A DNA stretch of 64,000 bases from a virus (IMGVR_UViG_3300021963_000063:32731-96730), one strand, 5' to 3'; shown: positions 1-64,000, counted from the first letter of the stretch. The notes: generated from the letters alone by a model not told the origin. Translations and numbers: made by a program.

Positions 1-1
1 T

Positions 2-1369
2 CCATCTATCGAATGTAACCTTCTTAATTCTAAACCCTCTTGATCTAAGTTCAAGAATATAATTCTTTACATCCTTAAACTCAACAGTCTTATCTGCTGT
101 TGGAGTCCACCACCTAACTGCATCAACAACAACAAATGGATTAATTACTTCATGATCATTAAAAGTATTAATTGTTACCCACTTATCAACGTGTGCAAGG
201 GCTACCGCACAGTGGTCATGCTTTTGTGCAAGGTCAACGTGAATATAATATTCTTTATCTTCTTGTGGCTTAAATGATTCAAAGAATCTTCCAGAGGCAT
301 CTACACCATTTGTACCACTAAAACAAGTTTCAATCTTTTCTCTTGAACGGAAGAAAGCATCAACAGCGTCTGGTGGCATACAGGCAAAACGAGAAAGAGC
401 ATCAATTGGATTTGTGTAAAATGCAATTTTAAAATCATCAATACTTCTTGTAGGATTGATTTCCCAAGTTGGTCTGCGTAATGCAAAAACTTTAGGAAAC
501 TTGTATGCATTGATATGATCTTCTTCCCATTCAACTGTAAATTCATTTGACGTTACGTTGTCTTCTACTGTTTCGTCAAGCTTAAATGTGTAGTCTTTAA
601 TCTTTACATCTTTGTCTGCAATTACAGCATCATATCTAGTTTGAATATAATCATTTTTATAACGAGGGAAGGAAAGCAATACTACTTTTCCAAAGTCAGG
701 GAAACGAGAATCTACGGATGCACGATACATCTCATAGATTGCAGAAGCTGTTTTTGCTTGATCATGTCCAGATGTTGATTCTGTTGCAAAGCCTGAGATC
801 TCATCAAGAATTACACATAGTACGTTGTATCCTTCCCATGATTCTCTTTCAGAGTGACCTGAGTGACAAGTAATACCTTTGTCAAAAGTTACAGAACCTG
901 CAGTAGGAGTATACCTACCCTGGAACCAAGGTGACTTATCCAATCTTGTTTTAAAACCTTTAAAGAAAACATTCTTAGCCTGTTCAGAGTTAATAGCAAT
1001 ATTAAGAATATCAATAGAGTCACCTGGAGGCTTTCCATAATACTTTGCAGGGTCTTTTAGACACAACAATAAATAAACCATATAGCTTACAGAAATGGTT
1101 GACATATAATCTTTTCCTGAACCCTTGCCAAGTTGTAAGATTACTTCGTTGCAGGTTTGATTCCACCTGTCTAATCCAGTTCTTTCTCCATAAAGATTTA
1201 TCAAAGTTTCTTTTTTATAAATTTGACTCATTGCTTTAATAGCATCGTACTGATATTTTGATAGTGGAGGAAGACCTAGATAATCTTCTGATGTAACAAA
1301 CTCTTCAAGTTCAACTGGATTTTCTTCAAACTCATCACCGCCAAGAAGACCAATAATATCTTCAAACAT
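2..1369 (-). CDS. terL: Terminase large subunit (runs off the window start)
   Basis: Translated by hand from ATG 1369 (TAATG overlap): MFEDIIGLLGG...; Walker A-like LGKGSGKD, Walker B VILDE, coupling motif LLSFP. Absent from the ORF track because its stop lies outside the window. Confidence 0.9.
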   Translation of the reverse strand, partial: MFEDIIGLLGGDEFEENPVELEEFVTSEDYLGLPPLSKYQYDAIKAMSQIYKKETLINLYGERTGLDRWNQTCNEVILQLGKGSGKDYMSTISVSYMVYLLLCLKDPAKYYGKPPGDSIDILNIAINSEQAKNVFFKGFKTRLDKSPWFQGRYTPTAGSVTFDKGITCHSGHSERESWEGYNVLCVILDEISGFATESTSGHDQAKTASAIYEMYRASVDSRFPDFGKVVLLSFPRYKNDYIQTRYDAVIADKDVKIKDYTFKLDETVEDNVTSNEFTVEWEEDHINAYKFPKVFALRRPTWEINPTRSIDDFKIAFYTNPIDALSRFACMPPDAVDAFFRSREKIETCFSGTNGVDASGRFFESFKPQEDKEYYIHVDLAQKHDHCAVALAHVDKWVTINTFNDHEVINPFVVVDAVRWWTPTADKTVEFKDVKNYILELRSRGFRIKKVTFDRW

Positions 1370-1884
1370 TAGATCTCCTCTGCTTGACCTGTTACTTTGC
1401 TAAGCTTTCCAAATACAATTGGCTTACATCTTTCACAACCAGAAACTACATCACGAATAATCTCAACAAGCATCTGTTGCTTTTCTTCTGTCTCAACAAT
1501 CTTTTCAGCCATCTCATTGTTATCAAGCATACCTGCTTTTTGAAGCATATCTATTTGTTTTTGTTGAACATCTGCAACAAGTTTTAGTGCTGCAGTTTGT
1601 TGCGGAAGCTGTCCTTGTCTTTTAGCTTCTTCAATAACTTCCCACGCCTCTTTAATAAGCATCGAGTAATGTTGGTCTGCACCTGCTAGTGCCTCACGAG
1701 CACGAACCTGAACTTGCCTATCGCTACGAATAACCATACGCCATTCGTCAAGGTATTCAATAACTTCAGCCCTCTTAAAGCCTGTTGCTTTAGAAATAGT
1801 TGTAGGGTTTGTATTACCCCTTAAAAACTCTTCCGCAACCTTATTAATGTTTTCCCAGCGATTTGCTAGTTCAATTTCAGACAT
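1369..1884 (-). CDS. Probable terminase small subunit
   Basis: N-terminal HTH-like segment, helical oligomerisation region, directly upstream of and coupled to terL. Confidence 0.6.
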   Translation of the reverse strand: MSEIELANRWENINKVAEEFLRGNTNPTTISKATGFKRAEVIEYLDEWRMVIRSDRQVQVRAREALAGADQHYSMLIKEAWEVIEEAKRQGQLPQQTAALKLVADVQQKQIDMLQKAGMLDNNEMAEKIVETEEKQQMLVEIIRDVVSGCERCKPIVFGKLSKVTGQAEEI

Positions 1885-2146
1885 TCTTCTTTACTCTTTT
1901 CTTCTTAGGTTTAATTATACCCTTAAAGTCGTGCAAATAAAAGGATCTATAGCCAGTTTGACCAATTACGTCAATCCATTCCTTGCCTGATTCAATGTTT
2001 TTTACATGCTTTTCAAACTTAAATTGTCCACGAACACTCTTTATTTTAACTAATGTTCCTGGAGTAATAAGTTCTTTGCCGTATTGATATTCAAATGATA
2101 CCTCCCAGTTAGGGTTGTAGTTCATCTGAACTCTTTTCTTTGCCAT
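1877..2146 (-). CDS. Hypothetical small beta-rich (SH3-like) protein
   Basis: ORF track; likely start MAKKRV at 2146, just after the upstream stop. Confidence 0.6.
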   Translation of the reverse strand: MAKKRVQMNYNPNWEVSFEYQYGKELITPGTLVKIKSVRGQFKFEKHVKNIESGKEWIDVIGQTGYRSFYLHDFKGIIKPKKKRVKKNV

Positions 2147-2147
2147 T

Positions 2148-2321
2148 TTAACGGAATCCACCAGCAGTTGGAGCCCAAACAGATACGTTACCCAGAGTCC
2201 AACTACGCTTTAAGATATCTCCACATTCATTACAAACTTGATGGTCTCTATCATCTACATTAACTCCAGACATTTCAATTGACTTATCACACTTAATGCA
2301 GGTATATTCATAAGTAGGAAT
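2148..2321 (-). CDS. FmdB-family zinc-ribbon protein with apparent ATT start
   Basis: Manual translation (M)PTYEYTCIKC...CNECG...WAPTAGGFR*, 57 aa; GGAAGG SD upstream; fills the gap exactly. Confidence 0.8.
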   Translation of the reverse strand: MPTYEYTCIKCDKSIEMSGVNVDDRDHQVCNECGDILKRSWTLGNVSVWAPTAGGFR

Positions 2322-2322
2322 T

Positions 2323-2568
2323 TTATTTACCTTCCAATCTATTTATTTCATCATTAATGTAAAATATTGCTTTTTGCAAATCTTCAATTTGTCTTTTATC
2401 ATCTTTAATTCCAGCTCTCCAAAGATACTTGAAGGCATTACCAATGTTAAAATTTCTGTGACGAGTAATCTGAATGCATTCAACACCAGAGGGGTCTGAT
2501 GTGTAGTGCATTGGGTGGTTTACCTGATCAACTTCAATGTGAAACTTATCATTCTTATATTCGTGCAT
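2323..2568 (-). CDS. DUF3310-family protein
   Basis: Signature DQVNHPxHY...ECI...GNAFKYLWRAGxK...EDLQKAxFY. Confidence 0.85.
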   Translation of the reverse strand: MHEYKNDKFHIEVDQVNHPMHYTSDPSGVECIQITRHRNFNIGNAFKYLWRAGIKDDKRQIEDLQKAIFYINDEINRLEGK

Positions 2569-3598
2569 TTAAATCTCCATATATTTCTTTAATTCTAGGT
2601 ACAGCGTGTCTAGCCGTAACATCTTCCCAGTTCCATTCTTTATGAATATCAATTGACTTATTAAAAGAATCCTGGAATTCTTGTTCTCTATTATTATATA
2701 CCTCTCGCATATTATATCTTACTGAATCAATTTTTGGAAGGTATATTTGTCCTAAATAGGTATCTTGTAGGTAATCTGGAAGACCATCTGGCACATCTAC
2801 TAAATCACTTTCAATCTTATGAGATATAAAATCTTTATATTCTGCCCATTCCCAAGTTGTAATTGTTGGAAGTCCCGTTGCCATTGCTTCAAGTGGCATC
2901 ATACCAAAACCCTCCCCCCAAGAAGGGTATACTAAGCAGTGAGTATTATGTAGCATCTTTAAGTAATCATTAAAACCTAAAGACTGTTTTATTGTTTTAA
3001 CATTCTTGTATGCAACTTCTGGTGCAACCTTTTTACCTGTACCATCATCAACTAGGATTGTATGACCACGATCATATGCTTTAATAATCATAATTACATC
3101 TTCGTTATCTGCAAACTCTTCTAGGAAAGCTTCAACTGCTACCTGACCACCTTTACGAACATATGGCTCTCCAGTATGCAGGAAGAAAAACTTATCTTCT
3201 CTTAACTTTCTTTTTGCAGGAACAAACTTTCCAGATACTCCGTGTGGGTAAACATTGATTGGCTTATCAACTTTCTTTCTAAAAACATCTGCTGTCCATG
3301 TTGATGCAGCCCATACCTCATCTGCTTTGTTTAAGCACTCTGCCCAGTAGTCAGATATCTCTGTTGTCTCATGAGAGGAATAAGAAATATTATATGCTCC
3401 TGAAAACATAATGTGTTGATGTGGGGTAGCAAATGAAAGATTAACTTTAGAGTTTAGATCAAAGTTAGATAAATGAAAACCATTATCAACAAAGCCCTGA
3501 GCCATATTTGCAGCAGCAGTTGGGTATCCCATATCCTGCTTACTAAAACCTTTATGAAGATTAACTCCCGTAAGATTTAACTTTATCTTTTCTTCCAT
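2555..3598 (-). CDS. Glycosyltransferase, GT4 (GT-B fold)
   Basis: RKG motif and PSWGEGFGMMPLEAMATG (EX7E). Confidence 0.9.
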   Translation of the reverse strand: MEEKIKLNLTGVNLHKGFSKQDMGYPTAAANMAQGFVDNGFHLSNFDLNSKVNLSFATPHQHIMFSGAYNISYSSHETTEISDYWAECLNKADEVWAASTWTADVFRKKVDKPINVYPHGVSGKFVPAKRKLREDKFFFLHTGEPYVRKGGQVAVEAFLEEFADNEDVIMIIKAYDRGHTILVDDGTGKKVAPEVAYKNVKTIKQSLGFNDYLKMLHNTHCLVYPSWGEGFGMMPLEAMATGLPTITTWEWAEYKDFISHKIESDLVDVPDGLPDYLQDTYLGQIYLPKIDSVRYNMREVYNNREQEFQDSFNKSIDIHKEWNWEDVTARHAVPRIKEIYGDLNARI

Positions 3599-3747
3599 GT
3601 CCTCTGATCCCTAATTAATCCAAAGTCTACCAGATGCCTGTATATGGTCTGATGACTTGTATCACATTCTTTTGCTATCTCTTCGATGGTCTTCTTATCT
3701 GTTAAGTACCTCTTAGATAGCCACACCTTTGACTTGTAGAGCTTCAT
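3583..3747 (-). CDS. Small HTH DNA-binding protein (54 aa)
   Basis: Manual translation MKLYKSKVWLSKRY...KTIEEIAKECDTSHQTIYRHL; ATGA overlap with the upstream gene. Confidence 0.75.
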   Translation of the reverse strand: MKLYKSKVWLSKRYLTDKKTIEEIAKECDTSHQTIYRHLVDFGLIRDQRTWKKR

Positions 3748-4313
3748 ACACGCTCCGTAAGCGTTTTATATGCGTAATAGGCTATTCCTACTGCATCGCC
3801 AACATCATTGTCTGAGATTGATGTACCAAACTTATCATTGAAGAAATCCATAGTCTTTTGTTTTCTAATTTCTCTAATTTTAGACTTGTACCATGTTACT
3901 GATTTACCTGGAAATTGATTTTGAATCTCAAGCTTTTGTGCCTTTGTGAAATTATTGTTTCCAATATAAGACTGCCAGGAAATTGGAGCAACTGTTACTA
4001 CATTAGTTTCTGGCTTTAAGATAACTGACAAGATAGCACCAACTACCATAGCAATCTTAATCCCAGCATCTGGTGACTTAACCATAATTGCTGATTCAAC
4101 CGCAACATAATCTGGATTACAAAGTTTTGCAATTGCCTTAGCCTTGTTGTTAGCATCCTTAATTTTATCATATATGTCTGAGCCTAAAATTGGAAGCTTA
4201 CCCATTAGCACTGGTGTGCCATCCTCAAATAAACAAAACGCAACAGATGCAGTAGAGGCATCTATTCCTAATACTCTATCTGCTTTTTGTTTTAGAAGTT
4301 TTGATAATTGCAT
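3744..4313 (-). CDS. RuvC-like Holliday junction resolvase/nuclease
   Basis: VLGIDAS, VAVES and DNDVGDAVGIA acidic motifs; likely start MQLSK at 4313. Confidence 0.75.
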   Translation of the reverse strand: MQLSKLLKQKADRVLGIDASTASVAFCLFEDGTPVLMGKLPILGSDIYDKIKDANNKAKAIAKLCNPDYVAVESAIMVKSPDAGIKIAMVVGAILSVILKPETNVVTVAPISWQSYIGNNNFTKAQKLEIQNQFPGKSVTWYKSKIREIRKQKTMDFFNDKFGTSISDNDVGDAVGIAYYAYKTLTERV

Positions 4314-4578
4314 TTTGAATTGCCTCCTTTGCATGATTTGCTTTTTCCTTTTTCTTTTTATTTTGACACATTGCACATGTAGAATCTGGATTATGCATAC
4401 TTAAAGGAGATCCGCAAGAACATAGCCTTACCTTTCCTGCAAGTCTTTCTTTCTTTGCATAATACTTTTCCATAATTCTTTTGTTTGTAGAAACTCTGCA
4501 GCATGTTTGCGAGCAGTATTTTTGATTATGAGTCCTAAACTCAAAATCATTTCCACATTCAATACAGGCTTTGATCAT
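4276..4578 (-). CDS. Cys-rich zinc-finger protein
   Basis: CxxC...YCSxxC...CxC...CxxC. Confidence 0.65.
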   Translation of the reverse strand: MIKACIECGNDFEFRTHNQKYCSQTCCRVSTNKRIMEKYYAKKERLAGKVRLCSCGSPLSMHNPDSTCAMCQNKKKKEKANHAKEAIQNAIIKTSKTKSR

Positions 4579-5351
4579 TGACTGCGTACTTTCAGAGAGT
4601 CAATCTTAGTCCTACCATCTGGCTTTGACCAGCAAGATTCTTTGATTGGGCAATATGTACATGGGAAAGCGTTTTCCTTAAATGGTCTTTTAATGTTTTT
4701 ACCATCTATCCACGCCTGATATACTTCTTTCATCCAGTCAAAGATGTAATCTGCATAGACTTTATTTTCTTCTGACATGACAATAGGAACAACTGCAAGC
4801 TCATGAGAGTTCTTATTCTCATATAAGAAGAATCCTTCATCAAGTCCTAACACTTTCATATAAATTAAAAGTTGTACAACGTGGCTATCTGCTCCAGTTG
4901 AGGTATCTTTACGAATATCAAATCCTTCTGCTTTAATGGTTTTAATTTCTCCAACAACCTCTTCTCCGTCAATTTCCATAATGATATCTGCGAAGCCACG
5001 AATAGGTGGGTTAACTGACTTGATCTCACGCTCTAGTTCTTTTACAAGACCAGCCTTTTCCATTGCACCCTGAATACGCTCATGAGCCTGTGTACCTGCA
5101 TTCATTGCAGCCATTCCCTGAGCGTTAAAACTATCCTTAAACTCTGTTCCAGTAAAGGCTAGGCTCCAGTATCTTGCACAGGTTCCGTAACCATAGCCAA
5201 CTGTAGATGGAGAGAAGGTTTTCTTTTTCTTAAACTCTGTACCATTCTTACCTTGTAGATAAGCCTTACCGATTGCAAGACGAAGCTTTTTGGCATCAAC
5301 CTTTGTATCTCTTGGTTTTGTTGTTAGTGTCTTTATTAAGTTTTTAGCCAT
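4575..5351 (-). CDS. Cas4-like PD-(D/E)xK exonuclease
   Basis: CARY, GTQAHE, GFAD, EIKT, QLLIYM, C-terminal CxxCPxxxxC Fe-S ligands. Confidence 0.85.
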   Translation of the reverse strand: MAKNLIKTLTTKPRDTKVDAKKLRLAIGKAYLQGKNGTEFKKKKTFSPSTVGYGYGTCARYWSLAFTGTEFKDSFNAQGMAAMNAGTQAHERIQGAMEKAGLVKELEREIKSVNPPIRGFADIIMEIDGEEVVGEIKTIKAEGFDIRKDTSTGADSHVVQLLIYMKVLGLDEGFFLYENKNSHELAVVPIVMSEENKVYADYIFDWMKEVYQAWIDGKNIKRPFKENAFPCTYCPIKESCWSKPDGRTKIDSLKVRSQ

Positions 5352-5352
5352 A

Positions 5353-5688
5353 TCATGCTCCTAAGTTATATCTTGCTACATACTTTAATGCATCTACCAT
5401 TTTATCAAGACTATCTTTCATTGTATAGTAGACGTTCTTCTTTGTGTTATTAATACTTCCAGATGGACCTTTTGCTACTGTTGTGTAGTATGTTGCAAGT
5501 ACAGCAAACTTAACACTCATTGCTTGTAGTTTTCCAATTAGTGCTACTGCTTGAACAGATGGAATGTCAGGCTTCATCATAATTTTAACAATGATTGCCA
5601 TTGCCTCATCAAGTTCTGGATCATTCATAAACTCATGAATGTCGTTAAATTCTGTTACTTGGTTAATATAATCAAGTGTTGATTCCAT
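5353..5688 (-). CDS. Hypothetical helical protein
   Basis: ORF track, in operon. Confidence 0.65.
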   Translation of the reverse strand: MESTLDYINQVTEFNDIHEFMNDPELDEAMAIIVKIMMKPDIPSVQAVALIGKLQAMSVKFAVLATYYTTVAKGPSGSINNTKKNVYYTMKDSLDKMVDALKYVARYNLGA

Positions 5689-5977
5689 TTGCTCTCTCCA
5701 TTAAATCTTCTAGTGCAGCCCATTCAATGACTGCTAATCTTATCTTTTGTGTTTCTCCAATAGCTAGTAATAGGGCAGGATATTTGTTTTTATCCGTTCT
5801 CAATGTGTCTGTGACAATCTTAGCCCACACATCTTGATTGATAGTAAAACTTTTACCTGCTTCTTTTACATCTACAATAAACTCATCTGTATTGCCGTCA
5901 CCCTTATAGTACTGACCACGACCAGAGTTTTTATGTGGCTTGGCACCAATTCTTTTTAGTTCTGCTGCTTCACTCAA
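5672..5977 (-). CDS. Small PD-(D/E)xK nuclease (resolvase-like)
   Basis: NSGRG...KGD...VDVKE pattern. Confidence 0.6.
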   Translation of the reverse strand: MSEAAELKRIGAKPHKNSGRGQYYKGDGNTDEFIVDVKEAGKSFTINQDVWAKIVTDTLRTDKNKYPALLLAIGETQKIRLAVIEWAALEDLMERANGINT

Positions 5978-6159
5978 AGTGTTGCCTCATTATCGTGACC
6001 TGCTGCACAAGTATACTTTAAAATCATAGAGTCTTCATCTAAAATAGCAAACCCAATTGATTCCATACAGTTTTGGCATACAAATGTTCCTGTAACCTTA
6101 AGACCTTCTTGCTCTTCATTGTTTTTTAATTTAACAAAATCATTTGGATTTATACTCAT
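5974..6159 (-). CDS. Small zinc-ribbon protein
   Basis: CQNC...CxxGH; coupled to its neighbours. Confidence 0.6.
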   Translation of the reverse strand: MSINPNDFVKLKNNEEQEGLKVTGTFVCQNCMESIGFAILDEDSMILKYTCAAGHDNEATL

Positions 6160-7163
6160 AGCTTTGAATACACCTGAGATTCTAAGGTATCAAATACTTC
6201 TTGGTTTTCTCTAACATATTCTACTACCTTTGCACGACCCTGAAGTCTTTGATCTAGAACTGTATACCATGCTCCACCACGCTCAATAATTCCCATGAGT
6301 TCTGCTGTATCAACGAGGTCTGCAACCTTATCAACTCCAACATGGTCTCCCTGGAAATAGAAGTCATATGATCCACTAATGAACTGTGGTCCTGTTTTAT
6401 TGTAATCAATTGTCCAGTTTACTGGACGACCTACACGCTGTTCAATTAGTCTGTCTCCAACAGAGACCTTGTCCTTGATAGAACTTGCTTCAGATTCTGA
6501 TGACCATAACTTTACAATTGTGCTAGAGAAGAACTTAACAGCCATACCTCCAGTTGGGATATGAGTAGCGTGCATTCCACCAAAACTGTTTCTCTGTTGT
6601 GAAATTAAAACTAGCAAAGTATTTTCATTTACATAGTTAAGCATCTTTACTGCATGTGTCATGTCTTTTGCTTCAGCACCAATCTGCTTGGTGTCTTGAA
6701 GATCTTTTAGTTCGTTACCATCTTTTTCAAAGTAAATAGCAGGAAGAAGTGCAGAGATTGAATCAACAACAATTAAATCTACTCCAGCCTTCATGAGGTC
6801 TACTGCTACATCTACCATGTCATTGATTGTTTTAGCAGAAGAATAAATTAATTTGCTTGAGTCTACTCCTAGCTTTTCAGCCCACTCTGGAGAATAAGAT
6901 GCTTCTGAATCAATCCAGGCACACATCTTTCCTTCTTTTTGTGCTTCACCAATCATCTGCAAACAAAATGATGATTTACCTGCAGACTTATTTCCCCATA
7001 CAAGGATTTGTCTACCGTATCCAAAGCCACCCTTTAGTCCAACATTAAGACTGAGGCTTGGTGTTGCTTGTTTTTCTGTTTCTACTTCTGTTGCTGCTTG
7101 TACCCTTTTTCTTGTTTTGGGGTCTAGCTTTGACAGGATTTCTTCCATTGCTAATTCGGTCAT
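6156..7163 (-). CDS. recA: RecA/UvsX-like recombinase
   Basis: GNKSAGKS Walker A, IDSE, LIVVDSIS, GGMAVKF, GGAWY. Confidence 0.93.
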   Translation of the reverse strand: MTELAMEEILSKLDPKTRKRVQAATEVETEKQATPSLSLNVGLKGGFGYGRQILVWGNKSAGKSSFCLQMIGEAQKEGKMCAWIDSEASYSPEWAEKLGVDSSKLIYSSAKTINDMVDVAVDLMKAGVDLIVVDSISALLPAIYFEKDGNELKDLQDTKQIGAEAKDMTHAVKMLNYVNENTLLVLISQQRNSFGGMHATHIPTGGMAVKFFSSTIVKLWSSESEASSIKDKVSVGDRLIEQRVGRPVNWTIDYNKTGPQFISGSYDFYFQGDHVGVDKVADLVDTAELMGIIERGGAWYTVLDQRLQGRAKVVEYVRENQEVFDTLESQVYSKL

Positions 7164-7323
7164 TAAAATGATTCTCCAATACTTCCGCTAATTCTTTTAC
7201 TTCTTGATCACGCATTGATTCTAATTTTTTAATAATAGAATACATTTGCTCTTCATTATATCCTCTAATTACAAGTAACAGTTCTTCGTTTACTCCTTCT
7301 AAAAGATATCCTCTTATTTTCAT
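7045..7323 (-). CDS. Hypothetical protein, leaderless
   Basis: TATAAT 6 nt before the ATG; C-terminus overlaps recA. Confidence 0.6.
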   Translation of the reverse strand: MKIRGYLLEGVNEELLLVIRGYNEEQMYSIIKKLESMRDQEVKELAEVLENHFNDRISNGRNPVKARPQNKKKGTSSNRSRNRKTSNTKPQS

Positions 7324-7335
7324 CTGTCTATTATA

Positions 7336-7680
7336 TCATCCCAGTACGCCATGCATTTTTGGGCGTTCTGTATTGATATTAATCTTTTTCATTAAGGTAT
7401 CTTCTAGTGAGTCTTCTACTTCTCCATACATTCTTAATCCCTCATAAAGATCAAGTACACGGATTAAGATATCAGCAAGCTCTTCTACGACCTCACCCTT
7501 ACCTTTTTGCTTACGAAGGGCTTCAAGAACCTCTGTAACCTCTGAGTGAATCATTGCTAACTGCTTACCAAAGAAGATAAATGTTTCACCTACTGGTTCA
7601 GCGTTTGAGTACATATAATCCCAAAAACCTTTTTCTGTTGCATTTCTATGAATTTCTTTTGCTAAATTATCTAAGTTCAT
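7336..7680 (-). CDS. MazG-like NTP pyrophosphohydrolase
   Basis: SEVTEVLEA...EELADILIR motif. Confidence 0.85.
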   Translation of the reverse strand: MNLDNLAKEIHRNATEKGFWDYMYSNAEPVGETFIFFGKQLAMIHSEVTEVLEALRKQKGKGEVVEELADILIRVLDLYEGLRMYGEVEDSLEDTLMKKININTERPKMHGVLG

Positions 7681-10600
7681 CGTTCAAACTCCTTTACTGT
7701 TACGCTTCCTGATGATGTTGTCTGTAAGACTGGCTTACAGTGTGTTCCTGGCTTCATGTTAATCAAAGACGTAGCATACATATTAGGGAAGATAACTAAA
7801 GAGTATAACTCTTTATCTTTATCTGCCAAAACTGCGTTAGCCATTTTCTGTCCTGTTTTAGTTTTGCGAGGAATAAAACTAATGGTATACATTTCATTGT
7901 CAGCAAGTGTCATTGTCTTTGCCTGAATGTACTTAATGAAAGGATCATTAATATCTTTCATATTATCTGCTGTTGCATATGCACCAATTCTGTTATCTGC
8001 TACCAAGAATATGTAAATCTTTCCTGGCTCGATTACAGTATCTGATCTATCAAAGATTCCAACTGATCCTGTCTTGTCAACAATTTCAATTCTGCTCCAG
8101 CCGTCTCCACGCTTAATAGATTTTACCATAGCGACAACAAGGAAGGAACCCTCTTCTGAATATTCTTCAAGTGGTCTTGAATATGCTTCAATCCATCTTG
8201 GAATATCACTAGTGAATTCAGGAATGTTAAGATACTCATAGTAGTTATCTTTTTCATCTCCGATTCTTGGGTTATCAGTAAATGCTGCTGCACCAACCTT
8301 GTTTAAGGATTCAACCGCTCTGTTATTTACTCCAGAGCCTTTTGCAGTTGCAAATTCTTTAAACTGCTGATAGCTACTGAATGGTCTTTCAGCAATAATC
8401 TTACTTCCAATGTTTTCGGAAATAAACTTAATATTACCTAGACCAAATCTAATTGCATCACCGTCAAGGGCAAAGTCAATATCAGATTCATTGATGTGTG
8501 GAAGACGAATAGATATACCCATACGCTTTGCTTCAATCAGGTAGTCTGTACGAGTATCCTTATCTTTTTCATTCTTTAACAAAGAATACATAAACTCATG
8601 TGGGTAATACTTCTTTAACCAAGCAGTCCAGTAAGACAGCATGGAATAGGCAACAGCATGAGATTTATTAAATGAGTAACCTGCGTGAGCTTCAAAGTCA
8701 TGCCATAATTTTTCTGCTTGTTTCTTTTCAATATGCTTAGAAGCACCTGTAACAAACTGCTCTTTATACTGATCAAATTCTCTAGCATCTTTTTTCTTAC
8801 CAATAATTTTACGGACTTTATCTGCTTCTGCCATAGACATACCCCCAAGATGCACACAGGCAAGCATTACCTGCTCCTGATATAGAATACATCCGTAGGT
8901 ATCTTTTGTAAATTCCTTTACAATCTCATGAACATAGTTTACTGGAGCCTTACCCTTTTTACGCTTAATGTATTCTGCACCAATAGTATTCATAGCACCT
9001 GGTCTTACAAGTGCGTTAGATGCAGCAAGTTCATCAAAGTTATATACACCCATCTTAATTAAAAGGTTAGTATATGGAACTGCTTCTGCTTGGAAAACAC
9101 CCTTTGTAAACCCTGCCGTTAAGTCTGCATAAACTTCTTTATCGTCTAGTGGAATTTCACGAAGGTTTATTTTTTTCTTTTTACGCTCTACAATAATATC
9201 TAATGTATCGTGAATTACTGTAAGAGTCTTAAGACCAAGTGCATCAATCTTAATCAAACCAATATCTGCAGCCTGTTCCATATCAACAGCAACCACCTGA
9301 ACTCTTTCATCTGATTGTGTGTCCTTACGAGTCTCCATAGGAGCATAACGCCAGATCTCATCTTTAGATGCAACAATACCAGCAGCGTGCATTCCAGTTC
9401 CACGAATACGTCCACGAAGCCTCTCAGCATACTTTACGACCTCTGGATATTTATCACGGAACTCTTTACAGGTTGATGCTGTCATAAACTCATCCCAAGT
9501 TTCAACACCCTTAAGTGCTTTATTAACTTCTGGAAGTGGAACGTGGAAAGCTCTAGCAACGTCACGAACAACACCCTTATCTTTAAATGTTAAGAATGTA
9601 GCAATAGATGCAACATGAGTATATTGATCTGAAAGATATTCTTTTACTTGACCACGTTTACGATCTTCATAGTCTGTATCAATATCGGGAAAGTCATTGC
9701 GTTCTGGATTAATAAATCGGAAGAATAGCAATCCATACTTAATTGGATCTACTTCGGTAATTCCTAGAGCATAGCAGACAAGTGAACCTGCAGCAGAACC
9801 ACGACCAGGACCAACAAGGATGTTATTATCCTTTGACCAGTTAATCATATTGCCTACAACAATAAAGTAAGATGAAAAGTTTTTAGACTTAATGATATCT
9901 AACTCTTCATTTAGTCTTGCTACATATTCTTCATTGTCTGCAAACCCACGCTTAGCAAGACCTGTTAATGCTAATTGCTCAAGCTCGTAGTCTGGATCTT
10001 TATATTCTGCAGGAAGTAAGTCAAGGTTTTCTTTAAAGTCATAAGAGCCAATCTTATCAGAAATCTCAACTGAGTTTTCATATAAATCATCACGATCAAT
10101 ACCTTGGTCAAGCATAAGGTCTTTAACATCCTTGTGACCCATAAGAAAAATTTCTAAGTCTTTGAAAGACATAAATCGATCACCATATAAGTAATCAAGA
10201 CGTTCAATAATATCTTTAATCTTACGACTATCCTCAAACTTTGCTTCTTTACGAATGTTTGGATGTGTTCCAAGAATAAGCATAATTTCTTCTGCCACAC
10301 GATCTTCTGGAGATGCATAATGACAATCAAGGGTAACAGTGCTTTTAATATTCATTGAGTCTGCTAGTTCTAGCATTTGATGGTTAAGTTCTGCAGGATT
10401 ATGTGGTTGTAGTTCCATGTAGAAGTTATCTCCAAACACTTCCTTAAACCATGCTGTGTGCTTCTTAGCCATTTCTAAGTTACCATTTTGAATAGCCTTA
10501 GCAATAATTCCATTCATGCAGCCAGATACGATTACTAAGTCTGACGAATGCTTTTCTAATACATCAAAGTCAATACGAGGCTTGGAAAAGAAGCCTTCAT

Positions 10601-10937
10601 TCCACCCGATCTCTGATAGTTTAGATAGGTTTTGTAATCCGTTTTCATTCTTTGCTAAAACAATTAAGTGATTGTAAATTTGATCATCTGCACCACGATC
10701 TTTCCTAGCTCTTTTATCAAGACGGTCAGGTGTAAAGTATGCTTCTAAGCCAAGTATTGGTTTTACTTTCGTGTCTTTTGCTGCAATAAGAAAATCTCTA
10801 TGACCACTAAGTGTTCCATGATCTGTAAGTGATAGTGCTGTCATCCCCACCTCTTCTGCACGTTTCAGAAGCTCTTCTGGTGAGGAGAATCCATCTAGCA
10901 AACTATAGTATGAGTGCGAATGGTGATTGTGATACAT
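7677..10937 (-). CDS. dnaE: DNA polymerase III alpha subunit
   Basis: PHP HxHSxYSLLDG, GPGRGSAAGS, PDIDTD, KIDALGL, YSFNKSH; no intein-sized insertion. Confidence 0.96.
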   Translation of the reverse strand: MYHNHHSHSYYSLLDGFSSPEELLKRAEEVGMTALSLTDHGTLSGHRDFLIAAKDTKVKPILGLEAYFTPDRLDKRARKDRGADDQIYNHLIVLAKNENGLQNLSKLSEIGWNEGFFSKPRIDFDVLEKHSSDLVIVSGCMNGIIAKAIQNGNLEMAKKHTAWFKEVFGDNFYMELQPHNPAELNHQMLELADSMNIKSTVTLDCHYASPEDRVAEEIMLILGTHPNIRKEAKFEDSRKIKDIIERLDYLYGDRFMSFKDLEIFLMGHKDVKDLMLDQGIDRDDLYENSVEISDKIGSYDFKENLDLLPAEYKDPDYELEQLALTGLAKRGFADNEEYVARLNEELDIIKSKNFSSYFIVVGNMINWSKDNNILVGPGRGSAAGSLVCYALGITEVDPIKYGLLFFRFINPERNDFPDIDTDYEDRKRGQVKEYLSDQYTHVASIATFLTFKDKGVVRDVARAFHVPLPEVNKALKGVETWDEFMTASTCKEFRDKYPEVVKYAERLRGRIRGTGMHAAGIVASKDEIWRYAPMETRKDTQSDERVQVVAVDMEQAADIGLIKIDALGLKTLTVIHDTLDIIVERKKKKINLREIPLDDKEVYADLTAGFTKGVFQAEAVPYTNLLIKMGVYNFDELAASNALVRPGAMNTIGAEYIKRKKGKAPVNYVHEIVKEFTKDTYGCILYQEQVMLACVHLGGMSMAEADKVRKIIGKKKDAREFDQYKEQFVTGASKHIEKKQAEKLWHDFEAHAGYSFNKSHAVAYSMLSYWTAWLKKYYPHEFMYSLLKNEKDKDTRTDYLIEAKRMGISIRLPHINESDIDFALDGDAIRFGLGNIKFISENIGSKIIAERPFSSYQQFKEFATAKGSGVNNRAVESLNKVGAAAFTDNPRIGDEKDNYYEYLNIPEFTSDIPRWIEAYSRPLEEYSEEGSFLVVAMVKSIKRGDGWSRIEIVDKTGSVGIFDRSDTVIEPGKIYIFLVADNRIGAYATADNMKDINDPFIKYIQAKTMTLADNEMYTISFIPRKTKTGQKMANAVLADKDKELYSLVIFPNMYATSLINMKPGTHCKPVLQTTSSGSVTVKEFER

Positions 10938-10956
10938 TTTTCTCCGATAATAATAA

Positions 10957-11002
10957 GTGAGGGTGATAAGCTATTATAGCCCATCACCCTCACGCTTGTC
11001 AA
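10957..11002 (-). promoter_or_regulatory. sigmaA-type dnaE promoter inside an 11-bp inverted repeat
   Basis: TTGACA(11002-10997)-N18-TATAAT(10978-10973); arms GTGAGGGTGAT/ATCACCCTCAC. Confidence 0.65.
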
Positions 11003-11009
11003 CTAACTT

Positions 11010-11666
11010 TTACCAGTCAACCGATGCACTTGCAGTTACGTCTGCATCAAGACCCATAAAGAAAGCTTCCTGGTCTGAATACTTTACTTGACGTACAGCA
11101 GTCTCATCAAGATTGTAAAGGTCAAGACCCTTAAAATCAAAAGGTGATTCATCTGTAGTTAGTGGGAATAGGGAGTAACTGGTTTGAGTTCCAGTTCCTG
11201 TTCGCTTTAATCGCCAGATTACATTTGTAATTGAACCTGTATCTCCAGCATACTCAACGATTGTCGTTGTTGTTGGGGACTTTGGACCAACACCTTGCGA
11301 CCAAATAGCAACGTATGGTTCATCTGTACCCTCGTCTACTAGCACGTTTGTGTAGTAGCGAAGACGAGCCTTCCATCCTGCCTTTGGATCACGGCGATTC
11401 ATCTCACAACCGTAGCAACGACCTTCCTCGTCCATTGAACATACTGCCTTACGGCGATAGTCTTTTGGATTTGTGTGTTCTGCTACAACGATTGCAAGAC
11501 CACGTTCTGTATTGTAATTTTTTGAGTCTGCATCAACTTCGTTCATAAAACGAATCTTTACGCTCTGTCCATCTTCTAGCTTAAGCCAGCGAGCCTTTGG
11601 ACCACTTTCGGTCCTTGGACGATCAATTAGGTTTTTAATATTTGCTAAACCTGTAATACTTGCCAT
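11010..11666 (-). CDS. Single-stranded DNA-binding protein (gp32-like)
   Basis: WLKLEDGQSVKIRF start, H/C Zn ligands, KRTGTGTQTSY, acidic aromatic tail; lies between primase and dnaE. Confidence 0.7.
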   Translation of the reverse strand: MASITGLANIKNLIDRPRTESGPKARWLKLEDGQSVKIRFMNEVDADSKNYNTERGLAIVVAEHTNPKDYRRKAVCSMDEEGRCYGCEMNRRDPKAGWKARLRYYTNVLVDEGTDEPYVAIWSQGVGPKSPTTTTIVEYAGDTGSITNVIWRLKRTGTGTQTSYSLFPLTTDESPFDFKGLDLYNLDETAVRQVKYSDQEAFFMGLDADVTASASVDW

Positions 11667-11714
11667 AATATATTTCTCCTTAATAGTTGGTTCGATAAGT
11701 GAACCTGTCTAAAC

Positions 11715-11743
11715 ATTGTATCAGATTGATAATGCTAAGTCAA
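11715..11743 (-). promoter_or_regulatory. sigmaA-type promoter for the SSB gene
   Basis: TTGACT-N17-TACAAT. Confidence 0.55.
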
Positions 11744-12671
11744 GTGACTTTATTTGTTTATATGAAGATAAGATTTGATCATCTTTCATATCTCCAATGT
11801 CTTTTACTCCATCTGGGAAGTCCATTGACAACACTGGAACAGTTAGGTTGTTATTTAGATTTTGCATTAGTTTCATTCCTGCTTCATCCTGATCCATAGC
11901 AAGGATAACTCTAACAGCATACTTATTTAAAAGTTTTATTTGATTCTTTCCAAGGTTGGCACCAAGGGTTGCTACCGCAGGAATATTTAATTGCCACAAA
12001 CGAATTGCATCAAAAGAAGACTCTACAATAACTATGTCTTTAAACTTGCAATTGTTTAGATTAAAGAGTACCTTGTTCCTTGGTAGACCAGTTGAGTTCT
12101 TGAACGACTTTCCTTCTACCGAACGTCCCACAAATCCAACGCATATGTTTGTGTGTGAGTAAACAGGAACCGTAACCATGTCTTGCTTTTCTGAGTACCC
12201 AAGCTTAAAATGTTTTATTGCATCTGAAAGAATATTTCTACCATTAAAGTATGCTAGGGCTCTTTCGTTTTGCATCAAAGAGTTATGTAGCCTGTTTACA
12301 GTTGCTGAATCAAACTCCTCAAACTCTTCTTTCACCTGGATATCTTTTTCAATAACTGAAGAAAAGTCAATGCTTTTTTCTGAAGATGAAATTATTCTAC
12401 TGGCTTCAAAGTAGTTTCTATTAGTTGTTCGCATAACTAAATCTAATAAGTTACCACGCTCTCCGCAGGAGAAGCAAACAAACAAACCTTTTTCTTTACT
12501 TACTTCACAAGCAGGGGTATTTTTGTTATAGTGAAATGGGCAGAATACAAGATAGTCAGAGTCTAACTCTGAACCTATTTCGACTCCACAGACTTTGAGG
12601 ACTTCTCTGATTTGATCTGGGTCGTATGACTCATTGGAACTAGGCTGTTTCCACTTACTCCTCTGTAGCAT
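11721..12671 (-). CDS. dnaG: DNA primase
   Basis: CPFH...CFSC Zn finger; TOPRIM VESSFD and DQDEAG, KDIGD. Confidence 0.92.
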   Translation of the reverse strand: MLQRSKWKQPSSNESYDPDQIREVLKVCGVEIGSELDSDYLVFCPFHYNKNTPACEVSKEKGLFVCFSCGERGNLLDLVMRTTNRNYFEASRIISSSEKSIDFSSVIEKDIQVKEEFEEFDSATVNRLHNSLMQNERALAYFNGRNILSDAIKHFKLGYSEKQDMVTVPVYSHTNICVGFVGRSVEGKSFKNSTGLPRNKVLFNLNNCKFKDIVIVESSFDAIRLWQLNIPAVATLGANLGKNQIKLLNKYAVRVILAMDQDEAGMKLMQNLNNNLTVPVLSMDFPDGVKDIGDMKDDQILSSYKQIKSLDLALSI

Positions 12672-12910
12672 TTAGCTTTTACCTTTCCTAGATATATACC
12701 ATACCATGTTATCTTAAATTCGTAAGAATGTCCAGTGTAACTTGTACTAAAAATTGGATCTAAATCAAGGTGAGGAACATAACCTTTTATTCTCATATAT
12801 TCCTCAACAATAACCATATATTGTTCACGCAGTCTTGGGAAATCGGCATCATCATAGATTTGACCATCTATTGAAAAGTCTTTAATTTTCCTGTGTCCTG
12901 CAAACTCCAT
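12575..12910 (-). CDS. Hypothetical protein, leaderless
   Basis: TATAAT-N6-ATG. Confidence 0.65.
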   Translation of the reverse strand: MEFAGHRKIKDFSIDGQIYDDADFPRLREQYMVIVEEYMRIKGYVPHLDLDPIFSTSYTGHSYEFKITWYGIYLGKVKAKCYRGVSGNSLVPMSHTTQIKSEKSSKSVESK

Positions 12911-12927
12911 ACATCCATTATATTGTA

Positions 12928-14157
12928 CTAAAAGCTATCAGAAGGATCTTCTATTTCTTCAAACTTTCCTTTATCAAAATCAGCAAACATAATAAAGTCA
13001 CCCAAAAATCCGTGACGATTCTTTCTAAAGGCACACTCCAATGCATCAGAGTTCTGTTTACGACCCATAGCAAGCACCCAGTCAGCATCGTAGGCAATTT
13101 GGCGTGACCATGCTACCTGACCTAGCTGTGGCACAGATTCAAGGTCTGAGGCATCGTCAGGGGTCGCTGAGGCGATTGCAACAATAGGTACTTGTTCAGA
13201 TATGGCTAAAAGTTTAAGTTCTCTAGAGAGATTCTTAATCTTAACAGTCTCATTCTGACCAGTACCTGCGTTATCTTGCATCAACTGTAAATAGTCAATG
13301 AATACAATATCTGGCTTATATTGATCAATTTTTGCACGAATAACATTTGGTGTTACTTCACTGCCACCGTCATTTGAAATAATCTTAAATGGCTGTTTAC
13401 CAGCAACATTCTTTTCAGCCCAATCTTTAAACTCTGATTCATCAATACGACCTGCACTAATTGCACGATGAGAAAACTTTCCATCACCTGCAATTGTATA
13501 AATACGATTACGAACTTCTTGCTCTGTCATTTCAAGAGATAGGATCATTGGAACACGACCATTCTCCCAAGCCTTTACAGCAAGATACATAGCCATCCAT
13601 GACTTACCAATAGCAGGATATGCTAATAGAATACCTAACTGACCCTTAGAGATACCCATGGGCAAACAAATATCAAATGCTGCAATACCAGTCTTAATAC
13701 CAACGTCACCATTCTTTGCTGCCTGACGAGTCTTTTCAAAATGTGCAAGTGCATCCTCAACATCTGTTACATCAATGTCTCTAACTTTTGCAGTTAATCT
13801 AGATATTGAAGAGATGTCAGAATTAAGTGAACTTAATGCGTTTGAAGATTGATTGTCTTGAAGCAATTGAGCAGCCTTTTTAACAGCACTTCTTAGTGAG
13901 TCATCAAGGAATGTTTCCTTTAATCTATTAACGTGATAAATTGTTGGTCCAGAGTCAACTGGTTCAAAGTCACGGAATCTAGTTGCAAGTAAATCTTTAT
14001 CTGGAATCTGCTTGGTTTCATTGTAGTACTCTTTAACAAAGTACCACACATCTGCACAGCTTTTAAGCATTGAGTCTACATTGTTTTCATATAGAACATG
14101 TATGTCTTTATTCTTACATACAGCAGAAATAACTTCTACTTCTTCACGCATTCCCAT
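12928..14157 (-). CDS. dnaB: Replicative DnaB-like helicase
   Basis: AYPAIGKS, SLEM, IDYLQLM, IAYDAD, KNRHG. Confidence 0.93.
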   Translation of the reverse strand: MGMREEVEVISAVCKNKDIHVLYENNVDSMLKSCADVWYFVKEYYNETKQIPDKDLLATRFRDFEPVDSGPTIYHVNRLKETFLDDSLRSAVKKAAQLLQDNQSSNALSSLNSDISSISRLTAKVRDIDVTDVEDALAHFEKTRQAAKNGDVGIKTGIAAFDICLPMGISKGQLGILLAYPAIGKSWMAMYLAVKAWENGRVPMILSLEMTEQEVRNRIYTIAGDGKFSHRAISAGRIDESEFKDWAEKNVAGKQPFKIISNDGGSEVTPNVIRAKIDQYKPDIVFIDYLQLMQDNAGTGQNETVKIKNLSRELKLLAISEQVPIVAIASATPDDASDLESVPQLGQVAWSRQIAYDADWVLAMGRKQNSDALECAFRKNRHGFLGDFIMFADFDKGKFEEIEDPSDSF

Positions 14158-14479
14158 TTAAATACTCCTGCTTTAACCTTGCTGTTTGTGCTCTACGCTC
14201 TGCTCTTAATTGTTCATCTCTAATGTTTGATTCATAAGAATTATACACTATGTCAAAGTTATTAAACAGCCACCCAAGAGGATGACCGTCTTTATTTAAC
14301 TTAAAGTAGTACTCAACACCTATAATTACTTTTTCTTTGCCATAGTCATCTAGGAGTGAGATGGCTCCCCATTTTTCTTTATACTTATTCAGTAAAGGCT
14401 TCTTGCCATACTTTTTCTCATAGCATTTTTCATAGTGGGCAAGGATCCCAAATGCAGCACCTACTGATTCTTTAGTCAC
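14144..14479 (-). CDS. Hypothetical protein next to the helicase
   Basis: ORF track, coupled. Confidence 0.6.
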   Translation of the reverse strand: MTKESVGAAFGILAHYEKCYEKKYGKKPLLNKYKEKWGAISLLDDYGKEKVIIGVEYYFKLNKDGHPLGWLFNNFDIVYNSYESNIRDEQLRAERRAQTARLKQEYLNGNA

Positions 14480-14697
14480 TTACCAAGATCCTTTTCAATC
14501 TCTTGAACTTTTTCTACTAACTTTGATGAAACAAATTCATAAATGCGATCTACTGCAGCATCTGTGTTGGCATCAATGTCACGAACAAAATCATCTACGC
14601 CAATATCAATATGGATACTTTCATAGTTACCTAGATTTTTTACGAACTTTAGATCTACCTTTACTCTTGTTAGATCTTTCTGTACTGATTTCTCCAT
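14476..14697 (-). CDS. Hypothetical protein
   Basis: ORF track; NLGNYES motif. Confidence 0.65.
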   Translation of the reverse strand: MEKSVQKDLTRVKVDLKFVKNLGNYESIHIDIGVDDFVRDIDANTDAAVDRIYEFVSSKLVEKVQEIEKDLGK

Positions 14698-14941
14698 TTA
14701 CTTCACTTTCTTCTTCGACTCCAATAAAACCAAATGTTTTATTTTTAGAAAACTCTTCTTCAAGAACTAGAACCTTAGAGATACTAAGCCATCTATCTGA
14801 TATTGATAAAAGCATTTTAGTGTCTGCATTTATTCTTGCTAGTTCTTCAGCGTAAAGCAAAGAGCTCGCTGCATTAATTATTGCATACTCCTGTGTTATT
14901 GTCAACACTTCTTCTTTGTCTTTACTTTTCTTTTTATGCTT
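14627..14941 (-). CDS. Hypothetical protein
   Basis: ORF track 14627..14974; true start uncertain (near MSKHKK). Confidence 0.5.
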   Translation of the reverse strand, partial: KHKKKSKDKEEVLTITQEYAIINAASSLLYAEELARINADTKMLLSISDRWLSISKVLVLEEEFSKNKTFGFIGVEEESEVNGEISTERSNKSKGRSKVRKKSR

Positions 14942-15482
14942 ACTCATATTCTTCAGCACTCCAAACTGGAACAAAATTTCCTTCTTTCGTTCTCATATAT
15001 AGCATAGGCTTTTTACCAAGGACTGCATCTATCTCAGATATCGTTGGTACATTTTTAGATACCACTATGCCATCATTTCTTGGTCTACCACGATGAACAT
15101 TTGCAAAGTAGTCTCTAAGTTCATAAATGTTTTCTTCTGAAAAATAGTATACTCCACTTCTATTTTTATACTCAACCATATAAGGCTTTGATACATCCAG
15201 GTTCCAGATAGCAATTCTTATTCTATCTTCATGCCTTCTTAGAATTTTAGAAACCTCGCTTATTCTAAATGCTGGCTTTCTAAACTTTTTGTAGTCATAG
15301 TATGTATACTTAACTACTTTATTTTGATGATAGTTAAATGCATGACAGACATTTCCAGAGGCATTTGTCCTAACAACTCTATGTAGTTCTCCATTAAGGA
15401 AAAATATTAGATTGTTGTTTTTCTTGACCAGCTGCCCATTGCTGAAAGCTTTAGTACCTGTCTTTCCATTTTCCATATCCAT
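14940..15482 (-). CDS. Possible DNA-binding protein
   Basis: FRISEVSKILRRHEDRIR HTH-like segment and RGRPR AT-hook-like motif. Confidence 0.55.
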   Translation of the reverse strand: MDMENGKTGTKAFSNGQLVKKNNNLIFFLNGELHRVVRTNASGNVCHAFNYHQNKVVKYTYYDYKKFRKPAFRISEVSKILRRHEDRIRIAIWNLDVSKPYMVEYKNRSGVYYFSEENIYELRDYFANVHRGRPRNDGIVVSKNVPTISEIDAVLGKKPMLYMRTKEGNFVPVWSAEEYE

Positions 15483-15619
15483 AACGCAAAACTTCCTCTA
15501 TTTTGTGGATGATTAAATATCCATCTCTTGCCACAAGTAAAACAGTATAACTCTATATGAGTTTCAGAGCTAAAAACTCTATCAACTAAAACTCTTCCAT
15601 TACACTTCTTACACCACAT
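15407..15619 (-). CDS. Small zinc-ribbon protein, leaderless
   Basis: CKKC...CFTC; TATAAT-N6-ATG. Confidence 0.65.
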   Translation of the reverse strand: MWCKKCNGRVLVDRVFSSETHIELYCFTCGKRWIFNHPQNRGSFALWIWKMERQVLKLSAMGSWSRKTTI

Positions 15620-15639
15620 TGTTAAATTATAGCGTAAAG

Positions 15640-16449
15640 TTATACTTTAAACATCTTTCCATCAACAATACAAGAGTAATCTGGTGATACATGAACTAGT
15701 TGAATGTGTGGATAATTACCATTTTCAATGTGAGCAATAGCAAATGCTTTTTGCCAATTGTGATTATTTGTATACATCATTCCTGTAGACTTTTCATCAC
15801 ACATATGACCAATTTCATATCCTCGTAAGGTCTCACCCTTACCACCATTTCTAAGCTCATAAGTATTAAAGTATACACCTGCACGATGTGAGTGACCACG
15901 AATAAGTGATACGCCAAAGTTATCTACGTCTTTACGAACAGACTCACCTGCATTTTGAGAGATAGCATTGCCATGATGAACGTGAATATCTCCAAAGCGA
16001 TGTGCAGGTGGCTGGTTGTAATAAATATAATCATAACCAAGGCTGTCTAAGTTCCACAAACTTTCTGGAGTAGTAACCTCAATGTAATCTGGTAACTTTG
16101 CATCTACATAATCAAACACACGAATATCGTGATTTCCAAGTGCGGAAAACAGTTGTGCATTCTTAGCAACTTTACGAGTCTTAGTATAAAAATCCCTTGC
16201 TAGTTTTGCTTCATGCTTCATAAGAGGAACAATAGCATCACCATTGTTATCTTTGTGCATCTTTAAAAACTCTGCTGAGCGACCTTCTGTGTACTTGCTA
16301 TAGCAAGCCTGATCGTCAGTATCACCTAAGTAGTCAATAACATCTGGCTTAAACCATCTCATTACTTTAAACCATAGTTCAATCATCTTATCGTCTTGAT
16401 AAGGGAATTGCTGATCGGATGATATCATCCACTTTAAATCGTTTGTCAT
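15640..16449 (-). CDS. Calcineurin-like metallophosphoesterase
   Basis: SDxQ, GDxxD, GNHD, HG and GHSH motifs. Confidence 0.85.
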   Translation of the reverse strand: MTNDLKWMISSDQQFPYQDDKMIELWFKVMRWFKPDVIDYLGDTDDQACYSKYTEGRSAEFLKMHKDNNGDAIVPLMKHEAKLARDFYTKTRKVAKNAQLFSALGNHDIRVFDYVDAKLPDYIEVTTPESLWNLDSLGYDYIYYNQPPAHRFGDIHVHHGNAISQNAGESVRKDVDNFGVSLIRGHSHRAGVYFNTYELRNGGKGETLRGYEIGHMCDEKSTGMMYTNNHNWQKAFAIAHIENGNYPHIQLVHVSPDYSCIVDGKMFKV

Positions 16450-16464
16450 TGTAAACCTTTCTGT

Positions 16465-16953
16465 TTACGCAGCTTTGGCTCTAAGGCGACAAACCTTAGA
16501 GCAATACTTGTAGTGCTTATCTGCAGTTGCAGGTATAGTGTAACTAGTGTAACAGTGCAAACAAATTTTATCAATAGTTTTTTTACTTTTACACATAGAA
16601 TTACATCTTTTTCTTTTCTTCATAATACTAGGAGTACCATAAAATGTTTTGCCACAAGATTCACATTGTTTTCCTACCCATGTTTCATGCACTCTATAAA
16701 GAGATACATTCTTCATTCCGTGGGCTTTGTCATGCTCTTGCCTGTGGCAAACAAAAAGATTATCTATTCTGTTATCTGTTTTTATTTCATTTATGTGGTG
16801 AACTGATTCATACTCTTTTAAGTATCTTCCAAGTTCTTTTTCTATATTTATGACGTGCTCAAAATACCAGCCTCCATGAAAGGCTTTTGGATGCTTTGTC
16901 TCTTTTACCAAAACATATCCGTTTAGTATTTTATGGAGCATCCCCCACCGCAA
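16465..16953 (-). CDS. HNH endonuclease with C-terminal Zn fingers
   Basis: VHHINEIKTDNRIDNL plus CxxC pairs. Confidence 0.85.
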   Translation of the reverse strand: MRWGMLHKILNGYVLVKETKHPKAFHGGWYFEHVINIEKELGRYLKEYESVHHINEIKTDNRIDNLFVCHRQEHDKAHGMKNVSLYRVHETWVGKQCESCGKTFYGTPSIMKKRKRCNSMCKSKKTIDKICLHCYTSYTIPATADKHYKYCSKVCRLRAKAA

Positions 16954-17389
16954 TGTAATTAATAATTACATCCTGTCCTGCTTTTAATGATTCGCCATCA
17001 ATTGGAGTAACTGTGCAAGTAAATCCATCTTTTGTAACATTGGCTACTGATACAGCAAGCTGTTCTGCTGATGTTTTATTCTTACGCATATCTGCGGTAG
17101 CAACAACAATTACACTTGCATCTTTAAATCCATTTCCAGGGAAGTCAACGTATGCATTAAATGCTGCTTTAGACTTTCTAGCATCACCAATTTTTTGCTG
17201 ATCAGCAATAACTTTAATCTTACCTGCAGAAGCAATTGCGTCTCCAGCATAGGTAATTGGTCTTGCTCTATTTTCTGCATCTGCTTTAGTATTGGCTGCA
17301 AGTTGTGATTGCAATGTATTAATTTCAGACACAAGACTATTAAGCCACTCAAAAGTAATTGGCTGTCCGTCACTTAGTTGTGCTGCCAT
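16931..17389 (-). CDS. Minor tail/fibre-associated protein
   Basis: Coiled coil followed by a beta domain ending INYIAVG; end of the tail operon. Confidence 0.55.
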   Translation of the reverse strand: MAAQLSDGQPITFEWLNSLVSEINTLQSQLAANTKADAENRARPITYAGDAIASAGKIKVIADQQKIGDARKSKAAFNAYVDFPGNGFKDASVIVVATADMRKNKTSAEQLAVSVANVTKDGFTCTVTPIDGESLKAGQDVIINYIAVGDAP

Positions 17390-17394
17390 TAAAA

Positions 17395-17559
17395 TTATTC
17401 TCCTTTAGATTCCTTGAGACTTGCAATTTCTGCATCCTTTGCCTCAAGTGCCTCTGTTGCTTGTGCCTTAAGCACAGCCATTTGTGTTTCATAGTTACTA
17501 GTCATTTGTCCAATTCTGCTTTGCAGTTCTTGTACTACTAGTTCTAGTGTTTTTGACAT
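17395..17559 (-). CDS. Small coiled-coil protein (54 aa)
   Basis: Manual translation MSKTLELVVQELQSRIGQ...; AAGGAG SD and an upstream TGCTATAAT. Confidence 0.7.
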   Translation of the reverse strand: MSKTLELVVQELQSRIGQMTSNYETQMAVLKAQATEALEAKDAEIASLKESKGE

Positions 17560-17616
17560 TATTGTCTCCTTTGTCTCTTGTACATTATAGCATTTATAAA
17601 GTGTTTCTGCAACCTT

Positions 17617-17841
17617 TTATTCTGCTTCTATTTCTTGAATTTTTTCTTTTAACCAAATTTCTTTTGACTCTAAAGATTCAATTATTTCATCCTTTACTTG
17701 GTTAAAGTCAAGATAAAACCATGGAATGTCTTCGTGTGGAACACCTTCAAAATAATTAAAAATACCATAGTATGTTTCTTTTTCTGAGTTATTAAATTTT
17801 AACTGTTTATTTAGAAATAATAGTTTTTCTTCTTTATTCAT
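17617..17841 (-). CDS. Hypothetical protein (possible fibre chaperone)
   Basis: GGAGG SD; follows the tail fibre gene. Confidence 0.55.
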   Translation of the reverse strand: MNKEEKLLFLNKQLKFNNSEKETYYGIFNYFEGVPHEDIPWFYLDFNQVKDEIIESLESKEIWLKEKIQEIEAE

Positions 17842-17849
17842 TTTTCCTC

Positions 17850-20800
17850 CTATCCTGCATATATAATAAAGTATACAGCAAGATATGGTGGTATCGTTGC
17901 AACCGAAGCTGTTGCTGCTGTATTTGCTCCTGCATTACCAATAATTGATCTGTCTGTTATAGAGAAATTATGATTAAATGCGTTAAGTGTGTGAGAGTGT
18001 CCATTTCCAGCATTTGCTACATACGTTCCATCTCCGTGGGTGTGGTTAACGGTAGGAGTTAAAATAGTTGTTCCACTAATTCCTCTTGATCCAGCTTCAG
18101 CATTTCCTGCGGCTGAGGAGGTACCTGTTACAGAGTGAGTATGATTATTTGTACCAACTGTTCCTTCTGTAACGCTTCCAGATATACCTCCGATTACATT
18201 TGCATTGTTTGTAGCAGCAGTGGCATCTGATGCCATTGTGTGCGTATGTGCAGTTACTGTTGTATATGTTGCTGATGCAGCACCACCAACGTCTCCCAAA
18301 GGATAGGTTGTTCCACTTACGCCAAGTGGGAATCTTCCTGTTAGATTTGGAGTAGTAGTCATTATTGCACGAAGCTGTGGATATAGTGTTGAGCTAACTG
18401 CCTGACCATTACATAATAGCCACCCAGCTGGTGGGGTTGCTGTGTACCACATAACAATAGATCCAATTGGTACAGCACCCTTACCAGAAAATTCTGGGGC
18501 TAGAAGAACTCCATCATTTCTAAAATAGAATTTTTGATCTTCTGTTCCATCGCTATTTAAATTATGAAGTACGGTATGAATTGTATTATCAGTATTATGA
18601 ATTTGACCTAAAACAGATATTCTTGTTTTTGCAGCTCCTTGAACTCTTGACTTAATTAATGGCACAAAAGATGATCCTGATATTCCAGTGGCTTTTGCTG
18701 TAAATGGTGCAAATGTTGATTCAACTGACTGACTTACAAAAGATTGACCCAGAGCTCTATTTTCAATAGTAAGGCTATTCAATCCAGTGGCGGTAGACTT
18801 TTTTATTGTAAATGGAGCTAGGTCTGCGTCATCATCACCTGCCCACATATAATAGAATCCATCAGCCAAGGGAGATGTTACTAGTTCATCATAAAATGAT
18901 AACTTAGGTTTTGTTGTGGTATATGAATAAAATCCCTCTGAACCTGTATCATGTACAACAATACCAGAATCTTCTGGATAAAATACTAATGTATAGTATC
19001 CAGCGGTGTCTAATAAACTAAGACCTCCTCCAGATGATTCTTGTAAAGATATTGCAGATCCGCTTCTTGTTAAAGTAAGTTTTCCAAACCTGGCATTATA
19101 TCCATCAGCTTCTCCATATAAAATTGTTCCTTCGTCTAAATCTTGTGTTCCAATAGCTGCAATTACATAGTTTCCAGCAGCCACTCCAGGTAGAACATCT
19201 GATTCAAGAACTAAAGTATTTCCTACAGCTAGTCCTCCTGTGGATGACGTAAACTCATCATCTGTAAAAATTTCTGTAAAATATAGTGATAGCTGAGTTG
19301 TTGTTGCAGAACCGTATACAGGATAAATATCTGTAGCAGCCTGTGGTGAACTTATCTCTGGAAAACCACCATCTGGATCATAATTATCTATTTCTTTTAC
19401 AAAAAAAACTCTTTTTCTATCAAGTACATCAGTAATCGAAATACTTTTTCCATCAAAAACTGTTGTTAGATTATTTGTACTAATCCCCTGGAAATCAAAT
19501 TTCATAATTTTTCCATACAAAATATCTGGTAATTGTGCTTGCATTTCTGAAGAGAATCCTGATGTTGCTACCGTAACATATATAGAAGCAAAATTTTCTT
19601 CATAATCTTCAAATTCATCATCAAGAAGAATTCTTTCAATATTAATTGTTGCAAGTCCACCAGTAAATTCTGCTGCAGATGAAGCTAAGGCTAATCTTCC
19701 TTCTCCAGATCCAGTTTGTAAAATTCCAGCAGCATCAAATTTCCATCCTTTATCTCTACTTCCAATAGATCCTTGAAGAGCTTGGATTGTTCCAGTTACG
19801 GTAACGGTTCCCTTACCGCCAATTCCAATATCTGGCTGATAAGTTAAAGAAGAGTCTCTATCTCCAACCGAGAAATATCCTTGAGAGTCTACATAAAATG
19901 GGGTGTCAGCACCATTCCAGCTGGCGGTTTCAGTTGGTCCAATAAATATCTTTGGGTTATTTTCATCTGTTGCTCCATCAGATAAATGAATATTTTTATT
20001 GTCTTGATTTGCAATTGATTTAATTAGTCCACTTGAAATTTCCCATCCACTATCTGTTCCACCAATATATCCTGATGTGGCTCTAATTTGACCTACTACA
20101 TCAAGTAGTGGCTCTGGTTCAGTTGTCCATTTAATATAAGAATCCACTGATCCTACTCTAAATTGATTATTTGTAAACCACCAATTAAATTTATCAAGTC
20201 TAATTCCAGTTCCATTTGAATGAGAATATGATCCTGTTCCTTGTGCAGGATGAAGACCTAATGTTAACTCTCTTAGCGTAACTGTTCCTGTAAGACTATT
20301 ATTTGTTGAGTTTGTTACCCCTGAAACTCCAGACAGTTTTATAGTAAATGTTACGCTATCTGCAAGAGTGTCAATAGCAAATTCTCTATTAAGATTATTT
20401 AATCCATTAGTTGCTGGAAGGTTTTCAATTAATACTTTTTCTCCAGCTATAAATGCGTGTCCTGTTGTAGTAATTGTTGCTATTTGATTTCCTGCTGTTC
20501 CTGAAATTACTACTGAAGTTGCGGTTGTTTGAAGTCTTGGGGTAGAAATAGATGTTGTTGATTCAAGGACACCTTTAATTCTTCCTTGAACTTGAAGCTC
20601 TGAAAAATCTGCAAGGCTAAATGTTAAACTTACTCCTGATCCATTTGCAGTGTGATTATTTGTAACAGTTATGGTTGTTCCTGAAATATTTGTTACTGTA
20701 GAGTTTGATGCAATACCAGTTCCGATAACAAGCATTCCCTTTACAATTCCAGTAGCACTGGAAACTGTTATGGTATTATTTCCTGAAGTAAATGTTCCTG

Positions 20801-22601
20801 TTGTTATTACTTCTGGGGTATCTACATCTGGGGAAAAGGTAAGCTGATCTGATAATGAAAACTTACCTGTTGAATCAACATAAAATCCTGTACCTGCTGA
20901 TGAGTGTACACCAGATCCAATATATATCTTTGGCGTTGTACCTGCGTTTAATGCAATCTTAGAAGATCCGCTGCCTTTAAATATTTCATCTGAGCCAATT
21001 GACCAACCTGCTATGCTTCCACCTGCGGAAGCATTAATTACACCAGTTACATTTAGTGCTGAGCCATTCCAAGTTAGACCTTTTGTACCGTCCCCAATTC
21101 CAAATAATCCATTACTATACCAATAGTTGTGTTGATTTACATAAATACCATCATAAGAATATTCTGTAATACCATTACTCCATCCAGCATCGGTAGAGTC
21201 ATATGTTCCATTAATTGGACTAAACGTAATAGATACATCAGATAGTGCTTGTGTGGTTGCATTTGAAATTGTTATTACTGTTGCAGTTGCACTAACTACA
21301 GTTGTATTTGACGGAATTCCTGTGCCTGACACTGACATTCCTGCATATACTCCAGTAGAGGATACTACAGCTAGTGTGGTATCTGAATTATCTGCATTTA
21401 CATTTATAGATTTTGTAGAACTACTAGCATTAACATTAATTATATTAGAGCTAACAGAAGCTACTTGGAAAACTTTATTTAAAGATCCTAATCCACCACC
21501 ACTATTGCTTAACCCCGATAAGTAAATAAAATCTCCTGCAACAAAAGGATGTGAAGTTGACGTAGTAATTTCTGCTAACTGAGGAGAAGTTCCTGATAGT
21601 ATAACTTTTGTTATAGTTCTTTGTGAAGAAGAAATTGGATTATGGTTTGCTTTAATAGACATGCTAAATGCACCACTGGTAAGAAGTAGAGAGTTAGCAC
21701 TAATTTCACCAGCAATCTGTACACCCGTTCCAACAACAATATTTGAACCATTAAATGAGATAGTATTTGTTCCAGTTCCAAGCGAGAAGTTTCCATCATC
21801 ATACCAGTAGTTTGTTGCATCAATATAAATTCCATCTTCTAAAGATGGGGAAGCATCTACACCAAGGAACATGTCTCCAATTCTTACTTTTCCTGTAAAA
21901 ATTCCACCTGTTGCATTTATATCACCAGTGACGGCTAGGTTTGTGTTATTCCAGGTAACATTTTTTGTAGCATTTCCAATTTTAAATAGTCCAGAATCAT
22001 ACCAGTAATTATGCTCATTTATATATATACCATCATTGGTGCTATTTACATTTGTTCCAATTTTCATAGACCCTGGAGAATCTGGATCTAATGGATCTCC
22101 AATTACTAGGAACCCGTCAAAATATCCATCTGTTGCTTCAATTGTTCCTCTTACTGCAACATTAGAAAATACTGAATTTCCTTCTGTAGTAATTGTCCAA
22201 CCTGAATCACCTATAGATTTATTACTCCAGTCATCTTTTCTTATTTGAAGCTCTGTACCATCTGTAAATATCTTTACACCATTTAATATTGTTTTGTATC
22301 TTTCTACTCCACCTGCTGTATACCAGACGTTGTAAGATATGGTATCTGTTGTTGTTGGATCAATGTTTTCATCAACTCTAGTAATTAAATAATAAGTATC
22401 TGATATTAAAAAGAATCTTCCTGGAATCAAATCATCTGTTACAGCATCTGGATATTGTACAACTAAGTCTGGAATTGCTCCATTAAAGTTTGCAGAAGAA
22501 ATTGTTGAAAGCAATTTAGAGGAACCATCAAAGGGATCAAAAATTGCTTCTAGATAGCTAGACTGTGGAGAACTTAAAGAGTCCTGTGTTTGATTAGTCA
22601 T
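17850..22601 (-). CDS. Long tail fibre with C-terminal collar domain
   Basis: Gly/Thr/Ser-rich repeats; PIGSIVMW...GWLLCNG...PNLTGRF collar; HxH repeats; PPYLAVYFII end. Confidence 0.85.
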   Translation of the reverse strand: MTNQTQDSLSSPQSSYLEAIFDPFDGSSKLLSTISSANFNGAIPDLVVQYPDAVTDDLIPGRFFLISDTYYLITRVDENIDPTTTDTISYNVWYTAGGVERYKTILNGVKIFTDGTELQIRKDDWSNKSIGDSGWTITTEGNSVFSNVAVRGTIEATDGYFDGFLVIGDPLDPDSPGSMKIGTNVNSTNDGIYINEHNYWYDSGLFKIGNATKNVTWNNTNLAVTGDINATGGIFTGKVRIGDMFLGVDASPSLEDGIYIDATNYWYDDGNFSLGTGTNTISFNGSNIVVGTGVQIAGEISANSLLLTSGAFSMSIKANHNPISSSQRTITKVILSGTSPQLAEITTSTSHPFVAGDFIYLSGLSNSGGGLGSLNKVFQVASVSSNIINVNASSSTKSINVNADNSDTTLAVVSSTGVYAGMSVSGTGIPSNTTVVSATATVITISNATTQALSDVSITFSPINGTYDSTDAGWSNGITEYSYDGIYVNQHNYWYSNGLFGIGDGTKGLTWNGSALNVTGVINASAGGSIAGWSIGSDEIFKGSGSSKIALNAGTTPKIYIGSGVHSSAGTGFYVDSTGKFSLSDQLTFSPDVDTPEVITTGTFTSGNNTITVSSATGIVKGMLVIGTGIASNSTVTNISGTTITVTNNHTANGSGVSLTFSLADFSELQVQGRIKGVLESTTSISTPRLQTTATSVVISGTAGNQIATITTTGHAFIAGEKVLIENLPATNGLNNLNREFAIDTLADSVTFTIKLSGVSGVTNSTNNSLTGTVTLRELTLGLHPAQGTGSYSHSNGTGIRLDKFNWWFTNNQFRVGSVDSYIKWTTEPEPLLDVVGQIRATSGYIGGTDSGWEISSGLIKSIANQDNKNIHLSDGATDENNPKIFIGPTETASWNGADTPFYVDSQGYFSVGDRDSSLTYQPDIGIGGKGTVTVTGTIQALQGSIGSRDKGWKFDAAGILQTGSGEGRLALASSAAEFTGGLATINIERILLDDEFEDYEENFASIYVTVATSGFSSEMQAQLPDILYGKIMKFDFQGISTNNLTTVFDGKSISITDVLDRKRVFFVKEIDNYDPDGGFPEISSPQAATDIYPVYGSATTTQLSLYFTEIFTDDEFTSSTGGLAVGNTLVLESDVLPGVAAGNYVIAAIGTQDLDEGTILYGEADGYNARFGKLTLTRSGSAISLQESSGGGLSLLDTAGYYTLVFYPEDSGIVVHDTGSEGFYSYTTTKPKLSFYDELVTSPLADGFYYMWAGDDDADLAPFTIKKSTATGLNSLTIENRALGQSFVSQSVESTFAPFTAKATGISGSSFVPLIKSRVQGAAKTRISVLGQIHNTDNTIHTVLHNLNSDGTEDQKFYFRNDGVLLAPEFSGKGAVPIGSIVMWYTATPPAGWLLCNGQAVSSTLYPQLRAIMTTTPNLTGRFPLGVSGTTYPLGDVGGAASATYTTVTAHTHTMASDATAATNNANVIGGISGSVTEGTVGTNNHTHSVTGTSSAAGNAEAGSRGISGTTILTPTVNHTHGDGTYVANAGNGHSHTLNAFNHNFSITDRSIIGNAGANTAATASVATIPPYLAVYFIIYAG

Positions 22602-23428
22602 TATGCTGCTCCTGCTGCTGATACTATAATATCATCAATTGACGATGCCCTAACAGAGTCTCCTAAAAGCATTGGAAAGTATCCAATCCAGGATCCTGAA
22701 GAATTTTTATAGTATCTAACTATAACATATCTAAACTTATAATTTCCAGACTCAATTCTAGTTTCAGCATTTGCTCTTTTTCTAGTAAGTCCTGAAGGGT
22801 ATGCTGGTGGGGTGGTAGTGAATGCTGTTCCTCCATTTGATATATCTGAATCTAGATAATAAAGCTCTCCAGGATTTTCTTCTTCTTCCCACAAAAAGAA
22901 AACTACATCTCTTAGTGTTGTTGTCCATTCTAAACTGTTTCTAAGATTTGTTGGAAGATATGTTTTAATTATAAAATAGTCTGGAACGCTTACCGTTTCA
23001 GATAAAGATATTGTTCCAGCGTCTGTGGTCTTAGCAAAATTTGATCCTTTTCTATTAAACTTTATCATTTTTGAATTTGGAACAGTTGTAACCGTATGAG
23101 TTGCGTTTAAATTTGCAACTGTCATACCATTTAACAATATCCTATTTCCCTTTTTAAGACCATGGCTTGCTGTGGTCCATAGGGTTACTACATTTTTTGA
23201 TCTTTGTCTATATCTAACAGTGTCTGTATAAGTTCTTGTTATTTGTTTTTTTACCACTCTTTTTGTTACTGTGGGTGCAAATTCTGGATTTGAAATAAGT
23301 GGTGGAGCTTTTGGAGTTTCAATAAACAAGGCTCTACTAAACGAAGAATCTGTTACAGAAAATGGATCAGAGTACTTTAAAAGAACTCTATGCTTTCCTG
23401 GTTTTAAGTTTGGTACTGTAATATCCAT
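22601..23428 (-). CDS. Minor tail protein
   Basis: Position in the tail operon; contains the shared beta module. Confidence 0.6.
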   Translation of the reverse strand: MDITVPNLKPGKHRVLLKYSDPFSVTDSSFSRALFIETPKAPPLISNPEFAPTVTKRVVKKQITRTYTDTVRYRQRSKNVVTLWTTASHGLKKGNRILLNGMTVANLNATHTVTTVPNSKMIKFNRKGSNFAKTTDAGTISLSETVSVPDYFIIKTYLPTNLRNSLEWTTTLRDVVFFLWEEEENPGELYYLDSDISNGGTAFTTTPPAYPSGLTRKRANAETRIESGNYKFRYVIVRYYKNSSGSWIGYFPMLLGDSVRASSIDDIIVSAAGAA

Positions 23429-24366
23429 TATTCATTAAATCCTAAAACTAAGTAATACTCAATTGTAATAGGTTCTCCTGCTGATTTTTGGATAGGTGTT
23501 GCAAGTGCTGTTCTAGAAATTAATCCGTAGTTTACATCTACGTTATCTGTATCATCAAATTTAATTCCATCAAGAACTAATCCAGTTGATGTCATTGTAA
23601 TTGATATTTTATTTATGTTTGCCCATGAAGGTGCTCCAGTTGCTAGAATTTCATCTTTTGCACAGTTTAATATCTGATACCCTCCAGAGGATATTGTAAA
23701 AGTTTTTGAGTAAAAGTTTGTATCATTTGTTTCAAACTTAATTAATAAAGTTCCACTTGTACCTGTTGGGTCAACTGCTAGTTTAAGTAAATCTTTATCA
23801 CTAAAATCTGTAAAGTTTTTAGAAAATACGGTACTAAAGACTGTTGATCCAGCATCTATGTATACTGCTTCGTTTCCAATTCTGTATGTGCCATTGGCAA
23901 TGTTTTCTGAAATCATTCTTGATCCAGTTGTTTTTGATGATAGTTCTTCTACTCCCTCCGTCCAGCCATCATCGCTTTCTCCATTAAATAAAAGTAAATC
24001 TGAAAATTGAATAATCTGATTTTGGATAGCTTCTGGATAAAGACCAACCTCATAGATTGTGTATTTTAACGGATCATTAATTGTTGTTTTAAAAATTAAA
24101 GCATCAACATTATCTGTTCTATTTAATGTTGCAAGCTGTACTGGGGATTGACCAATTGAGAACCCCATTGTATTTAGGTCAATTAACTTATTGGCATTTA
24201 GTGCTGGATTTGCTTGACTGTCAACTCCAATAGCAATAGATCCTCCCACTGAAGGAATAAGACCTAGCAAACTTTTAAGGATAAGGGATCTTCCAACTAC
24301 TGTCAAAGCATTATCTTGTTCACATACAAGAGTGTCTCCCTTATAAATTCTATAAAAACCTCTCAT
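23428..24366 (-). CDS. Minor tail/baseplate protein
   Basis: NALTVVG...IAIG...YEVGLY...K-x5-ITIEY pattern of fibre-anchor domains. Confidence 0.65.
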   Translation of the reverse strand: MRGFYRIYKGDTLVCEQDNALTVVGRSLILKSLLGLIPSVGGSIAIGVDSQANPALNANKLIDLNTMGFSIGQSPVQLATLNRTDNVDALIFKTTINDPLKYTIYEVGLYPEAIQNQIIQFSDLLLFNGESDDGWTEGVEELSSKTTGSRMISENIANGTYRIGNEAVYIDAGSTVFSTVFSKNFTDFSDKDLLKLAVDPTGTSGTLLIKFETNDTNFYSKTFTISSGGYQILNCAKDEILATGAPSWANINKISITMTSTGLVLDGIKFDDTDNVDVNYGLISRTALATPIQKSAGEPITIEYYLVLGFNE

Positions 24367-24388
24367 AATATACTATTTTACCACCTTA

Positions 24389-24934
24389 TTAGGATACATG
24401 TTCTGTCCTAACTTCAGCTTCTATTTCACCTATGGTATTGCCAATAGATACCCTCATATCGTACACAGGATTACCCTCAGCATCATATTTTATAATTGTT
24501 GGGTAAAAGGTTCCCGAAGCTGTATCTATCTTACCAAAATAGTTAATCAGGGAAGACTTATTACTTTTACCAAACTTTACCAATGATTCTATAGACCTTA
24601 CAATTGTATTTATTTTTTCAAGGTACTGGTTTTTAGTTATACTAACCTGTGCAGTTGCTGCTGCAAATGCCTGTGGTATAGTTCTATCATTTAGCCTAGT
24701 AATACTATCATTCGCTGGAATAATTGATTCTGGAATAGAGTTTACAGTACTAGCAGTAAATGTATTTAATAACCCTTCACCGCTTTTTATAAGAGACATT
24801 TGAAATTGATTAATAACTTCTTTGTATTTTTCATCAACATTTGGATCATTAAAAACCTTGCTTGATCCTGCAGGAGTTATTTTCTTTGAAGCTTTAGCTC
24901 TTGATGTAAAGTATTTAGATGCCATTATGGACAC
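24389..24934 (-). CDS. Hypothetical tail-region protein
   Basis: ORF track, in operon. Confidence 0.55.
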   Translation of the reverse strand: MSIMASKYFTSRAKASKKITPAGSSKVFNDPNVDEKYKEVINQFQMSLIKSGEGLLNTFTASTVNSIPESIIPANDSITRLNDRTIPQAFAAATAQVSITKNQYLEKINTIVRSIESLVKFGKSNKSSLINYFGKIDTASGTFYPTIIKYDAEGNPVYDMRVSIGNTIGEIEAEVRTEHVS

Positions 24935-27900
24935 TCCCTAATAACTATAGAAGTTGTTGGACCAGCTTCGTTTACTTCCCTGTTAATTTCAGCAACAACA
25001 TATGTCTTGTTTCCAATATCATCTACTGAGTAACCTGCGTCTGAGTAAAATACTCCTACCTTGTCACCTAGTTCTAGTAGGGGATTACAAAAGGCTGAAA
25101 TATTTAATTCTTTTCTTTCTTGAGATGCATTCTTAACAATCCATTGCATCATTTTTTCTGCCTGTCTTTCTGTTGCAATATACTCAGATGCAATACCTAC
25201 AGAAACATCACCATACATTTGTTTGTTTTGATATAACCTATTTTGTAAGATATCGTATTCGTTATTATCTTCAAGATCTTCAATATATTTCTTTAGACTT
25301 ATTTCTCCGTCTGCAATATAATCTAATTTAATGCCACTAATAAATAGTGGTGTCAGAGAATCTTCTCCAAGAGTTATTGTAGAGTTTGATGTATTGTATA
25401 CCCAGAACTTAGCACCAAAGGCATTTGGATAATAGTTTTTAACAAGGTAGTCTGAACTTACTGATGAAAAATCTATCATAGATGAAGTAAATGTTGGTGA
25501 ATCAAACTTAACATCAAACTTTTTAATTTCTCTAGCCATCGTAGCAAAGTCTTCAAAGTAAACTTTTTTATTATTCTGTGATCCTATAGCAGCCATCTTT
25601 ACTGCTTTACCCACACTCATCTGACGATATCCCAGTGAGTCTTCAAAAGATGATGTAATTTTATTTTCTGCATCAGAATAAGCATAGATGTGGTCATATA
25701 TTGCTTGGCTATCATCTCTAACAAACATTCCAATTCTATTTGTTCTTGGCAATCTTGATGCGTTTTTATCAATGATTTTAAATAATCTTTCACCTTGCCA
25801 ATATACACTAAACTCTAAATCAAACTTAGAACCCTTTTTATTTACTACTTTACACTTTAAATCTAATTCAAAAATTGTGGCAGTAACTCCATCCTTTAAG
25901 GACTTTGAATTTTCAGATATACTTCCAATAAAATTGGTTGTACTTATATTAGCTCTAGCGGTTCCTAAAACAAAACATTCAGTTGTATTAGATGTGGTTG
26001 TCATTCTATAAAGCCTTATATTTCCAGTTGCCTCTCCGTCTCTTGATGGAGCAACTTCAAGAAAATATCCACTCATATATTTGCCATCGCCAACTATTCC
26101 AGAGTCTGTTAAATGCATTGCTATTCCTGCAATGTGAGAAGAGGTATCCTTTTTAGGATCACCGTCAGTCATTACAAGTCTCATTCTTGTTCCAACTGCT
26201 TCTGGGATAGCCTCTAGATTATTTGAATATCCATGAATGAATCTTTGACCATAGTCATCTATTTGTAAGTTCTTTACTGCTGCACCTGGTTTTTGATTTT
26301 CTTTCTTTAAACTTGATGGTCCTGAAAGTCTAGCATATCCTGATTGATTTCCATTAAGTGTGTAAGATAAGGAAGCTTCTCTATTTCCTAATCCATCTAA
26401 TTTTTTATCAGCAATAATTGTTGACATATGTTTCCAGTCATCGTTAAAGTCTGATGAAGACCTTGCAACATGTTTTTGAGCACTAGTGCCATTTTGAGCT
26501 CTTCCATCGCTTTGAATAGTATATCTAAAACTACTATCTGAAAGAGTTGGCTTTCCAACAAACTTAAAGTTCATATAAACAATTAAGGCTTTTGGCAATA
26601 CTTTTGATCCACTAGGGATAGTTCCTCTAAGGGATTCAAGTTCATCTTGATTAAAAATAAATCTAGAATATGATTTTGCAGGCTCTGTAACACTAACCAG
26701 GATTCCATTATATTTAATAACTTCATTATTAATATAAACATATCCTTCATATTTATTTGACTGTAAAAATAGATATGCTGAGTCGTTATCAATGTTAATT
26801 AAAAGATCGTCATCTGTATATCCAGGATTTTGATATATGGTACCAAAAGCTTTTCTTATGGCATCTTCTTCATTTATGGCAGGTATTGTTTTTCCAGATA
26901 GTGCTTTTAATGGTCTACCGTCTTTTGACATACTTTTTTCTAAGATTGCTGAAATTAAAACTGATTGAGAACTATCTGATTGAGTTGCTTCCCAAAGTAT
27001 TCCTGGTACATAGGAAAGCTCTGTTAAAACTGTAGTTGGGCTGGTAGATGCCCTATCAATAAGTTCTTGTCTTTTTACTGGATCAAATTCTTCTGCAAGT
27101 GCTGTTGGCTCCTTTTTAATATTAATAATTTTGTACTGAATAGTACCATCAGTAACTGGAGGAATAGATGTTTCACTAATTGATTCAATGTTAGAAAACT
27201 TACCATCAATATAAGAATATTCAGCATCACTAGAAACTGGTTGATTTCCAATAAACCAGTAATTCTTTCCTCGTATTTCTGCAGAGTTTATATCAAATGC
27301 AGTTCTAGAAGATATTCTATCTTTTGTCATAACCACAAAGTTATTATCTGCATCCATGAACATTGATAGTTGTACCGAAGTTGCAATATCATTAAGTGCT
27401 TCTGCAACTGTAAAATCATTTGAGGAATAAAAGAAATTCATTTCTGGATCAATACCATCTTTTGTTTCAAAAGAAAACTTATTATATCCAATGTTATCTA
27501 GCAACATTCTAATAGCTAGAGATGACTTTAGTGGATTCTTATATCCAATAAGTAAGTTTGGTGCCTGAGTCTCTCTAAAGAATTTAATATAGTCTTCTAG
27601 GTTAACTGATGTAGTAAATTCTGAAGCCTGGGACCATTGGGTTGAATACATAGTTTTAATTGGAACAGCATATTCATTTAAATCATTTATAAGTATTTGA
27701 TAAAATACAAACTTAACATTTGCCCTTAGCATTGTCTCTAATTCATAATTTGCCACACTAGAATCTTTTACATATGTAAAAATAGAATCTGGATTCATCT
27801 TATCAAATATTCTAGTTTCATTTGATAAGACCATGCTTCCATTAGAGCTTACAAGTGATCCTAAAGGTAATCCATACTGACTATCTCCAATGCTTGAACT

Positions 27901-28815
27901 TATTGAAAAAGACATAACATGGTTTGTCATATTTACAACTAACCTTGGTGAAATTTCAATAAGTTCTAGTGGGATATACTGTCTTGACATTCCATAAACA
28001 AGAATCCTTACACCCTTCATTGTTACAGCCTGTGTTGTATTTTCAGAAAACTGATCTAAATAAGACTGAGAACTTGATGAGCTTACAAAATACCAACTTG
28101 TTCCATTATAAGATATCTCAATTTTTCCATTAATTCCAGCAGTGGTTGCAGATGAGGATCTATCAATTGCTGTTACCCAGTTATTACTTGTATTTAGATA
28201 TTGAATCTTAAATTTATTTGGATATCCTTTATCTTTTTGAGTTTTAATTGTTATCTTGTTAGCTTTAAAGCTATTTGAGTAAACAACAAAAGGATTAGCA
28301 TTTGATATGTTTAAAGAAGAGTTAGATAAGCCAACATTGGCATTATCTAAACTTCTATAAGAATTCCAATACTTAAAGGATGAGTCTGCAGATACTGGGT
28401 ATAGCCTAGTTTCTGAATTAGAAAAATTTGCCTGTTTAGTATAATTGCTATTAGATATAATTCTTCCAGGTGTGCTGTCTTTATATCCATTAATTGCTAC
28501 TCCGTGAATAAGACCAGCATCTGGTCTATTTGGTTTAAAGCATTCTCTTAATGGGCTTACCTTTAATCTATCATCATTATCAGTATAGATGTTACCTATG
28601 TCATCCGAACCAAATGCATTTTTATCATTTCCATTATCCCATCCACTTGCCGTGTAAGTTTGTGGAACAGCTGAGGGTGCACCAGTGTAGCATCCAAGCT
28701 TTGCAATCTCATAGTATGAATTCATATTGAACTCAGCAACTACAACATGAGATGATTTAAGAGATGCCTCTGTATCAAATAATAAATCTACAGAACTATT
28801 TCCTGTGGTTTTCAC
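24925..28815 (-). CDS. Large minor tail (hub/tip) protein
   Basis: Two genes after the tape measure; C-terminal NPLLELGDKV hub-type motif; probable GTG start at 28815. Confidence 0.75.
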   Translation of the reverse strand: MKTTGNSSVDLLFDTEASLKSSHVVVAEFNMNSYYEIAKLGCYTGAPSAVPQTYTASGWDNGNDKNAFGSDDIGNIYTDNDDRLKVSPLRECFKPNRPDAGLIHGVAINGYKDSTPGRIISNSNYTKQANFSNSETRLYPVSADSSFKYWNSYRSLDNANVGLSNSSLNISNANPFVVYSNSFKANKITIKTQKDKGYPNKFKIQYLNTSNNWVTAIDRSSSATTAGINGKIEISYNGTSWYFVSSSSSQSYLDQFSENTTQAVTMKGVRILVYGMSRQYIPLELIEISPRLVVNMTNHVMSFSISSSIGDSQYGLPLGSLVSSNGSMVLSNETRIFDKMNPDSIFTYVKDSSVANYELETMLRANVKFVFYQILINDLNEYAVPIKTMYSTQWSQASEFTTSVNLEDYIKFFRETQAPNLLIGYKNPLKSSLAIRMLLDNIGYNKFSFETKDGIDPEMNFFYSSNDFTVAEALNDIATSVQLSMFMDADNNFVVMTKDRISSRTAFDINSAEIRGKNYWFIGNQPVSSDAEYSYIDGKFSNIESISETSIPPVTDGTIQYKIINIKKEPTALAEEFDPVKRQELIDRASTSPTTVLTELSYVPGILWEATQSDSSQSVLISAILEKSMSKDGRPLKALSGKTIPAINEEDAIRKAFGTIYQNPGYTDDDLLINIDNDSAYLFLQSNKYEGYVYINNEVIKYNGILVSVTEPAKSYSRFIFNQDELESLRGTIPSGSKVLPKALIVYMNFKFVGKPTLSDSSFRYTIQSDGRAQNGTSAQKHVARSSSDFNDDWKHMSTIIADKKLDGLGNREASLSYTLNGNQSGYARLSGPSSLKKENQKPGAAVKNLQIDDYGQRFIHGYSNNLEAIPEAVGTRMRLVMTDGDPKKDTSSHIAGIAMHLTDSGIVGDGKYMSGYFLEVAPSRDGEATGNIRLYRMTTTSNTTECFVLGTARANISTTNFIGSISENSKSLKDGVTATIFELDLKCKVVNKKGSKFDLEFSVYWQGERLFKIIDKNASRLPRTNRIGMFVRDDSQAIYDHIYAYSDAENKITSSFEDSLGYRQMSVGKAVKMAAIGSQNNKKVYFEDFATMAREIKKFDVKFDSPTFTSSMIDFSSVSSDYLVKNYYPNAFGAKFWVYNTSNSTITLGEDSLTPLFISGIKLDYIADGEISLKKYIEDLEDNNEYDILQNRLYQNKQMYGDVSVGIASEYIATERQAEKMMQWIVKNASQERKELNISAFCNPLLELGDKVGVFYSDAGYSVDDIGNKTYVVAEINREVNEAGPTTSIVIRECP

Positions 28816-29336
28816 TAGACCTCCACCAAAGAAATATTTACATTCCAAAGATCGTTGTAGTGCCCTCTTCTAGACACGGAATAATCAAAAGACTGGAAAA
28901 ATACATGATACATTTCTGCGGAAACATCTACATTGTCTGATGCATCTGTATCATATACAAGCAACATCCAGAAATCTCCAGTATTTGTTTCATGCCAATT
29001 TTTAATGTCCAGACCTGCACCAAATGTGTCTGAGGTTAGTGATTCTGAACCATTTAATTTTCTTGATGGAATATCCGACCAAGATGTGGAGAATGTTTTC
29101 TTATCTGCAACATGGTATGAACGCATGGTGCCATCAATCATTCTTCTTTTATATTCAATTCTTTCTGGGTTAATTTGCAAAGGAGCTCTATTGTCATCTG
29201 TTAAATATAAAGTAGTTCCACCTTTGAAGTCCCACTTATTTGCATTTATGCCAATGCCTTCTTCTGGCTCTACAGTAGAAAAAACAATTAGAGAGGGTCT
29301 TCTCCAAACTTTATTTAATGAACTATATGTTGCCAT
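28815..29336 (-). CDS. Distal-tail-like protein
   Basis: Directly after the tape measure; RMIDGTMR motif. Confidence 0.65.
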   Translation of the reverse strand: MATYSSLNKVWRRPSLIVFSTVEPEEGIGINANKWDFKGGTTLYLTDDNRAPLQINPERIEYKRRMIDGTMRSYHVADKKTFSTSWSDIPSRKLNGSESLTSDTFGAGLDIKNWHETNTGDFWMLLVYDTDASDNVDVSAEMYHVFFQSFDYSVSRRGHYNDLWNVNISLVEV

Positions 29337-32300
29337 TACCCTATGCTCCTGCTAAACTTTCTTCTATTCATTTCTGAATTAATTAATTGAGCTGCTCTAT
29401 CTGCTGCCTGTTTAGGATCATTAACACCATTTACAGTAACATTAATCTGTGGTGAACTTGATACCATGCTACCATTCATTATACCACCACTAGCCATTGC
29501 TGGAACATTATATTTAATTGGAACAACTTTACCACCTGAACCATAAGGCATCACGATTTCAGGACCATTTTCACCAACCATGTAAGGTTTATTCATTGTC
29601 ATTGATCCACCGAACCTGCGACCAACTAAGGATGCAACTCCATCCTTAATAACCTTATTGTATGTAGCTTCAGTAGTTCCCATTGCTGTTGCGATTTGAG
29701 CAACAGATGCTTCAAGTTGTGTATCTGATTGTGAGATTTCTTGTGTTCCAGTTGGACCATTGTAGTTTCCGCTAATGGCAGCCAGAGGGTTCATTCTTCT
29801 TCCACCCTTAAAAACTTCAAAGTGAAGGTGTGGTCCCGTTGAGTTTCCTGAATTTCCAGAAAGGGCAACAACTTCTCCTTGAGATACATTTCCAGTTTTT
29901 AATACTTTTCCAAGGTGGGCATATTTTGTTTTCCATCCATTTCCAGTAATTGTTAATAATCTTCCGTAGCTGGCTAAACCGTCACCATAATTTCTTCCAG
30001 CCATTGGGTTTGATGCTGAGTTTATTCCATTTGGATCCATTTTAATAGTTTGAGATTCAACATTTCCACTGTGTGCTGCAACAACAGATGCTCCTGTTGG
30101 ACCGCTAAAGTCTGTTCCAAGGTGTCCGTTGTCTCCGTAAGGATATCCCTTGTTTGCTCCATAACTAATTGGTTTTACAATTCCACCATCAGCAAACTTT
30201 TGCTCGTTAATAGCATCCATCATGCCTACGCCATACTCATCTACTGCAGATGCTTGCACAACATATTCTCCATTAGATAAGCGAGCAGGGATTAAATCAG
30301 CCTTTGGTCCACCTGCACCTGAAATGTATCCCCCCGATGCGTAGCCTCCCTTTGATTCTCCACCAGATGTAGGACCATTTGATCCTGATCCAGAGTTTCC
30401 TGCAGTTGTTCCTGTTGTAGTATAGGCAGAAGATCCTTCACCACCATTTGAGTTTTGAACTCCATAGGTCTGCTTCATGTATGCCTGACCAGCTGCTATT
30501 GCTTCTTCAATAGTTTTACCCTTTGCTAATTCAGCAATTGCAATTTGAACGGCTACAACTTTTCCAGCTTCTGTTGCTGCTTTGCTATACCCACCCATCA
30601 TTGAGTCAAATGCTCCACCAGACATTGTGCTTAATGAGCTCCAAGCACCTTGCTGATCCTGTAAAGATTTCATTTCTACAGCATTTGCTGCTACAAGAGC
30701 ATCTCTTTGGGCTTGAATTGCTTCCAGTCTATTTTGATGACGCTCATCTTCTGTTGCAGCTAGTTCTTGTTCTTTCTTTATTTCTTCTTGTTTTGCATCT
30801 ACTGCTGCTTGTCTTCTATCATCAATAGCTTTTATTTCAGATTCAAAACCAAATTGTTGTGCTGCTCCAGCCATGTTTTCTTGTGCCTGAACAAATCCAA
30901 ATACGTCTCCACTTGCAAGTGACTTTAAGCCACCAACTGCGGTATCTCTTTGTTGATTTGCAAAATCATCTGCTCTTTGTTCATCCTGAAGTGCCTTAAT
31001 ATAAGCATCAGCACTCTTATTAATTTCTTCAATTTCATCTTGCTTTTGCTTAATAAATTTTTCATGTGCTTTTTGAGCATTTTCATATCTTTTATTTTCA
31101 GCTTCTGTTGCATTTTCATTAGCAATTATCTCTTGATCAAATTTTGCTTGTTGTGCTGTTATTTGCTTATCAAGATCTTTAAGGGCAGCTTCAGCTGCTT
31201 CTTTATTTTGAATATCAATATTTATTTTAACATCTCTATTTCTTTCGACCTCATCAAGAATTGAATTGACTTTTTCTATGTCTCCTTCTGCAAGAGCAAC
31301 ACTGATAATTCTTTGCTGAGACTCATTAATAATTCCTTGCTGTTCTGCATTCATAATTCTTGTTCCAAGAACTAGGTCTTGTTGTTGTTGGTCTTCAGTT
31401 TTTGTGTATCCATCTTCTGTTGTAGTACCAAATAGTTGTTCTAGGGTGGAACCCATTCCACTTTGAGTTCCATAGGCTGCAGCTGCTGCTTCTTTTAATG
31501 CCTCTGCACCTAAAGTAACCTGATCAGCATTAAAGTTGCTCATATTATTAATTAAATTATTTAATGCGTCTAACTGATCTTCTGGGGGAGCAAACTGAAT
31601 AACATCTAATGATCCAGCCATCGACTCTTTAAATGCTTCCTTTGCTCCTGCATCAAATACACCAAAATCTTTTTGTGAGGTTAATGCTTTTAGCTGTGCA
31701 TCTTGAGCAGCTTTAAAAACTTCATTAATATTGTCACTGTTCATTTGTTCAAGCTGAGGTCTCATGTCACTAAGAACACTTAATATATCATCTCCACCTT
31801 CTCTTGCAATTGTTGTAATGATTTCATTTGCATCTTCAACGCTTACACCCTGTTGTCTTAAAGTGGCATACTTAGTAATTAATTGACCCTTTACGTTATC
31901 TATATTTTTCTTATTTTCTTCATCACTAAGATATGGGCTTATTCCTTCTGTTTTTTCTTGAAGATTTGCAATTAAAGCTGAGTTATCTTCTTTAATAGCA
32001 GCTTTCTTTTCTTCAGAAACTACTGTTGATTTTGTTTCAGTAAAGCCAATTCCTAGGTCTTTTGTAAGCTGTGCATTTTCTTTAATTTTATCATTAATTT
32101 TAGTTAGCTCATAGCCATAGGCTTGTGCTGTCTTGGCACCAACAGAGAATGCTTGTTCTGCTGATTTTCTTGCTTCTTCAACTTCTTTTTTGTATTTCAT
32201 CCATGCTGCTGCTCCAAGTGCAATTGCTGCAACTGCAATTAGTCCAGGTCCAGACATTAAGGCACCCATTGCAAGTCTACCTGCACCACCTGCCATTTGA

Positions 32301-35300
32301 GCACCACGACCAAGAACTCCAGAAGTTTTACCAGCTGCACCAGTTCCCTTAATGGCTTCTAAGCCACTAGCTCTTTTACCAGCACCACGTTCAAGCACTC
32401 CTGACAATGATTGTGCATTTAATTTTTTACCGAACATATCCACTACACCAGATAGTGCTGATATCGTAAAGGATGCTGCAGCAAGATTATTAGAAAACTT
32501 TGCAAGACCTTCATTTGTTGGAGCAAGCATTGGCATAAAACTAGCCATCATACCAACTGCACCCGTACCTGCAGATATTCTTTGATTTTTTGAGAATCCT
32601 GAACTTTGTCTTACTTCATCAGGACTGCCACCTTCTTGGAATCTTGGTGCTTGGTTAAAGTTTATGTCTTCTAACATTCCACCATATTGTTTAGCAGCCT
32701 TCTTATTTACTACAAACTCTCCTGGCTCTAATAAAGCAGGAACTCTGTCTCCAGTTCCCTTTCCAGGAACCCATGGACCACCAGATTGCATACCAGCTAT
32801 GCCACCAACCTGTCTAGCCATCATTCCAATTCCAGTAGTTCTTGCAAATCTTCCAGTTACTGGGTTTCTAAGTCTAGGCTGTGATGCTGATTGTGTTACT
32901 GGCAAACCCATAAGTTTTGAAATTGATGGATGAATGCTTCTAGATCTTTCTGCTTCTGGTCTAAATTGTCTTCCTAACTCGTTTAAATATATTTTTTTAA
33001 TTCTTCCAGATGATGACTGTCTTTCGCCTTCATAAAAAACCTGACCGTCTTTTTCAAAAACTAAAACATCAGATTCTCTTCCTCCAGAAGATTTTAAAAT
33101 TGAGTCTTGAATTGTTTTTGGTGCTTGTGAAAATGGAATAATACTTTGAGAAAATCCTCTTTCTAATAACTTAGATCTACTTATTCCAACAGAGAATTCT
33201 TTTACATATTCTTGTCTAGAAAATAGGTCGGAAATTCTTTTCTTTCCAGACTCATATCTTAAATCTTTAGTCTTTTTATAAATCATTTGATCATTTACTA
33301 AATCATCTCCTAGTGCTGTTAGATACCTAGCTACCCTTGATTTAAATGTTCTAGCAATTGATTTAGCTTCATTTTCACTTAATCCATTTGATACCATTCT
33401 TTGTATCATTGCATCTTCTGACCCTGGTGAGTTAATTTCTTTTAATAAATCTGATGCTTTAACGCTTGGAGAATTTTTATTTAAATCTGAATTATATTGA
33501 CTATAAAATCCTAAATCTAAATATTCTTTTCCTATACCTCCAAAATCATTTGGGGGATACATATGAGCAAAGGCTCCACCATTTTGAAATCTTGGAACTC
33601 CATTGTTTATATCCTCTAATAAACCGCCATATTGCTTTGCTGCATTTCTATTTACAACAAATTCTCCAGGCTCAAGTAATGCCTTTACCCTATCTCCACT
33701 TCCAGATCCTGGAACCCATGAACCTTGTTGTCTTCTAATTGGTGATCCAGGAGGTGGCTTTCCACCCCTTCTTGGAGGATTAACTAATGGTGTGCTTGTA
33801 AATGCACCTGGAGTTGCAGATTTTTGTGCAATAAGAGTAGCATTATAATCTCTCATTAATTGAACTAATCTAGTCATTGCTGTAGCTTGATTTTGGATAG
33901 AAACAGTTAGTGTGTCTGTTGCTTTTGCTGCTGCAATTTGTTGATCATCAAGTAAGCTAAATTGTTTTGTTGGAAGACCAGCAAGTCTTCTACCTAAGTT
34001 AACAAATCCCATTGCACCCTTAGTTACATATCCAAGGAAGTTAGCGAGTACACCAGTGATCATAACTACTGGTCCTGCAATTGCAGTTAATCCTGCTGCA
34101 AATTTTAAGAAATTCTTAACTGGTTCTGGAAGACCCTTGCCAATTTCTATAACTCTTTCCATGAAATTTGCAAACTTTTCCATAAATGGAATTACTGCTC
34201 TTGTAATTGTTTCGCCAACTGGGAGTAGGGATGCTTTAATTCCTTCCATGGCACGTTGGAATCTCATGGATGTAGATTCTGTTAAAGTTTTAATTTCAGA
34301 GTCAGCAATTTTTGCAAGTTCTTCAGAAGAAGCACCCATCAATTTCATAACTTCAACTGTTTGTGATCCCTGTGCATTAAGGTTATCAAATAGTGCAGAA
34401 ATTCTAGCAAACTGATATTTACCAAAAAGTTGTTCAATAATCTTTGCTTTACCAAAATCATCAAGAGTTTGAAGTGATGCTTGGAACTCTAAAAGGGTTG
34501 GCATTAACTGTCCCTTGTTTCTGGTTACAATACCCTCAAGATCAATACCATATTGCTTTGCAACCGCAGAACCTGCTTTAGTTGGATTGATAAGAGAGGC
34601 AAGACCAGACTTTAATGCGTTAGCACTTTCAGCAGCATTGATGCCACCTTCTTTCATTGCTACAAGCAAAACAGAAAGATCTTTAACATCTCCACCAAGG
34701 GAGTTCATTACTGGTCCAACCTTTGGAATTGCTGTAGTTAAGTCTTGCAAAGATACAGAAGTTTGGTTTTCTACTGCGTTTAAGAAGTCAATAGATTCTG
34801 CTAATTCTTTAGTGCTCATGTTGAAAGCATTTTGCAAAGAAAGGGTTGTTGCCATAGCATCTTGTCTATCAAGTTCACCAAGAACTGCTAGTCTTGATGT
34901 TTGCTTAACAGAATCAACTAACTTTTTACCTTCAAGACCAGTTGCAGCTAAGTCTGCAGCAAGACCTGCAGTTTCTTTTGCTGCTATACCGTAGCTCTTG
35001 GCAATATCAATTGCAACTGCTTGAATAGCATTTCGCATTTCCATGGATGCTTCTTTTGTTGTTCCAACAAGGTCTGCACCATATACTTTTTGGAATCTTG
35101 TTAGTTCTTTATCAACATCGTTAAATGCTTTAATTGTTGTTGATGCAAATATTGTCATTGGAACGGTAAGACCTACTGTAAGCTGTCTACCTGCCCATTG
35201 GGTATTTTTACCCCAGTTAATTAACTGTGTTGCACCGTCTTGAATAAGTCTATTAAATATATCAAATTGTTTTCTAGCAACTTGTAACTGATTATTCATA

Positions 35301-35734
35301 TCAGTCATGTCAAGTCGCATTGGGGTTACAAGAATACCCTTACGTCTTCCCTCAGCATCCATGCCAAGTTCAACTAGTTGACCTTTTGTTCTTCTTACCT
35401 GATCTTCAGCAAGTTTTCTTGCATTACTATTTTGAGAAAATGCTCTAGAAGCTTCTCTGTAGTAATCTCTTAATTTTAGCTTGCTCTTATCAAGAGCTTT
35501 TCCAAAATTATCTAAGTCAGATGTAATAGTTACAGTTTTTGTACTAAAGCCACCAATTTGACCTGCTGCTGCTGTAAAGGTATTGGCAATATCGTTTCTT
35601 AATACACGAGCATTTTTATCTAAAGAGTTAAATGACGTGTTTAATACACTAAGCTCTTTGGATAGAGCTTTAATTTGTGATAAGGCTGATCCAAAGTCTG
35701 CATCATAATTAAATGTAGCATTTACATCAGCCAT
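29336..35734 (-). CDS. Tape measure protein with M23 peptidase domain
   Basis: 2132 aa, helical TMP core; HLGTDF/YAHL/STGPHLHFE M23 motifs; follows the chaperone genes. Confidence 0.93.
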   Translation of the reverse strand: MADVNATFNYDADFGSALSQIKALSKELSVLNTSFNSLDKNARVLRNDIANTFTAAAGQIGGFSTKTVTITSDLDNFGKALDKSKLKLRDYYREASRAFSQNSNARKLAEDQVRRTKGQLVELGMDAEGRRKGILVTPMRLDMTDMNNQLQVARKQFDIFNRLIQDGATQLINWGKNTQWAGRQLTVGLTVPMTIFASTTIKAFNDVDKELTRFQKVYGADLVGTTKEASMEMRNAIQAVAIDIAKSYGIAAKETAGLAADLAATGLEGKKLVDSVKQTSRLAVLGELDRQDAMATTLSLQNAFNMSTKELAESIDFLNAVENQTSVSLQDLTTAIPKVGPVMNSLGGDVKDLSVLLVAMKEGGINAAESANALKSGLASLINPTKAGSAVAKQYGIDLEGIVTRNKGQLMPTLLEFQASLQTLDDFGKAKIIEQLFGKYQFARISALFDNLNAQGSQTVEVMKLMGASSEELAKIADSEIKTLTESTSMRFQRAMEGIKASLLPVGETITRAVIPFMEKFANFMERVIEIGKGLPEPVKNFLKFAAGLTAIAGPVVMITGVLANFLGYVTKGAMGFVNLGRRLAGLPTKQFSLLDDQQIAAAKATDTLTVSIQNQATAMTRLVQLMRDYNATLIAQKSATPGAFTSTPLVNPPRRGGKPPPGSPIRRQQGSWVPGSGSGDRVKALLEPGEFVVNRNAAKQYGGLLEDINNGVPRFQNGGAFAHMYPPNDFGGIGKEYLDLGFYSQYNSDLNKNSPSVKASDLLKEINSPGSEDAMIQRMVSNGLSENEAKSIARTFKSRVARYLTALGDDLVNDQMIYKKTKDLRYESGKKRISDLFSRQEYVKEFSVGISRSKLLERGFSQSIIPFSQAPKTIQDSILKSSGGRESDVLVFEKDGQVFYEGERQSSSGRIKKIYLNELGRQFRPEAERSRSIHPSISKLMGLPVTQSASQPRLRNPVTGRFARTTGIGMMARQVGGIAGMQSGGPWVPGKGTGDRVPALLEPGEFVVNKKAAKQYGGMLEDINFNQAPRFQEGGSPDEVRQSSGFSKNQRISAGTGAVGMMASFMPMLAPTNEGLAKFSNNLAAASFTISALSGVVDMFGKKLNAQSLSGVLERGAGKRASGLEAIKGTGAAGKTSGVLGRGAQMAGGAGRLAMGALMSGPGLIAVAAIALGAAAWMKYKKEVEEARKSAEQAFSVGAKTAQAYGYELTKINDKIKENAQLTKDLGIGFTETKSTVVSEEKKAAIKEDNSALIANLQEKTEGISPYLSDEENKKNIDNVKGQLITKYATLRQQGVSVEDANEIITTIAREGGDDILSVLSDMRPQLEQMNSDNINEVFKAAQDAQLKALTSQKDFGVFDAGAKEAFKESMAGSLDVIQFAPPEDQLDALNNLINNMSNFNADQVTLGAEALKEAAAAAYGTQSGMGSTLEQLFGTTTEDGYTKTEDQQQQDLVLGTRIMNAEQQGIINESQQRIISVALAEGDIEKVNSILDEVERNRDVKINIDIQNKEAAEAALKDLDKQITAQQAKFDQEIIANENATEAENKRYENAQKAHEKFIKQKQDEIEEINKSADAYIKALQDEQRADDFANQQRDTAVGGLKSLASGDVFGFVQAQENMAGAAQQFGFESEIKAIDDRRQAAVDAKQEEIKKEQELAATEDERHQNRLEAIQAQRDALVAANAVEMKSLQDQQGAWSSLSTMSGGAFDSMMGGYSKAATEAGKVVAVQIAIAELAKGKTIEEAIAAGQAYMKQTYGVQNSNGGEGSSAYTTTGTTAGNSGSGSNGPTSGGESKGGYASGGYISGAGGPKADLIPARLSNGEYVVQASAVDEYGVGMMDAINEQKFADGGIVKPISYGANKGYPYGDNGHLGTDFSGPTGASVVAAHSGNVESQTIKMDPNGINSASNPMAGRNYGDGLASYGRLLTITGNGWKTKYAHLGKVLKTGNVSQGEVVALSGNSGNSTGPHLHFEVFKGGRRMNPLAAISGNYNGPTGTQEISQSDTQLEASVAQIATAMGTTEATYNKVIKDGVASLVGRRFGGSMTMNKPYMVGENGPEIVMPYGSGGKVVPIKYNVPAMASGGIMNGSMVSSSPQINVTVNGVNDPKQAADRAAQLINSEMNRRKFSRSIG

Positions 35735-36407
35735 TATTCACCACTCCTTAGTATTGCATAACCAATTCCCATGTCAGGCGTTAAACCAAGTTCTGCTGCA
35801 CCAGTAATATTTTCGTTACTGGTCAGCTTTGATAGAGCCCTTGCCTGTATTTCTTGAAATGTCGATGGCTTGTCTGTAGAGTCAGAAGAAGTATTGTCAG
35901 AATCTAAATCTACTCCTTGCATTGCTGCAATGAATTTATTTTTTCTATTTTCTACTTTGTACATTGCTTTTAATGTTGCTGTTAACTCAGGCATTGAGAT
36001 ACTTTCCTCAAGTTCTTCGTAGTCTTTCCAGTGTCCAAGCAAAAATACTTCTGCCTCTAGCTCCGCAAGATCTAGTTCGTTCCAACCAGTTCCTGAGCCA
36101 TCGCTACGAGGTTTGGGTCGTTCAGCTTGATTTCAGCAGCCACCTCCAAGATTTTATACATTGTCTGGATGTCAAGTGCATTTTCAAGTGCATCTCTATC
36201 TCCAGCAAGTTCTGCGTTGTACTGTTTGAAGGCAATTTGGGTGCAATTGATTAGAGTGTTTAAGAACTCATCTTCATCTTTTGCTTCCTGTGCTTTTTGC
36301 CATTCTTTCATTAGTTCTCTTAGGTTCTTTAAGTTTAAAGGCTTGATGTTTACTACTGTGCCGTCTAGAAGTTCTAGCTCTACACTTTCATATACTTTGG
36401 TTGCCAT
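35734..36407 (-). CDS. Tail assembly chaperone, long form via -1 frameshift
   Basis: Slippery CCCAAAC at 36117-36111; the -1 frame reads PKPRSDGSGTGWNELDLAELEAEVFLLGHWKD into ORF 35734..36042. Confidence 0.85.
36072..36407 (-). CDS. Tail assembly chaperone, short form
   Basis: Between major tail and tape measure genes. Confidence 0.85.
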   Translation of the reverse strand: MATKVYESVELELLDGTVVNIKPLNLKNLRELMKEWQKAQEAKDEDEFLNTLINCTQIAFKQYNAELAGDRDALENALDIQTMYKILEVAAEIKLNDPNLVAMAQELVGTN

Positions 36408-36457
36408 TTTTTCTCCTTTGGATTCTCTTTAATTATATAGCATTTATTGTTATAACA

Positions 36458-36489
36458 TAATAGGGTAGGCATTTCTGCCTACCCTATTA
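36458..36489 (-). terminator. Intrinsic terminator after the major tail gene
   Basis: 14-bp stem TAATAGGGTAGGCA, GAAA loop on the minus strand. Confidence 0.75.
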
Positions 36490-36507
36490 TACATTATTAA
36501 GTTATGT

Positions 36508-37182
36508 TTACGCTGGTGTGAAAACTCTATCAATGATTTTTCCGTATGCTGCATTGCCATCTGACGCTGCTGCATTAACTGAAGACGCTAGAAGACGGAA
36601 GGAAACAGGGAAAACTGTTGCTTCGTTTCTTCTAATGCCAACGGTTACAGTGTCCATAGAAAGAGCACGATAAGCTAAGTAGACTCGTTCTACTACTTCA
36701 CCTGATGTTGTCTTTGATTCTGGACCTGGACCAACAATTGCGATTGAACGCTCTAGTGGAGTATATCCAAGAGATCCACCGTTAATTGTGAAAGTCTGAA
36801 TGTCTGCAGTTGATGCACCGCTAAGGTCATCTGAATCTGCACCAAGAACGATAAGCATGTTTTCTAGTGTTGCTTCTGTAAGGGTTGTGTTAACCATTAC
36901 TCTCTGACCTTGCTTGAAGATCTTTGCAACGTCAAGAAGCTGATCAACTTGAACTTCACCGAAGTCTGGTTCAAAAGAAAGTTCAGCACCTTCCGATGTG
37001 TAACCTACTGATTTCCAGTCTGTTGAGTCAACATTAGCTGGGTCTGTCAAACGCTTGACTGAGCCAGATAGGGTCGAACTCGCTGCTGGTAGAGTATTTT
37101 CTCCGTATTCTGTGCCTGTAACTGCTCCTACATAAAGAGCACCAGCACCTACGATAATATTTTTTGCATTACCAATTGCCAT
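36508..37182 (-). CDS. Major tail protein
   Basis: IIVGAGALY...GYTSEG...VDQ...TLTEATLENM. Confidence 0.85.
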   Translation of the reverse strand: MAIGNAKNIIVGAGALYVGAVTGTEYGENTLPAASSTLSGSVKRLTDPANVDSTDWKSVGYTSEGAELSFEPDFGEVQVDQLLDVAKIFKQGQRVMVNTTLTEATLENMLIVLGADSDDLSGASTADIQTFTINGGSLGYTPLERSIAIVGPGPESKTTSGEVVERVYLAYRALSMDTVTVGIRRNEATVFPVSFRLLASSVNAAASDGNAAYGKIIDRVFTPA

Positions 37183-37267
37183 AGTGTATTTTTACACCTC
37201 CTGTCATTTATTAAGATATGACTTGCTGTGGTCTTGCTTCCTCAAGTTAATAGTACCACGATTAGTT

Positions 37268-37990
37268 TTATGATTTAGTATAATCATATGTAAGGATAAG
37301 GGAAGTAACAAATTTAGGCTTAAAGCTATCAACTCTTTTTTCGTCAATCATATAGTTTGACTGCTCACATTTGATAAACTTAAACTTAATTTCATCATCT
37401 TGAATATAGTCATTTACTGACTGAGCTGAAATATCAAATTTCTTCAATGTTTCATAGATAAAGTTTCTAAAATAGTAAATTTGAGGCAACTCTCCAACTA
37501 TAGTGTAGACAGCTTTTTCGCAGTCAATAAACCACTGGGTATTGGTTGGTGGGGTAAATAGGAAATCATAGATTACGAAAGGTGTAATGTCTGTATTTGC
37601 ACCAGAGTTTTCTGCTACTGGGTAGAATGGAAAAAGACCTATTTCTTTGACTGTTCCACCACCTGATGCACTTGATCCAAGATTTGGTCTTGCAATGGTA
37701 AAAGTGGTTGGGGTTGGTGTGGATAAAACTCTATGGTTTTTATCATAATAGGCATTAACTCCAGAAATCTTACACAACTGATTTGCTATGACTCCATGAT
37801 CTGAGGTAGTTGTAACTGTAGAAATTTCACCAGAAGAGGTGATTCCAGATACGGTTGACGTTGTTCCATTTAACGAATAGTTTTCAACATTTATAACTCC
37901 AGTATCTATAACATTTCCATCAACAAGACCTGATGCTAGGTCCCAGATGTACTTGTTAATAAGTTGTATTGGTAGCTTATTATAAGTCAT
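37268..37990 (-). CDS. Tail terminator-like protein with inserted beta module
   Basis: Position before the major tail gene; PFVIYD motif. Confidence 0.6.
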   Translation of the reverse strand: MTYNKLPIQLINKYIWDLASGLVDGNVIDTGVINVENYSLNGTTSTVSGITSSGEISTVTTTSDHGVIANQLCKISGVNAYYDKNHRVLSTPTPTTFTIARPNLGSSASGGGTVKEIGLFPFYPVAENSGANTDITPFVIYDFLFTPPTNTQWFIDCEKAVYTIVGELPQIYYFRNFIYETLKKFDISAQSVNDYIQDDEIKFKFIKCEQSNYMIDEKRVDSFKPKFVTSLILTYDYTKS

Positions 37991-38718
37991 TACCTTAGTC
38001 TCCTAACAATTGAGTTGGCTGATTTTGCTGCTTCTGATGCCATACCCTCTATTCTACCAGCAGACACCCTAGCAAGTGCAATTCTTGATTCGTTTGATAT
38101 TCCATTTTCTATTCTTTCAAAGAATCCTAATTCTTTTAATGCTGAAGGTCCCATTGATGTCATAAATATGTTAAAAGTTTCTACAAATGATCCAGCAACA
38201 TCTTCTCCACCTGGCTCAGCAACAAAAACTGTTTTCTTTGAGTAGAACTCACCCTCATACTCAAATCTTAGGTATTCAGCATTTCTTGCAGTAATTGTTA
38301 ACGGTATCTGATTTTCCATAACATATGCCTTATTTTTAAACACATATCCACTTTCTGGTGGAATTCTTGAAGGCTTAAAATTATATACAAGAGATGGCTT
38401 GGTTGCGGATGTAGATATACTGGACTCAAATAGCCTACCCGTTTTGTCTCCTACCATTCCAGGCTCATAGACGTGATGAAATTTTGAATAGTTCATTCTT
38501 GCTAGATTATCCACATACGCTTCAAAATAGGTAGCAAGCATTTTTAATCCTGCAATCTGAATTCTAGGCTTATCTTGGTTATTTATTCTATTAATGAGTT
38601 CTGAATTAAATAAAACACTAGCAGCGATTTTTTCTGTTATGTTGCCTGTTCGTATGTGTTTTCTATATTTAGGCTTTGTGAGGGCTCTGAGAGCTCCTGT
38701 GTCTATACTTCTAGCCAT
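37990..38718 (-). CDS. Neck/tail-completion protein
   Basis: Synteny. Confidence 0.55.
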   Translation of the reverse strand: MARSIDTGALRALTKPKYRKHIRTGNITEKIAASVLFNSELINRINNQDKPRIQIAGLKMLATYFEAYVDNLARMNYSKFHHVYEPGMVGDKTGRLFESSISTSATKPSLVYNFKPSRIPPESGYVFKNKAYVMENQIPLTITARNAEYLRFEYEGEFYSKKTVFVAEPGGEDVAGSFVETFNIFMTSMGPSALKELGFFERIENGISNESRIALARVSAGRIEGMASEAAKSANSIVRRLR

Positions 38719-39161
38719 TACTCTGTCTCCAGAGTTTGGATTTCCTGTCTATAAAGAACGGTTTCATATTCTAGTACTCTGCCATCAAAATCAATAATAG
38801 GGGTACTACCACGAGGTTCAAAAATAGTTGCTCCATTTACACCACCACTTGTTGTAATGACTCCAGATTCGCTCCAGATGACTCCAGAGGCATTTCTAAT
38901 TGATACCACCCTGTCTTCAGAGCTAATAGGATTTGCTGTTCTTACTTTTACGATATTACTAACTGCAGTTAAATAATTTTTAATGTCAACAGCACTAGAG
39001 TTTTGAGAGATTGTATCTCTTACAATTCCTTTTGCCAAGCAGTTAACTGTGCTAGATAGTGTCCAGATATTTTGAAAGGTTCCACTATTAACGTCCTGAA
39101 TTTTTCTAGGACTATAGATATCTGCTTTCATTGTATAGGAGGCGTGAGATAAGCAACTCAT
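38718..39161 (-). CDS. Head closure (stopper) protein
   Basis: Size, beta-rich sequence, synteny. Confidence 0.55.
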   Translation of the reverse strand: MSCLSHASYTMKADIYSPRKIQDVNSGTFQNIWTLSSTVNCLAKGIVRDTISQNSSAVDIKNYLTAVSNIVKVRTANPISSEDRVVSIRNASGVIWSESGVITTSGGVNGATIFEPRGSTPIIDFDGRVLEYETVLYRQEIQTLETE

Positions 39162-39164
39162 TTG

Positions 39165-40313
39165 TTATACCGCCCATAGGTCAAATCTATTATACTGAGA
39201 TATCAAAGACTCAACTAAAATGCTTCCAATTCCATTTCCTGGCATAAACTCAACAGTATATGCATCATTTTTAACTGACTTAACTCCACGATTTTTATAA
39301 TTAAAGTCTGAACATAACATATCGTTAACAAGCTCAAGTGTTGCTAGATTAATATCATTTGGAATATACTTCCATCCATATTCTCCACGAATTAGATAAA
39401 GACTGTTTCTTTCAAAGTATCCTGCTGAATTAATTACGCTGGTATCTGACCACTCAATAATATTTGCACCTTCCCAGACAACCTTTAAGCTATTCTTTCC
39501 GTTTGTGACTGCAAATGGGTAATCTAAAAGGTTAATTTCTGGGTCTGCTGTAGTATCATAAATAACTTCATCATCTTTAATAATCTTGTCAAATGATTCA
39601 ATTCTTTGACCAATAAATAGTACATCTGATCCTTGACCAAGGGTTCCTACGGTTTTATATTTAAATGTAAAATCATCACTAATTTTTGAATTAATATATA
39701 GTCTTGCTCTTCTTTCTAATTTAGTAAGTTCTGCTTCTGTAATTTCACCAAAACCTGGATCTAATGCTACGATTGTAAGACCTGCATGTTCTGCAAGTTC
39801 TACTGTTGTTGCATATGGTCTAATTAGACTTACATAAATTTCATCTTCTGTATAAGAAGAAGCATCAATAATCTGAAGTTCAATTTTAAGTCTTCTATCA
39901 TATGTGGTAACTTCTTGATCTAAAACTAAGTTAAAATCAGTTGTTATTTGCAAGGCTGTACCAGATTGGGTGGCTGTTGCAGTTCCTGTGGTTGTATCAG
40001 TTATAGTAAATTGTGAGTCTGATCTAGTTGCAATTGTAACATTTGACTTATTAAGGCTTGATCCAGTTGTTGTGGATAGTCCAGTAATTGTAACTACATC
40101 ACCAACCGCAAATGTGTTTGATGCAGTGTAAGTGATAGTTGTTCCATTTCCAGATGCTCCTGTTACTGTTGCTCTTTTTACCAGTGATTCATCTGACTGA
40201 ACATATTCTTCTAGATCTAGGTCATATACACTAAAAACAACTGCGTCTGTGCCTGATGGGGCTGTATATGGAATAGTTACAATATCTCCATCTGACCTTA
40301 AGTATTCTTTCAT
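39165..40313 (-). CDS. Head-tail adaptor with N-terminal extra domains
   Basis: PYATTVEL...YGWKYIPNDINLATLEL adaptor pattern. Confidence 0.7.
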   Translation of the reverse strand: MKEYLRSDGDIVTIPYTAPSGTDAVVFSVYDLDLEEYVQSDESLVKRATVTGASGNGTTITYTASNTFAVGDVVTITGLSTTTGSSLNKSNVTIATRSDSQFTITDTTTGTATATQSGTALQITTDFNLVLDQEVTTYDRRLKIELQIIDASSYTEDEIYVSLIRPYATTVELAEHAGLTIVALDPGFGEITEAELTKLERRARLYINSKISDDFTFKYKTVGTLGQGSDVLFIGQRIESFDKIIKDDEVIYDTTADPEINLLDYPFAVTNGKNSLKVVWEGANIIEWSDTSVINSAGYFERNSLYLIRGEYGWKYIPNDINLATLELVNDMLCSDFNYKNRGVKSVKNDAYTVEFMPGNGIGSILVESLISQYNRFDLWAV

Positions 40314-40735
40314 TAAACATTTACACCATAGAATGTTGCAACTTCTTCTGGGGTAGCCTCCCTAACTTCGTCTTTTGCTCTTCTTAAGATATCGTCTGCA
40401 ACTGATCTTGAGAATGTCTTGAATGGTTCATCAATTGTAAAAACAATTCCGTTTCCAACATTATAAGCACCTCTTGGGTATACCATTTTTAGTACAACCT
40501 TTTCTTGGGTTTTTGTTTCAACTGGTTCTTTTTCTACAACCACAATTTCTTTTTCTACTTTTTCTGCTTCTTTAATGCCAAAGGCATCTTCTAATTCTTT
40601 TGCATATTTTTCTTCTGTAATCCCTGCTTTTTCAATAAGCTTGATAATATCAGCTTTCTTAGCAGCTTTTGGATATTCAATATCATACATCATGCAGATG
40701 CTTTTTAATTCATAAACTGTTTTTTCGTTAAACAC
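40313..40735 (-). CDS. Hypothetical protein, N-terminal HeH/Rho-N-like motif
   Basis: TVYELKSIC...KKADII; GTG start with AGGAGG SD. Confidence 0.6.
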   Translation of the reverse strand: MFNEKTVYELKSICMMYDIEYPKAAKKADIIKLIEKAGITEEKYAKELEDAFGIKEAEKVEKEIVVVEKEPVETKTQEKVVLKMVYPRGAYNVGNGIVFTIDEPFKTFSRSVADDILRRAKDEVREATPEEVATFYGVNV

Positions 40736-40769
40736 AAAATCCTCCTATCATAAATTATACACTAAAAGT

Positions 40770-40802
40770 AAAACAGGGGCTACCGAAGTAGCCCCTGTTT
40801 TT
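40770..40802 (-). terminator. Intrinsic terminator after the capsid gene
   Basis: AAAACAGGGGCTAC-TTCG-GTAGCCCCTGTTTT; A/T tracts on both sides. Confidence 0.85.
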
Positions 40803-40812
40803 AATAGATAGA

Positions 40813-41862
40813 TTAGCTGGCACGAGTTGCGTATGCAATCGCTGACTTTTCTTCTACTGCTACACCCATACGGACGTATACTGTGTACTCTACTGTGTCC
40901 TTCTTTGGCTTGAATTCACGATGTACGGTTACATCACGCTGGAAGCCCCAGATTCTGTTGCTTGGTAGAGTTAGATCAACATAGTTGTCTGGATACAAAG
41001 GTACTTCTACAACTGGCAATCCGAAGATCAGGTATTGTGCACCTGCGGATCCACCAACTTGTGGAATTACACCATCGATTACACGAGTTGCAACCATATC
41101 TGGAACTGTTCCGATGTTTCTCAACTCGGAAAGCAATTCTGATAGATGCTTGCTATTCATGTAGAACTTTAGGTCCTGACGGCGAGCCTTGAACTTACGA
41201 GGCAATGCATTGTAGATTGCTTCGATAGCGTCCAAACCAAGTGTCGTTGTAGAACCATCGCTTGATTCAGGAGTAGACTCCCAAATGTTAGTCATTGTTG
41301 CTGACGCAGCAGCTGCTTCGTGAGCACCTGCATATGTTGCATCAAGAGTCTGACGATAGAACCCTGCAAGGGTGTTATTGTAAGAACCATCTCCTGATGT
41401 AGCTGGACGACCATTGATAGCAATGTCCTCAAGATCGTTTCCGAACTGAGTTGCCATCAAGCGAACGATGTGATCTTCTAGCTGTTCACCTTCAATGTTA
41501 TCCTCTAGGGATTCTGTTGAAAGTTCGTAGTCTAGACGGAACTTTGTTGTTGTAAGTTCGATCTTAGTGAACGCTGGAGCTGAATTGCTTCCTGTATCCT
41601 CAGCCTGGGTTGCCTTAGCAACTAGGCGTGAACCAACACGAACCTTATCAAGTTCCATTGTATTAGCTCTCATTACAACTCTACGACCATCATTGGCGAG
41701 AACCATCTCGTCAAAAATGTAGTCAATGAATTGGCGTGACTGCTCTGGGTTAAGTACACCACCCTCGTTTGTGCTAACATCAAAAGATGTCATTGCACCT
41801 GGGGATTCCAGTGGAGAGATTACTGTACCACTTGCTGCAGCCTTTTCGATAATATCACTCAT
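40813..41862 (-). CDS. Major capsid protein (HK97 fold)
   Basis: GGVLNPEQ, ESLEDNIEG, DLEDIAING; follows the protease. Confidence 0.9.
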   Translation of the reverse strand: MSDIIEKAAASGTVISPLESPGAMTSFDVSTNEGGVLNPEQSRQFIDYIFDEMVLANDGRRVVMRANTMELDKVRVGSRLVAKATQAEDTGSNSAPAFTKIELTTTKFRLDYELSTESLEDNIEGEQLEDHIVRLMATQFGNDLEDIAINGRPATSGDGSYNNTLAGFYRQTLDATYAGAHEAAAASATMTNIWESTPESSDGSTTTLGLDAIEAIYNALPRKFKARRQDLKFYMNSKHLSELLSELRNIGTVPDMVATRVIDGVIPQVGGSAGAQYLIFGLPVVEVPLYPDNYVDLTLPSNRIWGFQRDVTVHREFKPKKDTVEYTVYVRMGVAVEEKSAIAYATRAS

Positions 41863-41889
41863 TTTATTTATTTCACCTTCTTTTCCTTT

Positions 41890-43602
41890 TTAATTTAGGT
41901 ATTCTGCGGAGCCGAGGAAGCGTCCACCCCATACTGACTTGCGTAGTATGGTAGTCTGTTCTGGAGCATTTTCCAATTCTCCAGACTTCTTTACGGCTGT
42001 GTCTGACTCAACCGAGTCAACTCTGGAATTTAGATTTTCCAAAGTGCTTTTAACATCAGCCAAAGCTTTGTTTAACTCTTCATTTTTATCTGCAAGAGCC
42101 TTTGTTACTTCTGCAACAGAAGATGCTACCTCATTGATAGCGTTTGTATTTGTTGCAGTATTCGTTGAAATTGTTTCTGAAATGAAGTTTTTAATCTCGT
42201 CAAGAGCCTTAGCCATATCAGTTACCTCACCGTTATCGGTGGAGGCTACTGTAGCTTCAACATTTTCTGAATCGGATTTTTCAACAGATTCCTCTGCTGG
42301 TGCTTCTACTACTGGAGCTTCTTCAACTGGAGCTTCCTCTGCAACTTCTGCAGACTCTTCAACAACTTCATCAACTACAACATCTTCAGCTACTTCATCA
42401 GACTTAACAATATCTTCATTGGTCTCTACGACCTCTGTATTTTCAGCCACTTCAACACCTCCTTCATTTTGTTGGTAGGCAACTGATTCTAAGTCAACTG
42501 CCATTTTTACTACTTCTGATTGTAGCAAACCTGTGGTTACACCTAAAGATTTGGCAACTTTTGCTGCCCAAGATCTTAGTGTATTCATTCTATGTCCTAC
42601 TGTGGTATCGGATGGCTTCCAAGAATTACCATCCTTTTGATAAACTCTAATAGCAACTGCTGGATCTTCTGGAGTTCCAGTAATAGTAACATTAGAGTTT
42701 GGTACTTTTATTTTACCATTAGTTACTACTCTTGTTACTTTACCTCTTGCTGTGCCACCTGAAGAGTTCCATTGTACAAAATCTCCTACAGAGTATTTTG
42801 CCTTTAGTAGTTCGTCTTCTAATTCATTTTGTTCTGGATACTTATTTGGTGTTTCTTCATTAGTAACAACATTATCCTGTGACTTTTGAAGTAAAGCAAA
42901 TACTGCTTTTGTTACTTCTTCTTTTGACACTTCATCAATCCATCCAATTGATGTTAAATCACAGTCGCAATTAGCACATTTGTGTGATTCGTTTTCATCA
43001 ACGTAGGCAAGCTCGTCTGTCTCGCACCAGAATACGTTTTGAATATTTGATTTGTTAAAAATTCCTGTTGCAATGTCCCCATTGTCTGTTTTTTGAATTG
43101 AAAAAATATTTGCTAGGTGATTTGCAGGGGAATCAACAAGGGATAGCTCAACCAAGTCATAGTCCTTAATAATTCTTACTGAGTTCTTTGATTCTCCATC
43201 TAGAACGCTTTCTGAATCTTTTACATTTCCACCAATTGAAAATCCTGTTAGGGTTCCATCAAGAACCATTTCCCATACTTCTTGAGCACCCTTAGAAACA
43301 TATGTATCTACATATACACCGCTATATTGCTTGTTTGTATTTGGATCAAAGAAAGTTTCTGTTCTAAAGTTTACAACTTTACCTGCTGGAATTGGCTGGT
43401 GCATAAGGCGAACATTTCCTCTAAAGTTTTCAAAAGCTCTGCGTGAAGCCTCTGCTGTAACACGATCACCTTGACGGTCAATATTATCAAGTGTGGCAAA
43501 GCCAGAAACAATTCTTTTTTCTACATCTACCTTTGAGATAGGCATGGTAAGCGTAACTTGATTACCATTAGTAGTAAGGGATGCCTTTTGTAAATCTACC
43601 AT
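41890..43602 (-). CDS. Prohead protease-scaffold fusion
   Basis: DRQGD, RLMHQ, GFSIGG, ELSLVDSPAN; acidic linker and coiled-coil C-terminus. Confidence 0.88.
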   Translation of the reverse strand: MVDLQKASLTTNGNQVTLTMPISKVDVEKRIVSGFATLDNIDRQGDRVTAEASRRAFENFRGNVRLMHQPIPAGKVVNFRTETFFDPNTNKQYSGVYVDTYVSKGAQEVWEMVLDGTLTGFSIGGNVKDSESVLDGESKNSVRIIKDYDLVELSLVDSPANHLANIFSIQKTDNGDIATGIFNKSNIQNVFWCETDELAYVDENESHKCANCDCDLTSIGWIDEVSKEEVTKAVFALLQKSQDNVVTNEETPNKYPEQNELEDELLKAKYSVGDFVQWNSSGGTARGKVTRVVTNGKIKVPNSNVTITGTPEDPAVAIRVYQKDGNSWKPSDTTVGHRMNTLRSWAAKVAKSLGVTTGLLQSEVVKMAVDLESVAYQQNEGGVEVAENTEVVETNEDIVKSDEVAEDVVVDEVVEESAEVAEEAPVEEAPVVEAPAEESVEKSDSENVEATVASTDNGEVTDMAKALDEIKNFISETISTNTATNTNAINEVASSVAEVTKALADKNEELNKALADVKSTLENLNSRVDSVESDTAVKKSGELENAPEQTTILRKSVWGGRFLGSAEYLN

Positions 43603-43640
43603 AACAATTCTAATTATATAACATATTTGTTATTATAGTG

Positions 43641-45209
43641 TTATGCTTGTTGTCTACCTTCACCTTGAGGTACTCTAGCACCTGTTCCAGTATCTGCTGC
43701 ATTGGCTTCTCTTTGCTGATCTCTTAACCTATTTCCATTAGCTTGGGCTCTTTGTTCTGCCTGACCTTGTGCAGTTAATTGCACTGGTTCATCGCCTGTT
43801 GGCAATGCAGTCATACCCTTTCTTGATCTAACTTCATTAGGAAGATATACTCCCATTCTTAGATAACGCTCATCAATCTTTGATTGAGTATCTTCATCTG
43901 TAAGAGTAAGTTCATTAAATTTAAGCTTAAACATATCAGTTTTTTCTGAAACAATTCTGTTTACAGACTTTTCTAAAGTATCTTGTTCTGGACGACATAC
44001 CTGATCCTTAAAGGTTCTATCTGCTTCACGAGCATTCGCTAAAGATATATTTTCAGCAGTTCCAACTTTTGAAATTGGAACACGATGTGCCATAAGAATT
44101 TCACTAAGGTTTGTTTTTCTGTAGTTATTAAATGAAGAATCTTGAATTCCATTTTCTACTGCTTCCATCTTTACATCAATCTTTTGACCATTCTCATCAC
44201 CAGGAATTGGGATTACGAGGGTTCTATGGGATTGACCACGAAGGTTATTTTGGAAGAATTCAAATAACTTTGCTTCTGCATCTTTTGATAACTTTGCTCC
44301 CTTGATCCAGAATATGTATCTGGGAGTTGCTTTGTTTTCAAAGTATTCAAGATTAAATCTTGATGCAAATTCTGTACCTGCCATTGCATTTTTTGCTGCA
44401 ACGATAGGTGGAATTCCGTAATAAGTGTTTGTTGGTGTGTAAGACTTTAAGTGAATAATTTCATTTGGACGAGCATCCGCACCAACTGGATTTGGTTGAG
44501 ATAGGTCTTGAAAGTTTCTAAAGAATACTGCTTTACCATTTACGATTTGAACAAATCCATCACGAAGTCTACGGATACGAACAGTTGCTGCAGGAATGTG
44601 ACCAATATAGCCAATCTCTCCTGTTACCTTACGACCAATTTCTAGGTATCCATTTCCAGTTGCTTCTTTATCAATGTATGCTTTTACAAGAGTTGCGGTA
44701 AATGTATCTTCATCATTTCTTGATTCTAGCCACTCTTCAATTTCAAGCTTAGTTCTATCAAGCTTGCGTCTTCTTCTAGAAAGTTGATCCTTGTCTGTGG
44801 TTTCTTCAAGCATCTGCAAAACCTGTAGTGTTGGCTCTAGATTATAACCAAGACCTACAATGTTTGCAACCTTAGCATTAATTGCAGCAAAGTTTGCTGC
44901 TGAAACTTCATAAATTCTTGATAGAGAAATTAAGTTATATGGAGGCTCTACAACATCAAATAGACCATAGCCATACTTGTCTGGAACCAGTTGCTTAGAT
45001 TCTGATTCATCTCCATTTAGAGAGTTTTGATCTGCTTTTTCTAACTTTCTTTTAGCATTTCTTTTAAAGTTATGACCAAGACCTGACAACTTCATTAAGT
45101 CATCTGGCTTCTTACTAAAATCATCTGTGTCGTTATTATTAATAAGAGAATTAGACTTTACTGTATCAAGTCCAATATCTCTACCACTAATTTCCTGCAT
45201 TTCGTGCAT
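43641..45209 (-). CDS. Portal protein
   Basis: TGNGYLE, EIIHLK, YYGIP, NEVR motifs. Confidence 0.92.
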   Translation of the reverse strand: MHEMQEISGRDIGLDTVKSNSLINNNDTDDFSKKPDDLMKLSGLGHNFKRNAKRKLEKADQNSLNGDESESKQLVPDKYGYGLFDVVEPPYNLISLSRIYEVSAANFAAINAKVANIVGLGYNLEPTLQVLQMLEETTDKDQLSRRRRKLDRTKLEIEEWLESRNDEDTFTATLVKAYIDKEATGNGYLEIGRKVTGEIGYIGHIPAATVRIRRLRDGFVQIVNGKAVFFRNFQDLSQPNPVGADARPNEIIHLKSYTPTNTYYGIPPIVAAKNAMAGTEFASRFNLEYFENKATPRYIFWIKGAKLSKDAEAKLFEFFQNNLRGQSHRTLVIPIPGDENGQKIDVKMEAVENGIQDSSFNNYRKTNLSEILMAHRVPISKVGTAENISLANAREADRTFKDQVCRPEQDTLEKSVNRIVSEKTDMFKLKFNELTLTDEDTQSKIDERYLRMGVYLPNEVRSRKGMTALPTGDEPVQLTAQGQAEQRAQANGNRLRDQQREANAADTGTGARVPQGEGRQQA

Positions 45210-45528
45210 TGTGGAACACCTCTCTCCAGTTGTCTGTGTCTCCGTATGGAGTTAGACCTTCTGCCATTCTATCAATATCTTCTTGAGCCTGAGTATCAGA
45301 AGACCTACCAACACCTGGCATAAATACGGCTTTTCCTTCTGGTTTACCCCAGTATGCTGCTGCATCTGCAAGTTGTTTCATCTTTTGAATATCATATTTG
45401 CGAGCAGGTACGTTTAGAGTATTACCCTGATCGTCCTGAAAGTTAGATCCGTTTGGCAGTTGCCATACATAAATTCCATATTCTGCATTGCTTTGTACTG
45501 CTTGTACTTTGTTTTTAGGTTTTGACAT
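45187..45528 (-). CDS. Hypothetical protein upstream of portal, leaderless
   Basis: TGGTATCAT-N6-ATG. Confidence 0.65.
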   Translation of the reverse strand: MSKPKNKVQAVQSNAEYGIYVWQLPNGSNFQDDQGNTLNVPARKYDIQKMKQLADAAAYWGKPEGKAVFMPGVGRSSDTQAQEDIDRMAEGLTPYGDTDNWREVFHNARNAGN

Positions 45529-45577
45529 ACCACAATGATACCATTTTTTAAATCTTATTGCTAGTACTTGTCAAAAA

Positions 45578-48466
45578 TTAATCTGAACTAACTAAGTCTG
45601 TTTCTTTATATGAAACTATTTTGTTTGTCATAAACACTTGACTATATGTTCCATTTGATTGTTTTTGTAAAAATTCTTTTCCATTTTCATCACCATTTTG
45701 AACATATATTAAATCTCCAGTTGCTATGTCTGCTGCTTCTAGTGATGTGTTAGCTGTAAAAGTAGCAATTCCATCGGAAAATCCAATTGAATAAACACCT
45801 CTATCTGCTGCTAATGTTTGATTTGCCAGTAAAACTGTAACTGGTCTTGCCAATCCTGGTGCACTAACACTATCAATTTCAATTAGATCTATATCATTAG
45901 AATAATTTATTGTATTAGAAGAAAGGGTATAATTTTCTGTGGCTGCTAGGGATACTGTAGCTTTTATTGAGTTTTGATTTGGAAGAAGTTCGTATTCTAG
46001 ATTTTCGTGTCTTACTTCTTTGTCATAAAAATTAATATTAAGAACACTAGAATCTTTCACTGATTCTGAGTAAGATGAATAAAATAAATTGTAATACTTT
46101 AAGGCTTGAGATGCTGTTAATTGAGATTCTAAGAAAGACAAATTATCAATATAGAATGTTCCTGTTGTTGATGAGGAGTTTCCAATTTCAATAGGTGTTC
46201 CAGTGAGAGTGTTGATTGGGATTGGATTATCTAAAACAATAGTATAGTGATTCCACTCATTAGTTTCTGCACTTGTTGTTGGTAGTCCATTAACATAGAC
46301 CGTACCAGTAATTCCACTACCTGCAATTGCTACTGTGCCTGATGTCTGCCTAATTATAACTGGATTAGAGTAAATAAATCTGCATTGAGATGTAGTTGTT
46401 GGCTTTGCTGTAAATATGATTGTACTAATTCCTTCAGTTGATTCTGTTCCAATGGCTTTTGCTGAATAATTTATTGTTCCATACTGATCACCAATCTTTA
46501 GACCAGTGGTGTTTCCATAGTACATTGAAGGTGTTTTCTTAACTTCTGGCAGATATAAATCTTTTCCAGACTTTGGTGTAATGGTTATATTTTGACTACC
46601 AATATCTGATCTCATTTCAACAGATGAGTTTGTTGAGTTAAATACATTAAGATTAAAGTATTGTAAAACGGGAGGATATAATTCATAATCATCTGACTCC
46701 ATAGTTATATCAAATCTAACAACATGGTCTGTGATAGCCTGACCAACTAAACCTTTTATTGGATCTCCATTTAAAATTTCTTGAGATGCTAAAAGTTCTG
46801 ATGTCTCATTATATACGGTAGCTTCTACCTTAACAAAACTATCTCCTTCAACTTCTCCATATCCTAAATCTATTCTATGTGGAAGAACTGCTGTAGTTCC
46901 TAGGAAATTAACTCCAACATAAAACTTAGCTTTACCCTTTGTGTATCTAAGTAATCTTTTTTCTTTGCTTGGAGATATTTTATAATTGTAGTCATAGTTT
47001 TCTAATTCAGTAAAATTTTGTGGGATAGATATTGTATCTTTTAATGCACCAATTAGATTTAGCTTTCCAGTAAATCTATTGGTTTCTGTTTCCGTTGAGG
47101 GAAGTATCTCGGTATTCGCAAAAGGAGTTATAGTTTCTCCACCAAATGTTATTGATGATGACATGATAGGTAGCTCTAAGCTTGTATTAGATTCTGTGTA
47201 TTGACTTGATGGTGTGTACAAAAATAGACTTAAAATATTATTTGATTCATAAAATCCTAAATAAACTTTTCCAGTTATTTCTGTAGTAGTTGATAGCAGT
47301 GTTGTGTCTGCCTTCTTAGTTCCATTAACATATTCTGTTGAATAATAAATTTTATAATCTGATCCGATTTTTTCAGCATATACAGATAAACCTGCATTTG
47401 TTAATGAATCTATTTTAAATAATAATTGTTTTGTTGTCCAGGTGGCTCCTGTAAAATCAAGTTTTGATATCATTCCATTAGGGAATGAATTAACTTTATC
47501 TGCAACATATAAAGATGTTCCGTGTGGAAAAGAAATTTCTCCATCAGTAGTTCCGTACATTGTTTCGTAACTAACATCTGAAAAGGTAACATGCTCTATT
47601 GTTGAATAATTATTGGTTGTTAAGTATCCATCTTTTTGAATTTGTAATGTATTATTTTCAATAACTAAGTTATTAGACCATGATGACTTATCGTTATAGG
47701 AAAGAGAGTAAAGCTTAGATGTGTTTTCCATATGCATCGAATACATTGTTCCAGCTTTTGCTGATATAGCAAATCTAGAAATATCATATCCTACTCCATA
47801 AATAAAATGCCTTTTTGCTATTGTGGGGTTAAATGGGTAGCTATAAATTGCAATACTATCTACATAAATTCCTAAAGATAAGCTTCCAAAAAAATCAAAG
47901 TACTCATCAGCGGAACTATAGGTTTTTGTAAAATATCTTAAATTTGATATTGGGGTTGAAGACTGAACTCCATTTACAAAAAGACTAATACCTTTTGGTG
48001 TATAGGTCATTGCAATATGAAGTGGTTTATTGAAAGTATCTACTGGCAAGGAAACTGCTATTGTATCTTGATCTCCAACTCTAAATATTAAATAATTATC
48101 TTTAATATAAAGACCAGTAGCACTGTTTGGTTTTCTAAGAATTACTGTTTCATCTTTTACAGAGTTTGTTATTTTAAGCCAAAACTCTAGGGTTGATGTA
48201 TATTGTCTATTTGCGGAAGACATTTTATCTAAAGATGGTATTCTAAGAGAAGGTATATTGTTTCCTACTAATTTTATACACTGTCCACCGCCATATACAA
48301 GAGGAACTTTAATTCTTTTTGAATTTGCTCCACTGGTACCTAGATATGTTCCGTTATATGAATCTCCTAGTAAAAAACCATCATTATTTGCTACAGTGCC
48401 ACTTGCCTCAGATAAACTCCAAATTGAGACAGGTGAATCTTGTAAAATTAAATCAGTATAAGACAT
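45578..48466 (-). CDS. LamG/concanavalin-like domain virion protein
   Basis: DSPVSIWSLSE...TLEFWLK...HIAMTY...LFVNG...DSIAIY. Confidence 0.75.
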   Translation of the reverse strand: MSYTDLILQDSPVSIWSLSEASGTVANNDGFLLGDSYNGTYLGTSGANSKRIKVPLVYGGGQCIKLVGNNIPSLRIPSLDKMSSANRQYTSTLEFWLKITNSVKDETVILRKPNSATGLYIKDNYLIFRVGDQDTIAVSLPVDTFNKPLHIAMTYTPKGISLFVNGVQSSTPISNLRYFTKTYSSADEYFDFFGSLSLGIYVDSIAIYSYPFNPTIAKRHFIYGVGYDISRFAISAKAGTMYSMHMENTSKLYSLSYNDKSSWSNNLVIENNTLQIQKDGYLTTNNYSTIEHVTFSDVSYETMYGTTDGEISFPHGTSLYVADKVNSFPNGMISKLDFTGATWTTKQLLFKIDSLTNAGLSVYAEKIGSDYKIYYSTEYVNGTKKADTTLLSTTTEITGKVYLGFYESNNILSLFLYTPSSQYTESNTSLELPIMSSSITFGGETITPFANTEILPSTETETNRFTGKLNLIGALKDTISIPQNFTELENYDYNYKISPSKEKRLLRYTKGKAKFYVGVNFLGTTAVLPHRIDLGYGEVEGDSFVKVEATVYNETSELLASQEILNGDPIKGLVGQAITDHVVRFDITMESDDYELYPPVLQYFNLNVFNSTNSSVEMRSDIGSQNITITPKSGKDLYLPEVKKTPSMYYGNTTGLKIGDQYGTINYSAKAIGTESTEGISTIIFTAKPTTTSQCRFIYSNPVIIRQTSGTVAIAGSGITGTVYVNGLPTTSAETNEWNHYTIVLDNPIPINTLTGTPIEIGNSSSTTGTFYIDNLSFLESQLTASQALKYYNLFYSSYSESVKDSSVLNINFYDKEVRHENLEYELLPNQNSIKATVSLAATENYTLSSNTINYSNDIDLIEIDSVSAPGLARPVTVLLANQTLAADRGVYSIGFSDGIATFTANTSLEAADIATGDLIYVQNGDENGKEFLQKQSNGTYSQVFMTNKIVSYKETDLVSSD

Positions 48467-48482
48467 AGGGACCTCTTATACA

Positions 48483-50426
48483 TTATACAGCTTTAACGGT
48501 ACCAAAATCACTTATATCGCAAGCTCCAGCAACACATGCTAGATCTTGTACGCTTGTAGTAGCATCAAATGTTTCATATATTTCAAGCCATTTCCAATCA
48601 AGATCAGATGGAGTTTCTGAAAGAAGAACTTCATATTCTGATTTAGTAATTTCTTGATATGGTGCTTGTTGATATGTATGCTCTGAATAAGGTAAGAATG
48701 ATACACCTGACATTTCATCAATATGTTCAAATACCCATGCACCTACAGCCATCCATTCATTTTCTTTTACAGATACTGTAATAGAAGGCTTGTGTTCTGC
48801 CCAATGACGTTGGTATGTTAACCAAATATCTAAATGCTGAACTGCTGTTAAATCTTGACGAAGCGTTGCACCTTCTGGTGCTGCAATTGGGAATGTGAAT
48901 ACCATAGTATCATTTGGCTTCATAACATCTGGCTCATTCTTTACACCCATATCAACTAGGAAAGATGTAATTGGATCTTTCATATCTCCACGAATTGTAC
49001 GAGCATAATATTGTGAGTGCCATGGATGCATACCAGATGAAGCATTTACTAACTGGGACACCGTTCCTGATGGCTTAACACATGTAATTGCTGCTGCTTG
49101 ATTAATACCAATCTTTTCAGACCATTCTTTATTTACAACAACAGAATACTCTCTTAGTTCATCTAGCCATGCTGATAGTAAATCAACGCCCTGTGAACCA
49201 TTAAGAACTGGATGAGATAGCTGACCTGTAAGAGAAAGACCTAATAATCTTTCTTCCTCAGAATTCTTTTGCCAAATCTTTCTTAAGTACTTAAAGCGAG
49301 TAAATGTTGACTGAATAGTTCCAAGGATAGCAGCTAGTTCTACCTTTGCCTTAAGATCTTCAAGAGTGTCTGTATCACGAACAATAACCTCAGTAAGATT
49401 ACAGAACTGATTTGGTCTTAAGATAATTTCAGAACAAGGGTTAGTTCCAAAGTCTACTGTAGAATCTCTACGACCATTTTTTGCTGCAACTCTTTGTGCT
49501 GCTTCACGACTAAAGATTCCACGCTCTCCAGACTTTGAATCATATAGAGCCTTCCACTCGTCCATAAAAACTTCCATGGTTGGTTTTGTATTATAGACTG
49601 CTGAGTTGTTGGCAAGTGCTCTTTGACCGCTGTATTCCCACCAGGAACCAGACTTAGCTGCTGCCATGTTTCGGTCTTCCAAGTCTGATAGCGAGATCAT
49701 CGCTGAACGGCGAACACCGCCAACAACAACTACTTCTGCGATCTTACACATTAAGTCATGTGCCTCAAGAGGAGTCAACTTACGACCTGCTGCACCCTTG
49801 ATAAGAGAAACAGAAAACTTAAACAAACGATCTAGTGGGTCTGGACCTGATGCACGACCACCAAATGTTTTTAGACGAGCACCTGCTGGTCTAACTTGTG
49901 ACATATCCCATGAAGGAACCTGTCCTTGCCAAAGTAGGGCAAGTAATTCTTTTAGGGAACGTGCCCATCCAGCTTTTGAATCTTCTACAACAATAGTTGT
50001 ATCTGTAGTTTCAAAGTGTTCAGAAATTTCTGGTAATTGATTTACATATCTTGACTCAACAGAATATCCAACTCCAGTTCCACACATTAGAATATACATA
50101 CCTTCATCAAATGAACGTAGGCTATCTACTGGCATATACGCACAGTTGTATATACAAGTGCTATCTCTATCAAGTGCTGGTCCTGCTGTCATAAGACCAC
50201 GCATGGATGGCATAACTTTTGTTTCTAAAATAGCAGTACGGAGTTGCTGCTTAATATTTTCTGAAAGGGTAAATTCGTTATGCTTCTTAATAGCTTCTGT
50301 TACATAGTCCATGTAACGATCAACAGTTTCATCCCAGTTTTCTCTACGATTATCTTCTTCTCTCCATCTTGCATATCTTGTCTTATGGATTACTTGCTGG
50401 TATGCCGTTGGCAAAGAAACTGTCAT
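48483..50426 (-). CDS. nrdJ: Class II (adenosylcobalamin) ribonucleotide reductase
   Basis: VVVGGVRRSA, TNPCSEI, CVKPSGTVS, C-terminal CVAGAC; no nrdB in the window; GGAGTG SD before ATG 50426. Confidence 0.9.
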   Translation of the reverse strand: MTVSLPTAYQQVIHKTRYARWREEDNRRENWDETVDRYMDYVTEAIKKHNEFTLSENIKQQLRTAILETKVMPSMRGLMTAGPALDRDSTCIYNCAYMPVDSLRSFDEGMYILMCGTGVGYSVESRYVNQLPEISEHFETTDTTIVVEDSKAGWARSLKELLALLWQGQVPSWDMSQVRPAGARLKTFGGRASGPDPLDRLFKFSVSLIKGAAGRKLTPLEAHDLMCKIAEVVVVGGVRRSAMISLSDLEDRNMAAAKSGSWWEYSGQRALANNSAVYNTKPTMEVFMDEWKALYDSKSGERGIFSREAAQRVAAKNGRRDSTVDFGTNPCSEIILRPNQFCNLTEVIVRDTDTLEDLKAKVELAAILGTIQSTFTRFKYLRKIWQKNSEEERLLGLSLTGQLSHPVLNGSQGVDLLSAWLDELREYSVVVNKEWSEKIGINQAAAITCVKPSGTVSQLVNASSGMHPWHSQYYARTIRGDMKDPITSFLVDMGVKNEPDVMKPNDTMVFTFPIAAPEGATLRQDLTAVQHLDIWLTYQRHWAEHKPSITVSVKENEWMAVGAWVFEHIDEMSGVSFLPYSEHTYQQAPYQEITKSEYEVLLSETPSDLDWKWLEIYETFDATTSVQDLACVAGACDISDFGTVKAV

Positions 50427-50479
50427 TTTTAATTCACTCCGTTTAATTTTTAATCTCCCCATATTTGAGGGTAAGTACT

Positions 50480-50508
50480 ATTGTACAACAACTAGTGTTA
50501 GTGGTCAA
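50480..50508 (-). promoter_or_regulatory. nrdJ promoter with possible NrdR box
   Basis: TTGACC-N17-TACAAT; the spacer holds GTACAACAACTAGTGT. Confidence 0.55.
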
Positions 50509-50526
50509 GTGTGATAGAATTATTCA

Positions 50527-50754
50527 ATGATAACAATTCAAGAAGCACACAAATATATGAACTTAGCAAATGATGGATTTACTAAAAAAATTTTATGCGG
50601 TAATGATTCAGATCACACTAGTTTACTTCCGTCACTTAATGAACAAGATGAAGTATATTTTTATTGTTTAGGGTGTACCTATAAAATTACTCCAGGTTAC
50701 AAAATGGAAAGATATATAAAATTTGTTTTAAATAGTTTTGCTGTTAAGAACTAA
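50527..50754 (+). CDS. Small Zn-binding hypothetical protein, leaderless
   Basis: TGATAGAAT-N6-ATG; C..H..CxxC. Confidence 0.6.
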   Translation: MITIQEAHKYMNLANDGFTKKILCGNDSDHTSLLPSLNEQDEVYFYCLGCTYKITPGYKMERYIKFVLNSFAVKN

Positions 50755-51076
50755 CGTCAGAAACAACTACAACTGGTCCATATAGAATTGTTGAAACAAC
50801 TCCTGAATGTGTCATCTGAACATCATATTCATATTTTCTTCCACCAGTAAGGTTTGCTGATTCTGAAGCAGGTAGCGTTAAAAGAACTACCCCACCAGCA
50901 GCGTTTTCAATTGTGTAATCAAATTCTGCAACTGCAGTTGATTTTCCTTTTTCTTTAATTTGTGCTAAAAAAGTATGGCTAGTAATATTATAGTTTGAAT
51001 TTCCAACATCTAAAGATAACCTAAAAGCAAAGGTATCACCTTTGTAGATTTTAAAAGGCTTATACCCTGGTAACAT
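50744..51076 (-). CDS. BppU-N-like virion adaptor domain protein
   Basis: IYKGDTF...YEYDVQM...ILYG pattern. Confidence 0.65.
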   Translation of the reverse strand: MLPGYKPFKIYKGDTFAFRLSLDVGNSNYNITSHTFLAQIKEKGKSTAVAEFDYTIENAAGGVVLLTLPASESANLTGGRKYEYDVQMTHSGVVSTILYGPVVVVSDVSS

Positions 51077-51077
51077 A

Positions 51078-52559
51078 TTATCCTACCACCACAACAGTGT
51101 ATTGGTTGGTAGTAGGAACACTATTTGTATTAATAGTAATTGTATCTGCTGTTGCATGAAGAACTTCTACTTCTACCTGTGCATATGGAGCAGCTGTTTC
51201 ATAAACCTGAACAGTAACTGCTCTTGTATTTAGGCTATGGGTAACTGTAAATGCTTGTAGAGTTCCATTTCCAATAGTTGTTGAATATTTTTTAGCATAG
51301 CCATCAGTTGTAAGCTTTGTTTCAAGAGCAGAAATATCTACTGCAAGACCAGATGAGATGGATAGGTATGGATTAGATGCTGCAAGGATTACTGCTGCAC
51401 TAATTGTACCTGCTGATGTTGAATTATCTGTATATGTAAAATCAATAGTTCCAGAATCTGTAAATGCTGTTGCTACTGTATCTTCAATATATTCTTGGAT
51501 TCCTGTAATATCACTGGTTGAATGTCCGTGACCTGCAACAGAAATTTCTGCTTCAACTACAGCATCTGTATTATCAACTGGTGTACCTAAGTACCACTTG
51601 TTTGAAGCTTCTTTCCAGAATAGTGTTGCGTTAGTATAATCTCCACGCTCAACTTCTAGACCTGCATTTAAAGTAGGTACTCCAGTAACTCCATTGTTAA
51701 GAAGAACAATATTATCTTCCACTGCAAGAGTAGCAGTATTTAGTGTCGTTGTATTACCATTTACTGTAAGATCACCAGTTACAGTAAGTCCTCCCCCAAT
51801 GGTTACATCGTTTGGAAGACCAATAGTTACTGCTCCTGTGTAAGGACCTGAACCAGTTCCGCTAACTTCAATCTCGTTTGAAGTTCCTGCAATACTTGTT
51901 ACTCCAGTATTTGTGAAAGCAAGGGTTCCTGCATTTGCACCATCATCTGTATATGCTACAGAAATTCCTGAGTGTGTTGATCCTGTAATTAGTGAGGCTA
52001 CTGCATCACGAGCATTTTCATCGCTGTATGTTGCACCTGCGGTAAATGCAAGAGTTCCTGCTTCATCATTATAGGATACCGAAATATTTGTGTGTGTTGC
52101 ACTTGTAATCATTGATGCAGCTGCGTCTTGTGCTGCTTCGTTAAAGTCTGAAATCTTTGAAGCTGTAATGCTAGGAATATCTCCTGCTACTAATGCTCTG
52201 AATGAAGGTGCTGCTGCAGATCCAGTTGTTGGTCCTGCCCATACATAGTTTGCAGTCTGGGCGGCAAGAGTAAGAGTAAGTGTTCCAGAACTTGTTACTG
52301 GATTATTAGATACTGTAAAAATATTAGGGGTAGAAATATCTACGCTTGTTACAGTTCCACTTGTTAGTTCTGAGGTATATGCAAAAGTCTTAAATTCGGT
52401 GCCATCATGCATCTTAAGTCTATCTGTACCCGTTGTATTATGGATAAGACGACCTGCAAAGTTGCCAGAAGTTGGGTCATTTGCATAATCTTCAACTCTG
52501 AAATTTGTGGCTTTATTGCCATTTAGGTTAAGATCAACAACAAATAATCTTTCTGCCAT
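51078..52559 (-). CDS. Fibre-like virion protein
   Basis: VTGDLTVNGNTT, internal repeats, VTHSLNT C-terminal domain. Confidence 0.7.
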   Translation of the reverse strand: MAERLFVVDLNLNGNKATNFRVEDYANDPTSGNFAGRLIHNTTGTDRLKMHDGTEFKTFAYTSELTSGTVTSVDISTPNIFTVSNNPVTSSGTLTLTLAAQTANYVWAGPTTGSAAAPSFRALVAGDIPSITASKISDFNEAAQDAAASMITSATHTNISVSYNDEAGTLAFTAGATYSDENARDAVASLITGSTHSGISVAYTDDGANAGTLAFTNTGVTSIAGTSNEIEVSGTGSGPYTGAVTIGLPNDVTIGGGLTVTGDLTVNGNTTTLNTATLAVEDNIVLLNNGVTGVPTLNAGLEVERGDYTNATLFWKEASNKWYLGTPVDNTDAVVEAEISVAGHGHSTSDITGIQEYIEDTVATAFTDSGTIDFTYTDNSTSAGTISAAVILAASNPYLSISSGLAVDISALETKLTTDGYAKKYSTTIGNGTLQAFTVTHSLNTRAVTVQVYETAAPYAQVEVEVLHATADTITINTNSVPTTNQYTVVVVG

Positions 52560-52586
52560 TTACCTCACCACCTTCTTTTTAAATTT

Positions 52587-53078
52587 TTATGTTAGAAAAG
52601 CCTTGCCAGATGCAGCACTATTCATAATAATTGTAGCAGTATTTATATTATTATATTGAATAAATGTTTCTAGAATTCTATTAGAATTATCTAATACTGT
52701 AACATTTGGAAAGAATCCTAAATTATGATTTATTGTCCAGGTTGATGAAATTGAAGCTTGAGTGTGTACATATTTTACATGATTAACTGGGTCTTCTTGC
52801 TCAATATCCTCAAATTGTAAATCTAGTAGTACATGACCAGTCATTCCATTTACTGACTGAACTGGTGCTGATGTATCAACCATTGAAATTTGAACAATAA
52901 TGTTTTCTTGGTTATCGTCAATTGCAATATTTGTAATAGGGCTTTGATCTTCAATAGTGACAATAGTTGCCTCTTCAACTGTATTAACAGCAATAGAATC
53001 AATGCTTTCTACAGGCTCAACACTAATAGTAGTAATGTCGTTTAAAACTTCTACGGTAACTGAATCTGGAACTGGCAT
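52587..53078 (-). CDS. Virion-associated protein, leaderless
   Basis: VQSVNGMTG and WTINHNLG motifs; TATAAT-N6-ATG. Confidence 0.65.
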   Translation of the reverse strand: MPVPDSVTVEVLNDITTISVEPVESIDSIAVNTVEEATIVTIEDQSPITNIAIDDNQENIIVQISMVDTSAPVQSVNGMTGHVLLDLQFEDIEQEDPVNHVKYVHTQASISSTWTINHNLGFFPNVTVLDNSNRILETFIQYNNINTATIIMNSAASGKAFLT

Positions 53079-53085
53079 ATTTTGA

Positions 53086-54036
53086 TTATACCATTAAACG
53101 GGCTTCAACAGAATCAAAATGTTCTTTAATTACACGTTTCCATTCATATTCTAGATGAAGTCCTTCAGCCAAATGAAACTGATTTTCTTGAATAATATCT
53201 AAATTAGATACAGTATGCTGAATGAGTCTAATAAAGTCTTCATGGTCTGGTTTAAATTGTTTTCCAGGGTGATAGTGTTGCCATGGACTGTCCTCAAGAT
53301 TTGACATAATAGTTAGTCCTTGAGAATACTTTGTATAGTCTGCCCAACCATTTGTAATAATTGAGGGAGTTCCAGTAGCCATAGCTTGTAAGGGAATTAA
53401 TCCAAAACCTTCACCCCAAGATGGGTACAGCAAGACATCATGATAATGCATTAATGAAGCAACCTCTGGATAAGAAACTGTCTTATCAATAATCTTGATA
53501 TTAGGCTCGTTAATTTCTAGGTTATTATACTTTTCATATATTTTAATTGTAAGCTCGTGATCTTTAGATCCAGCGTAAAGTTCTAGGAAGGAATCAATAA
53601 CATGTGGAATATCTTTTCTAAGTGCTGGATGTCCCATACTTAAAAACTTTATCTTATCCGTTCTTTCTTTCCTTTTGGCAGGAAAAGTAGAATCTACTCC
53701 ATGCTTAAATACATATACTTCTTTATCCGTATATTGCTCTACTACACCTTTAACAAAATTGCTGGGTACCCAGATTTCATCACATTTTTCATTTATGATA
53801 TCTTGCCAACCATCTTGAAGGTTTGTGGATTCCCAAGCCATATATCCAACTTTACGGGAATTTGGGTTATCTGAAAATTTAAAAAATTTAGGAAGGTTGA
53901 AGCAGAACTCTACATCTGCATTTCTTTCAACAAGTAGTTTATGTCCAGTATCTAGGATATTACGCATTATCTTTGAGGTTACATAACCATAGCCAGTATG
54001 TACTGAGCTTGCTGCATTTGTAATGCTAAATTTCAT
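53086..54036 (-). CDS. Second GT4 glycosyltransferase
   Basis: RKD, PSWGEGFGLIPLQAMATG. Confidence 0.88.
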   Translation of the reverse strand: MKFSITNAASSVHTGYGYVTSKIMRNILDTGHKLLVERNADVEFCFNLPKFFKFSDNPNSRKVGYMAWESTNLQDGWQDIINEKCDEIWVPSNFVKGVVEQYTDKEVYVFKHGVDSTFPAKRKERTDKIKFLSMGHPALRKDIPHVIDSFLELYAGSKDHELTIKIYEKYNNLEINEPNIKIIDKTVSYPEVASLMHYHDVLLYPSWGEGFGLIPLQAMATGTPSIITNGWADYTKYSQGLTIMSNLEDSPWQHYHPGKQFKPDHEDFIRLIQHTVSNLDIIQENQFHLAEGLHLEYEWKRVIKEHFDSVEARLMV

Positions 54037-54040
54037 TTAT

Positions 54041-54340
54041 CTACTTTTGTTCTAGTTGTTCTAAACGCTTTTCAATTCTGCCAATAGCATCTTTAATAGA
54101 TGTTCCAGAATTTGGTCTCATCTCATAGGAAATGTGTCTAAGTTCTTCTTCTATGATACGCATTCTTTCTTGCATTCCAGGACGACCATTAAATCCTGGT
54201 CTTTCTTCTTCTCCAAAGTAATCATCTAGGAAGTGTATAAATCTTTTTACAAGTTTGGTAGCCTTATAAAGTCCTACCCATATTACTCCAATTGCTGTAA
54301 CTGTAGCAGCCAACATCATTAGGAATTCATTTGCACTCAT
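54041..54340 (-). CDS. Single-TM membrane protein (holin/lysis-associated?)
   Basis: N-terminal TM; PNSGTSIKDAI..IE motif. Confidence 0.55.
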   Translation of the reverse strand: MSANEFLMMLAATVTAIGVIWVGLYKATKLVKRFIHFLDDYFGEEERPGFNGRPGMQERMRIIEEELRHISYEMRPNSGTSIKDAIGRIEKRLEQLEQK

Positions 54341-54365
54341 ATTAAATTATACACCCCTAAGAAAA

Positions 54366-54677
54366 CTACTTTGAAGTAGTCTTCTTTGCTGTGGATTTCT
54401 TTGCTGGAGCCTTGGCAGGTGCCTTCTTAGCTACAGCCTTAACAGCCTTAGTTACTTCAGCAGCAACTTCGTCAGGAGTTGAATTACCTGAAATCTTACC
54501 AAAGGCAATATCGTTCTTATTGAAGTAACGAATTGCTACTGGTGCAATAGCTGCTACAAAAGCATTTAGATACAAATATGGATCTGTTACTCCAGCTAGA
54601 TACAACGCAACTGCTGCACCAAGAAATGAGCGTCCATAAGACTGCAAGATTGCAATATTTTCTTTCGATAAAGTCAT
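54366..54677 (-). CDS. Holin-like membrane protein
   Basis: Two hydrophobic helices, NxxDxAFG, Lys/Ala-rich tail. Confidence 0.6.
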   Translation of the reverse strand: MTLSKENIAILQSYGRSFLGAAVALYLAGVTDPYLYLNAFVAAIAPVAIRYFNKNDIAFGKISGNSTPDEVAAEVTKAVKAVAKKAPAKAPAKKSTAKKTTSK

Positions 54678-54699
54678 TGACTTTTCCTTTTCTGTTTGT

Positions 54700-54832
54700 T
54701 AATATACATCATATATATGTTATATATAATATATATATTAATATATTTATATATTAAATATAATTCTATATTAATATAATACTTAATTATTATATTTAAT
54801 TATATATAATTACAATTATACACAGAATTTTA
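54700..54832. other. Extremely AT-rich intergenic tract
   Basis: About 130 bp of nearly pure A/T with (AT)n runs. Confidence 0.8.
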
Positions 54833-55086
54833 AATAATGCAACGGCTTTTGAAAAAAAAGTTATATTGTTACAAAGTTGTTATTGAAACTCTTATACCCT
54901 GGATTAAAATATTTTATTTCGGCTTTTAATAAAATAAATATACACGGCTACGGCGATGGCGAAAATGAGAACTACAAACAGCACACCTATATGTTTAAAA
55001 CTCCCCTATTTGCTTCCTATGCCCTCACAGGGGCATTTAAGCAATAAGAGTTCACAAATATAAATTGCTGTGATATGATTAGAAAC

Positions 55087-55287
55087 ATGGAAAATGACAT
55101 GAATGAAAATCAGGGAACAGTAAACTACATTATGCTAGGGCGAATATATGATCTTCTTGTCCTATTATGTGATGCACAAGGAAAATCCGAGGATGTTCTA
55201 AAATTGATGGAATTACACAGACAAGGACATTTAATGAGTCCCTTGCCATCTCTAGCTGCATATGAAAAAGAAAATAGCCCAGAGTAA
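55087..55287 (+). CDS. Hypothetical protein
   Basis: TGATATGAT-N7-ATG at 55087. Confidence 0.55.
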   Translation: MENDMNENQGTVNYIMLGRIYDLLVLLCDAQGKSEDVLKLMELHRQGHLMSPLPSLAAYEKENSPE

Positions 55288-55301
55288 ATAACTCTAGGCT
55301 A
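55275..55301. terminator. Hairpin between convergent genes
   Basis: TAGCCCAGAGT-aaata-ACTCTAGGCTA. Confidence 0.55.
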
Positions 55302-55314
55302 AATTCCTTATATG

Positions 55315-55749
55315 TTATTTTTTAGGTTTACCTTCCGAAAAATTAGTAATTTCAATTTCTCTAGGCTTTAATTCATCTGGCACATTACGCTTTAAGCCAA
55401 TTACCAAGATTCCATCTTGCATATGGGCATCTGTAACATAAATATGTTCTGCCAGAGAGAAAGATCTTGTAAACTTTCTACCTGCGATTCCTCGATATAC
55501 ATAGTTTTCTGAATCTTCTGGTTTTACACCCTCAACTGTGAGAGTACCGTTTTCTTCAGTAATTTTTAGCATTGACTTATTATATCCAGCAATAGCTAGA
55601 TCAATTGCATATGTGTCTTCGTTGATTTGTCTTACGTTATATGGTGGAAATGCTGTCGCATTTGTCTTTGATAGATCATTAAATCTATCTAGTACCTTAT
55701 CCCAACCAATAAAGAATGGGTCATTTGCCCATGTTAGTGTTCCGTTCAT
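55315..55749 (-). CDS. Small heat-shock protein Hsp20
   Basis: FPPYNV, LAIAG, YRGIAGRKFTRSF, DGIL. Confidence 0.93.
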   Translation of the reverse strand: MNGTLTWANDPFFIGWDKVLDRFNDLSKTNATAFPPYNVRQINEDTYAIDLAIAGYNKSMLKITEENGTLTVEGVKPEDSENYVYRGIAGRKFTRSFSLAEHIYVTDAHMQDGILVIGLKRNVPDELKPREIEITNFSEGKPKK

Positions 55750-55755
55750 TTTTTG

Positions 55756-55800
55756 CTCCTTTTAAGCGAGTTAATTTACATCCCCATAAGGCAGATGCAT
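55756..55800 (-). ncRNA. ROSE-like 5'UTR of hsp20
   Basis: CUCGCU pairs the AGGAG SD with a bulged G; a second hairpin lies upstream. Confidence 0.55.
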
Positions 55801-55818
55801 ATATAAATTATAACATTT

Positions 55819-55868
55819 TGTTATTTTAATGTTATCATTTTGTTATCTAAATGTTATCTATTTGTTAA
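55819..55868. repeat. Five TGTTAW repeats at exact 11-bp period
   Basis: Starts at 55819, 55830, 55841, 55852, 55863. Confidence 0.85.
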
Positions 55869-55871
55869 ATA

Positions 55872-56297
55872 TTAAGATAAAGTATCCATGTTGAGCTTAT
55901 GATACTGATTTCTGATCATATCCTCAAAATTTTCTTTATTTGTTCCATATCGTAAGTTATCTAGATGATTGTTATTCTTTACATCATCCCAATGACAAAT
56001 TACCATTCCTTGTTCTGGATAACCCACAAAAGTTTGCATAACTAGAACATGTCCTCTGATGTTTTTTCTGTACCTTTCCTTAGAGTGCATTAGATATTGA
56101 ATATACCCACTCTTATCAGGTCTACCCGAAATTATTGTAGGTTCACTTACTAGCTCTCTATAACCAGATCCATTTCCATAGCCATAACGATTACGATATG
56201 ATCTAACTCTTCCCAAATTAGATACCTCGTATCCATAAGGTTCAAATGTTCCGTTTTTTTGTTTAATAGGCACTACTGCCTTCCATATTTCATTCAT
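55872..56297 (-). CDS. NUMOD4-HNH homing endonuclease
   Basis: EIWK...YEVSNLGRVRS; CHWDDVKNNNHLDNL; leaderless TGCTATTAT-N6-ATG at 56297. Confidence 0.88.
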   Translation of the reverse strand: MNEIWKAVVPIKQKNGTFEPYGYEVSNLGRVRSYRNRYGYGNGSGYRELVSEPTIISGRPDKSGYIQYLMHSKERYRKNIRGHVLVMQTFVGYPEQGMVICHWDDVKNNNHLDNLRYGTNKENFEDMIRNQYHKLNMDTLS

Positions 56298-56551
56298 ATG
56301 AGAATAATAGCACACTATTTATTATATTTAAATAGCACACTACATATTGATCAGAATGTGAATGTGATTTTAACTTGTATAGTACACGTTTTTAAAAACA
56401 ATAAAAAAATCAACTAGTGCGACCATAAGACACAATAGCTGACCTTTTATTTTAGTTTTAGTTTTTTTTAGTTTATTTTTTTTCTTATCTTGTAGTGGAA
56501 ATAATTCCTAGAATAATTAAAGTTGCAAGTATCGCAAAAGTTTCTAGCATC

Positions 56552-56740
56552 TTATCCGTCTATCATCTCGCATACTAACGCACCTATGCCAGATACTAAG
56601 CCAATAATAAAAGTAACTAGCATAACTGTTGGTGTCATACCGTCTAAGCCAATGACTAGCAATTGCAATTCAAGCAATAGGGCAGGTAATGAGAATACCG
56701 CAATAAAGGTTAGGGGAGCGATTAGGTTATAGATAAACAT
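56552..56740 (-). CDS. Small two-TM membrane protein
   Basis: Hydrophobic; follows 56743..56853. Confidence 0.55.
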   Translation of the reverse strand: MFIYNLIAPLTFIAVFSLPALLLELQLLVIGLDGMTPTVMLVTFIIGLVSGIGALVCEMIDG

Positions 56741-56742
56741 TC

Positions 56743-56853
56743 TTAGTCCTCACACATAATGCATAGTTGGGATTCGATTTCAAACGGTGCTAACTTGTCA
56801 CCGCACACTAGGCAAGTAGCCTTAGTGATTTGTTCTAGTGCTAATTCAGTCAT
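56743..56853 (-). CDS. 36-aa CxxC micro-protein
   Basis: MTELALEQITKATCLVCGD...CIMCED*; GAAAGG SD. Confidence 0.7.
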   Translation of the reverse strand: MTELALEQITKATCLVCGDKLAPFEIESQLCIMCED

Positions 56854-56873
56854 TGAACTAACCTTTCGTTTGT

Positions 56874-56911
56874 GTTAAGGTTTATTTGCTCTTTCGAGGC
56901 TCACCCTTAAC
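56874..56911 (-). ncRNA. 5'UTR RNA motif, copy 1
   Basis: GUUAAGG-GUGAGCCU-CGAAAG-AGCAAAUAAA-CCUUAAC. Confidence 0.6.
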
Positions 56912-56925
56912 TTTCTTATACTCTT

Positions 56926-56947
56926 AGTATGGCATAGGGGTATGACA
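56926..56947 (-). promoter_or_regulatory. PafBC/RecA-NDp-type promoter (variant)
   Basis: TGTCAT-ACCCCTATGC-CATACT. Confidence 0.65.
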
Positions 56948-57005
56948 ATTTCTGCCCTATTTTGGGCGTGTCGCATAATTATTTTTGTGATGTACACCAC
57001 ACTAC

Positions 57006-57134
57006 TTATACACAACCTTATACACATATGTGTATAACCTGTGGATAACCGCCTCGGGCATTTTTTCAGCCATTTGTCAATACGACACACCGTAAATCTC
57101 ACTGGAATTTTATCTGTGGATAACCTGTGGATTA
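57006..57134. promoter_or_regulatory. DnaA-box cluster 1
   Basis: TTATNCACA or its reverse at 57006, 57018, 57029, 57040, 57115; one mismatch at 57126. Confidence 0.8.
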
Positions 57135-57136
57135 TT

Positions 57137-57154
57137 GTTCACCTAATGTTCACC
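57137..57154 (+). promoter_or_regulatory. PHO-box-like direct repeat
   Basis: GTTCACC-taat-GTTCACC. Confidence 0.55.
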
Positions 57155-57232
57155 TAAACACACCCCTAAAACACCTAAAATTGTCAGCCCCCCCTGATAC
57201 GCTGAAAGCATAGAAAGAAAGGAGTGATTCAA

Positions 57233-57343
57233 ATGAAAAACTTACTAATCGTGGCTAAGTGCCAATGTTGTGAGGACAACTACCGTCTAGAAGAATTAGA
57301 TTCTGACGGTTACTGTTCAGGTTGTATCGAATACACCCTCTAA
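57233..57343 (+). CDS. 36-aa Cys-rich micro-protein
   Basis: MKNLLIVAKCQCCED...YCSGC; AAGGAG SD. Confidence 0.7.
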   Translation: MKNLLIVAKCQCCEDNYRLEELDSDGYCSGCIEYTL

Positions 57344-57400
57344 AACTGTCAGACCTATCTGATAGACTCAAACTACTAAACAAAAAGAAAGAGGTCACAA

Positions 57401-57586
57401 ATGACTTACTTAGTAACAAATAAGAGAGACGGTATCTCTAACGAATACATCTCTATTCATTCTGCCTTGCAAATGGTTGCAAGTTGCTATGACGGTGCAG
57501 GTATCACTTGCGAAATCGTCAATACAGAAACAGGGGAACAGGTAGAAATCTACCGCAACCCACTAACAGGTTGGAAGGTGGCTTAA
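57401..57586 (+). CDS. Hypothetical early protein
   Basis: ORF track; SD and promoter upstream. Confidence 0.7.
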   Translation: MTYLVTNKRDGISNEYISIHSALQMVASCYDGAGITCEIVNTETGEQVEIYRNPLTGWKVA

Positions 57587-57745
57587 ATGGCTTACACTAA
57601 ATTAAAGAATGCATCACTACTAGTAGATGCTATGAAACAATTGGAAGATGCGAAAGCAACTGCCCTAGAATTTCCTGCACACCAAAGAATGGTGGACTAT
57701 TGGGAAAATCAAATTCAAATCTTGACTAAGCGTGTCTACAGGTAA
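57587..57745 (+). CDS. Hypothetical early protein (52 aa)
   Basis: MAYTKLKNAS...; GAAGGTG SD. Confidence 0.65.
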   Translation: MAYTKLKNASLLVDAMKQLEDAKATALEFPAHQRMVDYWENQIQILTKRVYR

Positions 57746-57803
57746 AACTGTCAGACCCCTATGCTAGAATCAAACTACTAAACAAAAAAGAAAGGTGGTC
57801 ACA

Positions 57804-58019
57804 ATGACTACACTAAACACAAGAGAATTCATAGATTCTTACAATGCACTAAACAAGGCTAAGCACCCACTTAGCCACACCTCAAGTTCTGGCTATGTTG
57901 CATTAGCAACAATTCTAGAAATCTCAATTAACTGGAAACAGGGTATCAAGCAGATACAAGATACGCTAGATGAAAAATCTGCACAATGGAAAAACGAATT
58001 AGAAAGTTTGGTGAAATAA
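57804..58019 (+). CDS. Hypothetical early protein
   Basis: ATG 57804 after AAGGTGG. Confidence 0.7.
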   Translation: MTTLNTREFIDSYNALNKAKHPLSHTSSSGYVALATILEISINWKQGIKQIQDTLDEKSAQWKNELESLVK

Positions 58020-58020
58020 A

Positions 58021-58188
58021 ATGATGACACGCAAAGACTATGTAGCAGTCGCAGAAATTCTAAACTCTTACCACTTGGAAATTGAAGCACAAACTTTTGA
58101 GGATTTGCTTTCAGACTTCCAAACATTTTTCAAAAGAGATAATTCTAATTTTGACTTAACACGATTCAGAGATGCGGTGATGAAATAA
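58021..58188 (+). CDS. Hypothetical early protein (55 aa)
   Basis: MMTRKDYVAVAEIL...NSNFDLTRFRDAV. Confidence 0.7.
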   Translation: MMTRKDYVAVAEILNSYHLEIEAQTFEDLLSDFQTFFKRDNSNFDLTRFRDAVMK

Positions 58189-58332
58189 TGAATAGTTTTT
58201 ATTCTTGGATTTTAATTTTATCTTTAGCAAGTTTAGTTTTTTTAATCGGACAGGAAAAATAAAATGGAAATGTTTTTAGTTTTTATTTTTGGTCTGATCG
58301 CATTGGGAGTAATTTCAAAATACACAGACTAA
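58188..58332 (+). CDS. Two single-TM micropeptides (58188-58262, 58264-58332)
   Basis: MNSFYSWILILSLASLVFLIGQEK and MEMFLVFIFGLIALGVISKYTD; coupled stops and starts. Confidence 0.55.
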
Positions 58333-58393
58333 AAAAAATCCAAAGCTTCTGGGCGTGTTGACTTGACATTCCCAGAAATTTTGGCTCGGGGCG

Positions 58394-58468
58394 TTTTCCA
58401 CAACTTATCCACAGCTGTTAAGAACCTGTGTATAACTCACGGGAATTCTGGGGATAACCTGTGTATAA
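58394..58468. promoter_or_regulatory. DnaA-box cluster 2
   Basis: Perfect boxes at 58405, 58427, 58460; one mismatch at 58394 and 58449. Confidence 0.75.
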
Positions 58469-58471
58469 AAA

Positions 58472-58489
58472 GTTTACCAAATGTTTACC
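58472..58489 (+). promoter_or_regulatory. PHO-box-like direct repeat
   Basis: GTTTACC-aaat-GTTTACC. Confidence 0.5.
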
Positions 58490-58554
58490 TTAGACACGCT
58501 TAAAAGTCCCAAAATTGTCAGACCCCTCTGCTAAAGTGAAACTATAAATAAATA

Positions 58555-58612
58555 GTTAAGTATGAGCCTAGCAAATAAACCGCAAGGGTGAGCCTAGCAA
58601 ATAAGACTTAAC
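58555..58612 (+). ncRNA. 5'UTR RNA motif, twofold-symmetric double copy
   Basis: GUUAAGU...ACUUAAC encloses 2x UGAGCCUAGCAAAUAA joined by ACC-GCAA-GGG. Confidence 0.65.
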
Positions 58613-58632
58613 ACTAACGAAAGGAATACAAA

Positions 58633-58818
58633 ATGTATTCACTAACTATCGAAGAACTATTGGTGGGTCAGCGTTACACCTCTAGTCGTGGATTCGCTGG
58701 AGAAATTATCACTGCTGAAAAGCGTGAAGATACTATGAGCGATAGTGCTTATCTAATCTATGTCCGTCAAGACGGATTCCCTTACTACTTCTATTCAACA
58801 GTTGAGGTGACTGCATAA
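58633..58818 (+). CDS. Small beta-rich early protein
   Basis: ORF track; GAAAGGA SD. Confidence 0.7.
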   Translation: MYSLTIEELLVGQRYTSSRGFAGEIITAEKREDTMSDSAYLIYVRQDGFPYYFYSTVEVTA

Positions 58819-58973
58819 TGAATGAATTTATTTGTTGTTTTTGTGAAACAGAAATGAGTGAAGAACAAATTATTTGTTGCGACACTTACAAGGGTAAAAT
58901 GTCTTTGAAAGATTTTGAAGAAATTTATGGTTACACCTTAGTAACTCTTGACTACCAATACGAGGATTGCTAA
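58818..58973 (+). CDS. Acidic Cys-rich micro-protein (51 aa)
   Basis: MNEFICCFCETE...; TAATG coupling. Confidence 0.65.
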   Translation: MNEFICCFCETEMSEEQIICCDTYKGKMSLKDFEEIYGYTLVTLDYQYEDC

Positions 58974-59165
58974 ATGGGTTATGTAGAAATTTTTGAAATG
59001 AATTCCAATGGTGCAGGTTGGACAAATTTAGATGACCTGCCCGTTGGTGATGTAATCGAAATGCAATTTGAACTTTCAACTAATCCTAGCGTTCAATTGC
59101 TCTGTGCCTTTTGCCTTGTGCCAATTCCTAGTGGCTCAGGTAACGCCTGTGGAAAACATAAATAG
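58974..59165 (+). CDS. Hypothetical protein with C-terminal CxxC...CxxH
   Basis: ORF track. Confidence 0.65.
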   Translation: MGYVEIFEMNSNGAGWTNLDDLPVGDVIEMQFELSTNPSVQLLCAFCLVPIPSGSGNACGKHK

Positions 59166-59199
59166 TTATCCACAAGAGCTATCCACAGCCTGTGGATAA
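59166..59199. promoter_or_regulatory. DnaA-box cluster 3
   Basis: TTATCCACA 59166, CTATCCACA 59179, TGTGGATAA 59191. Confidence 0.75.
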
Positions 59200-59322
59200 C
59201 CGCCCGAGCACATTTTTATCCTGGTGTCAATTACGACATTACTAAAAAATCACGAGAATCACAGGAAAAATGTCAGACCCTTATGCTAGTATCAGAGATA
59301 CCTACTAAGAAATGAGCACTAC

Positions 59323-59856
59323 ATGACATACGCAACTCTATACCGCAACATTGCTAAGACCGCAACACCTGCACAAATTGAACAAGCCACGCAATGGTAT
59401 GCAGATGCAGAATTACTTGCTAGTGATCTAATCAGAATTTATCAGTCAAGAGGAATTAATCTAACACTAGAACATACCGCTAGTATCATTTCATCATTCT
59501 CACCTCGTCAGCGTTGGAATCGTAACGTAGTGCAAGCATTAGAATTTGCTCATGGAGGTGAGCCAAAAGGCTTAGGCAATAATCTACGCATGGCAAAACA
59601 ATCACAAGAAATTGGTTTCGATGCACTTAAGGGACTAAAGACAAATGCATTCGCTCGTGCAATTGCTGGCGATGATGATGCTATAACAATTGATGTGTGG
59701 ATGTGTTATGCAGCAGGACTAGATACCAATGCACCTAACAAAACACAATACAGAGAATTATCTGAGGCTGTAAGAATTGTTGCAAGCGAAATGAAAATGA
59801 CACCTAGAGTTATGCAAGCCCTGATCTGGATTATCTACAGGGGCAGTGCAGCTTGA
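59323..59856 (+). CDS. Helical protein resembling the HhH-GPD DNA glycosylase fold
   Basis: SPRQRW, GLKTNAF, ITIDVWM, MQALIW pattern. Confidence 0.5.
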   Translation: MTYATLYRNIAKTATPAQIEQATQWYADAELLASDLIRIYQSRGINLTLEHTASIISSFSPRQRWNRNVVQALEFAHGGEPKGLGNNLRMAKQSQEIGFDALKGLKTNAFARAIAGDDDAITIDVWMCYAAGLDTNAPNKTQYRELSEAVRIVASEMKMTPRVMQALIWIIYRGSAA

Positions 59857-59990
59857 CAGAGCCACCGAAAGGTGCTCGGGGCTTCCAGCTCCTTACCTAA
59901 TTACGACATTACTAATAACTCACAGGAATCACTGGAAAATGTCAGTGGTCTATGCTAAGATGATTTCATCATCAACCGAAAGGGTTTTCA

Positions 59991-60143
59991 ATGAAAACTT
60001 CAGTTCCAGATTTCGTTTCAGATTTCCAAGTTCAGTTTGAAGAGTGGGTTATGTCAATCCACGAAGACCTATGCACCTGTCAGGCTTGTGACCCAGAGTT
60101 TCACATGGAGTTGCTTGAAGAGTGGGAAGGTATGGTGTGGTAA
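59991..60143 (+). CDS. Acidic micro-protein (50 aa) with CxCxxC
   Basis: MKTSVPDFVSDF...; GAAAGG SD. Confidence 0.65.
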   Translation: MKTSVPDFVSDFQVQFEEWVMSIHEDLCTCQACDPEFHMELLEEWEGMVW

Positions 60144-60155
60144 AGGGCTCGGGGC

Positions 60156-60171
60156 TGTGACCTATCTCACA
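60156..60171. promoter_or_regulatory. CRP/GlxR-type site
   Basis: TGTGA-cctatc-TCACA. Confidence 0.6.
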
Positions 60172-60260
60172 TTTACGATTAAGTGAAATATCACGAAGAT
60201 CACGAGAATTGTCAGACCCCTGTGCTATGCTATGAGCATACCTACAGAAATGGAAATGCT

Positions 60261-60512
60261 ATGTTTACACTAAACAAAATTACTAAGAATGAAGAACTAA
60301 ACTATTTTGTATCTTCACACCCTTGCCCAAATTGCGATAGCACTTTATCAGTTGAGATTACTCCTGATAAGTTGTACGCATACAACCAAGGGGCTTATGC
60401 CCAAGATGTATTGTCTGCCTATGATGCAGGTGTGCGTGAGCGTTTCATTAGTGGAATGTGTGAAATTTGTTGGGGACTAATGTTTGACTTTGACGATGAT
60501 GATGAGGAATAA
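60261..60512 (+). CDS. Zinc-ribbon protein with acidic tail
   Basis: CPNC...RERFISGMCEICW; start downstream of promoter 60210. Confidence 0.7.
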   Translation: MFTLNKITKNEELNYFVSSHPCPNCDSTLSVEITPDKLYAYNQGAYAQDVLSAYDAGVRERFISGMCEICWGLMFDFDDDDEE

Positions 60513-60543
60513 AATTGTCAGACCTCTCTGATAAGGTATACCT

Positions 60544-60681
60544 ATGAATTACAAAACACCAGACCACCCTGAACGCTTGAGGGCTAGACTTGAACTACGC
60601 AGGTCAAGTGCCTCACAACCACACAAGTCCAAAAAGGCTTACACACGCAAGACCAAACACAAGAACCTACAAGGAGAATAA
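60544..60681 (+). CDS. Basic 45-aa leaderless protein (ArfA-like C-terminal motif)
   Basis: TAAGGT-N6-ATG; ...LELRRSSASQPHKSKKAYTRKTKHK. Confidence 0.65.
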   Translation: MNYKTPDHPERLRARLELRRSSASQPHKSKKAYTRKTKHKNLQGE

Positions 60682-60682
60682 A

Positions 60683-60979
60683 ATGGGAAGAAACTTCGCA
60701 ACAGAATTATCCGCTATGGATACTATGCCACTTGAGCAACAGATTAACTTGCACTTGCAATACAACTTCTATCCACCTGTACCGTCCTCAATGGTACAAC
60801 CTTGCATTGAAGCAATTGACGCTTATTGGGACGAGGACATTTATCGTGAAATAGAAATGCCATTAGGAGTTTCTTATCGTGGTAGTGATACTGCACCTGC
60901 TCACGCTATCGTTGAACAACACCGCTTAGATTCCTGGCTAAGCGAACTAGATGACTACTATGAAGATGAAGAGGTTTAA
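60683..60979 (+). CDS. Acidic hypothetical protein
   Basis: AAGGAG SD; start MGRNFA. Confidence 0.7.
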   Translation: MGRNFATELSAMDTMPLEQQINLHLQYNFYPPVPSSMVQPCIEAIDAYWDEDIYREIEMPLGVSYRGSDTAPAHAIVEQHRLDSWLSELDDYYEDEEV

Positions 60980-60981
60980 TT

Positions 60982-61188
60982 ATGTGGCAACTACAAGCAA
61001 ACTGTGATGAAACAAATACAGAACTATTCTTTAGCAAACTAGAAAGTAAAGTTGCTAAAGCAAAAGCCCTATGTGGCAGTTGTGCAGTTGCAGACAAGTG
61101 TTTGCAATTTGCATTAGATACAGAAATTGAATTTGGTATTTTTGGTGGAGTCACCGCAGACGAAAGGAAAGCACTTGTTTCAAACTAA
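60982..61188 (+). CDS. whiB: WhiB-family Fe-S transcription factor
   Basis: C...CxxC-x5-C and GIFGG turn. Confidence 0.9.
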   Translation: MWQLQANCDETNTELFFSKLESKVAKAKALCGSCAVADKCLQFALDTEIEFGIFGGVTADERKALVSN

Positions 61189-61366
61189 CTTAGTAGTGAA
61201 CTTTACCAATGGTGAAAGTAAAACTTATTTAGATGTTCACCCTGACCAAAGTTTCTTTATCCATAATGAGATGCTTACATTAGAAACGCTAAACGGTGAG
61301 ATGATTTGGTACATACCTGCCGTATCTGTAATTGACTACTACACAGAATGCGTGAGGGTTTCATAA
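61175..61366 (+). CDS. Hypothetical protein
   Basis: TTG start after GAAAGGA. Confidence 0.55.
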   Translation: MFQTNLVVNFTNGESKTYLDVHPDQSFFIHNEMLTLETLNGEMIWYIPAVSVIDYYTECVRVS

Positions 61367-61511
61367 CTTGACAAAAGCTCCGAAAGGGGCTCGGGGGGAT
61401 TTTTTTTGAAATGTCAATTACGACACGCTCAAAAACTCACTGAAAAAAACACTAGAAATTGTCAGACCCTTGTGGTAATGTATACACATAACCTACTAAG
61501 AAAGAGAAAAA

Positions 61512-61643
61512 ATGACAGACCAGCAACTTGTAGATAAAATTGTTGATTTATTTGATGCAGTCATTGACGAGAGTGCATTGGATAGATTATCAGAAGAAGA
61601 ACTAAAAGCAATTGACAAAATACTAACGGAAGCAGGTTACTAA
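61512..61643 (+). CDS. Acidic helical micro-protein (43 aa)
   Basis: MTDQQLVDKIVDLFD... Confidence 0.65.
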   Translation: MTDQQLVDKIVDLFDAVIDESALDRLSEEELKAIDKILTEAGY

Positions 61644-61644
61644 A

Positions 61645-61983
61645 ATGGGTGCAAGAATTAATTTCGTATTTGATGACGGAACAGATAGCCTAGTTAATCT
61701 TTATTCACATTGGGGTGAGACTGATTGGGAAAATGATTTAATAGGTGCATTGATACACGCACAGAAACGCAAAGGTGACTATTCATACTTTACTCGTATG
61801 GTTATCTCACACCTAATTAAAGACTATGTTTTAGATGAAACTGGTTTTGGTATCTATGCAATTAACCGTTCAGAAATTGCTAACAATTTTGATAAGACAG
61901 TTGTATTAGATTTAGTAAATAACACATTGACAGATTTAGACAATGATAAGACAGTTGAACTATATGGAAAGGTATTTGCATAA
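61645..61983 (+). CDS. Phage hypothetical protein
   Basis: MGAR...LYSHWG motif. Confidence 0.7.
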   Translation: MGARINFVFDDGTDSLVNLYSHWGETDWENDLIGALIHAQKRKGDYSYFTRMVISHLIKDYVLDETGFGIYAINRSEIANNFDKTVVLDLVNNTLTDLDNDKTVELYGKVFA

Positions 61984-62132
61984 TGGCAAAGATGAAAACA
62001 ATTGAAATGATTCTAATGGAAAACCACCCTGATGGAATTTACAATGAAGATGATGTATGGGAAGCAATTGCAGAAGCAAATGGCATGGACTATTCAGAAA
62101 TAGCAGACGGAGATTTAGCAGAATGGCTATAA
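61983..62132 (+). CDS. Highly acidic micro-protein (49 aa)
   Basis: MAKMKTIE...EDDVWEAIAEANGMDYSEIADGDLAEWL. Confidence 0.65.
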   Translation: MAKMKTIEMILMENHPDGIYNEDDVWEAIAEANGMDYSEIADGDLAEWL

Positions 62133-62254
62133 AACTATTTAATAAGAAACCAGAACTAATCGAAGATACATTTACTAAGTTAGATAGACTAATGAGTGAA
62201 ATGGCATCTACTGACATCTACATCGAATACCTTGAATTAAGGGAGGGTATGTAA
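62123..62254 (+). CDS. Hypothetical micro-protein
   Basis: MAIKLFNKK...; GGAG SD. Confidence 0.55.
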   Translation: MAIKLFNKKPELIEDTFTKLDRLMSEMASTDIYIEYLELREGM

Positions 62255-62459
62255 TGGCATTTGGTATCCTAATGGTATTGACTGTATACTCATTTATTGT
62301 TATGATAATGCTATACACAGACAAAGTTGAAAGCGAATGGGATAGTCAATAATGGAAATATTTTTTGGGGCAATTGGTCTGCTAATATTGTTTGGAGTGC
62401 TTATGTCTAATGGCAAGGGTACACCACACGATGAGGAAGATGGTTGGTATGATTACTGA
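62254..62459 (+). CDS. Two single-TM micropeptides (62254-62352, 62352-62459)
   Basis: MAFGILMVLTVYSFIVMIMLY... and MEIFFGAIGLLILFGVLM...; TAATG couplings. Confidence 0.6.
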
Positions 62460-62664
62460 GTATAAAGAAATAGATCAACTAATTGGAATGACTATTGAGC
62501 CAGGTGATATGGTAAAGCTGCCTAATGGTGATATTGTAAATATCATTCGCACTGAACCCACCGCAACAGGCTATGATTTATTCTTCTTAGATTTGTTTGA
62601 AGATGAGGAACTGGTTTACAGTTTAGACGACAATGAAAAGGTAACACTCCTAGAATTTGACTAG
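62449..62664 (+). CDS. Small SH3-like acidic protein
   Basis: IEPGDMVKL pattern; start MITEYK. Confidence 0.6.
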   Translation: MITEYKEIDQLIGMTIEPGDMVKLPNGDIVNIIRTEPTATGYDLFFLDLFEDEELVYSLDDNEKVTLLEFD

Positions 62665-62710
62665 GGGTGCTGCCCCGAGCTCATAACTTGCCAAATGTCA
62701 AGTTACGATG

Positions 62711-62726
62711 TGTGATTTAAGTCACA
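62711..62726. promoter_or_regulatory. CRP/GlxR-type site
   Basis: TGTGA-tttaag-TCACA. Confidence 0.6.
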
Positions 62727-62811
62727 GGAAATTAGATGTAAAAAAGACTAGAAATTGTCAGACCTATCTGCTAAGATGTTAGCATAACAACAACATAGAA
62801 AAGAGAAGCAA

Positions 62812-62967
62812 ATGGATAAAATCCAAACACCAACTGTTGGCTCACAGTTCACGACTGCTAAGTCAGGCGTAACAGGAACAGTTCAGGAAGTAATCAAAAA
62901 TACTACTGGCTCACTCCGTATTCGTCTTGATGTAAATGGTCAAGACCGTTGGACTACTGTAAAGTAG
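62812..62967 (+). CDS. Small beta-barrel-like protein (51 aa)
   Basis: MDKIQTPTVGSQFTTAKSGVTG...DRWTTVK. Confidence 0.7.
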   Translation: MDKIQTPTVGSQFTTAKSGVTGTVQEVIKNTTGSLRIRLDVNGQDRWTTVK

Positions 62968-63050
62968 TTTTAGTTATGGGGTCTGGCAAAACTGTCAGAC
63001 CCCTATGCTAAGATTATTTTAATAAACTACCTACAAATAAGGAGACCCAA

Positions 63051-63536
63051 ATGGGACTAGACATGTATCTTCGTGCGAATGAGTATGTATCACGCAACGA
63101 TTGGACTCGTAATGACAAAGGTGAATTAGTTGATAGCCCTAATTCATTGTTTCAACAAATTGTTGAGACTCTTGAGTTAGAAAACATTATTGACAATACT
63201 GGATTTGCTGGAATGAGCATTGACTTACCAATGGGTTACTGGCGTAAGGCTAATCAAATCCATAACTGGTTTGTTGAAAACTTAGCAGACGGTGTTGATG
63301 AATGTCAGCCAATTGTAGTTCGTAGAGAAGATTTAGAAACTCTAAAAGAATTGTGTATTCAAGTTCTTGCTGTGAAAGAATTAGCAGAAGATTTATTACC
63401 AAGTGCTTCAGGTTTCTTCTTTGGTTCAACTACCTATGATGAATACTACTATAGTGATTTGAATGACACCATTGGTATTATTAACAAGTGTCTTGAAAGC
63501 AAGTTTGATTACTTTGAATACCAAGCATCTTGGTAG
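63051..63536 (+). CDS. Phage hypothetical protein
   Basis: MGLDMYL...YWRKANQIHNWF...GFFFG...YQASW; AAGGAG SD. Confidence 0.8.
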   Translation: MGLDMYLRANEYVSRNDWTRNDKGELVDSPNSLFQQIVETLELENIIDNTGFAGMSIDLPMGYWRKANQIHNWFVENLADGVDECQPIVVRREDLETLKELCIQVLAVKELAEDLLPSASGFFFGSTTYDEYYYSDLNDTIGIINKCLESKFDYFEYQASW

Positions 63537-63594
63537 TAGGGCAGTGCCTGAATCCATAAACCTGCTACAGCCACGCAGGTAAAATAAGGGGGAC

Positions 63595-63630
63595 AGTCCT
63601 GAGTACCATACCCAGACTATAAACTGCTCA
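63595..63630 (+). ncRNA. H-type pseudoknot just 5' of the tRNA
   Basis: AGUC/GACU stem; loop UGAGUA pairs with downstream UGCUCA. Confidence 0.5.
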
Positions 63631-63634
63631 CCCT

Positions 63635-63708
63635 GGTCTGTTAGCTCAATTGGTTAGAGCACTACCCTGTCACGGTAGAGGTTGTGGGTTCAAGTCCCAT
63701 ACAGATCG
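63635..63708 (+). tRNA. tRNA-Asp(GTC), CCA not encoded
   Basis: Acceptor GGTCTGT/ACAGATC, D arm, CTACC-CTGTCAC-GGTAG, T loop GTTCAAGT. Confidence 0.95.
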
Positions 63709-63851
63709 CAAAAAGGGCTCGGGGCTCAGCTCCCTATTTGTCAATTACGACACGCCTAAAAATATCACGAAGTTTCTTAAAATAAGTATTGATTATTGTC
63801 AGACCTATGGTGTATAGTTAAACTATTAAACAAACAAACAAAGGAATAAAA

Positions 63852-64000
63852 ATGTCAATTGACCAAATTGAAATCATAGACGGCAAGGCTTCTTATGCTT
63901 CCTTGCGTGTACCTGCCTACCACCAATTAGGAACTGTCTTTCAGAATGAAGTTTCTACATCAGAGATGCTTTCACTAGCAAACCTTGACAACTGGAATGT
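63852..64000 (+). CDS. DUF932/DUF945-like protein (partial)
   Basis: ...RVPAYHQLGTV...EMLSLANLDNW N-terminal pattern. Confidence 0.6.
   Translation, partial: MSIDQIEIIDGKASYASLRVPAYHQLGTVFQNEVSTSEMLSLANLDNWN

What the first reader, a model, noticed from the sequence alone, without database searches (positions are those of the whole stretch)
57052..63744. Unexplained TTGACA-N15-GCTCGGGG-N15-TGTCAA element, eight cores in either orientation
Seen: a GC-rich 8-bp core at 57052, 58384, 59202 (reverse), 59874, 60147, 61389, 62673 (reverse) and 63717. An inward-pointing TTGACA lies exactly 15 nt away at 58363, 59853, 61368 (left) and 57075, 59225, 61412, 62696 (right), and 14 nt away at 63739. The 61368-61417 copy is fully symmetric (50 bp). 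Spacers vary but their length is fixed. A perfect -35 therefore faces a GC core where the -10 should be. Hypotheses: a non-melting sigmaA-RNAP trap, a site activated by nicking or modification (the core contains CYCGRG), or a recombination/dimer-binding site.
Basis: partly seen in the sequence, partly recalled or inferred. Interest (0 to 1): 0.75.

Follow-up and report, generated by a model that had tools for sequence, protein, structure and literature searches.

The report
Lineage-specific GC box heading early cassettes
A short GC-rich box, flanked at a fixed distance by inward-facing TTGACA words, opens the full control regions of the early genes of an uncultured actinobacterial phage; relatives keep the layout to the base but each lineage uses its own box sequence, which suggests an unidentified lineage-specific reader, not a restriction-type site or an RNA polymerase trap.

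Summary
All eight cores and all eight TTGACA/TGTCAA arms lie where stated. Two more cores, without arms, lie just past the window end in the same 96.7-kb phage genome. All ten are in or at the edge of intergenic DNA in the early region.

The element is larger than described. The arms extend to GGCGTGTCG-N2-3-TTGACA. The inside often holds a GAAA-loop hairpin and a T-run. Host-factor-like sites (WhiA-like GACAC, CRP-like, DnaA boxes) follow, then a PafBC-type promoter 62-131 bp downstream.

About 70 IMG/VR contigs of the same uncultured actinophage family share this layout. The GC block ends 13 nt before TGTCAA, and the arms are 37-38 nt apart. The core itself differs by lineage, even at orthologous sites: GGCATGCC, GCCCGCCCC, GGGGCGACCCC, GGGGTCGACCCC and others.

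So CYCGRG is incidental, and a sequence-blind RNAP trap does not explain the pattern. Best reading (about 0.4): a PeSL-/stoperator-like boundary module whose GC box is read on double-stranded DNA by an unidentified, fast-evolving factor. No such factor was found.

The scan had already noted this family's promoter cassettes on other DNA, but not the GC box or its lineage-specific replacement.

The parts
57051..57059 (+). GC core GCCTCGGGC (variant). A DnaA-box-like TGTGGATAA (57040-57048) lies 2 nt upstream and a T-run follows.
57075..57090 (+). Right arm TGTCAA + TACGACACAC (contains GACAC)
58351..58368 (+). Extended left arm GGGCGTGTTGAC-TTGACA. It lies in the loop of a 7-bp hairpin (CTTCTGGG...CCCAGAA) that is followed by ATTTT.
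58383..58393 (+). GC core GGCTCGGGGCG, followed directly by DnaA-box-like TTTTCCACA (58394-58402) and TTATCCACA (58405-58413). There is no right arm.
   Evidence: the orthologue in L229 has GGCATGCCCG here
59200..59209 (-). GC core, reverse orientation (+ strand reads CCGCCCGAGC). TGTGGATAA (59191-59199) abuts it.
59225..59238 (+). Right arm TGTCAA-TTACGACA
59853..59858 (+). Left arm TTGACA; it contains the TGA stop codon of the DUF7178 gene (59323-59856).
59860..59893 (+). GAAA-loop hairpin GAGCCACC-GAAA-GGTGCTC, running into the core GCTCGGGGC (59874-59882), then a second small hairpin GGGGCT-TCC-AGCTCC
60146..60171 (+). GC core GGCTCGGGGC abutted by a perfect CRP-like TGTGA-N6-TCACA (60156-60171). 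No TTGACA arm.
61368..61428 (+). The complete element: TTGACA, hairpin AGCTCC-GAAA-GGGGCT, core GGCTCGGGGGG (61388-61398), T8 run, then TGTCAA-TTACGACACGC
   Evidence: terminator-like 61378-61396 plus T-run
62672..62680 (-). GC core, reverse orientation (+ strand reads GCCCCGAGC). It forms the 3' side of the small hairpin GGGG-TGCTG-CCCC.
62696..62726 (+). Right arm TGTCAA-G-TTACGA, overlapping a perfect CRP-like TGTGATTTAAGTCACA (62711-62726)
63716..63755 (+). Core GGCTCGGGGC, starting 7 nt after the end of tRNA-Asp (63635-63709); hairpin GGGGC-TCA-GCTCC (63721-63733); right arm TGTCAA-TTACGACACGC (63739-63755)
   Evidence: orthologues carry GGGGCATGCCC or GCTGCGCCCC at this place
57182..63818 (+). 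Twelve PafBC-type (TGTCAG-N10-TAnnnT) promoters. Eight follow a core by 62-131 bp (57182, 58516, 59271, 59940, 60210, 61460, 62756, 63797). Four 'bare' ones follow a stop codon directly (57347, 57749, 60516, 62993).
   Evidence: 13 matches against 1.09 expected

Best explanation
The 8-bp core is the lineage-specific centre of a dyad module of about 50 bp (about 75 bp with the extended arms). This module opens the full regulatory cassettes of the early region in a large family of uncultured actinobacterial siphoviruses.

Order along the sense strand: end of the upstream early unit; optional left arm GGCGTGTCG-N2-3-TTGACA; often a GAAA-loop hairpin; the GC box; a T-rich 6-mer; the right arm TGTCAA-(N)TTACGACACGCC; then other host-factor-like sites (CRP-like, DnaA boxes, TCACNGGAA repeats) and a PafBC-type promoter.

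Shown here: the position, the base-exact spacing in this genome and in relatives, and the replacement of the box in step at orthologous sites between close relatives.

Inferred: the GC box is read as double-stranded DNA by a fast-evolving, probably phage-encoded factor, while the conserved arms are read by a conserved partner (host sigma-A region 4, a WhiA-like factor, or a conserved phage protein). Together with the hairpin and T-run, the bound module stops transcription arriving from the upstream unit, as a roadblock or terminator that insulates the cassette. This would give the phage one handle on all its early cassettes. In working terms it combines the T4-type PeSL terminator-promoter cassette with the mycobacteriophage stoperator.
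For: - All 10 cores lie in or at the edge of intergenic DNA in the ~12-kb early block, 62-131 bp upstream of the next promoter.
- In 37 unique elements from relatives and this genome, the GC block fills -24 to -14 relative to TGTCAA (100% G/C at -14) while the 13-nt spacer sequence varies. Inward arm pairs peak at 37-38 nt; outward pairs show no peak. Length is kept where sequence is not, which suggests a DNA-level complex.
- The core is uniform within each genome and confined to the early region in all 16 records examined: G001 has GCATGC 8 times, all early; G006, a complete 101.6-kb genome, has 10 copies, all early.
- Orthologous cassettes carry different cores although their flanks are 77-87% identical. 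One replacement lies inside the 3' end of an ORF.
- In this genome (6:4) and in L160 (7:5) the core occurs in both orientations relative to transcription. That fits recognition of duplex DNA, not RNA.
- The core abuts other protein-site look-alikes with 0-2 nt between them: DnaA boxes and a CRP-like palindrome.
- Three core types come from one sample, 3300042301, as expected of coexisting specificity groups.
- Hairpin loops are polar, GAAA 9 against TTTC 0, so a sense-strand RNA hairpin ends the upstream unit.
- Known analogues exist: PeSL stem-loops (GGGG...CCCC) terminate transcription in vivo (PMC2839356), and stoperators bound by a repressor terminate elongation (PMC9283540).
Against: - No reader was found. 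Apart from WhiB, none of 28 early-block and 2 nearby ORFs has a DNA-binding Pfam domain.
- No protein family tracks core type, either in the early loci or across 15 contigs.
- In most relatives the core is a G-run followed by a C-run, or a true palindrome, with a strong orientation bias (5:0, 5:1). A plain stem-loop would also look like this.
- A T-rich tail follows the core in 17 of 37 elements, which is terminator-like.
- The arms are missing from 3 of the 10 copies in this genome, so the full dyad is not obligatory.
- Everything about binding and function is inferred; no experiment or expression data are available.
Confidence: 0.4

Rival explanations
1. Plain intrinsic terminator or attenuator of a PeSL-type cassette. 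The GC box is only the stem of a small G-run/C-run hairpin, or the 3' arm of the GAAA hairpin, that ends the upstream unit. Uniformity within a genome comes from the very narrow set of GC-rich words left by extreme restriction-site avoidance, plus shared descent. No specific reader exists.
For: - Cores in relatives are GGGG-N3/4-CCCC palindromes, often followed by T-runs.
- GAAA loops are polar.
- Two copies in this genome pass a canonical terminator scan.
- PeSL stem-loops of the same GGGG...CCCC kind are proven terminators.
- The genome has no CCGG, GGCC, GCGC, CGCG or most GC-rich 6-mer palindromes. This forbids any pure-GC string with a G-run followed by a C-run.
Against: - This genome's core, GCTCGGGGC, is not self-complementary, and only 2 of 8 copies pass the terminator scan.
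- In 22 of 37 family elements the 3' end of the core is unpaired in the best fold.
- Sense and antisense folds are equally stable (18 against 19).
- At 58385 a separate hairpin with its own T-run precedes the core.
- Avoidance still leaves many possible centres, so it does not explain identical loop bases in all copies, or their replacement in step at orthologous sites.
- It does not explain the base-exact distance to the arms.
Confidence: 0.25
2. Nick or modification site. A lineage-specific nickase or modifying enzyme marks the cores in virion DNA. After injection, the nicks or gaps supply the single-stranded DNA signal that activates host PafBC at the adjacent PafBC-type promoters.
For: - Cores resemble restriction-type words (CYCGRG, GCATGC, GTCGAC, GGCGCC) that are otherwise absent from these genomes.
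- Specificity changes as fast as in restriction-modification systems.
- Every full cassette pairs a core with a PafBC-type promoter.
- PafBC is the DNA-damage activator that acts at RecA-NDp promoters.
Against: - No PF01555 or PF00145 methyltransferase and no PF01844 HNH were found in a 90%-complete genome.
- The only HNH_3/NUMOD4 gene (55872-56315) has no counterpart in G004, which shares the core.
- Several lineage cores are not restriction-like palindromes (GAGCCGCGCCCC, GCCCGCCCC).
- It does not explain the fixed spacing to the arms.
Confidence: 0.09
3. Recombination seam. Identical cores, with or without arms, are crossover points for shuffling early cassettes, either as in PeSL-mediated exchange or as sites of a site-specific recombinase.
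For: - The early region is highly mosaic between relatives, and nucleotide homology drops at the cassettes.
- The PeSL authors proposed that GGGG...CCCC stem-loops could be recombination targets.
- A 50-bp dyad resembles an att site in outline.
Against: - No tyrosine or serine recombinase was found.
- The arms are 13-15 nt from the core, unlike lox/FRT/dif sites.
- Between genomes of the same core type, 0 of 55 high-identity block ends lie within 25 nt of a core (4.8% expected), while 11% lie at promoters.
- Paralogous spacers are unrelated, so conversion tracts would have to be limited to about 10 bp.
Confidence: 0.07
4. Non-productive RNA polymerase docking site. Sigma-A holoenzyme binds the perfect -35 arms, but the GC block in the -10 position prevents melting. 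The result is a polymerase reservoir or roadblock next to promoters that themselves lack a -35.
For: - The arms are perfect TTGACA words in a genome that otherwise avoids TTGACA.
- Thirteen nt after the hexamer, the GC block covers about -16 to -6.
- No TAnnnT lies at 16-18 nt.
Against: - Any GC-rich block would serve, so genome-wide uniformity and replacement in step are unexplained.
- Three of 10 copies have no arm.
- The arms extend into a GACAC-containing motif that also occurs away from cores, which suggests a separate factor site.
Confidence: 0.07

Closest known systems
PeSL (promoter-early stem-loop) cassettes of T4-type phages (Arbiol et al. 2010, PMC2839356; Comeau et al. 2014, PMC4122927)
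   Same: Both are repeated composite motifs in the intergenic DNA of a variable early region full of small ORFans. [quoted passage not shown] The authors themselves speculated that a specific DNA-binding protein recognises GGGG...CCCC.
   Different: - The promoter here is PafBC-type (no -35) and lies 62-131 bp away, with host-factor-like sites in between.
- The GC box is flanked by inward TTGACA arms at a fixed 13-15 nt.
- The box sequence is lineage-specific and was replaced in step at orthologous sites.
- This genome's box is not self-complementary.
- Breakpoints between same-type genomes are not at the box.
- The host phylum is Actinobacteria.
Stoperators of Cluster A mycobacteriophages (PMC6550527, PMC9283540)
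   Same: Both are short sites repeated many times per genome, mostly intergenic, with sequences that differ between related phages. Bound repressor terminates transcription elongation.
   Different: - Stoperators are spread over the whole genome and belong to temperate phages with an identified repressor.
- Here the sites are confined to the early block, flanked by arms, and occur in both orientations.
- No repressor or integrase was found.
17-bp dyad repeats of Cluster O mycobacteriophages, TGTTCGGNNNCCGAACA (PMC4351075)
   Same: Both are actinophage repeats with invariant arms, more than 30 copies per genome in Cluster O, mostly between or at the ends of ORFs, with an unknown reader.
   Different: Cluster O repeats are one conserved palindrome found throughout the genome and shared by all cluster members. 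The box here is early-region only and differs between close relatives.
Lambdoid nut sites (boxA plus phage-specific boxB hairpin); recalled from general knowledge, not tested
   Same: Both combine a conserved part with a phage-specific part, plus a GNRA-like hairpin loop. Specificity groups coexist among mosaic relatives.
   Different: A nut site is read as RNA, occurs twice per genome and lies downstream of a promoter. Here the box occurs in both orientations (so it is read as DNA), in at least 10 copies, at the ends of transcription units.

Membership tests
PeSL cassette | Repeated intergenic motif in the early, ORFan-rich region, starting at the upstream stop codon | tested here: met
   All 10 cores lie between, or at the 3' edge of, small + strand ORFs in the early block.
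PeSL cassette | Stable stem-loop (typically GGGG...CCCC) acting as a terminator | tested here: inconclusive
   Relatives have GGGG-N3/4-CCCC. In this genome only 2 of 8 copies pass a terminator scan. In 22 of 37 family elements the 3' end of the core is unpaired. Terminator activity cannot be tested with these tools.
PeSL cassette | Stem-loop fused to a consensus sigma-70 -35/-10 early promoter | tested here: not met
   The TTGACA arms have no -10 at 16-18 nt. The working promoter look-alike is TGTCAG-N10-TAnnnT, 62-131 bp downstream.
PeSL cassette | Recombination between copies marks mosaic breakpoints | tested here: not met
   0 of 55 ends of blocks with at least 90% identity lie within 25 nt of a core. 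The sample is small.
Stoperator/repressor system | Cognate DNA-binding repressor gene in the genome | tested here: not met
   None of 28 early-block and 2 nearby ORFs has an HTH or other DNA-binding Pfam domain, apart from WhiB. No protein co-varies with core type.
Stoperator/repressor system | Sites spread over the genome, oriented with transcription | tested here: not met
   Sites are confined to the early block. Orientation is 6:4 in this genome.
Intrinsic terminator | GC-rich hairpin directly followed by a U-tract on the sense strand | tested here: inconclusive
   2 of 8 copies pass. In the family, 17 of 37 have at least 4 T in the tail and 15 of 37 have a paired 3' end.
Sigma-A promoter | -35 and -10 hexamers 16-18 nt apart | tested here: not met
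   The GC block occupies the -10 position, and none of the arms appears in the promoter scan.
AvaI-type (CYCGRG) restriction/modification target | Hexamer conserved in relatives, and a cognate enzyme present | tested here: not met
   CTCGGG/CCCGAG is absent from G001, G002 and G005, which carry other cores. No methyltransferase was found.
Site-specific recombination site (lox/att type) | Recombinase gene present, and binding arms abutting the crossover core | tested here: not met
   No PF00589 or PF00239. The arms are 13-15 nt from the core.

The most novel reading that the evidence does not exclude
The GC boxes are the cis half of an undescribed, fast-evolving DNA-recognition system in virulent actinophages. 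Each lineage has its own 'address' on every early cassette, read by an unrecognised small protein. Several address types coexist in one lake sample, like the immunity or incompatibility groups of temperate phages and plasmids. A variant of this reading: the boxes are lineage-specific nick sites that feed the single-stranded-DNA signal to the host PafBC activator of the adjacent promoters.
Probability: 0.3. Interest if true: 0.8.

Novelty: new variant of a known kind. Interest (0 to 1): 0.6.

Why it matters
If a lineage-specific reader exists, this family offers a natural series of matched site/reader pairs: at least ten box types on one conserved scaffold. These pairs would control the first minutes of infection in phages of abundant freshwater Actinobacteria. 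They would also show that virulent phages diversify regulatory specificity the way temperate phages diversify immunity.

Even under the modest reading, the finding extends the PeSL idea of terminator-promoter boundary cassettes from T4-type phages of Proteobacteria to actinophages that run their early genes from host PafBC-type promoters. It also gives a precise, testable 50-bp element.

Tried and rejected
- Near and distant DNA searches of cultured phages found only the tRNA.
- The 14-mer TGTCAATTACGACA in IMG/VR gave only scattered single chance hits.
- Rfam found nothing but the tRNA and a sub-threshold hairpin hit.
- Searches of the phage's own genome for a reader or enzyme were all negative: N6/N4 and C5 methyltransferases, HNH, tyrosine and serine recombinases, sigma region 2, T7-type RNA polymerase (its control found nothing anywhere, so that search is uninformative) and ParB.
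- Pfam scans of 28 early-block and 2 nearby ORFs gave only WhiB, DUF7178, DUF1660, a proteasome-like fold and, outside the block, an HNH_3 homing endonuclease and Hsp20.
- Co-variation of proteins with core type gave no outlier among 28 early families. The conserved Zn-ribbon early protein (60261-60512) does not track type.
- Across 15 contigs, the best-scoring family is a fast-evolving 75-aa Zn-ribbon protein (window 50527-50754, +). It is only 51% identical between this genome and G004, which share a core. WhiB has two paralogues that confound the score.
- Host identification through the GMP-reductase-like gene failed: the best hits were 48% identical, in unrelated phyla. The idea that the cores are host Chi-like or otherwise host-abundant words therefore could not be tested.
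- Cores as mosaic seams: not supported.
- The core as part of a DnaA-box/GC-cluster origin unit was rejected, because only 3 of 10 copies abut DnaA boxes.

Full report
**1. Observation**

The region was read directly.
- Exact GCTCGGGG lies at 58384, 59874, 60147, 61389 and 63717 on the + strand and at 62673 on the - strand. The copy at 59202 (-) has one mismatch. The copy at 57052 is GCCTCGGG(C).
Only 61368-61417 has both arms.
- Random placement of the 19 arm words in the early block gives 0.096 core-arm pairs at this distance. Eight are observed.
- TTGACA is otherwise under-represented in the window: 39 copies against 60 +- 8 expected.

**2. What the DNA is**

- The window is bases 32731-96730 of a single 96,730-bp IMG/VR virus record, classed linear and about 90% complete by CheckV.
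- It encodes a 2132-aa tape measure, a portal, a head protease, a DnaE-type polymerase and a ribonucleotide reductase. The polymerase and portal are about 55% identical to those of ~125-131-kb Streptomyces phages (BillNye, Comrade and similar).
- A WhiB gene at 60982-61188 (PF02467, E = 3e-21) points to an actinobacterial host.
- G+C is 36%. CpG observed/expected is 0.39. CCGG, GGCC, GCGC, CGCG, GCATGC, GTCGAC, CTCGAG and many other palindromes are completely absent.
- Small + strand genes run from about 57,200 to the window end and continue at genome 1 to about 4,200. This is the early block.
- CYCGRG occurs 10 times in the genome, all in this block. Two copies (genome 803 and 998) lie beyond the window.
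- Because CpG is depleted, the absence of CYCGRG elsewhere is only mildly surprising (about 2-4 expected). The concentration in the early block is the real signal.

**3. Anatomy**

- Each core sits after the end of an early transcription unit (a stop codon or tRNA-Asp) and 62-131 bp before a TGTCAG-N10-TAnnnT promoter. The window has 12 such promoters on the + strand, from 13 pattern matches on both strands against 1.09 expected.
PafBC acting through the RecA-NDp motif is documented in the literature.
- Between core and promoter lie a T-rich run, TGTCAA-TTACGAC(ACGCC), one or two TCACNGGAA words 9-10 bp apart, perfect CRP-like TGTGA-N6-TCACA palindromes (60156-60171, 62711-62726) and DnaA-box look-alikes that abut three cores.
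- GAAA-loop hairpins precede the cores at 59875 and 61390.
- Four further promoters follow a stop codon directly and have no core or arms.

**4. Relatives**

- The promoter word TTGTCAGACCCNTNTGCTA is found in 106 IMG/VR stretches. About 70 of them have three or more promoter copies, a G+C of 35-39% and the same absence of CCGG.
- They share the cassette layout but not the core. Each genome has its own GC-rich word:
  - GGGGTCGACCCC (L192)
  - GGGCATGCCC (L229)
  - GCCCGCCCC (L226, L198, L202)
  - GGGGCGACCCC / GGGTCGCCCC (L160, L178, L180)
  - GAGCCGCGCCCC (nine loci)
  - GCTGCGCCCC (five loci)
  - GGGGCGCCCC, GGGCTCGCCC and a GCCCGC-loop-GCGGGC hairpin type
- Only the two closest relatives, L145 and L147, carry CCCGAG-type cores. 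In L147 the orthologue of the 61390 core is inverted.
- At orthologous cassettes the flanks are 77-87% identical but the core is replaced. At 58385 this genome has GGCTCGGGGCG, L229 has GGCATGCCCG and L226 has TGCCCGCCCCG. The cassettes at 59203, 62674 and 63718 behave likewise.
- At genome 998 the core lies in the last codons of a small ORF. The orthologue in G001 carries GCATGCC there.
- In every one of the 16 records examined in full (this genome plus 15 relatives' contigs), the lineage's core is confined to the early block. This includes a complete 101.6-kb genome.
- Three core types come from one sample, 3300042301.

**5. Spacing**

- I anchored 37 unique elements on TGTCAA. The GC block fills -24 to -14 (100% G/C at -14, 97% at -16). 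Positions -13 to -8 are T/A-rich, -28 to -25 A-rich (the GAAA loop) and -35 to -29 GC-rich.
- The spacer sequence varies but its length does not.
- Inward TTGACA-Nd-TGTCAA pairs cluster at d = 36-39 (14 of 21; peak at 37-38). Outward pairs show no peak.
- The arms extend to GGCGTGTCG-N2-3-TTGACA and its mirror image.

**6. RNA or DNA?**

For an RNA role of the interior:
- Hairpin loops are GAAA nine times and TTTC never.
- A T-rich tail follows 17 of 37 cores.
- PeSL stem-loops of the GGGG...CCCC kind are proven terminators.

Against the core being merely a terminator stem:
- Only 2 of 8 copies in this genome pass a terminator scan.
- The 3' end of the core is unpaired in 22 of 37 best folds.
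- Sense and antisense folds are equally stable.
- At 58385 a separate hairpin with its own T-run precedes the core.
- This genome's core is not self-complementary.
- Cores occur in both orientations here (6:4) and in L160 (7:5), with occasional reversed copies elsewhere.
- The loop bases are identical in all copies of a genome.

Restriction-word avoidance is extreme and does forbid any pure-GC string with a G-run followed by a C-run. But it leaves many possible centres, so it cannot by itself make all copies identical or replace them in step.

**7.

- The genome has no recognisable methyltransferase, PF01844 HNH, tyrosine or serine recombinase, sigma factor or ParB. The T7-RNA-polymerase search was uninformative.
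- An HNH_3/NUMOD4 gene at 55872-56315 has no counterpart in G004, which shares the core.
- Twenty-eight ORFs of the early block and two just outside it give no DNA-binding domain except WhiB.
- Co-variation tests found no protein whose variants follow core type.

**8. Recombination**

- Nucleotide homology with relatives drops at the cassettes.
- Between genomes of the same core type, none of 55 high-identity block ends lies within 25 nt of a core, against 4.8% expected.
- No recombinase was found. The seam idea is therefore not supported, though the sample is small.

**9. Reading**

- The element is best described as the boundary module of early regulatory cassettes.
- In outline it is closest to the PeSL terminator-promoter cassettes of T4-type phages (PMC2839356, PMC4122927).
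- In its genome-specific repeated site it is closest to mycobacteriophage stoperators (PMC6550527, PMC9283540) and to the unexplained Cluster O dyads (PMC4351075).
- It fails defining features of each, so I file it as a new variant, not a member.
- I commit, at about 0.4, to recognition of the GC box on duplex DNA by a fast-evolving factor that insulates and co-regulates the cassettes. The plain terminator stands at about 0.25. Nick/modification, recombination and RNA polymerase docking each stand below 0.1.

**10. Earlier notes of this scan**

Earlier notes had already described the PafBC-type promoters and the CRP-, WhiA- and DnaA-like sites of this phage family on other DNA, and had named PeSLs as the closest known kind for a different palindrome-tagged actinophage. 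None mentions the GC box, its fixed spacing or its lineage-specific replacement.

Noticed in passing
whole genome (window 1-64000 plus L001, L002): Extreme palindrome avoidance: no CCGG, GGCC, GCGC, CGCG, GCATGC, GTCGAC, CTCGAG, CGATCG, CACGTG and others in 96.7 kb. CpG observed/expected is 0.39. CTGCAG, CAATTG and TTGCAA are over-represented.
   Followed up: partly
window 57182-63818 (+): Twelve TGTCAG-N10-TAnnnT promoters (PafBC/RecA-NDp form), all on the + strand. Eight sit behind a full cassette and four directly follow a stop codon.
   Followed up: partly
window 55872-56315 (-): A 147-aa HNH_3 + NUMOD4 homing-endonuclease-like gene next to the early block. It has no counterpart in four related contigs, so it is probably a free-standing mobile endonuclease.
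   Followed up: partly
window 62972-63003 (+): Inverted repeat GGGGTCTG-N10-CAGACCCC whose 3' arm is the PafBC-type box of the promoter at 62993. It is a stem-loop overlapping a promoter, is conserved in L160, L192 and L229, and gives a sub-threshold Rfam hairpin hit.
   Followed up: no
window 60156-60171 and 62711-62726: Two perfect CRP-like TGTGA-N6-TCACA palindromes. The first abuts a GC core directly.
   Followed up: no
window 57040-57123, 58394-58413, 59148-59199: Clusters of DnaA-box look-alikes (TGTGGATAA / TTATCCACA / TTTTCCACA), 0-2 nt from three of the cores. In relatives TGTGGATAA often starts right at the end of the core.
   Followed up: partly
window 45578-48466 (-): A 962-aa protein with a Laminin_G_3 domain is only 27-31% identical to its positional orthologues, while the neighbouring RNR and portal are 68-91% identical. 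It is probably a fast-evolving host-recognition or decoration protein.
   Followed up: no
window 50527-50754 (+): A 75-aa Cys-rich (Zn-ribbon-like) ORF on the opposite strand to its neighbours. It is present in all 12 contigs that cover the region and evolves fast. In size and Cys pattern it recalls Ogr/Delta-type late activators (a recollection, not tested).
   Followed up: partly
L001:3580-4098 (+): A 172-aa ORF with a weak proteasome-subunit match (PF00227, E = 2.4e-5) in a phage whose early promoters look PafBC-dependent. PafBC genes lie in the proteasome locus of Actinobacteria.
   Followed up: no
L001:1230-1560: An AT-rich stretch with repeated TTATGCA / TATGCAT words and direct repeats, just after the last cassette. 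It may be an origin or iteron region.
   Followed up: no
window 61388-61398, 63716-63733, 60146-60155: G-rich direct repeats (GGGCTC-GGGGCTC) let the nearby C-rich arm pair with either of two G-runs, and only one pairing places a hairpin against the T-run. In relatives the pattern C-run/GAAA/G-run/centre/C-run gives a similar two-state choice, so these may be attenuators.
   Followed up: no
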